Shown: positions 1-64,000 of the stretch, piece by piece
How the letters are laid out: the number at the start of each line of letters is the position of its first letter
How positions within the stretch are numbered: position 1 is the first letter of the stretch
Source: Pedobacter sp.
Lineage (GTDB): Bacteria > Desulfobacterota > Desulfuromonadia > Desulfuromonadales > Syntrophotaleaceae
DNA: 64,000 nucleotides
Direction: 5' to 3'
Assembly: GCA_050253415.1 (NCBI GenBank)
Contig: JBFWJC010000001.1
Coordinates: forward strand, 1,064,679 to 1,128,678
Translations under genes and position numbers: made by a program
The notes under the pieces: generated by a model
Database searches by the model: none
What the model saw: the letters and a program-made list of their open reading frames with translations, nothing else
Told to the model about the DNA's origin: nothing

Positions 1-834
1 CAGTGTTCCCAGGTATACAACGACAAAGAGGGCAACTACCTGACCTCCGGTTTCGAGTATGAAACCATCTGGGGCCTGGGCGCCGACTGCTTGATTGAAG
101 ATCTGGATGATATCGCTACCTGCGACAATATCATGGACGATATCGGCATCGATTCTATCGAGGGTGTTGTCACCATGGGCGTGGTTATGGAAGCCGGTAT
201 CATTCCCTGGGGCGATGGCAAAGGTGCTATCCGCTTGCTGCGCGAGGAAGTCGGCAAGGGTACGGCACTTGGGCACATTATCGGAAACGGCACCGCTTCG
301 GTTGGCCATGCTTATGGCCTGACCCGCGTACCCGTGGTCAAGAATCAGGGTATCCCGGCCTACGACCCCCGTTCGGTTAAAGGTATCGGTATCACCTATG
401 CCACTTCGACCATGGGAGCGGATCACACCGCCGGTTATTGCATTGCCACCAATATCCTCAAATGCGGTGGCTTTGTCGATCCCTTGAGCAAGGAAGGGCA
501 GGTCGAACTGTCCCGCAACCTGCAGATAGGTACCGCAGTCATCGACAGTACCGGTATGTGCGTGTTCGTGGCGTTCCCGATGCTCGATATTCCCGAATGC
601 GCCGATGCCCTTAACGACATGGTAGCAGCCCGCTTCGGCATCGAGCTGGATCATGCCGGCGTTGCCGAGTTGGGCAAGAAGATCCTTAAGCTGGAGCATG
701 AATTCAACCTTGCCGCCGGTATGAGCAATGAAGATGACCGGCTGCCCGAATTCTTCACCCTCGAAACCGTACCGCCGCACAACGCCATCTGGGATTTCAG
801 CCCGGCTGAGATCGACGAATTCTGGAATTTCTGA
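1..834 (+). CDS. aor: Aldehyde:ferredoxin oxidoreductase (AOR family, tungsten), 5'-truncated by window edge
   Basis: Frame 1 is open from base 1 (QCSQVYND...FEYETIWGLG...DDIGIDSI...PAYDPR...GADHTAG...DDRLPEFF). EYET, DxxGxD and YDPR are AOR-family motifs. Confidence 0.9.
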   Translation, partial: QCSQVYNDKEGNYLTSGFEYETIWGLGADCLIEDLDDIATCDNIMDDIGIDSIEGVVTMGVVMEAGIIPWGDGKGAIRLLREEVGKGTALGHIIGNGTASVGHAYGLTRVPVVKNQGIPAYDPRSVKGIGITYATSTMGADHTAGYCIATNILKCGGFVDPLSKEGQVELSRNLQIGTAVIDSTGMCVFVAFPMLDIPECADALNDMVAARFGIELDHAGVAELGKKILKLEHEFNLAAGMSNEDDRLPEFFTLETVPPHNAIWDFSPAEIDEFWNF

Positions 835-945
835 TTACGCGAAAGATCTTGTCTTTCGCCATGTCGGGGTAGGGTCGCCCTTCCGGGTGGGCGCCTCTAT
901 CCCGACTGCTTTGCACCTCCTGATTCCTAACCGATGCTTGCTGTT

Positions 946-981
946 GCCGTTCGAACCTTTTGGTTCGGGCGGCTTTTTTTT
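946..981 (+). terminator. Rho-independent terminator after aor
   Basis: GCCGTTCGAACC-tttt-GGTTCGGGCGGC followed by T8. Confidence 0.85.
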
Positions 982-1090
982 GTGCTCGTCTGAGCCTTTT
1001 AAGAACGTGTTTTTTCTTCGGAAGACCGGTCCTTGAGAGGCGCTGCATCTATTTTTATATTCTGAATGCCTGTTGCGCAAAGAATAGTCC

Positions 1091-1120
1091 TTGACGAATA
1101 AATCAAACGTTTGTTTTACT
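1091..1120 (+). promoter_or_regulatory. sigma70-type promoter with palindromic TetR operator
   Basis: TTGACG -35 box. The palindrome AAATCAAACGTTTGTTTT (1100-1117) lies in the spacer and overlaps a weak -10 (TTTACT). Confidence 0.6.
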
Positions 1121-1166
1121 GTGGGGGTGATTGTAAAGTGCTATTTCCCTATCTGCCGGAGAGGTT

Positions 1167-1805
1167 ATGAGTCAACCGGATACCAAACAACGCCTGCTCG
1201 ATGCGGCCGAAAGTCTGTTTGCCGCCGAGGGGTTCCACAGTACTTCACTACGCGCCATTACCGGCAAAGCCGAGGCCAACCTTGCAGCGGTCAAATACCA
1301 TTTCGGCTCCAAGGAGGCGCTGCTGGAGGCGGTTTTGAATCGACGCCTGGTGCCTCTCAACCGGGTCCGTCATGAGCGGCTGGAGGCGTTGCGCAGGACA
1401 GCGCGACAATCTGGCGTGCGGCCGCCAACCGAGGAGGTGCTGCGGGCTTTTATCGAGCCGACCCTCGCTTTTCGCGACAGCGGACCGGGAGCCGAGGCCT
1501 TTATTCAGCTGGTCGGACGGGCTATCGCAGAACCGGATGATACCATCCGCAATATCTTCATGGAGTTGATGAAACCGCTGTTTCTCCTCATTTACGATAC
1601 GCTGGGACAAGCCCTTCCGGAATTGTCGGACACGGAACGTTTCTGGCGTCTGCACTTTTCACTCGGGGCACTGAGTCACGCCATGTGCCTGGCCGGACGT
1701 TTTCAGATCCTGCCTGCCGGAGTCACGCCGCGTCCTGATGCGGATGCTCTCACCGCGATGCTGGTGAATTTTCTTAAAGTAGGCTTGGAGGCGCCATGCG
1801 ACTGA
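1167..1805 (+). CDS. TetR/AcrR family regulator (PsrA-like)
   Basis: N-terminal TetR HTH (AAESLFAAEGFHSTSLRAIT...YHFGSKEAL), C-terminal FWRLHFSLGAL, GAGG RBS. Confidence 0.92.
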   Translation: MSQPDTKQRLLDAAESLFAAEGFHSTSLRAITGKAEANLAAVKYHFGSKEALLEAVLNRRLVPLNRVRHERLEALRRTARQSGVRPPTEEVLRAFIEPTLAFRDSGPGAEAFIQLVGRAIAEPDDTIRNIFMELMKPLFLLIYDTLGQALPELSDTERFWRLHFSLGALSHAMCLAGRFQILPAGVTPRPDADALTAMLVNFLKVGLEAPCD

Positions 1806-3223
1806 CATCTTTATGCCTTGTTGGTTGCGGTCTGCTCGGTCTTCTTGGCAACGGTTGCACCCTGCACCAGCCGCAAGAGGCAACTCTCCCGAGCTCTGTT
1901 CCTCAGGGCTATGCAGAGTCATCCGCAGCGGGCGAGCCATTTTCGGCTCTGGAACATTGGTGGGAACGATTTGGCGATGCGGATCTCAATACCTTGATGG
2001 CCGAGGCCTTTGCCGCAAATCTCGATTTGCAGCAGGCTTATGCCCGACTTGCCCAGGCCGAGGCGCTGGTACGCACAACTGGCGCAGCGCAGCGTCCCAC
2101 TCTCGACCTCGCCAGTGCCGGAGGCCGCCACCGGCAAGCGGTTGGCGTGACCGGCGCGGTTACCGCAGACACCTATTCTCTGTCGCTTCCCGCAAGTTTC
2201 GAACTCGATCTCTGGCGCAAATTGGCCTCGCGCACCGAGGCTGCCCGCCTTGAACAAGATGCTTCGCGGGAGGAACTCAAGGCCCTGTACCTGAGCCTTT
2301 CCGCTCAGGTTGCCGATCTCTATTTTTTGGCAATGGAACAAAAGGCGCAGCTCGCATTGACCGATCGCAATATCGCCGCGTTTGCCGATACCCTGGAGAG
2401 GGTGGAACGTCGTTACCTCGAAGGATTGGTGCCTCCCCTGGATGTTTACCAGTCACGCCAGAACCTGGCGGCGGCCCGTTCACGCCGGCCCCAGTTCGAT
2501 AATGCTCTGGCGGCCGCCGAGCACGCTCTGGCGGTTCTGCTCGGGCGTTATCCCGGGCGCGGCCTGGTCAACGATCACAGGCCTTTGCCGCAGACGATCC
2601 CCGATTTTCCGGCCGGACTGCCGTCTCAATTACTGGTTCGCCGGCCTGACGTTAAGGCCGACCTGTTGCGCCTGAAGGCCAGCGATGCCCGCATCGCCGC
2701 GGCGATTGCCGAGCGTTTTCCCGCGTTGCGCCTGACCGGCAGCTACGGCGGGCAAAGCGTCGAATTGGGGGATCTGCTCGCCTCGGGCAACATCTTCTGG
2801 AATCTGCTGCTTAATCTTGCCCAGCCTCTTTACGATGGTGGCAGAAGGGCTGCCGAGGTGGACCGCAGCAAGGCTGTTTTTCGTGAAAACCTTGCCGGTT
2901 ACCATAAATCCGTGCTCACCGCCTTTCGCGAGGTGGAGGATGCTCTTGCCGCCGGTCGTACCGGTGAAGAACGCATCGCGCGCTTGCGCCAGAGCGAGGA
3001 GGCCAGCGCCGCGGCCTTGCGGTTGGCACTCGACCGCTATTTACAGGGGCTGTCCGAATACTTGCCGGTTCTTACCGCCCAGGGGCTGCATTTTAATGCC
3101 CAGAGCCAGCTTTTGGCTGCCCGCCGGCAATTGATAGCCGATCGTATTACCCTCGCTCGGGCCCTTGGCGGGGACTGGATGGATGAGGAACTGACCGATG
3201 GATTGCAGTGGGTTGCCCATTGA
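1796..3223 (+). CDS. RND efflux outer membrane factor lipoprotein (NodT/OprM family)
   Basis: Lipobox-like LLGNGC, WWERFGD, SFELDLW, LLVRRPDV and RALGGDW motifs. Confidence 0.92.
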   Translation: MRLTSLCLVGCGLLGLLGNGCTLHQPQEATLPSSVPQGYAESSAAGEPFSALEHWWERFGDADLNTLMAEAFAANLDLQQAYARLAQAEALVRTTGAAQRPTLDLASAGGRHRQAVGVTGAVTADTYSLSLPASFELDLWRKLASRTEAARLEQDASREELKALYLSLSAQVADLYFLAMEQKAQLALTDRNIAAFADTLERVERRYLEGLVPPLDVYQSRQNLAAARSRRPQFDNALAAAEHALAVLLGRYPGRGLVNDHRPLPQTIPDFPAGLPSQLLVRRPDVKADLLRLKASDARIAAAIAERFPALRLTGSYGGQSVELGDLLASGNIFWNLLLNLAQPLYDGGRRAAEVDRSKAVFRENLAGYHKSVLTAFREVEDALAAGRTGEERIARLRQSEEASAAALRLALDRYLQGLSEYLPVLTAQGLHFNAQSQLLAARRQLIADRITLARALGGDWMDEELTDGLQWVAH

Positions 3224-3323
3224 ACAACGGCTGAATCTGCCTGGGTAAAGTGCCCCATATGACTTGCCCGATCTATTGATGTCGGATTTTAAACCAAACA
3301 TTATTTATAACGGGAAATATCCA

Positions 3324-4541
3324 ATGAGCGTCAAATCCAAACTGTTAAAGATCGGAGTTCCCCTTCTGATTCTGGTAATGGGCTTTGCAATCATGCGCAT
3401 CATGATTATCAACCGTCCGGAACCACGCAAGGAGAAACGTGAAAATCCCGGTGCTCTGGTCGAGGTTCTGAGTGCCACCCGCGGTGAACGTGAGGTGCTG
3501 GTTCATGGCACCGGTACCATACAACCGCGCCAGGAGGTCAGTCTTACTCCCCAGGTGAGCGGGCGCGTGACAAAAATCGCCGACCGATTAATCGCCGGCG
3601 GCTTCTTCCGCCAGGGGGATGTGCTGTTCGAGATCGAGGATACCGATTATCAGTTGGCCGTGGACCGGGCACGCGCCGCTCTGGCCAAGGCCGAGTACGA
3701 ACTGACGGCCATGCAGGGGCAGGCCCGCATTGCGCGCCAGGAATGGGAACGTTTGCAACTTGGCGATGGAAAACAACCCAACCCCTTGGTGGTCTATGAG
3801 CCGCAGCTCAAGAATGCCCGTGCCACTTTGCTTTCGGCACAGGCCACCTTGCAGCAGGCGCAGCTCGACCTGCAGCGTACCGTGTTGCGGGCGCCGTTCA
3901 ATGCTGTGATCCGTTCCGAAGCCGTCGACCTCGGCCAGTACGTCCGCTCGGGTACCGCCGTGGCGACGCTGGCCGGTACCGACCAGGCGGAGATTGTCGT
4001 ACCCCTGCCTTTGGAAGAGCTGGCCTGGCTGCAGATTCCCCATGCTGGACAAGGCGGTGGTGCCACTGCCGCAACCGCAACCGTACAGCTTGGCGCCGGT
4101 GGGGAGACTTTCGCCTGGTCAGGGAAGGTTGTGCGCCAGTTAGGCGATGTCGACCCTCAGGGACGCATGGCCCGACTGGTTGTGGCGGTGGAGGATCCGT
4201 ACGGATTGCGGCAGAGGGCCGGCGAGCGCCCCATTCTGTCCATGGGAATCTTTGTCCAGGTGCTTCTGCACGGCAAGAGGCTGAAGGATGTGGCGGTCAT
4301 CCCTGCCAATGCGCTGCGTGATGGAGCCACCGTCTGGGTTATGAACGATGGGCACTTGAAGGTCAGGCCGGTGGAGGTGGTGCGCCGAACCCGCGATGAG
4401 GTGGTGATCGGGCAAGGGTTGGACAACGGAGACCCGGTAGTGCTCACCAACCTGGCCGGAGCCACCGAAGGCATGAAGTTGCGGCCGGTGAGCGCGGATT
4501 CTATGCAAAACAAAGTTGGAACGTTGGAGGAGGGCAGTTAG
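3324..4541 (+). CDS. RND efflux periplasmic adaptor (membrane fusion protein)
   Basis: N-terminal TM anchor, PQVSGRV...GDVLFEIE lipoyl-like halves, LRAPFNAV. ATG 3324 chosen over the upstream TTG. Confidence 0.9.
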   Translation: MSVKSKLLKIGVPLLILVMGFAIMRIMIINRPEPRKEKRENPGALVEVLSATRGEREVLVHGTGTIQPRQEVSLTPQVSGRVTKIADRLIAGGFFRQGDVLFEIEDTDYQLAVDRARAALAKAEYELTAMQGQARIARQEWERLQLGDGKQPNPLVVYEPQLKNARATLLSAQATLQQAQLDLQRTVLRAPFNAVIRSEAVDLGQYVRSGTAVATLAGTDQAEIVVPLPLEELAWLQIPHAGQGGGATAATATVQLGAGGETFAWSGKVVRQLGDVDPQGRMARLVVAVEDPYGLRQRAGERPILSMGIFVQVLLHGKRLKDVAVIPANALRDGATVWVMNDGHLKVRPVEVVRRTRDEVVIGQGLDNGDPVVLTNLAGATEGMKLRPVSADSMQNKVGTLEEGS

Positions 4542-7500
4542 ATGAATGGTGCAATTCGCTGGATGGCCAATCATCACGTGGCCGCCAACCTCCTGATGCT
4601 GGTGTTCGTGGTGGGCGGCCTGATCCTTGCTCCGAAAGTCAAGCAGGAGGTTTTCCCGGAGGTTTCCCTGGACTGGATTTCCGTCAGCGTTCCCTATCCC
4701 GGGGCCGGCCCCGAGGAAGTGGAAGAGGGCATCTTGCTCAAGATCGAGGAGAACCTCACCGGCGTGGACGGCATCAAGCAGATCAAGGCCACCGCCTCCG
4801 AGGGGGTCGGTACGGTCATGGCCGAGGTGCAGGAAGGTATGGACCCGGACAAGGTGCTGCAGGATGTGCGCAGTGAGGTGGATCGTATCACCACCTTCCC
4901 GCTGGATGCCGAAAAGCCGGTTATCAGCAAGTTGCTCAATCGGCTCGAGGTGATTTCGGTGGTGGTCTACGGCGACCTTTCCGAACGCAGTCTGCGCGAA
5001 CGTGCCGAAGCGATACGGGATGAGCTGCTTACCTATCCGCAGATCACCCAGGTCGATCTGGGCGGTGTGCGTCCCTACGAAATCTCCATAGAGATCCCTG
5101 AGCAGCAGTTGCGTCGCTATAATCTGACCCTGGAGCAGGTGGCCCAACGGGTGGGTAAAGCCTCGCTGGATTTGCCCGGCGGTACTATTCGCACCGAAGG
5201 CGGCGAGATCCTGCTGCGTACCAAGGAACGCCGCTATTTCGGACCTGGATACGCCGAGATCGTGGTGGTCAACCAGCCCGACGGCACCGAGGTGCGCCTG
5301 GGTGATATCGCCCGGGTGCGGGACACCTTCGCCGAAACCGACACCTCGGCCACCTTCGACGGAAAACCGGCCGCCATGATCAAAATCTTTCGGGTCGGCG
5401 ATCAGAAACCCACTGAGATTTCCGATCTGGTCAAGCGCTATGTCGAGGACAAATCGGTAAACCTGCCGCCTAACGTGAAGCTTGCTACATGGAACGATAC
5501 CAGCGAGTTGTTCGAAAGTCGCATGAACCTGCTTCTCAAAAATGCGGCGATCGGTCTGGTGCTGGTGTTCCTGGTCTTGGGGCTGTTTCTGGAAATCCGC
5601 CTCGCCATGTGGGTAATGCTCGGTATCCCCATCGCGTTTTTCGGTACCCTGTTTTTCATGCCCGCCCTGGGCGTTTCCATCAACATGATCTCCCTTTTCG
5701 CCTTTATCCTCGCCCTGGGGATCGTGGTTGATGACGCTATCGTTGTCGGCGAAAACATTTACGAACATCGCCAACGGGGTAGCGCCTACCTGCCGGCGGC
5801 CGTAACCGGCTCCCAGGAGGTGGGGGTGCCGGTGGTTTTTTCGATTCTCACCACGGTAGCTGCTTTTGCCCCGTTGTTGTTCATCAGCGGCACCATGGGC
5901 AAGTTCATCGGCGTCATTCCGGTGGTGGTGATTACCATTTTGCTCATGTCGCTGGTGGAGTCCCTGTTTGTTCTCCCTGCCCATCTCGCCATGGGCCGGC
6001 GACGGGAAGCGGTTGGCGGCGTTCTCGGTCGTATCGACCGGCTGCGACGTCGTTTTGGCGATTTGCTTGACCGTTTCATCTCCGGACCTTATCGGCGTAT
6101 CCTCGAAGTTTGCCTGCGTCATCGCTATGTGACCCTGGCCACCGCCGTTGCCTGCCTGCTTCTGGCCGTCGGCGTGGTCAAGGGTGGCATCATCAAATTC
6201 ACCTTCATGCCGGAGGTCGACGGCGATGTGATTACAGCCTCGCTGCAGATGCCTCCCGGCACCCCGGTGGCGGAAACTGTTAAGGTGGAACGATTCATCG
6301 AGCAGAAAGCCATGGAAACGGTTGCTGAGTTCGATAGCCGTGACCCTGCAGGGCAGACCGTGCTGCGCCATTTCTACGCTGTGGTCGGGGGCACCCTTGC
6401 CGAAAGCGGTCCGGGTGGAGCCGTGGGCGAAAAATCAGGAGCCCACCTTGCCGGCATGGCGCTGTTTTTGACCAAAAGCGAAGAACGTGGCATCCCTGCC
6501 TCCGACATCACAACTGCCTGGCGCAACAAGGTTGGGGAAGTCCCGGGGGTAGAATCCCTGGTGTTCAAATCCAACCTGGTCCGCATGGGGGCCAATATCG
6601 ACATTCAGATGGCCCATGAGAGTTTCGCGGTTCTTTCCGAAGCCGCCGACCGACTCAAGGCCGAGTTGAACAGTTACCCGGGCGTGGGGGATGTCGAGGA
6701 TTCCTACAGCCGCGGCAAAAGGGAACTCAAAATCCGGCTCAAGCCGGAAGCGCGCACTCTGGGGGTTACCGAAGAAGGTCTCGGCCGCCAGATCCGTGGT
6801 GCGTTCTACGGTGCCGAGGCCCTGCGTCTTCAGCGCGGTCGCAACGAGGTCAAAGTGATGGTGCGCTATCCCGAGCAGGATCGTCGCAGTCTGTGGGATC
6901 TGGAGACGATGCGCATCCGTACCCCGCAGGGTGGCGAGATGCCGCTGGATCGGGCTGCCCTGGTGGAGGAGGGGAGAGGCTATGCCGAAATCAAGCGCAC
7001 CGACCGCAAGCGAGTGATCAACGTCAGCGCCAGCGTCGACAGCAAGACCGCCAATGCCCAGGAAATTCTGGCCGAAGTGCGTTCGGGCCTGCTGACCGAG
7101 ATGCAGCATGATTATCCAGGACTTACCTTTGATATGGAGGGAGAGGAAAAGGAGCGGCGTGATTCCATGGCGAGCATGGTCAGCGGTTTCCAACTCGCAC
7201 TGTTTGCCATCTTTGCCCTGCTGGCCATCCCCTTCCGCAGTTACAGCCAGCCGTTGATCATCATGGCTGCCATCCCTTTTGGCATCGTCGGCGCCGTTAT
7301 CGGCCACCTGCTCATGGGCTACGATCTCTCCATTCTCAGCATCTTCGGTATCGTGGCACTGGCCGGGGTGGTGGTCAACGATTCGCTGCTCCTCATCGAC
7401 CGGATCAACCAGAACCGCCGGGAGGGAGGCGAAGATCTGCTGGGGTCCCTCCTGGATGCCGGGCAGCGGCGTTTCCGGCCGATCCTGCTGACCTCTTTGA

Positions 7501-7733
7501 CTACCTTCTTCGGTCTGGCACCGATGATCATGGAACGTAGCGTGCAGGCGCAGTTTCTTATCCCCATGGCCATCAGCCTCGGTTTCGGCATCATGTTTGC
7601 CACCGGCATTACCCTGCTGCTGATCCCTGCCCTGTATATGGCACTGGAGGATGTCCGCCGGATGCTGGGACTGCCGGCGGGGCATGCTGACCACAGCGTT
7701 GCGGAGCACACGGTGTCCAGCGACTTGCAATAA
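4542..7733 (+). CDS. RND efflux permease (AcrB/AcrD/AcrF family)
   Basis: 1063 aa, ALGIVVDDAIVVGEN and RFRPILLTSLTT motifs, two large periplasmic loops. Confidence 0.95.
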   Translation: MNGAIRWMANHHVAANLLMLVFVVGGLILAPKVKQEVFPEVSLDWISVSVPYPGAGPEEVEEGILLKIEENLTGVDGIKQIKATASEGVGTVMAEVQEGMDPDKVLQDVRSEVDRITTFPLDAEKPVISKLLNRLEVISVVVYGDLSERSLRERAEAIRDELLTYPQITQVDLGGVRPYEISIEIPEQQLRRYNLTLEQVAQRVGKASLDLPGGTIRTEGGEILLRTKERRYFGPGYAEIVVVNQPDGTEVRLGDIARVRDTFAETDTSATFDGKPAAMIKIFRVGDQKPTEISDLVKRYVEDKSVNLPPNVKLATWNDTSELFESRMNLLLKNAAIGLVLVFLVLGLFLEIRLAMWVMLGIPIAFFGTLFFMPALGVSINMISLFAFILALGIVVDDAIVVGENIYEHRQRGSAYLPAAVTGSQEVGVPVVFSILTTVAAFAPLLFISGTMGKFIGVIPVVVITILLMSLVESLFVLPAHLAMGRRREAVGGVLGRIDRLRRRFGDLLDRFISGPYRRILEVCLRHRYVTLATAVACLLLAVGVVKGGIIKFTFMPEVDGDVITASLQMPPGTPVAETVKVERFIEQKAMETVAEFDSRDPAGQTVLRHFYAVVGGTLAESGPGGAVGEKSGAHLAGMALFLTKSEERGIPASDITTAWRNKVGEVPGVESLVFKSNLVRMGANIDIQMAHESFAVLSEAADRLKAELNSYPGVGDVEDSYSRGKRELKIRLKPEARTLGVTEEGLGRQIRGAFYGAEALRLQRGRNEVKVMVRYPEQDRRSLWDLETMRIRTPQGGEMPLDRAALVEEGRGYAEIKRTDRKRVINVSASVDSKTANAQEILAEVRSGLLTEMQHDYPGLTFDMEGEEKERRDSMASMVSGFQLALFAIFALLAIPFRSYSQPLIIMAAIPFGIVGAVIGHLLMGYDLSILSIFGIVALAGVVVNDSLLLIDRINQNRREGGEDLLGSLLDAGQRRFRPILLTSLTTFFGLAPMIMERSVQAQFLIPMAISLGFGIMFATGITLLLIPALYMALEDVRRMLGLPAGHADHSVAEHTVSSDLQ

Positions 7734-7784
7734 CCGCTGAAATGCCGTAAAAAGGCATACCATTCAAGTGCCAAGGAGAGTGTT

Positions 7785-8564
7785 TTGCCCATTATCGAAG
7801 ATCGCCTGTTTCGCAAGATAAAAAAGCTGACGGGAAAAGCCGTTGGCGATTTCAATCTCATCGAAGAAGGGGACCGCATTGCCGTTGCTGTATCGGGCGG
7901 CAAGGATTCCTGGACTTTGCTGCATATTCTCGACAGCCTGCGGCGCCGTGCGCCGATCCGTTACGAACTGATCGCAGTCAATGTCGACCCCGGGTTTCCC
8001 GGCTATCGTACCGATATCATGGAAGCGCATCTCAACGAATACGGTTTTGCCCACCACATGGAACGCACCGACTGTGCGACTATCATTCGGGAAAAATTGC
8101 GCCCAGGGTCGTCTTTTTGCGCTTTTTGCGCCCGGCTGCGGCGCGGTGTACTCTACTCGACAGCCACGCAACTGGGCTGTAACAAGCTGGCGCTTGGTCA
8201 TCATCTGGACGATTTTATTGAAACCCTGCTGCTTAACCAGTTCTACGTCGGCACGCTCGGCGCCATGAGCCCCAAGTTGCTCGCCGATAACGGTCAGCAT
8301 ACGGTGATCCGTCCTATGGTTTATGTGGAGGAAAGCGATATCGTAGCCTTTTCCGATGCCAATGAACTGCCACGCATCCCTTGTGGATGCCCGGAGGAAA
8401 CCCGCACCGATCAGAACCGGCAGCGCATGAAGCGTCTCGTCAGTCAGTTGGCCCAAGACATCCCGCATCTGCGCAAAAGCCTTATCGGCGCCTTGGGGAA
8501 TGTCCAGCCACGCCATCTGCTCGATCCCAATCTCAAAGATTTCGGAGTCACCGTGCCGAACTGA
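7785..8564 (+). CDS. ttcA: tRNA 2-thiocytidine(32) synthetase
   Basis: PP-loop SGGKDS, CAFCARLRRG, LALGHHLDD, VIRPM. TTG start with AGGAG RBS. Confidence 0.88.
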   Translation: MPIIEDRLFRKIKKLTGKAVGDFNLIEEGDRIAVAVSGGKDSWTLLHILDSLRRRAPIRYELIAVNVDPGFPGYRTDIMEAHLNEYGFAHHMERTDCATIIREKLRPGSSFCAFCARLRRGVLYSTATQLGCNKLALGHHLDDFIETLLLNQFYVGTLGAMSPKLLADNGQHTVIRPMVYVEESDIVAFSDANELPRIPCGCPEETRTDQNRQRMKRLVSQLAQDIPHLRKSLIGALGNVQPRHLLDPNLKDFGVTVPN

Positions 8565-8687
8565 TGGTTGGTGCATATTGATGTAAAATGGTATGGTCTG
8601 CCTTGAAAAATGGAGGTTTGGCCATTCAGGAATGCTGTTGCGAGTTTCGTGCATGTTGCCTGAAATGCCATTTCCGTCATGTCTTTG

Positions 8688-8757
8688 CAGAGATATTCAG
8701 GATTAAAACCTTAGGATGGTATTAAGGTTTCATCCTGACCATCCTGATTATCCCTGT
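8688..8757. repeat. Imperfect intergenic palindrome with tandem CATCCTGA repeats
   Basis: TCAGGAT..AAACCTTA / TAAGGTTT-CATCCTGA-C-CATCCTGA-TTATCCCTG. Confidence 0.55.
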
Positions 8758-8864
8758 TCTTTTAAAGGTTTTAAGGGGGGCGGATTCTCTCAGTGTCCTT
8801 TGTGAGCGCTTAGGGGATTTTCTTGCAAGTTTTGTTGACGTATCCCGATCCGTAAGGTGAGACG

Positions 8865-9629
8865 ATGACGTTTACCACACATACCAAAGCCGACCTGGAT
8901 CTGGCCAGCGAGGTTCAACAGTTACTGTTTCCCAAGGGCTCGCCCCGGTGCAAATGGTGCTGTATCGGCAGCAAAAACCGCATGGCGCGGGGCCTGGGTG
9001 GCGATTACTTCGATTTCATTCCCCTTGCGGATGGGTGCCAGGTGGTGTTTTTGGGGGATGTTACCGGTCATGGCTTGCAGGCATCGGTGGTCATGGCCTT
9101 GCTCTACGGTTTTATTCATCGCGGTACCGCATTGGACTGCAATCCCCTGGACATGGCAGCGCAAGTCAACGATTTCCTGTTCTCTTTCGCGCGACGCTCC
9201 CGCCGGTTGGATCACTTTTTTTCAACCACTCTGTTTTATGGGGTCATCGATCCTGCTACTCTTGAAATGCGCTACGTCAATAACGGACACGTAACTCCGC
9301 TGGTGCGGCGCGGACATAAAATAATCCATCTTTCCGCCACAGGCCAGCCTTTGGGTTATTTTGAAAAACCTGAAATCGTCATGCAGCAGTTTGATTTCAG
9401 ACCCGATGATCGGTTCCTGCTGTATACCGACGGTCTGGTGGAAGCTTTTAATCGGAAAGGTCAGGCTTTCGGCATGCCGGGTCTGGAACGGCTGCTGCGT
9501 CATCATCGAGGCAATCATACTGATTTTCTGGAGGGATTGTTTCAGGCGCTGGCATTGTTTGGCGCGCCTGAACCACCCGATGATGATTGTACCGCTATCG
9601 CTATCGATTTTTCTCGAACCTCGGAGTAG
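8865..9629 (+). CDS. Stand-alone SpoIIE/RsbU-type PP2C Ser/Thr phosphatase
   Basis: EVQQLLFP, GGDYFD, GDVTGHG, YTDGLVE and DDCT motifs. Confidence 0.9.
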   Translation: MTFTTHTKADLDLASEVQQLLFPKGSPRCKWCCIGSKNRMARGLGGDYFDFIPLADGCQVVFLGDVTGHGLQASVVMALLYGFIHRGTALDCNPLDMAAQVNDFLFSFARRSRRLDHFFSTTLFYGVIDPATLEMRYVNNGHVTPLVRRGHKIIHLSATGQPLGYFEKPEIVMQQFDFRPDDRFLLYTDGLVEAFNRKGQAFGMPGLERLLRHHRGNHTDFLEGLFQALALFGAPEPPDDDCTAIAIDFSRTSE

Positions 9630-9798
9630 ATGGCTGGGAGGCTATGTCCAGAAAAGCCTTGTCTGGCCTGTTCTGCTGTGTTAAACGAAAGGCCGCTGCG
9701 GCGGTGCCATCAATTCAGTTTGTCAGGCACTGCCGGTCATTTTCGACCAAGCCGCCAATCCCAATATCCTTCCGGTTTGTCGTCCAGGAGATTCTTTT

Positions 9799-12756
9799 AT
9801 GGCTCAATGTGAATATCGCGTAGGTGACCGACAGCACGGATTCGTAGTGACTTCAGTGTCGCCTTTACCGGAGCTGCACGCAACCTTGGTGCAGTTGCAT
9901 CATGAGCGCACCGGCGCCCGTCTGGTACACCTCGACCGGGACGATGACAATAACCTGTTCGGGGTCGGATTTCGTACTACCCCGCAGGATTCCACTGGTG
10001 TGGCACATATCCTTGAACATACCGTGTTATGCGGGTCCAAGCGTTATCCCGTGCGCGACCCTTTCTTTACCATGCTCAAGCGCAGTCTCAGCAGCTTCAT
10101 GAATGCGCTGACGGCGAGCGATTGGACCTGCTACCCTTTTTCATCTCAGAACCAGGCCGATTTTTACAACCTGATGGGGATTTACCTCGATGCGGCATTT
10201 TTCCCGCTTTTGCGGGAACGGGATTTCCGTCAGGAGGGGCATCGCCTTGAATTCACCGATCCGGCTGACGGCGATTCGCCCCTGCAGTTCAAGGGGGTGG
10301 TTTATAACGAGATGAAGGGTGCCATGGCCGATCCTTCTTCGTTGCTGCATCGACGCCTGACCCGGGCCCTTTACCCGACCGTAACCTACGGATTCAATTC
10401 CGGCGGCGAACCGGCCGATATCCTTGATTTGACCTACGAACAACTCAAGGAGTTTCACTCTACCTATTATCACCCGGCCAACGCGTGGTTCTTCACCTAC
10501 GGCAACCTGCCGCTGGAAGGTCATCTTAAAGTCATCGAGGAGCAGGCGCTTAGCCAGTTCGGTCCGCTACAGGTCAACAGTGCCATCCCTGACGAGGTCC
10601 GTTTTCCAGAGCCTCGCAAGGTCGTGGAGACTTTCCCGGTAGATGCAGGAGAGTCGCTCGCCCGTCGTTCCATGGTCCAGTTGGCGTGGTTGACTTGTCC
10701 GGTCTCCGATCAGTTCGAACGGCTCGGCATGATGCTGTTGTCCGAATTGCTGCTTGGTAATCCGGCCGCGCCGCTGTACAAGGCCCTGCTCGATTCTGGT
10801 CTGGGGCAGAATCTTGCGCCTGGCACAGGATATCACGACGATTATCGCGAAACCTACTTTGCCGTTGGTTTGCAAGGTGCCGATCCCGAAGCCGTCGACG
10901 GTATAGAAGCTCTGGTTCTGAATACCCTGCAGGAAACCGTTCGGAATGGGTTTTCCTCTCAGCAGATTGAAGCGGCTATTCATCAACTGGAGTTCTCCTA
11001 CCGCGAGGTTAATGGGGATCAATATCCTTACGGTCTGTTATTGCTGATGCGCATGTTCGGTTCCTGGCTGCATGCTGACGATCCGGTATCGCCACTGTGT
11101 CTGGAAAAAGATCTGGTGCGTTTGCGGCAGGAACTCGCCAACGGTCCGTTTTTTGAGGATCTCATCCGTCGCCAATTGCTTGATAACGCCCATCGCGTTA
11201 CCTTGCTGCTGAAGCCCGATGCTCAGCAGAAAGAACGTGAAGAGCAATTACAGCGTTCACGTCTGGAAACCATAGAGAAGAATCTGACCGCCAGAGACCG
11301 GGAGGAACTGGTCAAACTGGGAGTAGCGCTGCAGCATGCTCAGGAGGCCCCCGAGGATCTGTCGTGTCTGCCGACTCTGGAGCTGGAAGATATCCCGTCC
11401 AGTCAGCCGCTGGTATCGTGCGAAACCTATGAACGCCAGGGAGTGCAGGTCCGCTGGTTTGAACAACCTACCAACGGGATCGGTTACTTTGCCGCCAACC
11501 TGGATATTGGTGATTTGCCGAGTGAACGGCTTAAGGATTTGCCATTGTTCTGCTCGCTTTTGACCAAAATCGGAGCGGCAGGGCACAACTATCTGGAGAT
11601 GGCAGAGCGTGTTACCGGTGCTACCGGTGGCGTGCAGGCCAGTGCTGCTATTTTTGACAGCCCTAAAAGCCTGGATGAGTTTCAGCTCGCCGTCGAACTG
11701 CGCGGCAAAGCATTGCAGCGAAATCAGCAGAAAATGTTCGAGATTCTCAGGGATTTCTGCACCGCGCCCGATTTTTCCGACTTGAAGCGTTTACATACTG
11801 TTCTGCAACAGATGAAGACCTCCCTGGAAAATTCCGTTCCCGGGTCCGGTCACAGTTATGCTTCGCGGGTTGCGGGAGGTTCCCTGACCTCCGCCGGACG
11901 TCTGCGCGAAGAATGGAGCGGTCTGCACCTGATCCGGATCGTAAAAGAACTGGCAGCCAGGCAACCGGAACAACTTGCCGAGTTCGCACAAAGCCTGCAG
12001 CATCTGGCCTCGCTGGTGTTTCGCCGTGATCGTTTGCGTTGTGCGATTACCGCCGAAGAAGCCGTTTTTAAAGAGATGGGTCCGGCCCTTGATGCATTTC
12101 TGGCGGATCTTTCCGCAGGGGATGGGATTGCGGCTGCCGCTGCAAGGCCCACCCCGTTTGAGGTAAAGGCTTCAGGTTGGTATACCGCGGTGCCGGTGTC
12201 GTACGTGGCCCGGGTCTTTCGAGCGGTTCCGCTTGAGCATCCCGATGGTGCTGCTTTAATGGTTTTGGCCAAGCTTCTGCGTGGCGGGTATCTGCATCGC
12301 GAAATTCGTGAAAAGGGTGGCGCTTACGGTGGCATGGCTAACTATGATGCCCAGGGTGGATTGTTTGCCATGCTTTCCTACCGTGATCCCCATTTGCTGC
12401 GTACTCTGGATGTATATAAGGATGCTGTCCAATGGGCGGCTGAAGGTCAGTTCGCCGCTGTTGATATTAAAGAGGCTATTCTCGGCGTGTTCAGCCAGCT
12501 TGATCGTCCCCTCTCTCCGGGGGGCAAAGGCATTCGGGAATTTCACTATCTCTTGCAGGGTTTGACGCCGGAAGCGCGGCAGGCTTTCCGGCAGCGCATC
12601 CTGGCGGTGGATGCCGCCACGATCTCCAGGGTTGCCCGGTGTTACCTGGTGGATGGTTGGGACGCCAGCGCCGTGTCGGTGGTCGCGGGGGAAGATATGT
12701 TGCAGGCCGCCAATCGTAAACTCGGTGATGCGTCACTGGTCCTGGAACGTATCTGA
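9799..12756 (+). CDS. M16C family zinc metallopeptidase (presequence protease-like)
   Basis: Inverted zincin motif HILEH, GVVYNEMKG, LHREIREKGGAYG, SYRDP. AGGAG RBS. Confidence 0.92.
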   Translation: MAQCEYRVGDRQHGFVVTSVSPLPELHATLVQLHHERTGARLVHLDRDDDNNLFGVGFRTTPQDSTGVAHILEHTVLCGSKRYPVRDPFFTMLKRSLSSFMNALTASDWTCYPFSSQNQADFYNLMGIYLDAAFFPLLRERDFRQEGHRLEFTDPADGDSPLQFKGVVYNEMKGAMADPSSLLHRRLTRALYPTVTYGFNSGGEPADILDLTYEQLKEFHSTYYHPANAWFFTYGNLPLEGHLKVIEEQALSQFGPLQVNSAIPDEVRFPEPRKVVETFPVDAGESLARRSMVQLAWLTCPVSDQFERLGMMLLSELLLGNPAAPLYKALLDSGLGQNLAPGTGYHDDYRETYFAVGLQGADPEAVDGIEALVLNTLQETVRNGFSSQQIEAAIHQLEFSYREVNGDQYPYGLLLLMRMFGSWLHADDPVSPLCLEKDLVRLRQELANGPFFEDLIRRQLLDNAHRVTLLLKPDAQQKEREEQLQRSRLETIEKNLTARDREELVKLGVALQHAQEAPEDLSCLPTLELEDIPSSQPLVSCETYERQGVQVRWFEQPTNGIGYFAANLDIGDLPSERLKDLPLFCSLLTKIGAAGHNYLEMAERVTGATGGVQASAAIFDSPKSLDEFQLAVELRGKALQRNQQKMFEILRDFCTAPDFSDLKRLHTVLQQMKTSLENSVPGSGHSYASRVAGGSLTSAGRLREEWSGLHLIRIVKELAARQPEQLAEFAQSLQHLASLVFRRDRLRCAITAEEAVFKEMGPALDAFLADLSAGDGIAAAAARPTPFEVKASGWYTAVPVSYVARVFRAVPLEHPDGAALMVLAKLLRGGYLHREIREKGGAYGGMANYDAQGGLFAMLSYRDPHLLRTLDVYKDAVQWAAEGQFAAVDIKEAILGVFSQLDRPLSPGGKGIREFHYLLQGLTPEARQAFRQRILAVDAATISRVARCYLVDGWDASAVSVVAGEDMLQAANRKLGDASLVLERI

Positions 12757-12869
12757 CCGGTAGGCCCGGTAAGCAGGCTTTTGTCTTGGGCCAAAGTGTG
12801 CTACCGTTGGTTCGGTTTTGATCCTCTTTCGGCGGGATGGTAATAAAAAATGCTAGGGAGCTCCATTTG

Positions 12870-13784
12870 ATGGAAAAATTGCTGTCCACCAAAGAAGTTG
12901 CGCAGCGTCTCAGTGTCAACGAAAAGATGGTTTACACGTTGATTACCGAAAAGGGATTGCCCGCGACCAAAATTACCGGCAAGTGGTTGTTTCCGGCCCA
13001 TCTGGTGGAGCAATGGGTCGAGAGCATGACCATCAATTATCCGACCGGGACGGCCGAGTTGCCGCACAAGAGCGGGTTGTTGATGATTGCCGGAAGCGAC
13101 GACATCCTCCTGGACCGATCGCTGTCGTTGTTCATGCAACTCAATGTCGGCTCTGTCGTATTGTTTGGTGCAATAGGGAGCCTCGGTGGGCTCAAGGCTC
13201 TGCGGGGTGGCATGTGTCATATTGCAACCAGCCACCTGGCGGAAGACAACGAAAAAGATTACAATTTCTCCTTCGCTGCCAGCGAACTTGAGGCGCTGCC
13301 GGCGGTGGTCAATTTTTGCCGTCGCGAACAAGGTCTGATTGTCGCCAAGGGGAATCCCCATGGTATCCGCAGTTGCCGAGATATCGCTGAAAAAGATCTG
13401 ACCGTGGTCAATCGGCCTCTCGGCGCCAGCACCCGCATTATTTTCGATCAACAGTTGCAGGAAGCCGGCATCAAGTCGGCCCGTATCAAAGGCTATGGTA
13501 ACGAAGTGTCTCATCACCTTGATATCGGTCTTGAAATTCTGAGCGGGCGGGCGGATATCGGTCCGGGCATCCGGCCTGCGGCCGCCCTGCTGGGGTTGGA
13601 TTTCCTGCCTTTGCGTTGGGAGCGTTTTGACCTTCTGATCCCCAAAGACTGTTTTTTTGACAAGTCCATTCAACAATTTCTGGGCATGTTGCATGAGCCT
13701 GCTTTTCAAGATCTGGCCGCCAGTCTGCCAGGATATGAATTAAATCTTTCCGGACGCATGTTGTTTCCCGGCGAGTCCCGTTGA
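12870..13784 (+). CDS. Excisionase-type HTH + periplasmic-binding-protein-like domain regulator (TaoR-like; molybdate/tungstate sensing)
   Basis: N-terminal LLSTKEVAQRLSVNEKMVYTLI...GKWLF (HTH_17-like). C-terminal GSLGGLKALRGG...REQGLIV..GNP...VNRPLGASTR resembles the PBP-like domain. Confidence 0.82.
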   Translation: MEKLLSTKEVAQRLSVNEKMVYTLITEKGLPATKITGKWLFPAHLVEQWVESMTINYPTGTAELPHKSGLLMIAGSDDILLDRSLSLFMQLNVGSVVLFGAIGSLGGLKALRGGMCHIATSHLAEDNEKDYNFSFAASELEALPAVVNFCRREQGLIVAKGNPHGIRSCRDIAEKDLTVVNRPLGASTRIIFDQQLQEAGIKSARIKGYGNEVSHHLDIGLEILSGRADIGPGIRPAAALLGLDFLPLRWERFDLLIPKDCFFDKSIQQFLGMLHEPAFQDLAASLPGYELNLSGRMLFPGESR

Positions 13785-13892
13785 TTGCCGTCCTCATGTT
13801 TTCCCCTCCCGCCTCGCAATCTTTACAAATATCGTATACTCTCAGGTAGTTAAGCCTGAAGCGATTTTAAGTAATTTGCTCAAAAAAGGCCG

Positions 13893-13922
13893 TTGACTCC
13901 GAAGCGTTGTCACTGATATGTT
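13893..13922 (+). promoter_or_regulatory. sigma70-type promoter for tupA
   Basis: TTGACT-N18-TATGTT with extended TG. Confidence 0.55.
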
Positions 13923-14029
13923 ATAGCGCAAAGTGGGATTCCCCTCATGGAAATTCTTTTTTTCATGGCGGGTTGATTATTGTTATTAACAGGGGAAAAA
14001 CATCATCACCCAAATCGAGGAGGATCAAC

Positions 14030-14836
14030 ATGAAATCAGTTTTTCGTATTCTTGGTGGCAGTCTGCTGCTGCTGGCGGTTTTTTGCACTGGTGCTATGGC
14101 TGCCGAGCATCTGAAGCTTTCTACTACCACTTCGACCGATAACTCGGGCTTGCTCAAAGCTATTTTGCCCGCATTTGAACAAAAATACGACTGCAAGGTC
14201 GATGTCATTGCCGTCGGTACCGGTAAGGCTCTCAAGATTGCCGAAAACGGCGATGTGGATGTTACCTTGGTTCATGCTCGCAGCAAAGAGGACAAGTTTG
14301 TTGATGCCGGGTTTGGCGTTAACCGCCGCGATGTCATGTATAACGACTTTGTTATTATCGGTCCCGCCAAGGATCCTGCCGGCGTTAAAACCGCCAAATC
14401 AGCCGCCGAAGCCATGAAGAAGATTGCTGCTGCCAAAGCCTTCTTTGTGTCCCGTGGTGACGATTCCGGTACCCACACTAAGGAAAAAGGTCTGTGGAAA
14501 GCCGCCGAAGTTGCTCCCAAGGGCGACTGGTACATCGAAGCCGGTCGTGGCATGGGAGAGGTTATCACCATGGCCAACGAGCGCCAGGGTTATGCCCTGA
14601 CCGACCGTGCTACCTATCTCGCTTACAAAAGCAAAATCGAACTACCGATTGTTTGTGAGGGCGACAAGGCCATGTTTAACCCCTACGGTGTGATTGCCGT
14701 TAATCCTAAATTGCATCCCCATGTCAAGTACGATCTGGCTATGGCTTTCATCGCTTACCTGACTTCCAACGAAGGCCAGAAGGCCATCAGCGATTTCAAA
14801 GTAAACGGTAATCAGCTGTTTTTTGTTTATGAATAA
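14030..14836 (+). CDS. tupA: Tungstate-binding periplasmic protein
   Basis: Signal peptide ending AMA, TTTS motif (STTTSTDNSGLL), VGTGKAL, MYNDFVIIGP, SRGDDSGTH, NPYGVI. GAGGAGG RBS. Confidence 0.88.
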   Translation: MKSVFRILGGSLLLLAVFCTGAMAAEHLKLSTTTSTDNSGLLKAILPAFEQKYDCKVDVIAVGTGKALKIAENGDVDVTLVHARSKEDKFVDAGFGVNRRDVMYNDFVIIGPAKDPAGVKTAKSAAEAMKKIAAAKAFFVSRGDDSGTHTKEKGLWKAAEVAPKGDWYIEAGRGMGEVITMANERQGYALTDRATYLAYKSKIELPIVCEGDKAMFNPYGVIAVNPKLHPHVKYDLAMAFIAYLTSNEGQKAISDFKVNGNQLFFVYE

Positions 14837-14856
14837 GCAGTGCTGGTTGTAATATT

Positions 14857-14893
14857 AACGCCCTGTCAGTTATTCTGACAGGGCGTTTTTTTT
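14857..14893 (+). terminator. Rho-independent terminator or attenuating hairpin after tupA
   Basis: AACGCCCTGTCAG-ttatt-CTGACAGGGCGTT followed by a T run. Confidence 0.85.
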
Positions 14894-14938
14894 CATGGGT
14901 GATTATTCAATGTATTCCCAATCGTCGGTGAGGGGCAC

Positions 14939-16054
14939 GTGAAAATCGGTAGTTTTGAATTCAATATGCGTGAATTGGGTGGGGCCATGGGGGATTTTGG
15001 CACCCTGTTTCCGCTGGCTATCGGCTATATCGTGGTGTGCGGGATGAATCCCGCCGGTTTGTTGGTGATGATGGGACTTGCCAATGTGGCTACCGGCCTG
15101 TTTTACCGCTTGCCGATGCCCATTGAACCGATGAAGGTCTTGGCGGTAGTGGCGATTGCTGAAAAATGGCCGCCTTCCATGGTTTATGCTTCGGCATTTT
15201 CCATGGGAGTAGTCTGGATGATCATGTCGGTCACCGGTCTAATGAGTCTGCTCGCCCGTATTACGCCTGAATCGGTGATTCGTGGCATTCAGGTGTCCCT
15301 CGGCGTCATGCTGGCTGTTCAAGCGTTACAGATGATTTCCTCCGGATGGGCTCTTGGTGTTGTGTCGATTGCAGTGGTTCTTTTATTGCGGCAGAATCGC
15401 TTTGCGCCGGCGGCGGTGGTGCTGGTGCTTATGGGGGTGGTGGTCATTTATCTCCATGGACAGTTTACGGGATTGCCTGCCCCCGCGTTCGCCTGGCCGG
15501 GAATTTACTCCTTCGATATGCAGGAGGCCTGGCAGTCGATGCTGCGCGGTGGTTTTTCCCAACTTCCGCTGACTGCAACCAATGCCGTGATCGCCACGGC
15601 GGTATTGATTCGCGGATATTGGCCCGATCGTCCTGTCTCTGAGAAAAAACTGGCTCTGAATATGGGCATTATTAATTTAGTCGTGCCGTTTTTTGGCGGA
15701 ATGCCCATGTGCCACGGCGCTGGCGGGTTGGCGGGGCAGTACTATTTCGGTGCACGTACGGGCGGTGCCAATGTGATAGAAGGAGTGATTGAAATCGGCC
15801 TGGGTTTATTTTTAGCCGGTTCGATTGCCGGTTTGTTTGCCGCATTCCCCCTGGCTATCGTGGGAGCTATGATGTTGCTGGTCGGCATCGAATTGACAAA
15901 ATGCGTAAGGGAGGTGTCCTGGGATTGGCAATTGTTTCCTACCGCACTCACTGTGATTGTTTGTCTTTGGACAAACATGGCGTATGGATTTCTTGTCGGC
16001 ATGGTGATGCATCATGGATGGAATATCCTGCGTGCTAAAGCCCCGATGTCATAA
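14939..16054 (+). CDS. MOT1-family putative molybdate/tungstate (sulfate) transporter
   Basis: Highly hydrophobic. GAMGDFGT, PMPIEPMK, LPLTATNAVIA and GMPMCHGAGGLAGQYYFGARTG are MOT1-family motifs. Confidence 0.85.
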   Translation: MKIGSFEFNMRELGGAMGDFGTLFPLAIGYIVVCGMNPAGLLVMMGLANVATGLFYRLPMPIEPMKVLAVVAIAEKWPPSMVYASAFSMGVVWMIMSVTGLMSLLARITPESVIRGIQVSLGVMLAVQALQMISSGWALGVVSIAVVLLLRQNRFAPAAVVLVLMGVVVIYLHGQFTGLPAPAFAWPGIYSFDMQEAWQSMLRGGFSQLPLTATNAVIATAVLIRGYWPDRPVSEKKLALNMGIINLVVPFFGGMPMCHGAGGLAGQYYFGARTGGANVIEGVIEIGLGLFLAGSIAGLFAAFPLAIVGAMMLLVGIELTKCVREVSWDWQLFPTALTVIVCLWTNMAYGFLVGMVMHHGWNILRAKAPMS

Positions 16055-16080
16055 CTGGCGCGTGACCAGAGAATGATGCT

Positions 16081-16112
16081 TATCTTGCCATCATGGATGG
16101 CCAAGATATAAT
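16081..16112 (+). promoter_or_regulatory. Promoter overlapped by an inverted repeat
   Basis: TTGCCA-N16-TATAAT, with dyad TATCTTG-CCATC-atg-GATGG-c-CAAGATA. Confidence 0.6.
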
Positions 16113-16160
16113 ACTATAGTGAGGCTCGGTCATAGGCACTCAACGGAAAGGAGAAAGGAC

Positions 16161-16358
16161 ATGCGCGTTCAAGACGGTGATGTATTTGTTGCTAAAGCGG
16201 GTGAGTATGACGTAGAGTTGACCGTGACCAAGGTCTGCAAAGGGGACGTTTGCTGGACGGAATGCGACGCGGATCTGGCCTGTAACGGTCTACCAATGGT
16301 GCCCGTTTCAGCCGGAGCGCGGTTGTCCGAACGCCGCCCTGATCGAAAGGGGCTGTGA
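16161..16358 (+). CDS. Small Cys-rich hypothetical protein (65 aa)
   Basis: Strong RBS (AAGGAGAAAGGAC), own promoter and terminator, sequence ...VCKGDVCWTECDADLACNGLPM... Confidence 0.7.
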   Translation: MRVQDGDVFVAKAGEYDVELTVTKVCKGDVCWTECDADLACNGLPMVPVSAGARLSERRPDRKGL

Positions 16359-16441
16359 TCGATAATCGGTATGCAACGGTTTGATGATGATTGAACGCAG
16401 TTACCTTGTTTGAACAGTGGGTCCCCCTGTCCAGCTATGTT

Positions 16442-16469
16442 GCCGCACCTTCGGGTTGCGGTTTTTTTT
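16442..16469 (+). terminator. Rho-independent terminator
   Basis: GCCGCACC-TTCG-GGTTGCGGT followed by a T run (cUUCGg loop). Confidence 0.8.
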
Positions 16470-16727
16470 GTCTTCGGGGCATACGACGTCATACGCGCAT
16501 CGTGACTACAGGAAGGCATTGTAAAACAATTTGATAATACATCGCTTTGCGTGACAACGAGTGAAAATTGGTTTATAAAGTGGTGCGGACTTTGCAGAAT
16601 AAAAATTAATCGCCCTATTTTAATCGGGCCTTGTCTTTTCTTTAGCCGTAACGTATTTGTGGTGAAATTGAAGTTTGCTTTATTGGCTTTATTTAAATTG
16701 TAAATCACAGGTTCCGGGAGTGGTCGC

Positions 16728-19553
16728 ATGATCTGCCGCAAGGCTCTGTTTTTTGTCTGTGTATTATTTCTGCTTTTGCCAGGTCTCAGTCGGGCGGAGG
16801 ATCTCAAGGTTTTGATTCTTCATTCCTACCACGCCGGGTTTGTCTGGACTGAGGATCAGCAGGAGGGGTTTTTTGAAGCTCTTGGTGCCAGTACCGTTGC
16901 AGAGAAGATATCCTATCGTGTCGAATACCTGGAAGCCAATACCCGGGAATGCGATTCTGCCTATCTTCAACACTTTAATGCCTACCTTCAACAAAAATAT
17001 ACACATTATACGCCCGATCTGATTTACGCTACGGACAACAATGCGATTGAATTTCTTCAGCAATATGCCCGTCATCTGTTTCCTCATACCCCTGTTATAT
17101 ACAGCGGCCTGAATGACATGGGATTGGACAGCCGTCTGAACCATGAGGCGTTTTACGGTATTTTCGATTCAATGGATATAGCAGGTACTGTGGCTCTTGC
17201 CATACGCTTGGTACCGCAATTGCGAACCTTGTATTTTGTCGGTGATGACTCTGCGACCGCGCGCGGCATCAGGGGATTAATCGAAAAGGAAACTCAGAAA
17301 TTCTTCCCGCAAGTGGACATCGCTTTTATTCAGAGTCCTTACGTGGAGGAACTTGAATCGCAGCTAAGCAGTTACCAGCCTAAATTGTGGGTTGTTAATT
17401 CTTTAGCTGAGATTCGCAATGCGCGTGGTGACCGGTTGACAATCGCTGAAACTCTCGAGCGTCTGGAGCATGCTGGAGAGTTCATTATTTTGGCCATGAA
17501 AGACAATTATTTGACGTCCGGCGTACTTGGGGGGGCGGTCAATCGTGGGCGTGAGCAAGGTCTGCAAGCGGGGTACCTGGCTCGGGAGCAGCTGCTTAAC
17601 GAAACAGTCAGCGCCAACGACAACCTGTTGGAGCGGGCGTCAAACCCCTACCTGTTCCAATCTGAGGCGATGGACCGCTTTGGACTGAAGCCGACAGACC
17701 TTCCTCCTGGAAGCCGGTTCTTGCCTCCACCTCAGTCGTTGTGGCTGCGGCACAGTTCTTTGATCATGGCTTTTGTCGGATTCGCATGTTTGCAATTGGT
17801 CGGGATGTGGCTGTTCCGGCGCACAATTACCGGTCTGCGCTCGGGACAAAAAAAGTTACTTCTAAAAGAAGCGCAATTCAAAACAGTCATTGACGCAACC
17901 CATGATGCTGTCATTGCCATTAATCAACGAGGCATTGTTACTCTCTTTAATCCGGCTGCGGAGGCATTGTTTGGCTGGGATTGCGACGAAATGCTCGGTG
18001 GCACTCTGGATGTGCTGATGCCCGAGGGCTATCGCATGCAGCATCGGCAGGATGTCGCCAGCTTTTTCGGTACCGGTGAGCCGTCTGAAGCGATCGGCCG
18101 ATCTCTCGAATTGTTGGCTGTTCACCGCTCAGGCAGGGAGTTTCCAGTCGAATTGGGATTGTCCGTGGGGCATTGCGGTCAGCAACGTTTTGTTCTCGCT
18201 ATTTTGCGTGATATCTCCAGTCAGCGTCAGGTTGAACGGGAAATCAAACAGTTGGCTTATTATGACAGCTTGACCGGTCTGCCCAATAGGGCTCTATTGG
18301 AAGATCGCTGCCGTCGTGTTTTGAGTACTGCCGAGCGTTCCGGGCGCATGGCGGCATTGTTATTTATTGGCGTGGACAACCTTAAATCCATTAATGATAC
18401 GCGCGGACATGCCTGTGGAGACCGGGTGCTCAAACTCATCGGGCAGCGGTTGGTCGCCCTGGTGAAGGATGGGATGACTGTCGTCAGGTGGGATGGTGAT
18501 AAATTTATCGTTCTGCTCCCGGGACTGCACAGTGCCAGTGAGGTTGACAACGTTGCCAAAGATATTCTTCAGGCTTTTTCCGAGCCCTGCGAAGTGGATG
18601 ACCAGCACTTTTTTGTAACAGCGAGTATTGGCGGGGCTGTCTATCCTCAGCATGGCTTGGATGGCGATAAACTGCTTAAACATGCCGATATGGCCATGTA
18701 TGCCGCCAAGGAGCAGGGGCGAAACACTTATTGTACGTTTACTGAGGAGATGAATCGCAAGGTTCAGGAACGCAGTGAGCTCGAACATAGCTTGAGGCAG
18801 GCGCTTGCGCGTGAAGAGTTTTTCTTGGCTTTTCAGCCCCAGGTTGACCAGACTACGGGTAAAGTTCTGGGCTCCGAGGCTTTGCTGCGTTGGCGTCACG
18901 CTGATAAGGGGATGATTTCGCCAGGACAATTCATTCCGGTGGCAGAGGACAGTGGTTTGATACTCCCTATCGGGCATTGGGTGCTGCATACAGCATGCGC
19001 GCAGAATAAGGCCTGGCAGCAGGCCGGCTATCCGCCGATGCGTGTTGCCGTCAATTTGTCTGCCCGTCAGTTCCAGCAACCTGACTTTTACGACCAGGTG
19101 GCCCAGGTGTTGCGTGATACGGAGCTGGATCCACGGTATCTTGAGCTGGAACTGACAGAAAGTTTGCTTATGGCGGATGCGGATGCGGCGGTAGAAACCC
19201 TCCGTGCACTGCGTGACCTGGGTGTGGGAATCGCCATCGACGATTTTGGTACCGGTTATTCTTCCTTGAGCTATCTGAAGACCTTTCCCATCGACCGTAT
19301 CAAGATTGCACAGGAATTTGTGTTGGATATCGGACGAGATCCCGAGGATGCCGCCATCGTCGAGACCATTATCGCCATGGCGCATGGTCTGGGTCTCGAT
19401 ATCGTGGCTGAAGGGGTTGAAACGGCCGCCCAACTTGAATTTTTACGTGCCCGAAAGTGTCAGGTTATGCAGGGCTATTATTTTGGACACCCGATGCCGG
19501 CCGAAAACTTTATTGAGTATCTTTCCGAGAACTTTGTCGCTATCAACTCGTAG
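16728..19553 (+). CDS. Membrane-bound sensor-PAS-GGDEF(degenerate)-EAL protein, probable c-di-GMP phosphodiesterase
   Basis: N-terminal ABC-SBP-like periplasmic domain (VLILHSYH), TM helix, PAS (FNPAAEALFG), YDSLTGLPNR, EALLRW, DDFGTGYSS, VAEGVET. Confidence 0.9.
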   Translation: MICRKALFFVCVLFLLLPGLSRAEDLKVLILHSYHAGFVWTEDQQEGFFEALGASTVAEKISYRVEYLEANTRECDSAYLQHFNAYLQQKYTHYTPDLIYATDNNAIEFLQQYARHLFPHTPVIYSGLNDMGLDSRLNHEAFYGIFDSMDIAGTVALAIRLVPQLRTLYFVGDDSATARGIRGLIEKETQKFFPQVDIAFIQSPYVEELESQLSSYQPKLWVVNSLAEIRNARGDRLTIAETLERLEHAGEFIILAMKDNYLTSGVLGGAVNRGREQGLQAGYLAREQLLNETVSANDNLLERASNPYLFQSEAMDRFGLKPTDLPPGSRFLPPPQSLWLRHSSLIMAFVGFACLQLVGMWLFRRTITGLRSGQKKLLLKEAQFKTVIDATHDAVIAINQRGIVTLFNPAAEALFGWDCDEMLGGTLDVLMPEGYRMQHRQDVASFFGTGEPSEAIGRSLELLAVHRSGREFPVELGLSVGHCGQQRFVLAILRDISSQRQVEREIKQLAYYDSLTGLPNRALLEDRCRRVLSTAERSGRMAALLFIGVDNLKSINDTRGHACGDRVLKLIGQRLVALVKDGMTVVRWDGDKFIVLLPGLHSASEVDNVAKDILQAFSEPCEVDDQHFFVTASIGGAVYPQHGLDGDKLLKHADMAMYAAKEQGRNTYCTFTEEMNRKVQERSELEHSLRQALAREEFFLAFQPQVDQTTGKVLGSEALLRWRHADKGMISPGQFIPVAEDSGLILPIGHWVLHTACAQNKAWQQAGYPPMRVAVNLSARQFQQPDFYDQVAQVLRDTELDPRYLELELTESLLMADADAAVETLRALRDLGVGIAIDDFGTGYSSLSYLKTFPIDRIKIAQEFVLDIGRDPEDAAIVETIIAMAHGLGLDIVAEGVETAAQLEFLRARKCQVMQGYYFGHPMPAENFIEYLSENFVAINS

Positions 19554-19628
19554 CATTTAAGTAATTATGATCCGATGCTTCTATTGCCTGGCGGGTCGTT
19601 GTACTGAATTTATGGCCAGGTCAGCGAG

Positions 19629-20456
19629 TTAGTCGCCTTTCAGGGATTTGAGCAGGCGGCATTCCTCCTCTTTGTAGGTTGTCAGTCGATCGGCCAGCAG
19701 GTCAAAGTCAACCTGGTGGCCATCGAACTCGGGGCCATCCACGCAGGCGAACTTCATTTCTTTGTTTACCATTACGCGGCAACCGCCGCACATGCCCGTA
19801 CCATCGATCATGATAGGATTAAGGCTGACAGTGGTGCGTACGGCAAAAGGTCGGGTCATTTCAACAACGGCTCTCATCATGGGGACCGGCCCGGCGGCAA
19901 AAACCGCCTGAGGTCTGAGCGCCTCATCGTGCAGCAGGGTGGAAAGGACATTTGTGACAAATCCTTTTTGTCCAAGGCTGCCATCTTCGGTGGTTATGAG
20001 AACCTGATGACAGAATACATCCAGTTCATCAGCCAGGATGATCAGCTGTGCCGTGCGTCCGCCAATTAATGCAGTGACCTGATTTCCTGCCTTTGCCAGG
20101 GCCTTGGCCATTGGGTAGAGGACGGCGGTTCCCACGCCACCGCCGATGCAGGTCACTTTGCCCCAGTTTTCGATGTGAGTAGGATGCCCCAGAGGGCCGG
20201 CGATATCCCTGACGTAAGAGTCTGTGGACATGCTGACCAGTTGATGGGTGGAATAACCTACCGCCTGAACGAAAAGGGTGATAGTGCCCTGGGGCGGATC
20301 AGCATCGGCAATGGTGAGCGGAATGCGCTCGGCTTGCTCATCGGCATGCACGATGACGAATTGTCCGGGTTGGCGGTGGCGTGCAATGCGCGGCGCCAAA
20401 ATCGTCATGCGGTGCAGGTTGGGCGCAATGCGGATGTTCTCCAGAATTTTGAACAT
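19629..20456 (-). CDS. NfnA/SudB-like FAD/NAD-binding [2Fe-2S] electron transfer subunit
   Basis: PGQFVIV, ERIPLTIAD, GGGVGTA, GPVPMM, MIDGTGMCGGCRV...ACVDGPEFDGH. Confidence 0.9.
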   Translation of the reverse strand: MFKILENIRIAPNLHRMTILAPRIARHRQPGQFVIVHADEQAERIPLTIADADPPQGTITLFVQAVGYSTHQLVSMSTDSYVRDIAGPLGHPTHIENWGKVTCIGGGVGTAVLYPMAKALAKAGNQVTALIGGRTAQLIILADELDVFCHQVLITTEDGSLGQKGFVTNVLSTLLHDEALRPQAVFAAGPVPMMRAVVEMTRPFAVRTTVSLNPIMIDGTGMCGGCRVMVNKEMKFACVDGPEFDGHQVDFDLLADRLTTYKEEECRLLKSLKGD

Positions 20457-20645
20457 GGGTTCCTCTTCTCCCCAATATCCTCGTTTGTTTCAGTATAGCA
20501 TTGCTCAGAAAAAATCCGGCGCATGGTTGCTGCCGTGAGCCTGTGGCTGGATGGATTCCCTAATTTTGAGGTGACTGGACAAAATACAGCGGTGCGCTAT
20601 GTTTGAGATGTTATCCCTCAAACTATTTAACAAGGAGGTTACCGA

Positions 20646-20819
20646 ATGGGAACGCACTTTATCACCGAAGATTGTATTAATTGCGGAGCCTGTGTGGATG
20701 TGTGCCCGGTGGATGCTATCAGCGAAAAGGGCGAATTACACGTTGTGGATCAGCCCACTTGTACTGACTGCGGCGCATGCGATGAAGTCTGTCCGGTTGA
20801 TGCAATAAAGTGGGATTGA
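20646..20819 (+). CDS. 2[4Fe-4S] ferredoxin (57 aa, not in ORF track)
   Basis: MGTHFITEDCINCGACVDVCP...CTDCGACDEVCPVDAIKWD has two CxxCxxCxxxCP motifs. AAGGAGG RBS. Confidence 0.95.
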   Translation: MGTHFITEDCINCGACVDVCPVDAISEKGELHVVDQPTCTDCGACDEVCPVDAIKWD

Positions 20820-20872
20820 TAGGCGCTATTTTAGGATAATGCCTGAGTAGTCGTTGACAGACTGGTTATGCC

Positions 20873-20908
20873 GTGCCCCTAGTGTTTTTGCTAAGGGGCA
20901 CTTTTTTA
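20873..20908 (+). terminator. Rho-independent terminator between convergent genes
   Basis: GTGCCCCT-AG...CT-AAGGGGCAC followed by a T run. Confidence 0.7.
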
Positions 20909-20930
20909 TGTGAATGGATGTGTTGGAGAG

Positions 20931-22076
20931 TTATTTGTTCATAAAACGGCGCAGGCGTAAAAGTGCCTCCTGGATGTTGGCCATGGAATTGGCATAGGAA
21001 AAACGCAGGTAGCCTTCGCTGCCTTCACCGAAATCAATGCCGGGGGTCAGAGCTACGCCGGTTTGTTCCAGAATGTCCAGAGCCAGGGCCCGCGAGTCGC
21101 TTCCGAGGTGTCTGGCATCTGCCAGGACGTAAAAGGCGCCGGTGGGGCAACTATGCAACGGCAGGCCGAGTTTGGGGAGTTCCCCAATCAGGTAGCGGCG
21201 GCGCTCATCATATATGTTGCGCATGTGTTTGACGTCTTCCTGGCATTCGCGCAACGCGGTGATACCTGCGACCTGGACAAAATTCGCTGCACAGATCAAA
21301 AAATTCTGATGCAGACATTGAAGGGTGCGAATGCAGCTCGGTGGGACGATCAGGTAGCCGAGTCGCCACCCGGTCATGGCGTAGGCTTTGGAAAATCCGC
21401 CCAGGACAAAAGCATCGGGGGTAAATTCGAGGGCACTGCGTTCTTCGCCTTCGTAAGTCAATCCGTGATAAATTTCATCGGAGATCAGGGGGACGGACAT
21501 CTTGGCCATTTCGGCCATCCACTCGACGGGCAAGACGGAGCCGGTGGGGTTGGACGGTGAGTTGATAAGAATGCCGCGTGTGCGGGGACTCAGTTTTTCT
21601 CGTATATGCTCGGGGCGCGGTTGAAAGCCATCTTCAGCCCTGGTTCGTAAAAAAACCGGGGTCCCACCAGCGAAACGGATAAAATTAGGATAACAGGCAT
21701 ACCCTGGGTCGGTCAGGATAATCTCGTCGCCTTCACACAGCAGGGCGGAAAATAATAGCAGCATCAACGGGCTGGTCCCGGCCGAAACCAGGATGCGAGA
21801 CGGTTCGACGGTGACGCCGTAACGTTGCAGGTAATGGGCGGCAATGGCTTGGCGAATTTCGGGAAGTCCCAGTGAGTGGGTGTAGGTGGTGCTCCCTGCT
21901 TCGATAGCGCGGATTGCTGCGTCGCTGATCGGTTTGGGTGTGGGCAAGTCTGGTTCGCCAAGACACAGGTAGATAATGTCCCGGCCTGCAGCCTCCAGTT
22001 CTTTGGCGCGTTCCATGATTTCCATGGCCAGAAACGGTTTAACCTCGAGGGCGCGGCGGGATAATTCAATCTTCAT
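20931..22076 (-). CDS. PLP-dependent aminotransferase class I/II (aspartate aminotransferase-like)
   Basis: GEPD, INSPSNPTG, ISDEIY, GFSKAYAMTGWRLGY, YLRFSYA. Confidence 0.92.
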   Translation of the reverse strand: MKIELSRRALEVKPFLAMEIMERAKELEAAGRDIIYLCLGEPDLPTPKPISDAAIRAIEAGSTTYTHSLGLPEIRQAIAAHYLQRYGVTVEPSRILVSAGTSPLMLLLFSALLCEGDEIILTDPGYACYPNFIRFAGGTPVFLRTRAEDGFQPRPEHIREKLSPRTRGILINSPSNPTGSVLPVEWMAEMAKMSVPLISDEIYHGLTYEGEERSALEFTPDAFVLGGFSKAYAMTGWRLGYLIVPPSCIRTLQCLHQNFLICAANFVQVAGITALRECQEDVKHMRNIYDERRRYLIGELPKLGLPLHSCPTGAFYVLADARHLGSDSRALALDILEQTGVALTPGIDFGEGSEGYLRFSYANSMANIQEALLRLRRFMNK

Positions 22077-22100
22077 GTTCAAAAACTCTCTTGATTTTGT

Positions 22101-23585
22101 TCAGGGTGCTTTGTTGGCTGCAACCGCGCGCTTGAAAGCCCATGCCTCTATCTTTTTGATCTGTTCGGCCATGGTGATTGATAAGGGTACTGTGCGGCCA
22201 ATCGCTTCCATGAGGTCCTGTTGTCGCATGGGGCGATCCGTTGCCATGGCTTCAAACGAGGCGCTGGCAACGGTTTGCTCTATTTCGGCACCGGAAAACC
22301 CCTTTGCCGAATGTGCCAGCATGCTCAGGGAAAAGGTGTCCATGGGTTGATCGTATTTTTCCAGGTGGATGCGGAAAATTTCCTCCCGCTCTTCAATGGA
22401 AGGCAGGGCTACGTAAAAAACTTCGTCAAAGCGGCCTTTGCGTAAGATTTCTGCCGGCAACATTTCGATGGCGTTGGCGGTGGCTGCAACAAATACCGGA
22501 TATTGCTTTTCCTGCATCCATGTCAAAAAATAAGAGAGTACCCGAGATGCGGGGCCGCCTTCGGATTTAAAGCCCTGATTGGAAATGCCCGCTTCAATTT
22601 CATCGATCCAGAGTACGCATGGAGATAAGGCTTCGGCGGTTCTGCATGCCTGGTGCAAAGTGCTTTCCGGAGAGCCGAAGGTTCCGCCATATATGGTAGC
22701 CATGTCCAATCGTACCAGTGGCAGGTGCCAGCGGGCGGCTATGGCTTTGACGAAAAGACTTTTTCCGCATCCGCTGATGCCCATGATAAGGACGCCTTTA
22801 GGTAAATTCCGGCCCTCGGCAAGAGTATCGCAGCCGAAGACCTTTTCCCGCTTAGAAAGCCATTGTTTAAGGTTTTCCATGCCGCCGACCAGGGTGGAGG
22901 CTTCCGGAGTGTCAACGATCTCCATGATGCCGCTCTTGCGCAGGAGTTGTTTTTTGTCGAGAAACAGGGCGTCGGTTAGGTCCGCCAGTGTGGTACTCTT
23001 GGCCACGCGGGTAAGGCGCAATGCGCTCTCGATATTATAAAAATCGAGACCTTGCGCTGCGGTTATAAGGCGATTGAGGTCATCGTCGCAGGTCACCATT
23101 TGCTGTAATAGCGGATCGCGTTGGCAGCGATTTTCAATATATGCTCGTAGTTCGAATCGGTCCGGAAGCGGGTGCTCAAAAACCTGTGCCTGACGCTGAA
23201 GCATCGGGGGCAGGGCTGTAGAGGGGCCTAGTATGATTAATGTTTTCTGGTGTGTTTGGCGCTGTCCGACAAAGTCGGACAAGGTTCTCTGCAGGTAGGG
23301 ATTGTCATGCCAGAACCAGTTGAGATCCTTGAAAATGAAGACCCCTCGGTATTCTTGGCCAAGAGCCCAGCGCAGACCGGAAAGTGGTTCAACGCTGCCC
23401 TCAACATTGGAAAATCCGGTTGTGCAAGACCATGTCTGCGGCACCGCGATGTTTTTCAGACCGCGTTCCATGGTGCGAGTGATAAAGCTCTCGGTACGGG
23501 TTTCATTGTCGGTTGCCAGATATATAAGCGGGGTTCCGGCTGCAATCAGGCGAAGAAGGTGGTTGGCGGTGATGCGTTCCTGCAT
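22101..23585 (-). CDS. AAA+ ATPase, Ycf46-like
   Basis: [10 protein letters not shown], Walker A GISGCGKS, Walker [26 protein letters not shown] 23585 has an AAGGAG RBS. Confidence 0.88.
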
Positions 23586-23986
23586 AACGCGCTCCTTATA
23601 AGTGGGGCACAAATCCAATAAAGACAGACTCTGCAGCTTAAACCAATCATTGGTAAATGTCTATGCTGCGCTGGACGTGTGCTGGGCAACAGGGCCGGTC
23701 GGAGTTTCCTTGCATTATCCACAGAAATAGGCTAGTTTTCCTGCGGATACGTCACCTTGTGGTCCGTTGCTGCCGGCATGGGCGCTTGCTGCCAGGTTGG
23801 GTGGTTTATGGCTGCTTGGTAGGCCTGTTTCAGGAAAATGTCTCTATTTAATAATTGTCTACGAGTGTTTGTGTCGACGCGATGGGCTGCCTCGCGGGGG
23901 CGCAGGTCTCGGTTCTCTTAATCTTCCGGCAGAGCGGTCGTTCTGGTTTGTGGTGGCCGAATTTCGCCAATGTCGAGGTTTGTCAT

Positions 23987-25717
23987 ATGCGTTACACGGA
24001 ATATTTGCTTCCTACTCTTAAAGAAACCCCCTCGGATGCGGAAGTCGTCAGTCACCAGCTGATGCTGCGGGCCGGGATGATTCGTAAACTTGCTGCCGGC
24101 ATCTATAATTACTTGCCTTTGGGACTGCGTTCCATCCGCAAGGTCGAGAAAATTATTCGTGAAGAGATGGACCGGGCCGGTGCTATAGAGCTACTCATGC
24201 CGATGGTTGTACCTGCCGAATTGTGGGAAGAATCGGGTCGTTGGGATCATTATGGAAAAGAGCTTCTGCGTTTTAGTGATCGTAAGGATTCCCCTTTTTG
24301 TCTTGGCCCCACCCATGAGGAAGTAATCACCGATCTGGTTCGCAATACCGTACGTTCTTACCGGCAGTTGCCTCTCAATCTGTATCAGATTCAAGGTAAG
24401 TTTCGTGATGAAATCCGCCCCCGTTTTGGTTTGATGCGCGGGCGTGAATTTATTATGAAAGATGCTTACTCTTTCGATCTCGACGAGGCTGGAGCTGATG
24501 TGGCTTATGAGAAAATGTATCAAGCCTACCGGCGTATTTTTGAACGATGTGGTCTGAAGTTCAGGGCCGTAGAGGCCGATACGGGAAATATCGGAGGGTC
24601 TTCTTCGCATGAATTTATGGTCCTTGCCGCCTCTGGCGAGGATGCCATCGTTTCTTGCGGGCAATGTGAATATGCCGCCAATATCGAGAAGGCCGAGGTG
24701 GCTCTTGCGGAAAACAGTACCCCCGAGCCTGCCGCTGAATTGGTCAAGGTTTCGACCCCCGGCTGCAAAAGTATTCATGATGTCGCTGCATTTCTGGATA
24801 CTAAGCCTGAGTGCGTGGTCAAGACGTTGATTGTTCAGACCGATGCCGGAGAAACGTTGGCGGTGCTGCTTCAAGGCAGTCACGAGCTCAACGATATAAA
24901 GCTGTGTCGGTTCCTCGGTTGCAATGAGGTGACTTTGGCAACGGATGAAGTGGTGAACAAGGTAGCGGGAGTCCTGCCAGGGTATGTCGGTCCTATAGGG
25001 CTGTCGTTGCGGGTCATCGCAGATTATGCGGTTCAGGGCATGTCGGATTTTGCCGTTGGTGCCAACGAGTCTGGTGCTCATTGTGTTGGTGTCAATCTTG
25101 GCCGGGACTTTAATGTCGAATGTTTTGCCGATTTGCGTTCTGCTGAAGCGGGGGATACCTGTCCACGTTGTGGTGGTGTGCTCGAAATCTGGCGGGGTAT
25201 CGAGGTCGGACATGTATTTAAGCTCGGGACCAAATATTCCTCGGCCTTGGGTGCAACCGTGCTGGACGCCAATGGTCAGGATCGTGAGTTGTTCATGGGC
25301 TGTTACGGAATCGGCGTAGGACGGACCGTGGCCGCAGCTATTGAGCAGAATCACGACGAAAATGGAATTGTCTTTCCGCTGCCGATTGCGCCATTTCATG
25401 TGATGGTGACGGTGGTCAATCCGCGGGAGGAAGATGTGCTGGCTGCGGCTGAAAAAATCTATGCTGAATTGCAGGAGCTTGGCGTGGAGGTCTTGCTGGA
25501 TGATCGCGACGAACGTCCCGGCAGCAAGTTTAAAGACGCCGACCTTATTGGTATTCCGCTGCGTCTTACCGTGGGCGCTCGCGGATTAAAGGAAAACGCT
25601 GTAGAGTTGCAGGAGCGAGCCGTCGGGGAACGCCGTATGATTCCTCTTGCGGATGTGTCGGCTCTGGTTAGGGATATGGTCGTGGCAGCCTGCGGTGGTA
25701 GGGGGGCTGATCGCTGA
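23987..25717 (+). CDS. proS: Proline--tRNA ligase (with INS editing domain)
   Basis: SHQLMLRAG, LGPTHEE, FRDEIRPRFGLMRGREF, IEVGHVFKLGTKYS, MGCYGIG. Confidence 0.97.
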   Translation: MRYTEYLLPTLKETPSDAEVVSHQLMLRAGMIRKLAAGIYNYLPLGLRSIRKVEKIIREEMDRAGAIELLMPMVVPAELWEESGRWDHYGKELLRFSDRKDSPFCLGPTHEEVITDLVRNTVRSYRQLPLNLYQIQGKFRDEIRPRFGLMRGREFIMKDAYSFDLDEAGADVAYEKMYQAYRRIFERCGLKFRAVEADTGNIGGSSSHEFMVLAASGEDAIVSCGQCEYAANIEKAEVALAENSTPEPAAELVKVSTPGCKSIHDVAAFLDTKPECVVKTLIVQTDAGETLAVLLQGSHELNDIKLCRFLGCNEVTLATDEVVNKVAGVLPGYVGPIGLSLRVIADYAVQGMSDFAVGANESGAHCVGVNLGRDFNVECFADLRSAEAGDTCPRCGGVLEIWRGIEVGHVFKLGTKYSSALGATVLDANGQDRELFMGCYGIGVGRTVAAAIEQNHDENGIVFPLPIAPFHVMVTVVNPREEDVLAAAEKIYAELQELGVEVLLDDRDERPGSKFKDADLIGIPLRLTVGARGLKENAVELQERAVGERRMIPLADVSALVRDMVVAACGGRGADR

Positions 25718-25771
25718 ATACTCAAGCGAGATTTCGATAATGGTTGGATACTGTGAAACACAGGAAGAGGT

Positions 25772-27007
25772 ATGAGCAAGATAAATATCGATGGCAGTGG
25801 ACGTTTGGAATTGCCGGTATCCGTTGTGAAGCAGATTGGAGCCGCATCCCTCGAGCTGGTTTGTCATTCTAACGCCCACTTGCTTTTTTCGAATATTGAG
25901 AGTGGCTTTCAATTGGCTGGCGTGCTTGGTGAAATCGCCATGGTTGATGTCCTCTCGTTTTTAAATATGTTCCGCAAGACAGGTGTGATGGTTGTCAGCC
26001 TGGCTGGAGGCCAGAAAGAGATTTGTTTCTTGCGGGGTGAGATTGTTGCCGCATCAAGTACATTCCCTGAGGAGGATATCTGCGGGGTTCTTTTGGAAAT
26101 GGGCAAGCTTGATCAGAACCTGTTGCCCAAATACCGGCAATTGCTCTCAAATCATGATGGCAATGGACGCATACTTGTTGAAAAGGGCGCTATTGCGCCC
26201 AAGGATCTATGGCTGGCGATGCGGCAGCAGGTTGAGGACATCGTATTCAACCTTTTTGGTCTGAGTCAGGGCAGTTTTTTCTTTCTCGAGAGGGAACCTG
26301 AAAAAGAAAAGATGGTGCGCTTGGCTATGTCCACCCAGAATATGATCATGGAGGGACTGCGCCGCGTTGACGAACGAGCCCTTTTTATGCGCGTTATCCG
26401 CTCCATGGATGCTCTGCCCAAGTTGGCGAATTCGTCGGTTGAAAACCTGACGGCCGAAGATGAGCGCTTGTTGGCTTTGATCGAGGCAGGCGGGCAGGAT
26501 GTCCGTGGTGTATTGCGGCGCAGTGGTATGTCGGAGTTTGACGGTCTTCGGGCTCTTTATGAATTGATCAATAAGGGGGCTGTTTCCATTGAGGACGCAC
26601 CCGCGACTGCTGTGGCAGGCGATCTTGGTGAGATATTGCTGGTGTTTAATGGCGCGTTGACAGCGTTGTTTCGCAGGGTTTCCGCAAAGAATAGCGGTTT
26701 CCTGAATGAAATAAGCACCTTTATTCGTCAAATGCCTTCCCCGTTTTCTTATGTATTTAAAGATGTAAGTCTCAAAAGTGATGGTACCGTGGATGGCCGC
26801 AAGGTGCTTACTAACCTGTCCGGACTTGAAGAACAGGACAAGAAACGATTGTTGGCCGAAGCGCTTAGTGAATTGATTTATATGGAATGCATGGCCGCTC
26901 AACGTGATCTTGGTCAGGCCGAATCAGCACGCTTGATTCAAAAAGTTCAGGAAGTGCCGCGTCGTGTCAAGAAGCTCTTGATAAAAAAACAGTTTTCCGA
27001 AGGGTGA
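25772..27007 (+). CDS. DUF4388 (PATAN-like) domain protein
   Basis: LAGVLGEIAMVDVLSFLNMFRKTG...ICFLRGEIVAAS...GSFFF...IMEGLRRVDE pattern. Confidence 0.72.
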   Translation: MSKINIDGSGRLELPVSVVKQIGAASLELVCHSNAHLLFSNIESGFQLAGVLGEIAMVDVLSFLNMFRKTGVMVVSLAGGQKEICFLRGEIVAASSTFPEEDICGVLLEMGKLDQNLLPKYRQLLSNHDGNGRILVEKGAIAPKDLWLAMRQQVEDIVFNLFGLSQGSFFFLEREPEKEKMVRLAMSTQNMIMEGLRRVDERALFMRVIRSMDALPKLANSSVENLTAEDERLLALIEAGGQDVRGVLRRSGMSEFDGLRALYELINKGAVSIEDAPATAVAGDLGEILLVFNGALTALFRRVSAKNSGFLNEISTFIRQMPSPFSYVFKDVSLKSDGTVDGRKVLTNLSGLEEQDKKRLLAEALSELIYMECMAAQRDLGQAESARLIQKVQEVPRRVKKLLIKKQFSEG

Positions 27008-27011
27008 TATC

Positions 27012-27746
27012 ATGCTGGTCGAAGCTCGTAAAAGATTGATTTTTGCCCTGGATGTTGAATCTGGAGCGTCTGCCGAGGAATGGGTGCGGCGCCTGCGTGG
27101 CAAAGTCGGTGTTTTTAAGATCGGCAAGCAACTCTTCACCCGGTGTGGGCCTGATGTGGTTCGAATGGTCCTGGACCAAGGCGGAGAAGTGTTTCTTGAT
27201 CTGAAATTTCACGATATTCCTAATACCGTTGCCAAGGCAGCCATTGAGGCATGCCGTCTTGGTGTTCGCATTTTTAATGTTCACGCCTTGGGTGGGCGCG
27301 CCATGATGGAGGGCGCCGCTCGGGCTGTCAATGAATACCTGGCCGCTGGTGAAGGTGTGCCGCCGGTATTGCTTGGGGTTACGATCCTGACATCATCCAG
27401 CGAGCAGACTTTGCGAGAGGTCGGCATCGATCGACCGGTGGAAGAGATGGTTCTCCGGTTGGCCATGTTGGCCAAAGAGTCAGGGCTGGATGGCGTTGTC
27501 GCATCGCCCCACGAAGTCGGTTTGATTCGACAGTCCTGTGGGCGTGATTTCACTATCGTCACTCCCGGAGTGCGTCCGTCTTTTGCCGAAACGAATGATC
27601 AGCAGCGTATCATGTCCCCCGGAGAGGCTATCGCCGCAGGGTCTGATTATCTGGTGGTGGGCAGGCCGATCGCCGCTGCCGCTGATCCGGTTGGTGCTGC
27701 GCAGCGTATTGTTGAAGAGATGGCTGTGGCCCTGGAGAGGGAATGA
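27012..27746 (+). CDS. pyrF: Orotidine-5'-phosphate decarboxylase
   Basis: IFALD, FLDLKFHDIPNTV, VTPGVR, VVGRPI. Confidence 0.96.
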   Translation: MLVEARKRLIFALDVESGASAEEWVRRLRGKVGVFKIGKQLFTRCGPDVVRMVLDQGGEVFLDLKFHDIPNTVAKAAIEACRLGVRIFNVHALGGRAMMEGAARAVNEYLAAGEGVPPVLLGVTILTSSSEQTLREVGIDRPVEEMVLRLAMLAKESGLDGVVASPHEVGLIRQSCGRDFTIVTPGVRPSFAETNDQQRIMSPGEAIAAGSDYLVVGRPIAAAADPVGAAQRIVEEMAVALERE

Positions 27747-27750
27747 GATA

Positions 27751-28491
27751 GTGGGATCGCTTATTTATGGAATTAACTCCGTCCTTGAATCCCTTAGGGG
27801 GCGACAGCGCAAAGCATTGGAGTTGTTGGTTGATCGTAATTCCGCATCGCCGCGTCTTGCCGTAGTGCGTGATGAAGCAACCAGGCGCCGTGTGACCATT
27901 AATCCGGTCAGCCGCCAGGAGTTGGATCTTCTTTCTGGAGGTGAACGTCATCAAGGGGTCGCTCTGCGGGTGGAAGAGATTGCGTCCATTCAGCTTGAAG
28001 ACCTCTTAGCGATGTGGCGCAGTAGTGAGAAAAAAGGATTGTTTCTCGTTTTGGACGGGATTACCGATCCTCACAACCTTGGTGCCTTGGCGCGGTCAGC
28101 AGAAGCATCGGGTTGCCAGGGAATGATTCTGCCCAAAGATCGTAGTTGTTCTATTACCGCAACCGCAGAAAAGGCTTCGGCTGGAGCCCTTGCACATCTT
28201 CCTGTGTGCCGGGTAACCAATATTGCGCGAACGCTGGATACTCTCAAGAGGGAAGGATTCTGGGTTTTCGGCTTGGCGGGAGAAGCTGGCGCTCTTAATC
28301 TTTTTGAAGCCGACCTGTCGGGCCATGTCGTGTTGGTTGTCGGTGATGAGGGGAAGGGGCTGCGGGATAATGTCCGAAAGCACTGCGACAATCTTCTGTC
28401 TATCCCCATGCGGGGGCAGATTTCGTCGTTAAATGCTTCCGTGGCTGGAGGCATAGCTCTGTTTGAAGTCCTTCGGCAACAGGTTGACTGA
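27751..28491 (+). CDS. rlmB: 23S rRNA (guanosine-2'-O)-methyltransferase, TrmH family
   Basis: IYGINSV, HQGV, LDGITDPHNLGA, GDEGKG, SLNASVA. GTG start inferred. Confidence 0.9.
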   Translation: MGSLIYGINSVLESLRGRQRKALELLVDRNSASPRLAVVRDEATRRRVTINPVSRQELDLLSGGERHQGVALRVEEIASIQLEDLLAMWRSSEKKGLFLVLDGITDPHNLGALARSAEASGCQGMILPKDRSCSITATAEKASAGALAHLPVCRVTNIARTLDTLKREGFWVFGLAGEAGALNLFEADLSGHVVLVVGDEGKGLRDNVRKHCDNLLSIPMRGQISSLNASVAGGIALFEVLRQQVD

Positions 28492-28588
28492 TTTTTTCTG
28501 TATGTTTGTCATTTCCTTAAGTGCCCGAAAGGCAAGCATATTTATGTCTTCTTGTTTATTATGTGCTGTTTGTCTGGGATAATAGGGG

Positions 28589-28688
28589 TTGACAGGCTGT
28601 GGGCGGATGGACTATACAGTTCGCCTACCACGGCTGAACTGCGCGGGCAAAAAAACAGCTTGCAATTTAAATCCAATAGGGTTATAAA
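28589..28688 (+). promoter_or_regulatory. Tandem sigma70 promoters of the tRNA-tuf operon
   Basis: TTGACA-N18-TATACA and TTGCAA-N17-TATAAA, the second followed by a GC-rich discriminator. Confidence 0.6.
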
Positions 28689-28704
28689 CCGCATCTGTGC
28701 CCAG

Positions 28705-28780
28705 GCTGGCGTAGCTCAATTGGTAGAGCAGCTGACTTGTAATCAGCAGGTTGCGGGTTCAATTCCTGTCGCCAGCTCCA
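28705..28780 (+). tRNA. tRNA-Thr (TGT)
   Basis: Cloverleaf, anticodon loop CT-TGT-AA, GGTTCAATTCC, encoded CCA. Confidence 0.97.
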
Positions 28781-28823
28781 TCAAAAGTGGGCACTGGTAG
28801 GTTGAAAATTTAACGCGTCCCCT

Positions 28824-28908
28824 GGAGGGGTTCCCGAGTGGCCAAAGGGAACAGACTGTAAATCTGTCGTCGTAGACTTCGGAGGTTCGAATCCTCCCCC
28901 CTCCACCA
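28824..28908 (+). tRNA. tRNA-Tyr (GTA)
   Basis: Cloverleaf with long variable arm, CT-GTA-AA, encoded CCA. Confidence 0.97.
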
Positions 28909-29032
28909 ATTAAATACTTGCCGAACGAGACTGTGGCAGGGGTTGCCAGGAGGCCGAACGGGCCGACGGTACTGGTGCTTCTTGCTTTAGTTAGTTCAAC
29001 ATGATGCTTCGATTGTGGAATGGCTCGATCGG

Positions 29033-29109
29033 GCGGGAGTAGCTCAGTTGGCTAGAGCATCAGCCTTCCAAGCTGAGGGTCGCGGGTTCGAATCCCGTTT
29101 CCCGCTCCA
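29033..29109 (+). tRNA. tRNA-Gly (TCC)
   Basis: Cloverleaf, CT-TCC-AA, encoded CCA. Confidence 0.97.
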
Positions 29110-29142
29110 GATTAAGAGCGTTCGCGCGTTGCAAATAGGTTG

Positions 29143-29218
<76 letters not shown>

Positions 29219-29338
29219 TTTGTGGAGCTTTCGCGTTAGGATTTTTGAAGTATACTTATATTTCGGTTCCCGCCAGTTCCTGGCGGTCCTAAAGACACAG
29301 ACTATATCGCTAAGAGATTTCAAGAGGGAGGGTTCTCC

Positions 29339-30538
<1,200 letters not shown>

Positions 30539-30597
30539 GTCCATATTAGGCAATTCCCTCACCTGTCTTTGGGCAGGTGAGGGTAGAGGAATCGGAT

Positions 30598-30747
30598 ATG
30601 AGTGATATCATTACCCTTGCCTGCACTGAGTGCAAGCAGAGGAACTACACGACGACTAAAAACAAAAAAACCAAGCCCGAACGGCTTGAGTTCAGTAAAT
30701 ACTGTCGTTTTTGTCGTAAGCATACCCCCCATCGTGAGACCAAGTAG
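30598..30747 (+). CDS. rpmG: 50S ribosomal protein L33 (Zn-binding type, not in ORF track)
   Basis: [49 protein letters not shown]. Confidence 0.96.
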
Positions 30748-30800
30748 TCTTATTATTGGGGAGTGATACGGGCCGCAGGTGTCTGCGGCTTTTTACTTGC

Positions 30801-30877
30801 AGGCCAGTAGCTCTAATGGCTAGAGCACCGGTCTCCAAAACCGGGTGTTGGGGGTTCGAGTCCCTCCTGGCCTGCCA
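30801..30877 (+). tRNA. tRNA-Trp (CCA)
   Basis: Cloverleaf, CT-CCA-AA, encoded CCA end, position before secE. Confidence 0.97.
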
Positions 30878-30904
30878 TCCTTAAAGCAAGCTTTGGGAGT
30901 TTCT

Positions 30905-31093
30905 GTGATCAACAAGGCGGTTGAATTTCTTGGCAATGTCAAGGTCGAGCTAAAGAAGGTGACCTGGCCCGGCAAGAGAGATGCTTACGGGTCTACTCTC
31001 GCGGTCATCGTGCTTGTTCTTGGAGTCACGGTTTTTCTGTGGTGCGTGGACTGGTTGCTTTCTTCCGCCATTGGGGTTCTTCTCCGAGGCTAG
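30905..31093 (+). CDS. secE: Preprotein translocase subunit SecE
   Basis: ELKKVTWP plus one TM helix, GTG start, synteny. Confidence 0.93.
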   Translation: MINKAVEFLGNVKVELKKVTWPGKRDAYGSTLAVIVLVLGVTVFLWCVDWLLSSAIGVLLRG

Positions 31094-31111
31094 GCGAAAA
31101 GATAATAAAGT

Positions 31112-31645
31112 ATGTCAAAGAAGTGGTACGGGGTACATACATATTCCGGATTCGAAAACAAGGTCAAGATGGCCTTGGAAGAGAGGATTCGCCAGCTTGG
31201 TGTCGAAGATCTGTTCGGTGAGGTATTGATTCCCTCCGAAACGGTTGTCGAGATGAAGAATGGTGAGCGCAAGACTTCTACTCGGAAGTTTTTCCCGGGG
31301 TATATCCTTGTGCAGATGGATCTTAGTAATGAAACCTGGCACGTGGTTAAGAATACGCCCAAGGTGACAGGTTTTGTTGGTGGTGGGGCGGCTCCGCCGC
31401 CAATTCCGGATGAGGATGTAGCTAAGATTGCAGCACGGATGGTTGAGGATGTTGAGCGACCCAAGCCTAAGGTGGCTTTCGAGGTTGGCGAGACTGTTCG
31501 TGTTGTCGACGGTCCCTTCCTGAACTTCACCGGTGTTGTTGAGGATGTCAAGCCCGATAAGGGAAAGCTGAAGGTCATGGTCAGTATTTTCGGCCGGGTT
31601 ACTCCTGTCGAGCTCGAGTTCATCCAAGTTGAAAAAACCAGCTGA
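31112..31645 (+). CDS. nusG: Transcription termination/antitermination factor NusG
   Basis: WYGVHTYSG, FFPGY, KOW motif DGPF, IFGRVTPVEL. Confidence 0.98.
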   Translation: MSKKWYGVHTYSGFENKVKMALEERIRQLGVEDLFGEVLIPSETVVEMKNGERKTSTRKFFPGYILVQMDLSNETWHVVKNTPKVTGFVGGGAAPPPIPDEDVAKIAARMVEDVERPKPKVAFEVGETVRVVDGPFLNFTGVVEDVKPDKGKLKVMVSIFGRVTPVELEFIQVEKTS

Positions 31646-31683
31646 TGCTGGCTATATGAAGGTAAAAGTTCAAGGAGAAGCTC

Positions 31684-32106
31684 ATGGCCAAAAAGGTTGT
31701 TGGAATGATAAAATTGCAGATTCCTGCCGGCAAAGCCAATCCTTCGCCGCCGGTCGGCCCCGCGCTGGGACAGCATGGGGTCAACATTATGGAATTTTGC
31801 AAGGCATTTAATGCAAAAACGCAGGGACAGGACGGGATGATTATTCCCGTAGTTATCACTGTCTTTGCTGACCGTTCTTTTAGCTTCATCACCAAAACGC
31901 CTCCTGCGGCGATTTTGCTGATGAAAGCAGCCAAGATTCCCAAGGGGTCTCCGGTGCCTAATAAGGACAAGGTTGGTAAGGTGACGAAGGCGCAGGTGCG
32001 CGAAATTGCAGAACTGAAAATGCCCGATCTCAATGCATTCGACATTGAGGCTGCGGTTCGTACCATTGAGGGTACGGCACGAAGCATGGGGCTCGAAATC
32101 GTATAA
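31684..32106 (+). CDS. rplK: 50S ribosomal protein L11
   Basis: [17 protein letters not shown]. Confidence 0.99.
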
Positions 32107-32132
32107 ATTCTGGCAGGATCTGGAGTACGCCA

Positions 32133-32834
32133 ATGTCCATAGGAAAACTGCAGAAGCAAGCCAAGGAAAAAGTTGATCGTTCGTTGATGTATCCCATTAG
32201 CGACGCGCTGACCTTGGTTAAGGAGGCTGCACATGCCAAGTTCGACGAAACGGTCGAACTCACTGTTCGTCTTGGGGTAGATCCCCGTAAGGCCGATCAG
32301 ATGGTGCGTGGAGCCGTGGTGTTGCCTAACGGCCTCGGTAAAGACGTCAGGGTTCTTGTTTTCGCCAAGGGTGAAAAGGCTATCGAAGCACGTGATGCCG
32401 GTGCCGATTATGTTGGCGGAGACGATCTGGTCGCAAAGATTCAGGAGGGTTGGTTCGAGTTTGATACCGCCATTGCGACTCCGGATATGATGGGAACTGT
32501 TGGCAAGATCGGTCGGCTGCTGGGACCTCGCGGGCTTATGCCTAACCCCAAGGTTGGCACCGTGACTTTTGAAGTCGGCAAGGCTACCAGTGATGCCAAG
32601 TCCGGTAAAGTTGAATACCGGGTTGAGAAGGCTGGGATTGTTCATGCTCCTGTCGGTAAGGTCTCGTTTGACGCCGACAAGTTGCAAGAAAACCTGGTCG
32701 CTCTGGTCGACGCATTGATCAAAGCCAAGCCTGCTACATCCAAGGGTACTTATCTTAAAAAAATAAGTCTTTGCAGCACAATGGGGCCGGGTGTCAACGT
32801 TGATATCCCCACTGTGCAGGCTCTTGTAAAATAA
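32133..32834 (+). CDS. rplA: 50S ribosomal protein L1
   Basis: [18 protein letters not shown]. Confidence 0.99.
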
Positions 32835-32902
32835 TTATCCGATTTTTGGTTAACAACTTGCCGACCAATGCCAAAGTGCGGGTCGGCCGGTTGTGTCTGA
32901 AG

Positions 32903-33010
32903 TCCAGGTCAAAGACAGCAGGTACCCAGTGGTTTAATGGTGTAACCGCCTGCCGAGGCCGGAACAAAGGGATGCGTAAGCCTCCTTCTGTGGCCGTTGA
33001 CTGGCAATGG
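32903..33010 (+). promoter_or_regulatory. L10 leader (rplJ autoregulatory RNA), approximate bounds
   Basis: AAGACAGCAGG...TTAAT...CCTGCCGAGG core upstream of rplJ. Confidence 0.75.
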
Positions 33011-33053
33011 TCCGTTTTGGGCCCAGAAAATACTACAGAAAGGAGGAGAGGCT

Positions 33054-33572
33054 ATGAAAAAAGAAGGAAAATCACAAGTTGTATCAGAAATAGCGCAGAA
33101 ACTGAGTTCTTGTCAGGCGGCGTTTTTGGCTGACTACCGTGGGTTGACCGTTGAACAGGTTAACACCCTTCGTGGCGAATTGAAAAAGGTCGGTGTTGAA
33201 TACCGTGTTGTTAAAAACACCTTGCTGCGTCTGGCTGCCAAAGATACCGATGTCGAATGTCTTTCGGAATATCTGCAGGGTCCTAATGCCATTGCGTTGG
33301 CTGAAGGTGATCCTGTCGGCCCCGCCAAGGTGTTGACTGAATTTGCCAAAAGCAACAAGGCCTTTGAATTAAGAGCCGCGCAGCTGAATGGTAAATTGTT
33401 GACCCTGGAAGACGTGCAGGCTCTCGCTGAATTGCCGAGCAAGGAGGTATTGCTTGGTAAAATGCTCGGATCGCTCAATGCGCCGGTCAGCAACTTTGTC
33501 GGTGTTCTTGCAGCTGTTCCACGCACCTTTGTTCAGGTACTTGCAGCTATTCAGCAGCAAAAAGAGGGTTGA
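33054..33572 (+). CDS. rplJ: 50S ribosomal protein L10
   Basis: DYRGLTV, VVKNTL, AGGAGG RBS. Confidence 0.98.
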   Translation: MKKEGKSQVVSEIAQKLSSCQAAFLADYRGLTVEQVNTLRGELKKVGVEYRVVKNTLLRLAAKDTDVECLSEYLQGPNAIALAEGDPVGPAKVLTEFAKSNKAFELRAAQLNGKLLTLEDVQALAELPSKEVLLGKMLGSLNAPVSNFVGVLAAVPRTFVQVLAAIQQQKEG

Positions 33573-33640
33573 TCCTTTTTGTATCGCATCTCTTTAAAAC
33601 TTAATAGACAGTTTGTTAAAAATACGGAGGTTATCCAACC

Positions 33641-34018
33641 ATGTCTGATATCACAAAAGAGCAAGTTGTATCCTTTATCGAAAATATGAGCGTTCTGGAA
33701 CTGGCTGAGCTGGTTAAGGAATTGGAAGAAAAATTCGGCGTGTCTGCCGCTGCTCCCGTAGCCGTTGCCGCTGCTCCCGCAGCCGCTGCTGCCGCTGTTG
33801 AAGAAAAAGACGAGTTTGACGTTGTTCTGGCCAGTGCCGGCGACAAGAAGATCAACGTCATCAAGGTTGTCCGCGCAGTTACCGGTCTTGGCCTGAAAGA
33901 AGCCAAAGACCTGGTTGATGGTGCACCTCAGACCGTTAAAGAAGGCATGCCTAAGGCTGAAGCTGAAGAGCTTAAAAAGCAGCTCGTTGAAGCTGGTGCC
34001 ACTGTTGAACTGAAATAG
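33641..34018 (+). CDS. rplL: 50S ribosomal protein L7/L12
   Basis: [10 protein letters not shown] hinge, GLGLKEAK. Confidence 0.99.
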
Positions 34019-34041
34019 TTTACTTTGCATATTTAACACCT

Positions 34042-34081
34042 TAGCCAAGGCTGCGGTATGCGGCCTTGGCTATTCTGCTTT
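34042..34081 (+). terminator. Attenuator-like hairpin between rplL and rpoB
   Basis: TAGCCAAGGCTGC-ggtat-GCGGCCTTGGCTA with a weak U tail. Confidence 0.6.
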
Positions 34082-34111
34082 CGTTAGCTTCCCCTAGCTA
34101 AAGGAGAAACC

Positions 34112-37100
34112 ATGGCTTATTCGGTTGCGAATAACCAGCTTCTAAGGAAACATTTTAGCACGATCAAGGGCATTATCGAGATTCCCAACCTGATCGATAT
34201 TCAGAAAAATTCGTACAAGCGTTTCCTGCAAGCAGGGCTTCCTCCTTCTGCTCGGAAAAATATCGGGCTTGAAGCGGTTTTTCGCTCGGTTTTCCCTATT
34301 CGTGATTTCAGCGAGACCTGTTCTCTGGATTACGTTTCATTTTCTTTGGGGACTCCCAAGTACGACGTCGGTGAATGCCATCAACGCGGGATGACTTTTG
34401 CTGCTCCCGTGAAGGTGTGTGTTCGTCTGGTGTCGTGGGATGTCGATAAGGAATCCGGGGTTCAGGCGATTCGCGATATAAAAGAGCAGGAAGTCTATTT
34501 TGGTGAGATCCCGTTGATGACCGAAAACGGGACCTTTATCATTAATGGTACGGAACGTGTTATCGTAAGCCAGTTGCATCGATCACCTGGTGTTTTCTTC
34601 GATCATGATAAAGGTAAGACTCATTCGAGTGGTAAGGTTCTTTATAACGCACGGGTGATTCCTTATCGTGGCTCGTGGCTTGATTTTGATTTTGATCACA
34701 AGGACATTCTTTATGTCCGAATAGATCGCAGACGTAAGTTGCCTGCAACTGTTCTGCTGAAGGCCCTGGGATATAGCACCGAGGAATTGCTTAACTATTA
34801 TTATCAGGTACAAACAATCGTCCTTGATGGTGATTCCTATAAAAAAAGAGTCAATCTTGAACTTTTGACCGGCCAGCGCGCGTCCACCGATGTTGTCGGA
34901 ACTGATGGCGAAGTCATTGTTAAGGCTAATCGTAAGTTTACCAAAGCGGCTATTCGTAAACTTGCAGATAGTAATATAGAATATATTCCGGTATCTGAAG
35001 AAGAGGTTCTCGGTAAGGTTGCCTCGACTGACATTGTTGATGAAACTACCGGCGAAGTCATCGTTGAATGCAATGAAGAACTTACCGCTGGTAAGCTCGA
35101 GGAATTGCGCACTCGTGGCATCGTTGAATTCAATATCTTGTTTATTGACCATCTCCATGTCGGTTCCTATCTGCGGGATACACTGTTGCTCGATCGAATG
35201 GCGACTCCTGAAGATGCCCGTATAGAAATCTATCGCCGTTTGCGTCCTGGCGATCCGCCGACTATCAAGAGTGCCAATGCTCTTTTTGAAAGTTTATTCT
35301 TCAATCCTGAAAGGTATGATCTTTCAGTTGTAGGCCGAATCAAGCTTAATTATAAGCTCGGTCTCGATATGCCCGAGGACCAGACCACCCTTACCAAGGA
35401 TGATATTCTTGAGGTGGTGCGTTACCTGATAGGGTTGCGCGATGGTCGTGGAACTATTGATGATATCGATCATCTCGGAAACCGGCGCGTACGCGCTGTC
35501 GGCGAGTTGCTTGAAAATCAATACAGGGTTGGCCTGGTACGCATGGAAAGGGCAATCAAGGAACGGATGAGTCTGCAGGAAGTGGACAGCTTAATGCCCC
35601 ACGACCTGATTAATTCCAAGCCTGTTTCAGCCGTGGTTAAAGAGTTTTTCGGGTCTTCACAGCTGTCGCAGTTTATGGATCAGACCAACCCTCTTTCCGA
35701 GATTACCCATAAGAGGCGCTTGTCCGCCCTGGGACCCGGTGGCCTCACGCGTGAGCGGGCCGGTTTCGAGGTTCGTGACGTTCATCCCACCCATTATGGC
35801 CGGGTATGTCCTATCGAAACGCCTGAGGGGCCGAACATCGGACTGATTGCCTCATTGTCGACCTATGCTCGAATCAACGAGCATGGATTTGTCGAGACGC
35901 CTTATCGGATTGTCGAAGGCGGTAAGGTTACCAACGAGATCCGGTATTTCTCAGCTTTGGAAGAGGGAGGCCATGCGATTGCGCAGGCCAATGCGCTTCT
36001 GGATGAGGAAGGTCGCTTCATTAACGATCTGGTCAATGCAAGGCAAAATGGCGAATTCGTACTGGTTCAGCGGGAAGAAATCGGGCTTATGGACGTATCG
36101 CCGAAACAGTTGGTTTCGGTTGCTGCCTCGCTGATCCCCTTTCTGGAAAATGACGACGCCAACCGTGCTTTGATGGGCTCCAACATGCAGCGTCAGGCTG
36201 TGCCTTTGTTGCGTTCCGATGCACCTTTGGTCGGTACCGGTATGGAGCGGATTGTCGCTCATGACTCGGGAGCCGCTGTGGTCGCTCGGCATAACGGGGT
36301 TGTTGAATCTGTGGACGCTTCGCGTATCGTCGTTAAAATCGATGAAGGTGAAGTTGACGAAGACGGTACCGGGGTTGATATTTATAACCTTATCAAGTTT
36401 GCCCGGTCCAATCAGAATACGTGTCTTAATCAAAAACCCATCGTCAAAGTTGGAGACCGTATTACCCGCGGTGGTATGATTGCCGATGGTCCTTCGACCC
36501 AGTGGGGCGAGCTCGCCCTAGGCCAGAATGTGCTGGTCGCATTTATGCCATGGGAAGGGTACAATTTCGAAGACTCCATTTTGATCTCCGAAAAACTTGT
36601 CAAGGAAGATAGATATACCTCTATCCACATTGAGGAACTTGAATGTGTGGCGAGGGATACTAAGCTTGGCAAGGAGGAAATTACCAACGATATCCCCAAT
36701 CTCGGGGAGGATGCTCTTAAGGATCTCGACGAGAGCGGCATCGTTCGGATCGGGGCTGAGGTTAAGCCTGGCGATATCCTGGTCGGCAAGATCACGCCTA
36801 AAGGCGAGACGCAACTGTCTCCTGAAGAAAAATTGTTACGTGCCATCTTTGGTGAAAAAGCTGGTGATGTCCGTGATACCTCGCTTAGGCTTCCTCCGGG
36901 GGTCGAGGGTGTGGTTATTGGTGCACGGGTTTTCTCGCGCAAGGGCGCCGATAAGGACAGCCGTACCGAATATATAGAAAAAACCGAGATTGAAAAGCTT
37001 CTCAAAGATCAGCATGATGAAATCCGTATCATCAGGGAATCGACCCGCGGTAAGCTTGAGTCTTTGTTGGTCGGACAGGTTTCGGCAACTTCCTTATTCG

Positions 37101-38218
37101 ATTCGGCAGGCAAAGAACTTCTTGGTCAGGGGGAGAAGATTACCTCCGAAGTGCTCGAAGAGGTCCCTTTTGTTCGTTGGCGTGAAATCAGCCTGCTTGA
37201 CGCTGCTGACAAAGAAGATAAATTGAGTAGCGTCATGACCAGTCTTACTCAGCGTGAAGAGCTTATTAAAGCTGTTTTCGCCGATAAGATTGAGAAGATC
37301 AAGCGTGGTGATGATCTTCCTCCGGGCGTTATTAAAATGGTTAAGGTTTACATTGCCATTAAGCGTAAACTTTCGGTCGGCGACAAAATGGCTGGACGTC
37401 ATGGTAACAAAGGTGTTTTGTCACGCGTGTTGCCCGAAGAGGATATGCCTTACATGGCAGACGGTACTCCGGTTGAGATCGTCCTCAATCCCCTTGGCGT
37501 TCCTTCTCGTATGAACGTCGGACAGATTCTTGAAACGCATCTGGGACTTGCAGCCAGGGGTCTCGGAATCCAGATTCAGGAACATGTTGATAAACATTAT
37601 GGTCCTGATGCGTTGCGTGAAAAGATCGGTGAAGTGTATGAAGACCAGCGCGTTGTCGAACTGGTCAATAGCTTGCCGGATGACGAGATTATGCAACTTG
37701 CGCGCAAACTGTCTTACGGGGTACCTATGGCTTCGCCCGTATTCGAGGGCGTTACCGAAGAGCAGATGAAAAAGCAGATGGAACTCTCCGGTTTTTCATC
37801 GTCCGGACAGATGACCTTGTACAACGGTAAAACCGGTGAAGCGTTTAAGGAAAAGGTCACCGTTGGTATCATGTATATGCTTAAGCTGCATCACTTGGTT
37901 GACGATAAAATCCATGCGAGGAGCATTGGGCCTTACAGTTTGGTTACTCAGCAACCGTTGGGCGGTAAGGCACAATTCGGTGGTCAGAGACTTGGCGAGA
38001 TGGAAGTCTGGGCCATGGAGGCGTATGGTGCTTCACACGCTCTTCAGGAATTTTTGACCGTCAAATCCGACGACGTGACCGGTAGAACGCGTATGTACGA
38101 GGCTATCGTTAAGGGTAAACACACCCTTGAGGCCGGTCTGCCAGAGTCGTTTAACGTCCTTATCAAAGAGTTGCAGTCTCTCTGTCTTGACGTTGAGCTC
38201 CTTGAGGAGCAGGAATAA
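34112..38218 (+). CDS. rpoB: RNA polymerase beta subunit
   Basis: [30 protein letters not shown]. Confidence 0.99.
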
Positions 38219-38258
38219 AAGACTAAACACCAACATCCATCCCTAAGGAGGGTGTGTT

Positions 38259-42449
<4,191 letters not shown>

Positions 42450-42483
42450 GAAGGAGGAAAAAAAGGGAGGCGGCAAAAAACGC

Positions 42484-42512
42484 TTGACAAGCGCCTCCCG
42501 TATTGATAGTTT
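42484..42512 (+). promoter_or_regulatory. str operon promoter
   Basis: TTGACA-N17-TAGTTT with extended TG. Confidence 0.65.
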
Positions 42513-42587
42513 GAGCGGGTTTTTCGCCATATAAAATCGTATGGTACTTTTTAACTTTTTGTAAGTTGATAATTCGGGAGTATGTAG

Positions 42588-42959
42588 ATGCCGACCATCA
42601 ATCAGCTGATTCGCAAGGGACGTGAGAAAAAGGTTCGCAAGTCCACTGCGCCGGCGCTTAAATGTAATCCGCAGAAACGCGGGGTTTGTACACGTGTTTA
42701 TACGACAACCCCTAAAAAGCCGAACTCGGCCTTGCGGAAGGTCGCTCGCGTTCGTTTGACCAACGGCATTGTTGTGACGTCCTATATCCCCGGTGTTGGA
42801 CATAACCTTCAGGAGCACTCCGTCGTTCTTATTCGTGGCGGTCGTGTGAAGGACTTGCCGGGTGTACGTTATCACATTGTTCGTGGGGCGCTTGATCTTG
42901 CAGGTGTTAAGGATCGCAAGCAAGGTCGTTCCAAGTATGGGGCGAAGCGTCCCAAGTAA
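42588..42959 (+). CDS. rpsL: 30S ribosomal protein S12
   Basis: [22 protein letters not shown]. Confidence 0.99.
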
Positions 42960-42970
42960 CCAGTGCGTGA

Positions 42971-43450
<480 letters not shown>

Positions 43451-43485
43451 ATAGCGGTACGGATATTAGGAAGGAATAGATAGTT

Positions 43486-45564
43486 GTGGCACGCCAAGTA
43501 GCTTTAGAGAAGACGAGAAATATCGGCATTATGGCTCACATTGATGCCGGGAAGACAACCACCACTGAGCGTGTTTTGTATTACACGGGGGTCTCTCATA
43601 AGATTGGAGAGGTCCATGATGGTGCGGCGACGATGGACTGGATGGAGCAGGAGCAGGAGCGGGGTATTACTATTACTTCTGCTGCCACGACTTGTTTCTG
43701 GAAGGATCATCGTGTCAATATCATCGATACCCCTGGCCACGTTGACTTCACTGTTGAGGTAGAGCGTTCGCTTCGTGTTCTTGATGGATCGGTTGCTGTC
43801 TTTTGCTCCGTTGGCGGTGTTGAGCCCCAGTCTGAGACGGTTTGGCGGCAGGCTGACAAGTATCATGTTCCCCGTATGGCTTTTATAAATAAAATGGATC
43901 GTACCGGCGCTGATTTTAATCGCGGCGTTACGATGATCCGTGAGCGTTTGGGGGCGAATGCTATCCCCTTGCAGCTGCCCATCGGTAAGGAAGATACCTT
44001 CTCTGGGGTCATTGACCTTGTAGAGATGAAGGCCATCGTTTGGGATGATGAGAGTCTTGGTGCCAGTTACGAGGTTACTGATATCCCTGCGGATCTTCTG
44101 GCTGAGGCCGAGTCGGCACGTGAAGCGTTGGTTGAGGAAGTCTGTACTCACGACGAAACGTTGATGGATAAGTACCTTGGCGGTGAAGAGATTAGTCTTG
44201 ACGAGCTCAAGGCTGGAATCCGTAAAGCGTGCATTGGTATAAAGATGATTCCCGTGCTTTGTGGGAGCGCTTTTAAGAATAAAGGTGTTCAGAATCTCCT
44301 TGATGCGGTGGTTGATTACATGCCTTCCCCGCTTGATATTCCGGCTATTGCCGGTGTGATTCCCGACACGGAAGATCAGGTCACTCGTCCCCCTGGTGAC
44401 AGCAATCCTTTTGCTGCGTTGGCGTTTAAGGTTATGACCGACCCCTTTGTGGGGCAGCTTACTTTCTTCCGCGTGTATTCTGGCGTGGCTGAGTCGGGCG
44501 CAACGGTTCTTAACGCGACCCGCGGTAAAAAGGAGCGCTTTGGGCGTTTGCTGAAGATGCATGCCAATAAGCGTGAAGAAATCAAGCAGGTCTATTCCGG
44601 GGATATCGCCGCAGCTGTTGGTCTTAAATTGACCACCACCGGGGATACCCTGTGTGATCCTAACTCTCCGGTTCTTTTGGAGTCGATGGAGTTTCCTGAG
44701 CCTGTTATTCATATCGCTGTAGAGCCTAAGACTAAGGCGGATATGGATAAGATGGGTCAGGCGCTTGGCAAGTTGGTCCAGGAAGACCCCACCTTGCGGG
44801 TTCGGACGGATGATGAGACAAGTCAGACCATCCTGTCCGGTATGGGCGAGTTGCATCTTGAGATAATTATCGACAGGCTGCGTCGTGAGTTTAAGGTTGA
44901 GGCAAATGTCGGTGCTCCTCAGGTTGCCTACCGTGAAACCATTACCAAGACCGTTGAAGTTCAGGGCAAGTTTGTCCGTCAGTCCGGTGGTCGTGGGCAG
45001 TATGGTGACTGTTGGTTGCGGATTGAGCCCCTCGAGCCCGGGTCCGGCTTTGAATACGTGGATGAGATTAAGGGCGGGGTCATTCCTCGTGAGTATATCC
45101 CTGCTGTTGGTAAGGGTGCTGAAGAGGCTGCCGAGAACGGTGTAATCGCTGGCTTCCCCATTGTCGATGTTAAGGTTTCCTGCTTTGACGGATCTTACCA
45201 CGACGTCGACTCGTCCGAGATGGCATTTAAAATTGCCGGTTCTATGGGTTTTAAAGCGGGTGCCGCAAAAGCAGGTCCTGTCTTGCTTGAGCCTGTAATG
45301 GCAGTCGAAGTTGTTGTCCCCGAGGACTACATGGGTGACGTTATGGGTGACTTGAGTAGCCGTCGAGGTCGCGTTGTTGGTATGGATTCGCGTGGCGGTG
45401 CCCAGGTTATCAATAGTACCGTTCCTCTCGCCTGTATGTTCGGGTATGCTACGGAACTGCGTAGTATGACTCAAGGGCGAGCCACCTATACGATGGTTTT
45501 TGATCACTACGAGCAGGTGCCCAAGGCTATTAGCGAAGAGATTATCGCACGCGTAAAGGGCTAG
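43486..45564 (+). CDS. fusA: Elongation factor G
   Basis: [24 protein letters not shown]. Confidence 0.99.
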
Positions 45565-45592
45565 TTGCCGTTTAAGAACAGGAGGACACTCC

Positions 45593-46792
45593 ATGTCGAA
45601 AGCAAAATTTGAAAGAACAAAGCCCCATGTAAATATCGGGACCATTGGTCACGTTGACCATGGGAAAACGACGCTAACGGCAGCTATAACCAAGAATATG
45701 GCCGCTCGTGGTCTGGCCGAATTTAAGGCCTTTGACATGATCGACAACGCTCCTGAGGAGCGTGAGCGCGGTATTACTATCGCAACTGCTCATGTCGAGT
45801 ATCAGACCGACAACCGGCATTACGCGCATGTTGACTGCCCTGGTCATGCTGACTATGTCAAAAACATGATCACTGGTGCAGCTCAGATGGACGGTGCCAT
45901 TCTGGTTGTGTCGGCTGCTGATGGCCCCATGCCTCAGACCCGTGAACATATCCTTTTGGCACGCCAAGTTGGCGTTCCCGCCATGGTAGTGTTCATGAAC
46001 AAGGCTGATATGGTTGACGATGCCGAGCTGATGGAACTTGTCGAGTTGGAAATTCGTGAGCTTTTGAGTTCATATGATTTCCCTGGCGATGATATTCCTA
46101 TCATTCCCGGTAGCGCTCTCAAGGCGCTCGAATGCGGTTGTGGAAAGGCTGATTGCGAAGCCTGTAAGCCTATTCTTGATTTGATGGATGCGGTTGACAG
46201 CTATATTCCCCAGCCTGAGCGCGATATTGATAAGCCTTTCTTGATGCCTGTGGAGGATGTATTCTCCATTTCCGGTCGCGGTACTGTTGCAACCGGTCGT
46301 ATTGAGCGTGGCGTTGTCAAGGTTCAGGAAGAGATCGAGATCGTCGGCATGAAGGCGACCGTTAAGACAGTAGTTACCGGCGTCGAAATGTTCCGTAAAC
46401 TTCTCGATCAGGGACAAGCTGGTGACAACGTCGGGCTTCTGCTTCGCGGGGTTAAGCGCGAAGACATCGAGCGTGGCCAGGTATTGGCCAAGCCCGGCAG
46501 CATTACGCCGCACACTAAGTTTAAGGCAGAAGCCTATATCCTCACCAAGGAAGAGGGCGGGCGCCATACGCCGTTCTTTAACGGTTATCGGCCTCAGTTC
46601 TATTTCCGGACTACGGACGTGACCGGCATTTGCGAACTGGCCGAAGGTACAGAAATGGTCATGCCTGGCGACAATGCCAGCATGACTGTAAACCTGATTA
46701 CTCCGATCGCCATGGATAAAGAGCTGCGCTTCGCTATACGCGAAGGCGGTCGTACCGTTGGCGCTGGTGTCGTCAGCGACATCATTGAATAG
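45593..46792 (+). CDS. tuf: Elongation factor Tu (str operon copy)
   Basis: [14 protein letters not shown], about 9 aa differences from the first copy. Confidence 0.99.
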
Positions 46793-46803
46793 AGGGAATA
46801 GCC

Positions 46804-47112
46804 ATGCAAAGCCAGAAGATCAGGATCCGTTTAAAGGCTTACGATCATAAATTGCTCGACCTTTCAGTTAACGAAATTGTGGATACCGCCAAACGTACCG
46901 GCGCTCGTGTTGCAGGGCCGATTCCTTTGCCTACGGTTATCAATAAGTACTGCGTTCTGCGTGGTCCCCATGTTGATAAGAAGAGCCGTGAGCAGTTCGA
47001 GATGCGCACCCACAAGCGGCTTCTCGATATTGTTGAGCCTACCCAGCAGACTGTTGACGCTTTGATGAAGCTGGACCTGTCTGCGGGCGTTGACGTCGAA
47101 ATTAAGTTGTAA
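46804..47112 (+). CDS. rpsJ: 30S ribosomal protein S10
   Basis: [17 protein letters not shown]. Confidence 0.99.
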
Positions 47113-47141
47113 GACTTTTCTTATAAGTAAGGGAACGCACC

Positions 47142-47774
47142 ATGACGAAGGGAATCTTGGGTAAGAAGCTGGGAATGACCCAGGTCTTTGCTGCGGACGG
47201 CAAGTGTGTCCCGGTGACAGTGGTCGAAGCAGGGCCTTGCATCGTATTGCAGAAAAAGACTGAGGAAAAAGACGGCTACAATGCCCTTCAACTCGGGTTT
47301 GGGGCCAAAAAGGCTCAACGTACAAGTAAGCCAGCCATGGGTCATTTCAAAAAGGCCGGCAAGGGCATGTTCGGTTTCCTGCGGGAAGTTGAATGCGATA
47401 GTGTTGATGATCATGCGGTTGGTGATGAAATCACCTGTGGTGAATTCTTTGCTGCCGGTGACATTATTGATGTTACTGGGACCAGTAAGGGTAAGGGCTT
47501 CCAGGGCGTTATTAAGAGGTGGAACTTTGCAGGTGGTCGTGCTAGCCATGGCTCCATGTTCCATCGTCGTCCGGGCGGTATTGGTGCAAGTGCTTGGCCA
47601 TCCCGTGTTTTTAAAGGAAAGAAGATGGCGGGCCAGATGGGTAACAAGCGTGTCACCACTCAAGGGCTTGTAGTGGTTGACGTGCGTCCCGAAAAGGGCC
47701 TTGTTCTTGTTAAAGGGGCCGTACCGGGGCCTGTCAACGGCCTGTTGCTCATCCGGAAAAGCCGCAAGGTTTGA
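47142..47774 (+). CDS. rplC: 50S ribosomal protein L3
   Basis: [15 protein letters not shown]. Confidence 0.99.
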
Positions 47775-47810
47775 TAGCCGGGCTGCATTTAGAGATTCTG
47801 GAGAAATACC

Positions 47811-48431
47811 ATGGCAAAAATCGCAGTTTATGACATAAACCGGAATCAGGTGTCGGAGCGGGAGCTCTCTGATGAAGTGTTTAACACTGAAGTCAAAGGG
47901 TACCTGATTCACGATATGGTTCGATATCAGCTGGCTGCCCGTCGTCAGGGAACTTCGGCCTCGAAGAACCGTGCCGCAGTTTCTGGGGGTGGCAAGAAGC
48001 CTTACCGCCAGAAGGGAACGGGTAACGCACGCCAGGGTACTGTTCGGGCGCCCCATTTCGTAGGTGGCGGGACCGCTTTTGGTCCGAGTCCTCGTGACTT
48101 CAGCTTTAAGCTGAACCGGAAAGTTAAAAAGGCCGCATTGCGCTGTGCTCTGTCTGCCCGCTTTAAAGAAGAGCGGCTGTCGGTGCTCAATGAGATTCAA
48201 CTTGATGCCATCAGTACCAAAGGTGTTGTTGAAGTTCTCAAGCGGTTTGAACTTGACAGTGTTCTGGTAATCGTTGATGGAGAAAATCAGAACCTGGAGC
48301 TATCCGCCCGTAATCTTCCTCATGTCAAGGTTCTTAAAGCCGAAGGTGTGAACGTTTACGATCTGATGAAGCATCGGAATCTGGTTGTCACCGAAGGTGC
48401 TGTCGAACAGTTGGAAGGAGCGTTAGGGTGA
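47811..48431 (+). CDS. rplD: 50S ribosomal protein L4
   Basis: [14 protein letters not shown]. Confidence 0.99.
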
Positions 48432-48718
48432 TGAAGCCGCTACATGAGATACTTAAACGACCCTTGGTTACCGAAAAAACCGTTCAGCAGGAAGGCGAAG
48501 CTCAGGTTGTTGCCTTTGAAGTCAAAAGGGATGCTAACAAGGTTGAGATTAAGAAGGCTGTTGAGCATGCTTTTGAAGTCAAGGTTAAGAATGTCAATAC
48601 AGTGCTCGTCGCCGGTAAGGTGAAGCGCCTGGGTCGCACTTACGGCAAGCGTTCCAATTGGAAAAAAGCTTACGTAACCCTGGCCGAAGGTAGCTCGATC
48701 GATCTGTTCGGTGTTTAA
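48428..48718 (+). CDS. rplW: 50S ribosomal protein L23
   Basis: [14 protein letters not shown]. Start is GTG 48428 or ATG 48431. Confidence 0.98.
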
Positions 48719-48751
48719 TGGGGTGCAATCAGGTAAAACGGAGTTACGATA

Positions 48752-49573
48752 ATGGCAATCAAAAAGTATAAGCCGACTTCGGCCGGCCGACGGCACATGA
48801 CCTCGGCCGATTTCGCCGACATCACTGTCGCCAAACCGGAAAAATCGCTCGTCGAAAAGCTCAGCCAGACCGGTGGGCGTAACAACGCTGGGCGCATCAC
48901 CAAGCGGCATACAGGTGGTGGACACAAGCGCAAATATCGCGTTATCGATTTTCGCAGGGAGAAAAAAGATATTCCCGCTAAAATCGTTAGCATTGAGTAT
49001 GACCCGAATCGTTCTGCCCGAATTGCGCTTTCATGCTATGCAGATGGTGAAAAACGCTATATTCTGGCACCTCTCGGGTTGAAGGTTGGGGATGTTGTGA
49101 TTGCCAGTGAGCAAGCCGATATCAAGCCCGGCAACGCTCTTTCGATTCGCTCTATACCCTTGGGTACTTGGGTGCATAACATTGAGTTGAAAGTTGGTAA
49201 GGGCGGACAGCTTGCCCGCAGTGCTGGCACCTATGCCATGATCGCTGCCAAGGAAGGGAAGTATGCACAACTTCGTCTCCCTTCAGGCGAGGTACGGTTG
49301 GTGCTGCAGGATTGCTGTGCCACAGTGGGCCAGGTAGGTAACATCCAGCATGAAAATGTAAAAATTGGTAAGGCTGGACGTAATCGTTGGCTTGGCATCC
49401 GTCCGCAATCTCGCGGTGTCGCTATGAACCCCGTGGATCATCCTCACGGTGGTGGCGAGGGTAAGAGCTCTGGTGGTCGTCACCCGGTTACACCTTGGGG
49501 CGTACCTACCAAGGGATACAAGACCCGCGTCAATAAGCGTACTGATCGCTTTATTGTTCGCCGTAAGAAGTAA
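48752..49573 (+). CDS. rplB: 50S ribosomal protein L2
   Basis: [21 protein letters not shown]. Confidence 0.99.
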
Positions 49574-49600
49574 ATATGTTGAAACGTAGAGGAGACCACT

Positions 49601-49876
49601 GTGGCTAGATCAATTAAAAAAGGGCCGTATGTCGAAGAGAGCCTCCTTCGTAAAGTTGATCTCGAAGGTGGAGCCGGTTCCAAAAAAGTTATTAAGACCT
49701 GGTCTCGGCGATCGACTATTTTTCCTGAGTTTGTTGGATATACCTTCGCCGTCCATAATGGTAAAAAGTTTATCCCTGTTTTCGTAAGCGAAAACATGGT
49801 AGGGCATAAGCTCGGCGAATTCGCTCCTACGCGCACCTATTATGGTCATGGTGCAGATAAGAAGAGCAAAAGGTAA
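49601..49876 (+). CDS. rpsS: 30S ribosomal protein S19
   Basis: KTWSRRS, GHKLGEF. Confidence 0.99.
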
Positions 49877-49910
49877 GTGACAAGCGATTTCGCAAGAGGA
49901 GTTTCTATTC

Positions 49911-50243
49911 ATGGAAGCTAAGGCCAAGCTTAGGTATGTGCGTCTGTCGCCTCGTAAGACCAGACTTGTGGTCGATATGGTGCGCGGAAAAGGGGTTCAG
50001 GAGGCGCTTAATATTCTGAGGTTCTCGCCCCAGAAAGCGGCCAGCATCGTTTATCAGCTCGTCGGCTCGGCTGTGGCCAACGCCGAGCAAAAAGGCGTAG
50101 CTGACGTAGATCGGCTGTTTATTGAGAGTATAGCCGTTGATCAGGGGCCCGTGCTGAAGCGCTTTATGCCGCGTGCACAGGGACGAGCCACCCGGATCCG
50201 CAAACCGACCAGCCACATTACCGTGGTTCTGAACGAAAAATGA
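49911..50243 (+). CDS. rplV: 50S ribosomal protein L22
   Basis: SPRKTRLV, PRAQGRA, TSHITV. Confidence 0.99.
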   Translation: MEAKAKLRYVRLSPRKTRLVVDMVRGKGVQEALNILRFSPQKAASIVYQLVGSAVANAEQKGVADVDRLFIESIAVDQGPVLKRFMPRAQGRATRIRKPTSHITVVLNEK

Positions 50244-50261
50244 GTTTAAGGAGGTGATGGT

Positions 50262-50894
50262 TTGGGCCAGAAAGTACATCCAATTGGATTTCGACTGGGA
50301 GTCGTTAAGACCTGGAGCTCCCGGTGGTACGCTGAGGGGGAATACTCCCAGCTTCTGCACGAGGATATAAAGCTTCGTAATTATCTCAAAAAACGGCTTT
50401 ATCATGCCGGCGTCGCTAAGATTGAAATCGAGCGAGCAGCCAGCAAGGCTAAGATCAATGTTTTTGCTGCCAGACCGGGCATCATCATTGGCAAAAAAGG
50501 GGCTGAAGTTGAAGCCCTTAAAAAAGATCTGGCCCGGCTCACCGATAAAGAAGTTTTCATCAATATTCAGGAAGTACGCAAGCCTGAAATTGATGCTCAA
50601 CTTGTCGCCGAAAGTGTGGCGACCCAACTGGAGCGTCGTGTAGCTTTTCGTCGCGCTATGAAGAAAAGCGTAAGCATGGCTCTTAAGTTTGGCGCCCAGG
50701 GAATCAAGATCACTTGTAGTGGTCGTCTTGGTGGTGCAGAAATGAGCCGCACTGAGTGGTATCGCGAAGGGCGGGTTCCTCTGCATACCCTTAGAGCTGA
50801 TATTGATTATGGATTCGCCGAGGCCAAGACCACTTACGGGATCATCGGCGTTAAGGTTCTCATCTTCAAGGGCGAAGTCCTGTCGCAGGATTAA
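50262..50894 (+). CDS. rpsC: 30S ribosomal protein S3
   Basis: [23 protein letters not shown]. Confidence 0.99.
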
Positions 50895-50923
50895 CCAAGG
50901 GAACCGAATAGGAGTATTCTGCC

Positions 50924-51349
50924 ATGTTAATGCCCAAGAAGGTTAAACATAGAAAACAGTTCAAAGGCCGCATGAAGGGCGTTGCCTATCGCGGTAGTGA
51001 TCTCAATTTCGGGGATTTCGGACTCAAAGCGCTTGAGTGTGGGTGGCTGTCTTCCCGACAGATTGAATCTGCACGTCGCGCAATGACTCGGCACGTCAAG
51101 CGTGGTGGGAAAATTTGGATACGTATTTTCCCAGATAAATCTTTGACTAAGAAGCCTGCCGAAACCCGTATGGGTAAAGGTAAGGGGTCCCCTGATAGCT
51201 GGGTGGCTGTTATAAAGCCCGGCATGATTTTGTACGAGATGCAGGGTGTAGATAGAGAAGTGGCCTGCGAAGCATTGCGGCTGGCTGCTCATAAGCTCCC
51301 CATGAAGACCAAGATTGTAGTCAGGGAGGATGTGGCCAATGAAAGCTAG
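50924..51349 (+). CDS. rplP: 50S ribosomal protein L16
   Basis: RMGKGKG, WIRIFPD. Confidence 0.99.
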
Positions 51350-51527
51350 TGAGCTTCGTGACCTTACGGTTGAAGAATTGGAAAAAAAGGTGGAGGAACT
51401 GAATCAGGAGTTGTTTAACCTGAAGTTCCAATTGGCAACCGGGCAATTGGAAAATAGCGCCCGGCTTCCCCAGACGCGCAGGGATATTGCACGAGTTCAT
51501 ACCGTCCTGCGCCAAAAGCGAAGCTAA
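51339..51527 (+). CDS. rpmC: 50S ribosomal protein L29
   Basis: MKASELR...[14 protein letters not shown]...RRDIAR. Confidence 0.98.
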
Positions 51528-51550
51528 TCGGCACGGGGAGATAGATTTCA

Positions 51551-51817
51551 ATGAGTGAAATACGTGGCAATCGGAAAACCCGCGTCGGGGTTGTAGTTAG
51601 CGATAAGATGGATAAGACTGTTGTGGTCAAGGTTGACCAGATGGTTAAGCATCCCGTCTATAAAAAATACATCAAGCGGCGGATAACTTTTAAAGCCCAT
51701 GATGAAGAAAATCGCTGCAATGTAGGGGATAAGGTTTCTGTTGTGGAAACTCGTCCTCTGTCCCGGGACAAACGTTGGCGGGTGCGAGAAATCCTGGAAA
51801 AGAACGTAATCCTGTAG
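51551..51817 (+). CDS. rpsQ: 30S ribosomal protein S17
   Basis: [17 protein letters not shown]. Confidence 0.99.
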
Positions 51818-51829
51818 GAGATAACAGTC

Positions 51830-52198
51830 ATGATACAGATGCAGACGATGCTTGATGTAGCGGACAACTCTGGTGCGCGTAAACTCTGCTGCATCAAGGT
51901 TCTTGGTGGCTCCAAGCGGAAATATGCCGGCCTTGGTGATATCATCATCTGCTCCGTAAAGGAGGCCCTGCCCAACTCCCGTGTTAAGAAGGGTGATGTG
52001 GTAAGAGCTGTCATCGTTCGGACCGCTAAAGAAGTACCTCGTCCTGACGGGTCGGCGATCCGTTTCGATAAAAATTCCGCAGTGGTTGTCAACCAGGCCG
52101 GGGAACCTATCGGAACCCGAATTTTCGGTCCGGTTGCTCGGGAGTTACGAGCTCAGAGGTACATGAAGATTGTATCGCTGGCCCCCGAGGTACTTTAA
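51830..52198 (+). CDS. rplN: 50S ribosomal protein L14
   Basis: [19 protein letters not shown]. Confidence 0.99.
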
Positions 52199-52220
52199 TC
52201 CGGAACTGGGAGTAAGATAA

Positions 52221-52550
52221 ATGGCAGCGAAGAAAATGCATGTCAAAAAAGATGACATGGTGATGATTATAGCGGGCAAGGACAAGGGCAAGACCGGTAA
52301 GGTCTTGCGTGTTCTGCCTGGTAAAGGACGCATTGTTGTGGAGAGTCTCAACGTTGTCAAACGGCATACGCGACCCAATCGTGTGAATACCCAAGGTGGT
52401 ATCGTCGAAAAGGAAGCTCCGCTTGATGCCTCCAATGTTGCACTCCTTTGCAGCGCCTGCAACAATCCCACGCGAACCGGCGTCAGGGTTCTCGAAGATG
52501 GGACCAAGACTCGGTTTTGCAAAAAGTGCAACGAGACCTTGGATAAGTAA
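52221..52550 (+). CDS. rplX: 50S ribosomal protein L24
   Basis: IAGKDKGKTG, EAPLDASNV. Confidence 0.99.
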   Translation: MAAKKMHVKKDDMVMIIAGKDKGKTGKVLRVLPGKGRIVVESLNVVKRHTRPNRVNTQGGIVEKEAPLDASNVALLCSACNNPTRTGVRVLEDGTKTRFCKKCNETLDK

Positions 52551-52562
52551 CGGAGGATTTCC

Positions 52563-53117
52563 ATGGGTGCCAGATTGAAGGAAGTGTTTACACAAGAACT
52601 TGCTCCCGCGTTGTTAAAGCGGCTAGAATTAAAAAATGTAATGGAAGTCCCCCGTGTCGAGAAAGTTGTATTGAACATGGGCCTGGGGGAAGCCATCCAG
52701 AATATCAAGGTTCTGGAGTCGGCTGTAGAAGAACTTACTCTTATCGGTGGGCAGAAGCCTGTAGTTACCAAGGCTAAAAAATCCATTGCGCAATTTAAGT
52801 TGCGTGAGGGGATGCCTATCGGATGTATGGTTACGTTGCGTCGCGACAAAGCGTATGAATTTCTTGATCGCTTGGTCAACGTTGCCCTGCCCCGTGTGCG
52901 CGATTTCAAAGGTGTTTCGAAAAAGGGCTTTGATGGCCGAGGAAATTACACTCTTGGTATTCGTGAGCAGCTTATTTTCCCGGAAATTGACCTCGAGAAG
53001 GTCGACAAGGTAAAAGGGCTGAATGTGACGATCGTTACCACGGCCAGAAATGATGAGGAAGGTTATGCTCTGATGGAATCCATCGGCATGCCGTTCCCTA
53101 AAAAAGCCCAAGACTAG
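52563..53117 (+). CDS. rplE: 50S ribosomal protein L5
   Basis: [21 protein letters not shown]. Confidence 0.99.
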
Positions 53118-53128
53118 GGGAGGACGAC

Positions 53129-53314
53129 GTGGCAAAAAAATCGATGATGATCAAGGCTGCCCGGTCGAGCAAATTCAAGGTGCGGAAATATAACCGTTGT
53201 CCTTTGTGTGGGCGGCCGCGGGCCTATTATCGAAAGTTCGATATGTGCCGGATTTGCTTGCGCAAACTTGCGTTGGAAGGCAAGCTCCCCGGCGTGATTA
53301 AATCAAGCTGGTAA
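53129..53314 (+). CDS. rpsZ: 30S ribosomal protein S14, type Z (Zn-binding)
   Basis: 61 aa, RCPLCGRPR...CRIC. Confidence 0.98.
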
Positions 53315-53334
53315 TTCAGTAAGGAGTTGCATTC

Positions 53335-53733
53335 ATGGCAATGACAGATCCTATAGCCGATATGCTTACTCGCATTCGTAATGCGGGACTGGCAAGGCAC
53401 CAGAAGTGCGATATGCCCTCTTCTAATCTCAAGTTGGCAATCGTTACCGTGCTCAAGGAACTCGGCTATGTCAGGAACTTTAAGGAGATCAGCGACGACA
53501 AACAAGGCGTGCTGCGGATCTATCTTAAGTTCGATAACGAAAATAACCACATCATTAACGCCATTGACCGCGTTTCTACCCCGGGTCGCCGGGTATACGT
53601 TGGGAAAGATGAAATTCCCGTTGTGAAAAACGGTCTTGGCAATGCCATCCTTTCAACTTCGAAGGGTGTTATGCACGACATTGCCGCTCGTGAAGCAGAA
53701 TTGGGTGGCGAAGTGTTGTGCTCTATCTGGTAG
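53335..53733 (+). CDS. rpsH: 30S ribosomal protein S8
   Basis: [17 protein letters not shown]. Confidence 0.99.
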
Positions 53734-53757
53734 AAGAAACGCCTAAGGAGCCAGAAA

Positions 53758-54297
53758 ATGTCTAGAATTGGGAAAAAACCCATCAATATTCCCAAGGGCG
53801 TTACGGTGTCTCAAGTCGGAGACACGGTCACCGTAAAGGGTCCTAAGGGGGAGTTGACAAAGACGATCGTTGCTGGGATACGTTTGGAAGCTGCTGATGA
53901 CCAGGTGTTGGTCCAGTGTGACAAGGAAGGGAAGCAGGAAGGGGCCTATCGTGGCCTTGTCCGAGCCCTTGTTGCCAATATGGTTGAAGGTGTCGCCAAC
54001 GGCTTTGAGCGTGTTCTTGAAATTAATGGCGTCGGCTATCGAGCCGAAGTCAAGGGTAGTGCATTAAATTTGGCCCTCGGGTATTCTCACCCGATCGAGT
54101 ATGCACTGCCTAAAGGGATCTCTGTCGAGGTTGAGAAGCAGACCAAGATAATCGTTCGTGGTATCGATAAGGAACTGCTTGGGGCTACTGCCGCCAAGAT
54201 TCGTTCCTTCCGTAAGCCTGAGCCGTACAAGGGCAAGGGCGTGAAGTATGCCGAGGAACGTATCCTGCGTAAAGCTGGTAAGACAGGGAAAAAATAA
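53758..54297 (+). CDS. rplF: 50S ribosomal protein L6
   Basis: [14 protein letters not shown]. Confidence 0.99.
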
Positions 54298-54323
54298 CGG
54301 ACCACAGGGCAAGGAGATAGACA

Positions 54324-54692
54324 GTGAACGCCGCATTGAAAAGACGCCAGGCGCGATTGAAGAGGCAGGTACGTGTTCGCCGAAAAGTGCGTGGCACGGC
54401 GGAAATGCCCAGATTGTGCGTTTTCCGCAGCGCCAAGCACATTTATGCGCAGATCATCGAAGACACCACCGGAAAGACTTTGGTCTCAGCCTCTACGGTT
54501 GCTGGTGATGTTGACGAAGCTCTGAAATATACTGGAAATATTGAGGCTGCCAAGGCTGTCGGCAAAGCCATCGCCCAGAAAGCCTTGGGCATGAACATCA
54601 AGAACGTCGTCTTCGACCGGAACGGATTCCTCTACCACGGGCGCGTTAAGACCCTGGCAGAAGCCGCCCGGGAAGCCGGTCTGTCTTTTTAG
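54324..54692 (+). CDS. rplR: 50S ribosomal protein L18
   Basis: [20 protein letters not shown]. Confidence 0.99.
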
Positions 54693-54707
54693 TTAAGGAG
54701 GATATCT

Positions 54708-55199
54708 TTGCTTCGCATCGATCCCAATGAGTTGGAATTGACGGACCGGGTTGTACACATTAACAGGTGTGCCAAGGTGGTCAAGGGTGGACGGCGTTTC
54801 AGTTTTTCGGCGCTGGTTGTTGTCGGTGATGGTCAAGGCGTTGTCGGATTTGGGCATGGTAAAGCAAAAGAAGTGCCCGAGGCGATTCGCAAAGGCGTGG
54901 AACAGGCTAAAAAAAATCTGATTCGCGTTCCTTTGAAGGATCGGACCATACCTTTTGACGTTATCGGAAAATTTGGCGCAGGCCGGGTTTTGCTTAAACC
55001 TGCATCGGCAGGTACAGGCGTTATCGCTGGTGGAGCCGTACGTGCAGTTCTGGAAGTTTCCGGGGTTGGCGATATTTTGTCAAAGTGTATCGGTTCCAAT
55101 AATCCACACAATGTGGTTCGTGCGACCATGAACGCCTTATCTCGCCTCAAGAGTGCAGATGAGTTGCGGGCATTGCGCGGTGCCGATAACGAAGAATAA
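54708..55199 (+). CDS. rpsE: 30S ribosomal protein S5
   Basis: [19 protein letters not shown]. Confidence 0.99.
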
Positions 55200-55222
55200 T
55201 GCCAGCCGACGAGGAGGGCTTC

Positions 55223-55402
55223 ATGGCCGGACAAATCAAGGTGACCCTGAAAAAGAGCGGCATCGGTCGCAAGGAATATTTTACAAAAGTTCTTAAAGGT
55301 CTTGGCCTGACCAAGCTCAATAAGACTGTGGTTCTCACTGATACTCCTGAGATCAGAGGTATGATCCGTAAGGTGTGCCACATGGTCGTGGTTGAAGACT
55401 GA
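55223..55402 (+). CDS. rpmD: 50S ribosomal protein L30
   Basis: [11 protein letters not shown]...LGL...RGMIRKV, GAGGAGG RBS. Confidence 0.97.
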
Positions 55403-55421
55403 GAGAGCGAGGGATATAGGT

Positions 55422-55865
55422 ATGGATCTGAGTAATTTGCGGCCGGCTATCGGCTCAACAAAGAATCGGAAGCGCCTCGGACGTGGCCCTGGTTCCGGAA
55501 ATGGTAAAACCGCCGGTAAAGGTCATAAAGGGCAAAACGCTCGCAGTGGTGGCGGTGTAAAGCCCGGCTTTGAGGGCGGTCAGATGCCCCTTCAACGTCG
55601 TTTGCCTAAGCGAGGTTTTAAATCTTTGAACAAGAAGGTTTATGCTCTCGTTAATCTTCGCGACCTGCAGGAGCTGTTTGAAGCCGGCAGTGTGGTGGAT
55701 ATTGAAGCCTTTGGTCAAAATGGTCTTGTAAACAAGATCTATGATGGCATTAAGGTTCTTGGCGATGGTGACCTGAATAAGGCGCTGACTGTCAAGGCTC
55801 ATAAGTTCAGTCAATCTGCCGTTGCTAAGATAGAAGCGGCTGGCGGGAAAGCTGAGGTCATTTAA
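55422..55865 (+). CDS. rplO: 50S ribosomal protein L15
   Basis: [15 protein letters not shown]. Confidence 0.99.
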
Positions 55866-55866
55866 A

Positions 55867-57174
55867 TTGTTCAAGCGCATCCAGAATATCTTCAGTATCC
55901 CCGAGCTTCGTCGTCGGATTCTTTTTACGCTCGGGATGTTAGCGGTTTATCGCATCGGGTGTCATGTACCGATTCCTGGGATTAATGGTGATGTGCTTGC
56001 AGAATTCTTTCAGAAAACCGAAGGTACTCTCCTGGGAATGGTGAGTGCCTTTACTGGTGGGGCATTGGAGCGCATGACTGTTTTTGCGCTCGGAATCATG
56101 CCGTATATCAGTGCCTCCATCATTCTGCAATTGCTTGGTGTTGTTTTTGAACCGGTTGAGCGTCTCTCTAAAGAGGGCGAGCAAGGGCGGAAGACCATCA
56201 CCAAGTGGACGCGTTATGGCACCATTGTTCTGTCGATTGTGCAGGGAACTGGCATTGCAGTAGGACTGCAGTCCATGACCGTGGGCCAGGCTTCGGTAGT
56301 ATCTCATCCCGGTGTTGGTTTCATTCTGTTGACAGTCATCACCCTTACATCAGGTACAGCATTCATCATGTGGGTTGGTGAGCAGATTACCGAGCGTGGT
56401 ATCGGTAATGGAATTTCGCTGATTATCTTTGCCGGGATTATCGCGAATATGCCTGCTGCGTTGCTTAATACGGTGAAATTGGCCAATGCTGGTGCTTTGA
56501 GTCCAGCAAAAGTCTTATTCCTGTTAGTGGTGATTATCGCTACGGTTTGGGCCATTGTATTTATGGAGCTTGCTCAGCGACGGTTACCTATTCATTATGC
56601 TAAACGCGTAGTTGGTATGCGGAATTACGGGGGGCAAAAAAGTCATCTCCCCCTTAAAATCAATATGAGCGGGGTCATCCCGCCCATATTTGCCAGTTCA
56701 ATTATCATGTTCCCCGCAACGGTGGCTAATCTGATAAATATCCCTTGGGTTCAGACGGCCGCAGGTTGGATGGCACCGGGGAATTTGATTTATTATGTCT
56801 TTTATGTTGCATTTATCATCTTCTTCTGCTACTTCTACACGGCTGTTACCTTTAACCCTGTCGATGTGGCCGATAACGTCAAAAAACAGGGTGGGTACAT
56901 TCCTGGCATAAGGCCCGGTAAGGCAACATCCGATTATATCGATACAGTGCTTGGGCGTTTGACCTTTGCTGGTGCTGCCTATGTGTCCGCTGTATGCGTG
57001 TTGCCAACTTTGTTGGTTGCCGGCATGAATGTTCCATTTTTCTTTGGTGGAACGTCTCTGCTGATCGTGGTCGGGGTCGGCTTGGATACGGCATCGCAAG
57101 TAGAGGCGCATCTTATCTCGCGTTCCTATGAAGGTTTTATGAAGGGTGTCACCTTGCGAGGGCGGCACGGTTGA
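55867..57174 (+). CDS. secY: Preprotein translocase subunit SecY
   Basis: [27 protein letters not shown]. Confidence 0.99.
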
Positions 57175-57190
57175 AATGTGTGAGGTAAAA

Positions 57191-57841
57191 ATGAAGATGA
57201 TTCTATTGGGACCTCCTGGGTCTGGTAAGGGTACGCAAGCCAAAATGCTTTCTGAGCGTCTTGGGATCCCGCAGATATCGACGGGTGATATGCTGCGTTC
57301 CGCCGTTAAAGAAGGGACCCCTATGGGACTCAAAGCCAAGGCTGAAATGGAAGCCGGTGGTTTGGTTCCCGATGAGGTGGTCGTAGGCATAGTCAAAGAG
57401 AGACTGCTTAAGACTGATTGTGTTAAAGGATTCATCTTGGATGGATTCCCGCGTACCATTCCTCAGGCTGACGCGTTAAAGCAGACCTTGGCGGACCTGG
57501 AGAAAGATCTCGATGCGGTGATCTCTCTTCAAGTTGACAACGATGCTATTGTCGGTCGAATCGCCGGTCGGCGCACCTGCCGTGATTGCGGTAAGATGTA
57601 TCATGTTGTATTTGATGCTCCGACTGTTGAAGGTCGCTGTGATAAGTGTGGCGGTGAACTGTTCCAGCGTGATGACGATCAGGAAGAAACGATACGCAAG
57701 CGACTTGAGGTCTATGCTGAACAAACAGCTCCGCTGATCGCATATTATCGAGAGGGCGGGGTTCTTTCCGATGTTGACGGTATGGCTGAAATGGCTGCTG
57801 TTCAGGAGCAAATCCTTACCGTGTTGGGCTGTGGACAGTGA
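57191..57841 (+). CDS. adk: Adenylate kinase (Zn-lid type)
   Basis: GPPGSGKGT, LDGFPR, CRDC...CDKC. Confidence 0.98.
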   Translation: MKMILLGPPGSGKGTQAKMLSERLGIPQISTGDMLRSAVKEGTPMGLKAKAEMEAGGLVPDEVVVGIVKERLLKTDCVKGFILDGFPRTIPQADALKQTLADLEKDLDAVISLQVDNDAIVGRIAGRRTCRDCGKMYHVVFDAPTVEGRCDKCGGELFQRDDDQEETIRKRLEVYAEQTAPLIAYYREGGVLSDVDGMAEMAAVQEQILTVLGCGQ

Positions 57842-58584
57842 TCGTGATCAAGAGCAAAGATGAGCTCCTTCGCATGCGCGAAGCTGGGCGAATCGTTGCT
57901 GAGATACTCGCGTTACTTAAGGATAAAATTGCTCCGGGTGTGACAACGCTGGAGCTTGATTCTATCGCAGAGCGTGAGTGTAAAAGAAGAGGTGCCAAGC
58001 CTGCCTTTAAAGGGTATGGAGGGTTTCCTTTCAGCATTTGTGCTTCACCGGAAGATAGAGTTGTTCATGGGTTTCCCAATGATCGGCCTTTGGCCGAAGG
58101 GGAAATATTGAGCATTGATTTCGGTGTTGTATTCAAGGGTTTTTACGGCGACTCCGCTGTGACTTTACCGGTCGGAGAGATAAGTTCCGAAAAGCAGAGA
58201 CTGCTTGATGTTACCCGGAAGTCATTGGAGTTGGGCATCGAGCAGGCAAGAGTGAATAATCGACTGTTCGATATTTCTCACGCGATACAGAGTCATGTTG
58301 AAAAATGTGGTTTTAGTGTTGTGAAGGAATTCGTCGGGCATGGTATCGGGCGAGGTCTGCACGAGGACCCGCAGGTGCCAAACTTTGGGCCTCCAGGTCA
58401 GGGGCCCTTGCTACGTAGCGGGATGGTTTTGGCTATTGAGCCCATGATAAACATCGGCACTGCTGGTGTTAAGGTCTTGGGAGATGGATGGACGGCGGTT
58501 ACCCTGGATAGTAAGCCGTCGGCGCATTTTGAGCACACTGTGGCGATCACCGATGAAGGACCGTTAGTGCTGACCGCCATCTAG
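57838..58584 (+). CDS. map: Methionine aminopeptidase type I
   Basis: VVHG, GHGIG, AIEPM, SAHFEHT. Confidence 0.98.
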   Translation: MIVIKSKDELLRMREAGRIVAEILALLKDKIAPGVTTLELDSIAERECKRRGAKPAFKGYGGFPFSICASPEDRVVHGFPNDRPLAEGEILSIDFGVVFKGFYGDSAVTLPVGEISSEKQRLLDVTRKSLELGIEQARVNNRLFDISHAIQSHVEKCGFSVVKEFVGHGIGRGLHEDPQVPNFGPPGQGPLLRSGMVLAIEPMINIGTAGVKVLGDGWTAVTLDSKPSAHFEHTVAITDEGPLVLTAI

Positions 58585-58673
58585 TTATTGAAAGAAAGAG
58601 AAGGGGTCGGTCGGTTTATAGACTTTTGCGGCCTTTTCGGATTAACAGGCATCGTACACAAAAGGGATGATCA

Positions 58674-58787
58674 ATGAAAGTTCGAGCTTCGGTCAAGCCG
58701 ATTTGTTCCAAGTGTAAAGTGGTCAAACGCAAGGGAATTGTCAGGATCATCTGCGAAAACCCTAAGCATAAGCAGAAACAGGGATAA
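58674..58787 (+). CDS. rpmJ: 50S ribosomal protein L36 (not in ORF track)
   Basis: [37 protein letters not shown]. Confidence 0.98.
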
Positions 58788-58808
58788 AGGGATCAGGAGG
58801 ATACTACA

Positions 58809-59177
58809 TTGGCACGAATCGCTGGTATCGATTTACCTAGAAACAAGAGGACCGAGATAGCGCTTACCTATATTTACGGCATTGGCCGCTCCTCGTCCCA
58901 AGACATTTTGAAGAAAGCCGGTGTTGATCCTAACACCCGCACTGACGATTTGACTGAAGCGGAGGCAGGTAAAATTCGTGACGTTATTGATGGTCAGTAT
59001 CAGGTCGAAGGGGACTTGCGTCGCACCGTAACCGGAAACATTAAACGGTTGATGGATCTCGGATGTTATCGCGGTCTGCGCCACCGGCGCGGTCTTCCCG
59101 TTAGAGGTCAGAAAACAAAAACCAATGCGCGTACGCGTAAAGGGCCGCGGAAAACTGTCGCCGGTAAGCGTAAGTAA
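58809..59177 (+). CDS. rpsM: 30S ribosomal protein S13
   Basis: [20 protein letters not shown]. Confidence 0.99.
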
Positions 59178-59188
59178 GGGGAGGAACC

Positions 59189-59584
59189 ATGGCTAAGGGC
59201 AACAAAAGAGTAGTACGTAAGAAGGTCGAGAAAAAGAATATAGCCAATGGTATCGCCCATATTCAGGCGACCTTTAACAACACCATTGTCACTATTACCG
59301 ACGTTGCAGGTAACGTAATTTCATGGTCCACTTGCGGTACCATGAACTTCAAGGGCTCACGTAAAAGTACTCCGTTTGCTGCGCAGATCGCAGCTGAGGA
59401 TGCCGCTAAAAAAGCTATGGAGCACGGTTTGCGTTCTGTGGAAGTTCGCGTAAAGGGTCCCGGTTCCGGTCGGGAGTCAGCTTTGCGGGCTCTTTCTTCG
59501 GTAGGCCTGAACATCAGCGTGATCAAGGACGTTACACCTATTCCCCATAATGGCTGTCGTCCGCCTAAGCGCAGAAGAGTTTAA
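59189..59584 (+). CDS. rpsK: 30S ribosomal protein S11
   Basis: [16 protein letters not shown]. Confidence 0.99.
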
Positions 59585-59604
59585 ACAAACAAGGAGGATG
59601 AACG

Positions 59605-60234
59605 TTGGCTAGATATTCTGGGCCTGTCTGCCGTCTGTGCAGAAGAGAAAATATGAAGCTGTTCCTCAAGGGGGACAGGTGTTATACAGATAAATGCGCT
59701 GTGGAAAGGCGTAACTATCCGCCTGGACAGCATGGTCAGGGTCGCATTAAGGCCTCCGATTATGGTACCCAGTTGCGTGAAAAGCAGCGTATGAAACGTA
59801 CCTACGGTTTGCTTGAAAAGCAATTCCGTGGATACTTTGATAAAGCTGACCATCAGAAAGGTGTGACCGGCGAAAACCTGCTGGTTTTGCTCGAGCGCCG
59901 TCTGGACAGTGTTGTTTACCGCCTTGGTTTTGCCAGCTCTCGTGCGGAAGCACGTGCACTGGTTCGGCAGGGACATTTCTTGGTTAACGGCCGTAAGGTG
60001 AATATCCCCTCTTACGTTATGCGTCCCAGCGATGTGGTTGAACTGCGCGAGAAGAGCCGCAAAGTTGCTCGGATCAACGAAGCATTGGATAGTGTGATGC
60101 GTCGTGGGCTGCTTTCTTGGGTAGAACTTGATCGTGAAGCCTTTAAAGGTAGCCTCAAGACTCTGCCGGTGCGCGAGGAAATGACCACGCCCGCCTTCCA
60201 GGAGCAGCTGATCGTCGAGCTGTATTCCAAGTAA
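59605..60234 (+). CDS. rpsD: 30S ribosomal protein S4
   Basis: CRLCRRE, LREKQ, LERRLD. Confidence 0.99.
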
Positions 60235-60276
60235 CAGTCACTTGTGGTTGCAGCTACCTCATCATGGAGGATGTGA

Positions 60277-61293
60277 ATGTACAAAAACTGGAGAGACCTG
60301 ATCAAGCCTAAGCGCCTCCAGGTTGATGCGGACTCCTTGTCAGGCACCTATGGCAAGTTCATGGCCGAGCCGTTTGAGCGAGGGTTCGGGACCACCTTGG
60401 GTAATTCGTTACGGCGCGTGCTGTTGTCTTCATTGCAGGGTGCAGCTATTACCTCGGTGCGAGTCAAGGGGGTGTTGCATGAATTCTCAAATATCCCCGG
60501 CGTTACTGAGGATGTAACAGATATTATTCTGAACCTCAAGGGGGTACTGCTCAAACTGCATGGTTCTGACAGTCGCAACATTCGGATCGTGAAGAAGGGC
60601 GCAGGCGTTATTACTGCCGGCGACATCATCACGGATTCTCATGTGGACGTACTCAACCCTGACCATCACGTCTTGACCTGTGGAAAAGATGCGGACCTTG
60701 AGATAGATATGGTTGTTGCTATGGGCAAGGGTTATGTGCCTGCTGACCGCAACAGAGATGACAAGGCGCCTGTGGGGACGATCCCTATCGACGCGCTCTT
60801 CTCACCCATCAAAAAGGTTAACTTCACGGTTACGAATGCGCGTGTCGGGCAGATTACCGACTTTGACAAGCTCATTCTTGAGGTTGCTACTGACGGCAGC
60901 GTTCGTCCCGACGATGCAGTTGCATATGCAGCTAAAATTCTGAAACAACAATTGCAGATCTTCATCAATTTCGATGAGGAGACTGAAACTGTCGTTGAGG
61001 AAGAGAGCGAAGAGAGCCGGAAAATTAACGAAAATCTGTATCGCTCGGTAGAAGAGTTGGAACTGTCCGTGAGAAGTGCCAACTGTCTTAAGAACGCTAA
61101 TATTCATCTTATCGGCGATCTTGTGCAGCGGTCCGAAGCTGAAATGCTGAAGACTCAGAATTTCGGGCGGAAATCTTTGAACGAGATTAAGGATATCCTG
61201 GCTGAGATGGGGCTTTCTCTTGGAATGCTAATCGATAATTTTCCAGATCCTGAGTATCTTAAGATGATTCAGGAAGGGAAAGAGGACCTCTGA
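60277..61293 (+). CDS. rpoA: RNA polymerase alpha subunit
   Basis: [23 protein letters not shown]. Confidence 0.99.
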
Positions 61294-61334
61294 CGGCCAA
61301 GGTCACGTTTTCATAAAGAAAGGACCGTTGTATC

Positions 61335-61817
61335 ATGCGTCACAATAAATCCGGGAGAAAGCTCGGGCGCAATTCCAGTCATCGCGCGGCTATGATGCGC
61401 AATATGGTGACTTCCCTGCTCGAGCATGAAAAGATGACAACTACCGATGCGCGGGCCAAGGAGCTTCGCAAGGTTGTTGATCGTATGATTACCCTTGGCA
61501 AACGAGGCGATCTGCATGCCCGTCGTCAGGCGATCAAGGTTATTCGCGATCGTAAAGTTGTCGGAAAACTTTTTGAGCTGATCGGTCCCCGCTACAAGGA
61601 CCGTCCTGGTGGGTATACTCGTATCATCAAACTGGCCAATCGTCTTGGGGACAACGCGTCTCAAGTTATCATTGAGCTTGTTGAGGAAGAATTCACCCCT
61701 CGGGTTCGAAAAGAAGCCGTTAAAGAGGTTGCTGTTGAATCTACTGTTGCTGAAGTAACCGTTGAGGAAACTCCGGAAGCGGTTGAAGTTGCTTCAGATG
61801 CGGATCAAGCTGAATAA
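61335..61817 (+). CDS. rplQ: 50S ribosomal protein L17 with acidic C-terminal tail
   Basis: [18 protein letters not shown]. Confidence 0.99.
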
Positions 61818-61852
61818 GGGATATCGGGGTAACCGGTAGACTTTTGAAATAG

Positions 61853-61887
61853 AAAAGGCAAGGAGACTACTCCTTGCCTTTTTTTTT
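61853..61887 (+). terminator. Rho-independent terminator of the alpha operon (potentially bidirectional)
   Basis: AAAAGGCAAGGAG-acta-CTCCTTGCC followed by T9. Confidence 0.9.
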
Positions 61888-61905
61888 GCGAAAAATCAAG
61901 TCGTC

Positions 61906-61935
61906 TTGACCGGTCTGATGGCGGCGTGCTAATTT
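61906..61935 (+). promoter_or_regulatory. Putative trpE promoter
   Basis: TTGACC-N18-TAATTT with extended TG. Confidence 0.5.
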
Positions 61936-61960
61936 GTAAACTTCGACTTTTGGAGGGGGC

Positions 61961-63445
61961 ATGTACTATCCTAGACTTGATGAATTCTGTGATTTGGCTC
62001 AGCAGGGCAACCTTATCCCCGTTTACCGGGAAATACTTGCAGATATGGAGACCCCTGTATCGGCTTTCAGAAAAATAGACGATAAAGAAACGTCCTTTTT
62101 GCTTGAAAGTATTGCTGGTGGTGAAAAATGGGCACGTTATTCCTTCTTGGGTAGCGGCCCTTGTAAGATTTTTCGTTGCAGTGGACAGCAATGGGAGGTG
62201 CTCGACGGCGGGGAGTTGATCGACGCCGGTCAATCGGATCAACCGCTTGAGATATTGCGTGATTTGCTGCAGAAATACCGGCTTGTGCCCGTTGATGGCC
62301 TCCCCCGGTTTTTTGGTGGGATGGTAGGGTATTGCGGGTATGATACTGTACGTTATTTCGAACGATTACCCGATACAAGTGAACGCAGCATCGGTACCTA
62401 TGATGCCTGTTTTATTCTTACTGAAAAACTTCTTATCTTTGATAATATTCGGCAGGTTATCAAGGTCGTTTGTAATGTTCATGTGGAAGAGGGTAGCTGT
62501 CCGGCCGGTGCCTATCAAAAAGGCGTAGAGGCGATTGATGAGCTAGTCGCTAAATTGCGGCGGCCCTTGCCCGAAGTTGTTTCCGCTTCGCAGGGTGACA
62601 CCTCTGTGGACTTTTCTTCCAATTACAGTCGTTCCGAGTTTGTTGCTGCGGTTGAACAATGTAAGGAATATGTTAAAGCGGGCGATATTATACAAGTTGT
62701 TCTTTCCCAACGTTTTTCCGGATTGCTTGGTGATTGCGATCCATTCGATATCTATCGGGCTTTAAGGACACTCAATCCTTCTCCTTATATGTTTTTTTTG
62801 CGTTTTGGTGAAACCCTCGTTGTCGGTGCTTCACCGGAGGTTCTTGTGCGCAAGGAGGAGGGAATGGTTGAGGTTCGGCCGATTGCCGGTACGCGTCACC
62901 GAGGACGTACATCTGCAGAGGATCTCGCTTTGGAAAAAGAGTTGTTGGCCGATCCCAAGGAGCTGGCGGAGCATATCATGCTGGTTGATCTTGGCCGTAA
63001 TGACTTGGGGCGAGTCTGCCGTGTGGGCACGGTAGAGGTCAGTGAATTGAAGGTTATCGAAAAATATTCACACGTCATGCATATTGTCTCCAATGTCCGA
63101 GGACAGATAGCGGATAACCTCGATTCTTTTGATGTGCTCGGAGCCACCTTTCCAGCCGGTACCCTCAGCGGGGCGCCAAAAATCCGCGCCATGCAGATTA
63201 TTGAGGAACTTGAACCTTCCCGGCGGGAAATTTATGGTGGTGCGGTCGGCTATTTTTCCTTCTCTGGAAATATGGACATGGCCATCGCTATTCGTACGCT
63301 GGTGGTTCATAATGGGATGATTCATCTGCAGGCGGGTGCTGGTATCGTCGCAGACTCTGATCCCGAGTCCGAATATGTGGAAACCTTAAATAAGGCACGC
63401 GGTGCCATGAAAGCCGTTGAAATGGCTTGTAAGGGGCTCGACTGA
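61961..63445 (+). CDS. trpE: Anthranilate synthase component I
   Basis: [39 protein letters not shown]. Confidence 0.95.
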
Positions 63446-63446
63446 T

Positions 63447-64000
63447 ATGCTGCTGATGATCGATAACTATGATTCCTTCACATACAATCTTGTGCAATAC
63501 TTTGCTGAGCTTGGCGAAGAGGTTGAGGTATATCGTAACGACCAGATCGACATTGATGGGATCTTGGAACGAGGCCCCTCCCGTCTCGTGGTGTCTCCCG
63601 GTCCCTGCTCCCCCAGGGAAGCAGGTATTTCGGTTGAGGCGATCAAACAATTGTCAGGCAAATTGCCGATTCTTGGGGTTTGTCTTGGCCATCAGTCCAT
63701 CGGTTATGCTTTCGGTGGAGAGATTGTCAGAGCGGCTTCCCTTATGCATGGCAAGACGAGTGCTATCCATCATAACGGGCGTGAATTGTTTGAAGGCCTG
63801 CCAAACCCTTTTGATGCGACTCGCTACCATTCTCTGGTGATTGAGCGGTCCACCTTTCCTGCTTGTCTTGAAGTTACTGCTTGGACCGAGGATGGTGAAA
63901 TCATGGGCCTTCGTCATCGGCAGTTGCCTCTTTGGGGTGTTCAGTTTCACCCTGAATCCATTTTGACGACAGCCGGCAAAGATCTGTTGCGCAATTTTCT
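63447..64000 (+). CDS. trpG: Anthranilate synthase component II (glutamine amidotransferase), 3'-truncated by window edge
   Basis: [40 protein letters not shown]. Confidence 0.95.

Follow-up and report, generated by a model that had tools for sequence, protein, structure and literature searches.

Accounts of how prokaryotes take up tungstate and molybdate centre almost wholly on three ABC systems, namely Mod, Wtp and Tup. The locus considered here raises the question of whether a periplasmic tungstate-binding protein, TupA, can be partnered by a secondary carrier of the MOT1 family instead of the ABC components TupB and TupC. It was analysed in a window of 64,000 nucleotides (the whole stretch of DNA under consideration) from Pedobacter sp., a bacterium placed by GTDB in the Syntrophotaleaceae within the order Desulfuromonadales, together with the remainder of its genome, further genomes from the order and MOT1 loci from across bacteria.

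Organization of the locus

A sequence-only reading of this DNA had picked out four elements, that is a co-oriented HTH_17-PBP regulator, a TTTS-motif TupA, a strong hairpin and a MOT1-family membrane protein, all of which are present at, or a few bases off, the places where it had put them (Table 1).

Table 1. Features of the tupA-MOT1 locus, in window coordinates
Feature	Position	Strand	Characteristics
One-component regulator, TaoR-type architecture	12870..13784	+	Pfam HTH_17 DNA-binding and PBP_like (PF12727) oxyanion-type sensor domains
Promoter-like site for tupA	13893..13922	+	TTGACT-18-TATGTT, overlapping a GTGATAAC-like 8-mer (candidate operator); consensus scan
tupA, periplasmic tungstate-binding protein	14030..14836	+	268 aa, signal-peptide-like N-terminus, TTTS motif
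Intrinsic-terminator-type hairpin and T-run	14857..14894	+	Stem 13 bp (8 G-C), loop 5 nt, stem-loop 14857-14887
MOT1-family secondary oxyanion carrier (putative)	14939..16054	+	371 aa, GTG start, PF16983 twice

Its statement that the window is devoid of ABC permease and ATPase is equally borne out. Non-overlapping frames of at least 110 aa were chosen greedily, giving 51; Pfam scans of 38 of these (as sets of 16 and 22), as well as of the regulator, tupA and MOT1, revealed no ABC gene, and TupB, TupC and ModB queries gave no match to the whole window by tblastn. The tungsten-type AOR announced about 12 kb upstream is a real gene of 656 aa, which extends past the 5' end of the window, its last 247 residues corresponding to positions 91-834. 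This AOR is adjoined by a PAS-LuxR regulator gene of its own.

Within 12600-16800, 10 terminator-like sites were found, against a mean of 5.6 in shuffled sequence, and the hairpin between tupA and MOT1 is the strongest among them. Hairpin and T-run recur at the equivalent place in 16 of 16 family loci with tupA-MOT1, the stem sequences varying between genera with base changes that preserve pairing. A consensus scan found no promoter-like site in the approximately 45 bases separating the terminator from MOT1. Regarding RNA elements, neither a Moco nor any other riboswitch was detected with Rfam in the window at gathering thresholds; at E<=1, the sub-threshold matches in 12600-16800 fell on the terminator only, and a riboswitch search of six tupBC loci at E<=0.01 found none.

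The open frame of the regulator covers 12837..13784, and the alignment of relatives begins at Met 12870; its product matches HTH_17 with 43 bits and PBP_like with 216.8 bits. It is the sole HTH_17+PBP_like gene found in the genome, where PF12727 has three matches, the second of which carries HTH_3 instead. The orthologs, 64-97% identical, are located 5' of tupA in 12 relatives (the copy of G137 being truncated) and upstream of MOT1 in G110, a genome of a sister genus. The name TunR reportedly goes back to Kazakov (2013), and a literature search did not find it together with tungstate. According to excerpts of PMC11980592, TaoR-type regulators are made of HTH_17 and PBP-like domains, TaoR itself being the tungsten-responsive aldehyde oxidoreductase regulator of Desulfovibrio alaskensis (Rajeev et al., 2019, as cited in excerpts of PMC11980592 and PMC12327845). 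The likeness of the present regulator to TaoR is one of identical two-domain architecture, and extends to its linkage with W transport genes and to a tungsten-type AOR in the neighbourhood; here, however, the AOR is 12 kb off with its separate PAS-LuxR regulator, and the target site and effector of the tupA-linked regulator are putative.

The tungstate-binding protein and its upstream region

The frame of tupA opens at 13907, and the ATG at 14030 is backed as the start by a ribosome-binding site, a signal-peptide-like N-terminus and the relatives. From its sequence, TupA is an orthodox tungstate-binding protein. It matches the Geobacter sulfurreducens structure PDB 3LR1, entitled 'Tungstate ABC transporter, periplasmic tungstate-binding protein', with 335.6 bits (E 2e-99) and the D. 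alaskensis G20 structure 5MY5 with 243 bits. In D. alaskensis TupA, the oxyanion pocket is described in the parts of PMC5517513 drawn on here as comprising the TTTS motif in lobe A together with His59, Arg118, Thr124 and Asp170. The present TupA retains the TTTS and the His/Arg/Thr/Asp of this site: STTTST occupies residues 31-36, and across 23 aligned sequences of relatives the TTTS, H82, R142, T148 and D192 show no or almost no variation. A hypervariability of TupA relative to its neighbours was considered and rejected, the identity among relatives being 63-91% in the frame from 14030 and the DNA identity unremarkable.

Upstream of tupA, the promoter-like block listed in Table 1 is conserved in the genus alignment, and 14 of 15 upstream regions contain a GTGATAAC-like 8-mer (at most one mismatch) at a distance of 103-124 bases from the tupA start. 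The same 8-mer occurs upstream of tupB in 3 of 11 genes only, at scattered positions. A comparison of 7- and 8-mers revealed no operator common to the tupA and tupBC promoters, the thresholds being 6 or more of the 15 tupA upstream regions and 4 or more of the 11 upstream of tupB.

A distant tupBC pair and gene order among relatives

The proposal that MOT1 acts here instead of TupBC is not supported by a whole-genome search, as an intact orphan tupB-tupC pair, conserved in the family, was found about 177 kb downstream on the same contig, a finding which the sequence-only reading had itself named as refuting its proposal. The tupB gene (G000:C1:1256160-1256834) scores 209.6 bits with NF041773 and 228 bits with NF038017 (cut-off 100), and is followed by the gene for a 216-aa ABC ATPase; no binding-protein gene adjoins the pair. 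It is the only TupB-type match above 200 bits in the genome, which holds exactly one TupB-type permease with ABC ATPase. Across 14 family loci, the pair forms open frames 60-96% identical, and in 11 of these loci tupBC is divergent beside the same ADP-ribosylglycohydrolase gene. For molybdate, the genome has three modABC loci plus one additional modA. In common with the known TupABC transporter, this genome encodes an ABC ATPase and a permease of the TupB type besides TupA; the differences are that the three genes do not form a single operon and that the ATPase is short, with no TOBE domain listed in scans of the ATPases of this family (NCBIfam for the window genome, Pfam for the G110 ortholog).

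The adjacency of tupA and MOT1 proved to be conserved: the order sample contains 20 genomes with this MOT1, and 16 of them have the two genes side by side. The layout of G110 is of another kind: the TupA ortholog is contained in a tupA-tupA2-(ARH)-tupB-tupC cluster, and only 83 bases, without a tupA, separate the regulator gene from MOT1. The identity of its TupA (67%) is in line with that of MOT1 (71%), the regulator (70%) and TupB (70%). G090 has two tupA copies, one beside MOT1 and the other beside tupA2. By a hand tally, tupB lies directly beside tupA in 58 of the 71 genomes of the order outside the family with a TupA match. Splitting of tupA from tupBC also occurs without MOT1, since tupA and tupB are separated on one contig by 406 kb in G019, 541 kb in G038 and 49 kb in G026. 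The last of these resembles the present locus in having an orthologous regulator (65%) and a TupA (67%) with tupBC elsewhere, and differs in its third gene, which encodes an outer-membrane OprO/P porin and stands between the regulator and tupA, whereas here an inner-membrane MOT1 follows tupA.

A second lineage, distant from this one and represented by L114/L125 and L120, has a comparable arrangement, where tupA is just 5' of MOT1, with TupA 48-49% and MOT1 61% identical to those described here, and where tupBC is orphan elsewhere (L145 and L146, with 1.5 kb of upstream flank searched). This repetition of tupA-MOT1 together with an orphan tupBC hints at more than co-regulation.

The MOT1 protein and its bacterial relatives

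MOT1 matches Pfam PF16983 over two repeats with a total of 178.5 bits (cut-off 30), a scan of the genome giving 107.3 and 92.2 bits, and a STAS domain was not found with Pfam. Two signature motifs are given for MOT1 in the parts of PMC10385300 drawn on here: FGxMPxCHG(S/A)GGLAxQ(Y/H)xFG(A/G)RxG is matched exactly at residue 252, and the other reads PMPIEPMKVLAVVA, agreeing at 11 of 14 positions (V>I, Q>E, A>V). The membrane domain is predicted to be of the SulP/SLC26 type, the AlphaFold model (pLDDT 76.8) having SLC26Dg 5IOF (TMq 0.67), UraA, SLC26A3 and AtSULTR4;1 as best Foldseek matches. MOT1 resembles Chlamydomonas MOT1 and Arabidopsis MOT1.1/SULTR5;2 in its Pfam family, in the motif that is matched exactly, in its lack of STAS and in its predicted fold. 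It differs from these eukaryotic proteins in being bacterial and shorter, as well as in being genomically tied to Tup genes and a TaoR-type regulator. Its substrate may be tungstate; for the algal MOT1, PMC10385300 mentions tungstate solely as a blocker.

Across bacteria, 80 MOT1 loci were surveyed with flanks of up to 4 kb, shorter on small contigs. No tup or mod binding-protein gene was present in the flanks searched of 61 loci, and tup genes were present in those of the other 19. In four loci (L072, L097, L111 and L126), MOT1 accompanies a complete ABC system, since it follows tupABC there in the order tupA..tupB-tupC-MOT1. Other Mo-related neighbours are a Mop/TOBE gene (L114), ModE-N-like genes in three loci, MoaE in one and a MoaF-like gene in one. 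A Mo/W role for MOT1 is supported by this gene context and by the family motifs as far as they match. The bacterial subfamily, 60-72% identical across several phyla, has more than 4,000 database matches at E<=1e-10. Two comparative-genomics papers confine MOT1 to eukaryotes: the transporter table of PMC6147048 (2018) shows a dash under both bacteria and archaea, and PMC13144720 (2026) writes of the 'restriction to eukaryotes' of MOT1/MOT2. The present survey, as read from sequence, points the other way, since bacterial MOT1 is repeatedly linked in several lineages with tup, mop, ModE-like and TaoR-like genes.

Functional interpretation

The locus probably represents a split TupABC importer whose tupA has moved under a TaoR-type regulator, beside an independent SLC26-fold secondary carrier of Mo/W. 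TupA would catch periplasmic tungstate and pass it to the distant TupBC pair, and the HTH_17+PBP_like regulator would sense tungstate or molybdate and control the tupA promoter. MOT1, as a STAS-less carrier of the SLC26 fold, would by itself carry molybdate, tungstate or both through the inner membrane; it seems to need no neighbouring binding protein, because 61 of the 80 loci have no tup gene in their flanks. Its expression would be at a lower level, depending on transcripts that run through the conserved terminator, or else would start at an undetected promoter. As for the history of the locus, the regulator and MOT1 may be the older pair, between which a tupA copy from a tupA-tupA2-tupBC cluster would have been inserted. 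Against this split-importer reading, tupA2, a second TupA-like paralog, could be the partner of TupBC instead. It is also weakened by the repeat of tupA-MOT1 with orphan tupBC in the distant lineage, by the failure to find a motif shared by the regions upstream of tupA and tupBC, a common regulon of the two being putative, and by the short interval between terminator and MOT1, in which the scan detected no promoter-like site. Close to the split-importer reading is the second suggestion of the sequence-only reading, a W/Mo discrimination module with TupA capturing W and MOT1 handling Mo, if TupA works through its own pump and MOT1 is a separate Mo/W carrier, the division between W and Mo being putative.

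The first suggestion of that reading, binding-protein-assisted and ATP-independent uptake, fits the data poorly. It is very unlikely that TupA docks on MOT1 and hands over tungstate, be it alone or besides TupBC, even if tupA is immediately 5' of MOT1 in most of the order genomes with this MOT1, adjacency with orphan tupBC recurs in the distant lineage, MOT1 is appended to four tupABC operons and a terminator after the binding-protein gene would suit a design with abundant binding protein and little carrier. An intact and conserved TupBC exists, the TupA ortholog of G110 is with tupBC and the regulator and MOT1 are together there without tupA, and most surveyed MOT1 loci, at 60-72% identity to the present MOT1, are without a nearby binding-protein gene. 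Besides, three MOT1 proteins with no adjoining tupA (L076, L081 and L082) nest in the MOT1 clade of the family with a support of 99, in a quick tree whose backbone is largely unresolved, and two of them are beside transposase-type genes. Eukaryotic MOT1 functions without a binding protein according to the excerpts of PMC10385300. The resemblance to TRAP and TTT systems is limited to gene order, a binding-protein gene preceding a secondary-carrier gene; the predicted fold is of the SLC26/UraA type, the carrier mostly occurs without a binding-protein gene and the binding protein here has an ABC partner in the genome. We know of no SLC26/UraA-fold member that uses a binding protein, which also counts against such assistance. 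Were it nevertheless real, it would constitute a third class of binding-protein-dependent secondary transporter, besides TRAP and TTT. Just as improbable is a dual use of TupA, which would feed the distant TupBC and also hand tungstate to the adjacent MOT1; MOT1 would then be the first SLC26-fold secondary transporter aided by a periplasmic binding protein, and the arrangement shared by two distant lineages would reflect selection for this partnership.

Somewhat less improbable, though still unlikely, is mere synteny, with MOT1 as a separate transcription unit that is unrelated to tupA or the regulator and serves a substrate other than W/Mo, for instance sulfate or some different anion. The strong terminator between the genes, the varied and unrelated neighbours of the 61 MOT1 loci and the non-committal NCBI label of this protein ('putative sulfate/molybdate transporter') agree with it, and the adjacency within the family may be a single inherited event. 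Across phyla and gene orders, MOT1 is nevertheless found time and again with tup, Mop, ModE-N-like, MoaE and MoaF-like genes, the regulator and MOT1 still adjoin in G110 where tupA is absent between them, the signature motifs are kept, one exactly and the other at 11 of 14 positions, and Chlamydomonas MOT1 is reportedly not inhibited by sulfate (excerpts of PMC10385300). A role of MOT1 in homeostasis or discrimination, by which, upon Tup induction, molybdate or surplus tungstate would be exported or re-equilibrated and the right W:Mo be kept for the AOR, is rather improbable as well. It accords with the three modABC loci and extra modA already serving molybdate uptake, with the ties of MOT1 to W-type genes (Tup, TaoR-type) and not to mod genes, and with the tungsten-type AOR upstream; against it, characterised MOT1 proteins are described in the same excerpts as moving molybdate into the cytosol, and the sequence offers no direction-determining feature.

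Implications for transport and annotation

A candidate ATP-independent Mo/W carrier of bacteria is now directly testable, and it bears on the 278 Mo-using bacteria recorded with 'no known transporter' in PMC6147048. As regards annotation, an 'orphan' TupA beside a non-ABC carrier does not amount to a pump-free system until the rest of the genome has been searched. All three Tup proteins here stay under the NCBIfam equivalog cut-offs (246/400 bits for TupA, 209.6/320 for TupB and 116.6/400 for the ATPase). For tung_bind_TupA (NF041772), with which the present TupA scores 246.3 bits, the 400-bit cut-off looks too strict for the clade, because not a single one of the order's 151 genomes has a match that reaches it.

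Gene Content of the Window

The four elements named by the sequence-only reading, namely the regulator, TupA, the hairpin and MOT1, are all present in the window, as is the tungsten-type aldehyde oxidoreductase (AOR) it had placed upstream, a 656-aa gene whose 3' end covers window 91-834. For the regulator, the alignments with relatives begin at the Met at 12870. The tupA frame opens at 13907, and an ATG at 14030 is the preferred start as it fits the ribosome-binding site, a hydrophobic N-terminus and the relatives. The resulting protein of 268 aa scores 246 bits against the NCBIfam model tung_bind_TupA (cut-off 400); with the PDB entries 3LR1, the deposition title of which reads periplasmic tungstate-binding protein, and 5MY5, the scores are 335.6 and 243 bits. 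The TTTS motif is kept together with the His, Arg, Thr and Asp residues of the oxyanion pocket, as named in PMC5517513, and these positions are invariant or nearly so across 23 relatives.

Regarding MOT1, one of the published signature motifs is matched exactly; the other agrees at 11 of 14 positions, the differences being conservative. PMC10385300 gives these motifs as well as, for eukaryotic MOT1, a Km of 7 nM and a block by tungstate. The AlphaFold model (pLDDT 76.8, pTM 0.80) is closest to the membrane domain of SLC26Dg (TMq 0.67), UraA, SLC26A3 and AtSULTR4;1, which points to a SulP/SLC26-type fold despite the Pfam name, here without a STAS domain. Searching by sequence retrieved no solved structure for the family, the top PDB match having an E-value of 0.0045, and NCBI labels these proteins as 'putative sulfate/molybdate transporter'. 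In the literature, MOT1 is tabulated for eukaryotes only in PMC6147048, which also counts 278 Mo-using bacteria with no known transporter, and PMC13144720 speaks of a 'restriction to eukaryotes' for MOT1/MOT2. Papers naming the Pfam family MFS_MOT1 in their full text dealt with plants or fungi only, and a bacterial MOT1 linked to tup genes is described in none of the papers examined, though journals outside the search may hold such a description.

A PAS-PAS-LuxR (GerE) regulator gene directly precedes the AOR gene, which would thus have its own candidate regulator, distinct from the TaoR-type one 12 kb downstream. Elsewhere in the genome, a second PBP_like (PF12727) regulator carries an HTH_3 (Cro/C1-type) DNA-binding domain and is surrounded by two TonB-dependent receptor genes and a Peripla_BP_2 binding-protein gene.

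Features discussed in the text, in window positions or as genome:contig:range (G000, genome of the window)
Feature	Position	Strand	Remarks
AOR and upstream regulator gene	G000:C1:1061755-1065512 (L150)		reaches window 1-834
Regulator ORF	12837..13784	+	HTH_17, 43 bits; PBP_like PF12727, 216.8 bits
MOT1	14939..16054	+	GTG start; Pfam MFS_MOT1 matched in both halves, 178.5 bits (cut-off 30)
Small conserved ORF	16085-16358		just downstream of MOT1; 65 aa from ATG 16161
HTH_3+PBP_like regulator	G000:C1:20484-21539 (L151:4485-5540)
tupA2, second TupA-like gene	G000:C1:179029-179706 (L007:6967-7821)	-	39% identical to TupA
ADP-ribosylglycohydrolase gene paired with orphan tupBC	G000:C1:1255498-1257700 (L025:5498-8015)		divergent; also in 10 relatives
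Truncated regulator of G137	G137:C19:1-2109 (L047)
tupA of G004	G004:C1:814000-828000 (L034), tupA at 6148-7026
Regulator-porin-tupA locus of G026	C1:366000-379500 (L153)

An Orphan tupBC Pair in the Same Genome

Contig C1, to which the window belongs, is one of 18 in a 4.1-Mb assembly rated 100% complete. The earlier statement that the window holds no ABC gene stands, as none occurs among the 38 ORFs scanned with Pfam, out of 51 of at least 110 aa that were picked, and tblastn of TupB, TupC and ModB over the whole window gave no match. Besides three modABC loci and an additional modA, a ModB profile search of the whole genome gave one weaker permease match, at C1:1256178. Against tung_perm_TupB this permease reaches 209.6 bits, and against ABC_perm1 228 bits (cut-off 100). 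It is the only TupB-type match above 200 bits in the genome, and the gene of a 216-aa ABC ATPase comes directly after it. No binding-protein gene adjoins this tupBC pair, the upstream neighbour being an ADP-ribosylglycohydrolase gene on the opposite strand. Located about 177 kb downstream of tupA, it is an orphan tupBC of the kind that the sequence-only reading had named as refuting its proposal of a TupA paired with MOT1 instead of TupBC, and that proposal is not supported.

In tupA2, TGSP replaces TTTS, and the SRGDxSGTH and TD motifs are kept. The gene stands alone between PAS histidine kinase and methyl-accepting chemotaxis genes; paralogs of this type adjoin tupA/tupBC in the genomes G110 and G090 and at the loci L072 and L097.

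Conservation Within the Order

The order was sampled evenly with 151 genomes, the window's own included. MOT1 of the window type occurs in 20 of them, i.e. the window's genome, all 16 other genomes of its family and 3 from two other families; named database relatives are labelled Syntrophotalea, Pelobacter or Syntrophotaleaceae. In 16 of these 20 genomes, tupA lies immediately upstream of MOT1, the exceptions being G110, G014, G054 and G067. Of the 15 relatives with this adjacency, 12 have the regulator gene ahead of tupA (one truncated copy, in G137, included) and two, the genomes of genus g3, lack it; the remaining locus is cut by a contig end. Out of 304 residues, the G137 copy retains only 1-122, as two short stretches that match in different frames; it looks like a decayed gene, in an assembly 86% complete with 8% contamination. 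TupA of G004 matches the profile in two separate pieces within a single 307-aa frame, and about 25 extra columns are needed to align it with the TupA of the window (63% identity), suggesting an insertion inside the protein.

The orphan pair is conserved as well: at E<=1e-40, 14 of the 16 other genomes in the family carry tupB-tupC, both with open reading frames. The remaining two assemblies have completeness values of 84% and 86%, and in one a fragment is seen at a contig end. The divergent ADP-ribosylglycohydrolase neighbour is kept in 11 of 14 family tupBC loci (13 relatives and the window's own). In G110, an informative genome here, the regulator and MOT1 stand 83 bases apart with no intervening tupA, and the full cluster reads tupA-tupA2-(glycohydrolase)-tupB-tupC, with the glycohydrolase gene on the opposite strand between tupA2 and tupB. 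Its TupA ortholog is 67% identical to that of the window, and its regulator, MOT1 and TupB 70-71%. Both arrangements are found in G090, where one copy of tupA neighbours MOT1 and another tupA2. The most parsimonious account starts from a regulator-MOT1 pair coexisting with a complete tup cluster; a tupA copy would then have moved in between the regulator and MOT1, with loss of the original copy.

Split tup Systems and MOT1 in Other Lineages

The splitting of tupA from tupBC is not special to genomes with MOT1. A TupA match is present in 71 genomes outside the family, and by hand tally tupB lies directly beside tupA in 58 of them; the two genes are far apart on one contig in G019 (406 kb), G038 (541 kb) and G026 (49 kb), three genomes in which MOT1 was not found, and on different contigs or ambiguously placed in the others. 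In G026, an orthologous regulator (65%) is followed by an OprO/P-type porin gene and then by tupA (67%). With a porin standing in for MOT1, the regulator and an orphan tupA appear as a front end that recurs with different third genes.

A protein search with MOT1 gave 4,352 matches at E<=1e-10 among 8,000 candidates scored. One genome per species was scanned and 80 MOT1 loci were kept, 58-89% identical and from many phyla, 19 of which have tup genes in the examined flanks. Eleven of these are of the family type. In four, MOT1 comes after tupB-tupC, namely L072 (deltaproteobacterial) and L097, L111 and L126 (Bacillota; L126 cut at tupC). Three others (L114, L125 and L120) show tupA, a terminator, an oppositely oriented 69-aa Mop/TOBE gene and then MOT1, and the last has a tupA fragment 3.5 kb from MOT1. 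The module of L114 and L125 occurs twice on one 33-kb contig of a distant deltaproteobacterial genome, the MOT1 match of L125 being broken into two pieces. Varied neighbours surround the other 61 loci, including ModE-N-like small regulators directly upstream in three, MoaE in one, a MoaF-like gene in one and Fe-S/NrfD oxidoreductase subunits on the flanks of one. Most MOT1 homologues lack a binding-protein gene nearby, and some come after a complete tupABC operon. A quick tree places the tup-linked MOT1s at no fewer than four positions; as the backbone is poorly resolved, the independence of these linkages rests mainly on the differing gene orders and host phyla. The family clade (support 99) also contains three MOT1s without tupA, and transposase-type genes adjoin two of these.

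Altogether, TupA would serve the distant TupBC, and MOT1 would be an independent carrier of molybdate and/or tungstate. One observation speaks against a purely ordinary split importer, as the combination of tupA-MOT1 with orphan tupBC recurs in a distant lineage: tupBC is again orphan elsewhere in the genomes of L114 and L120, where the 1.5 kb upstream of it gave no TupA match. On account of this recurrence, a small probability is kept for a TupA of dual use, delivering to both partners.

Regulation of the Locus

The regulator of the locus would control tupA and, via read-through, MOT1. A 13-bp hairpin (8 G-C pairs, 5-nt loop) with a T-run lies 20 bases past the tupA stop and is kept between tupA and MOT1 in all 16 family loci; its stem differs between genera, and single changes preserve pairing. 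Since the approximately 45 bases between the hairpin and the MOT1 start revealed no promoter-like site, MOT1 is probably expressed by read-through. Rfam searches of the window and of six tupBC loci gave no riboswitch.

Upstream of tupA, a GTGATAAC-like 8-mer (at most one mismatch) is found 103-124 bases before the start in 14 of 15 regions from three genera, at 13890-13935 in the window and at the equivalent place in relatives, on opposite strands in different genera and duplicated in L040. Before tupB, it occurs in only 3 of 11 upstream regions and at scattered positions, and the two sets have no k-mer in common. Hence tupA has a conserved candidate operator, possibly that of the HTH_17-PBP regulator, and tupBC no sign of the same.

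The small ORF downstream of MOT1 matches no Pfam family. It is preceded by the highest-scoring promoter-like site of the region (TTGCCA-16-TATAAT, 11/12), and of the 19 MOT1 loci compared in relatives, 10 have the ORF in this position (69-93% identity), G110 among them.
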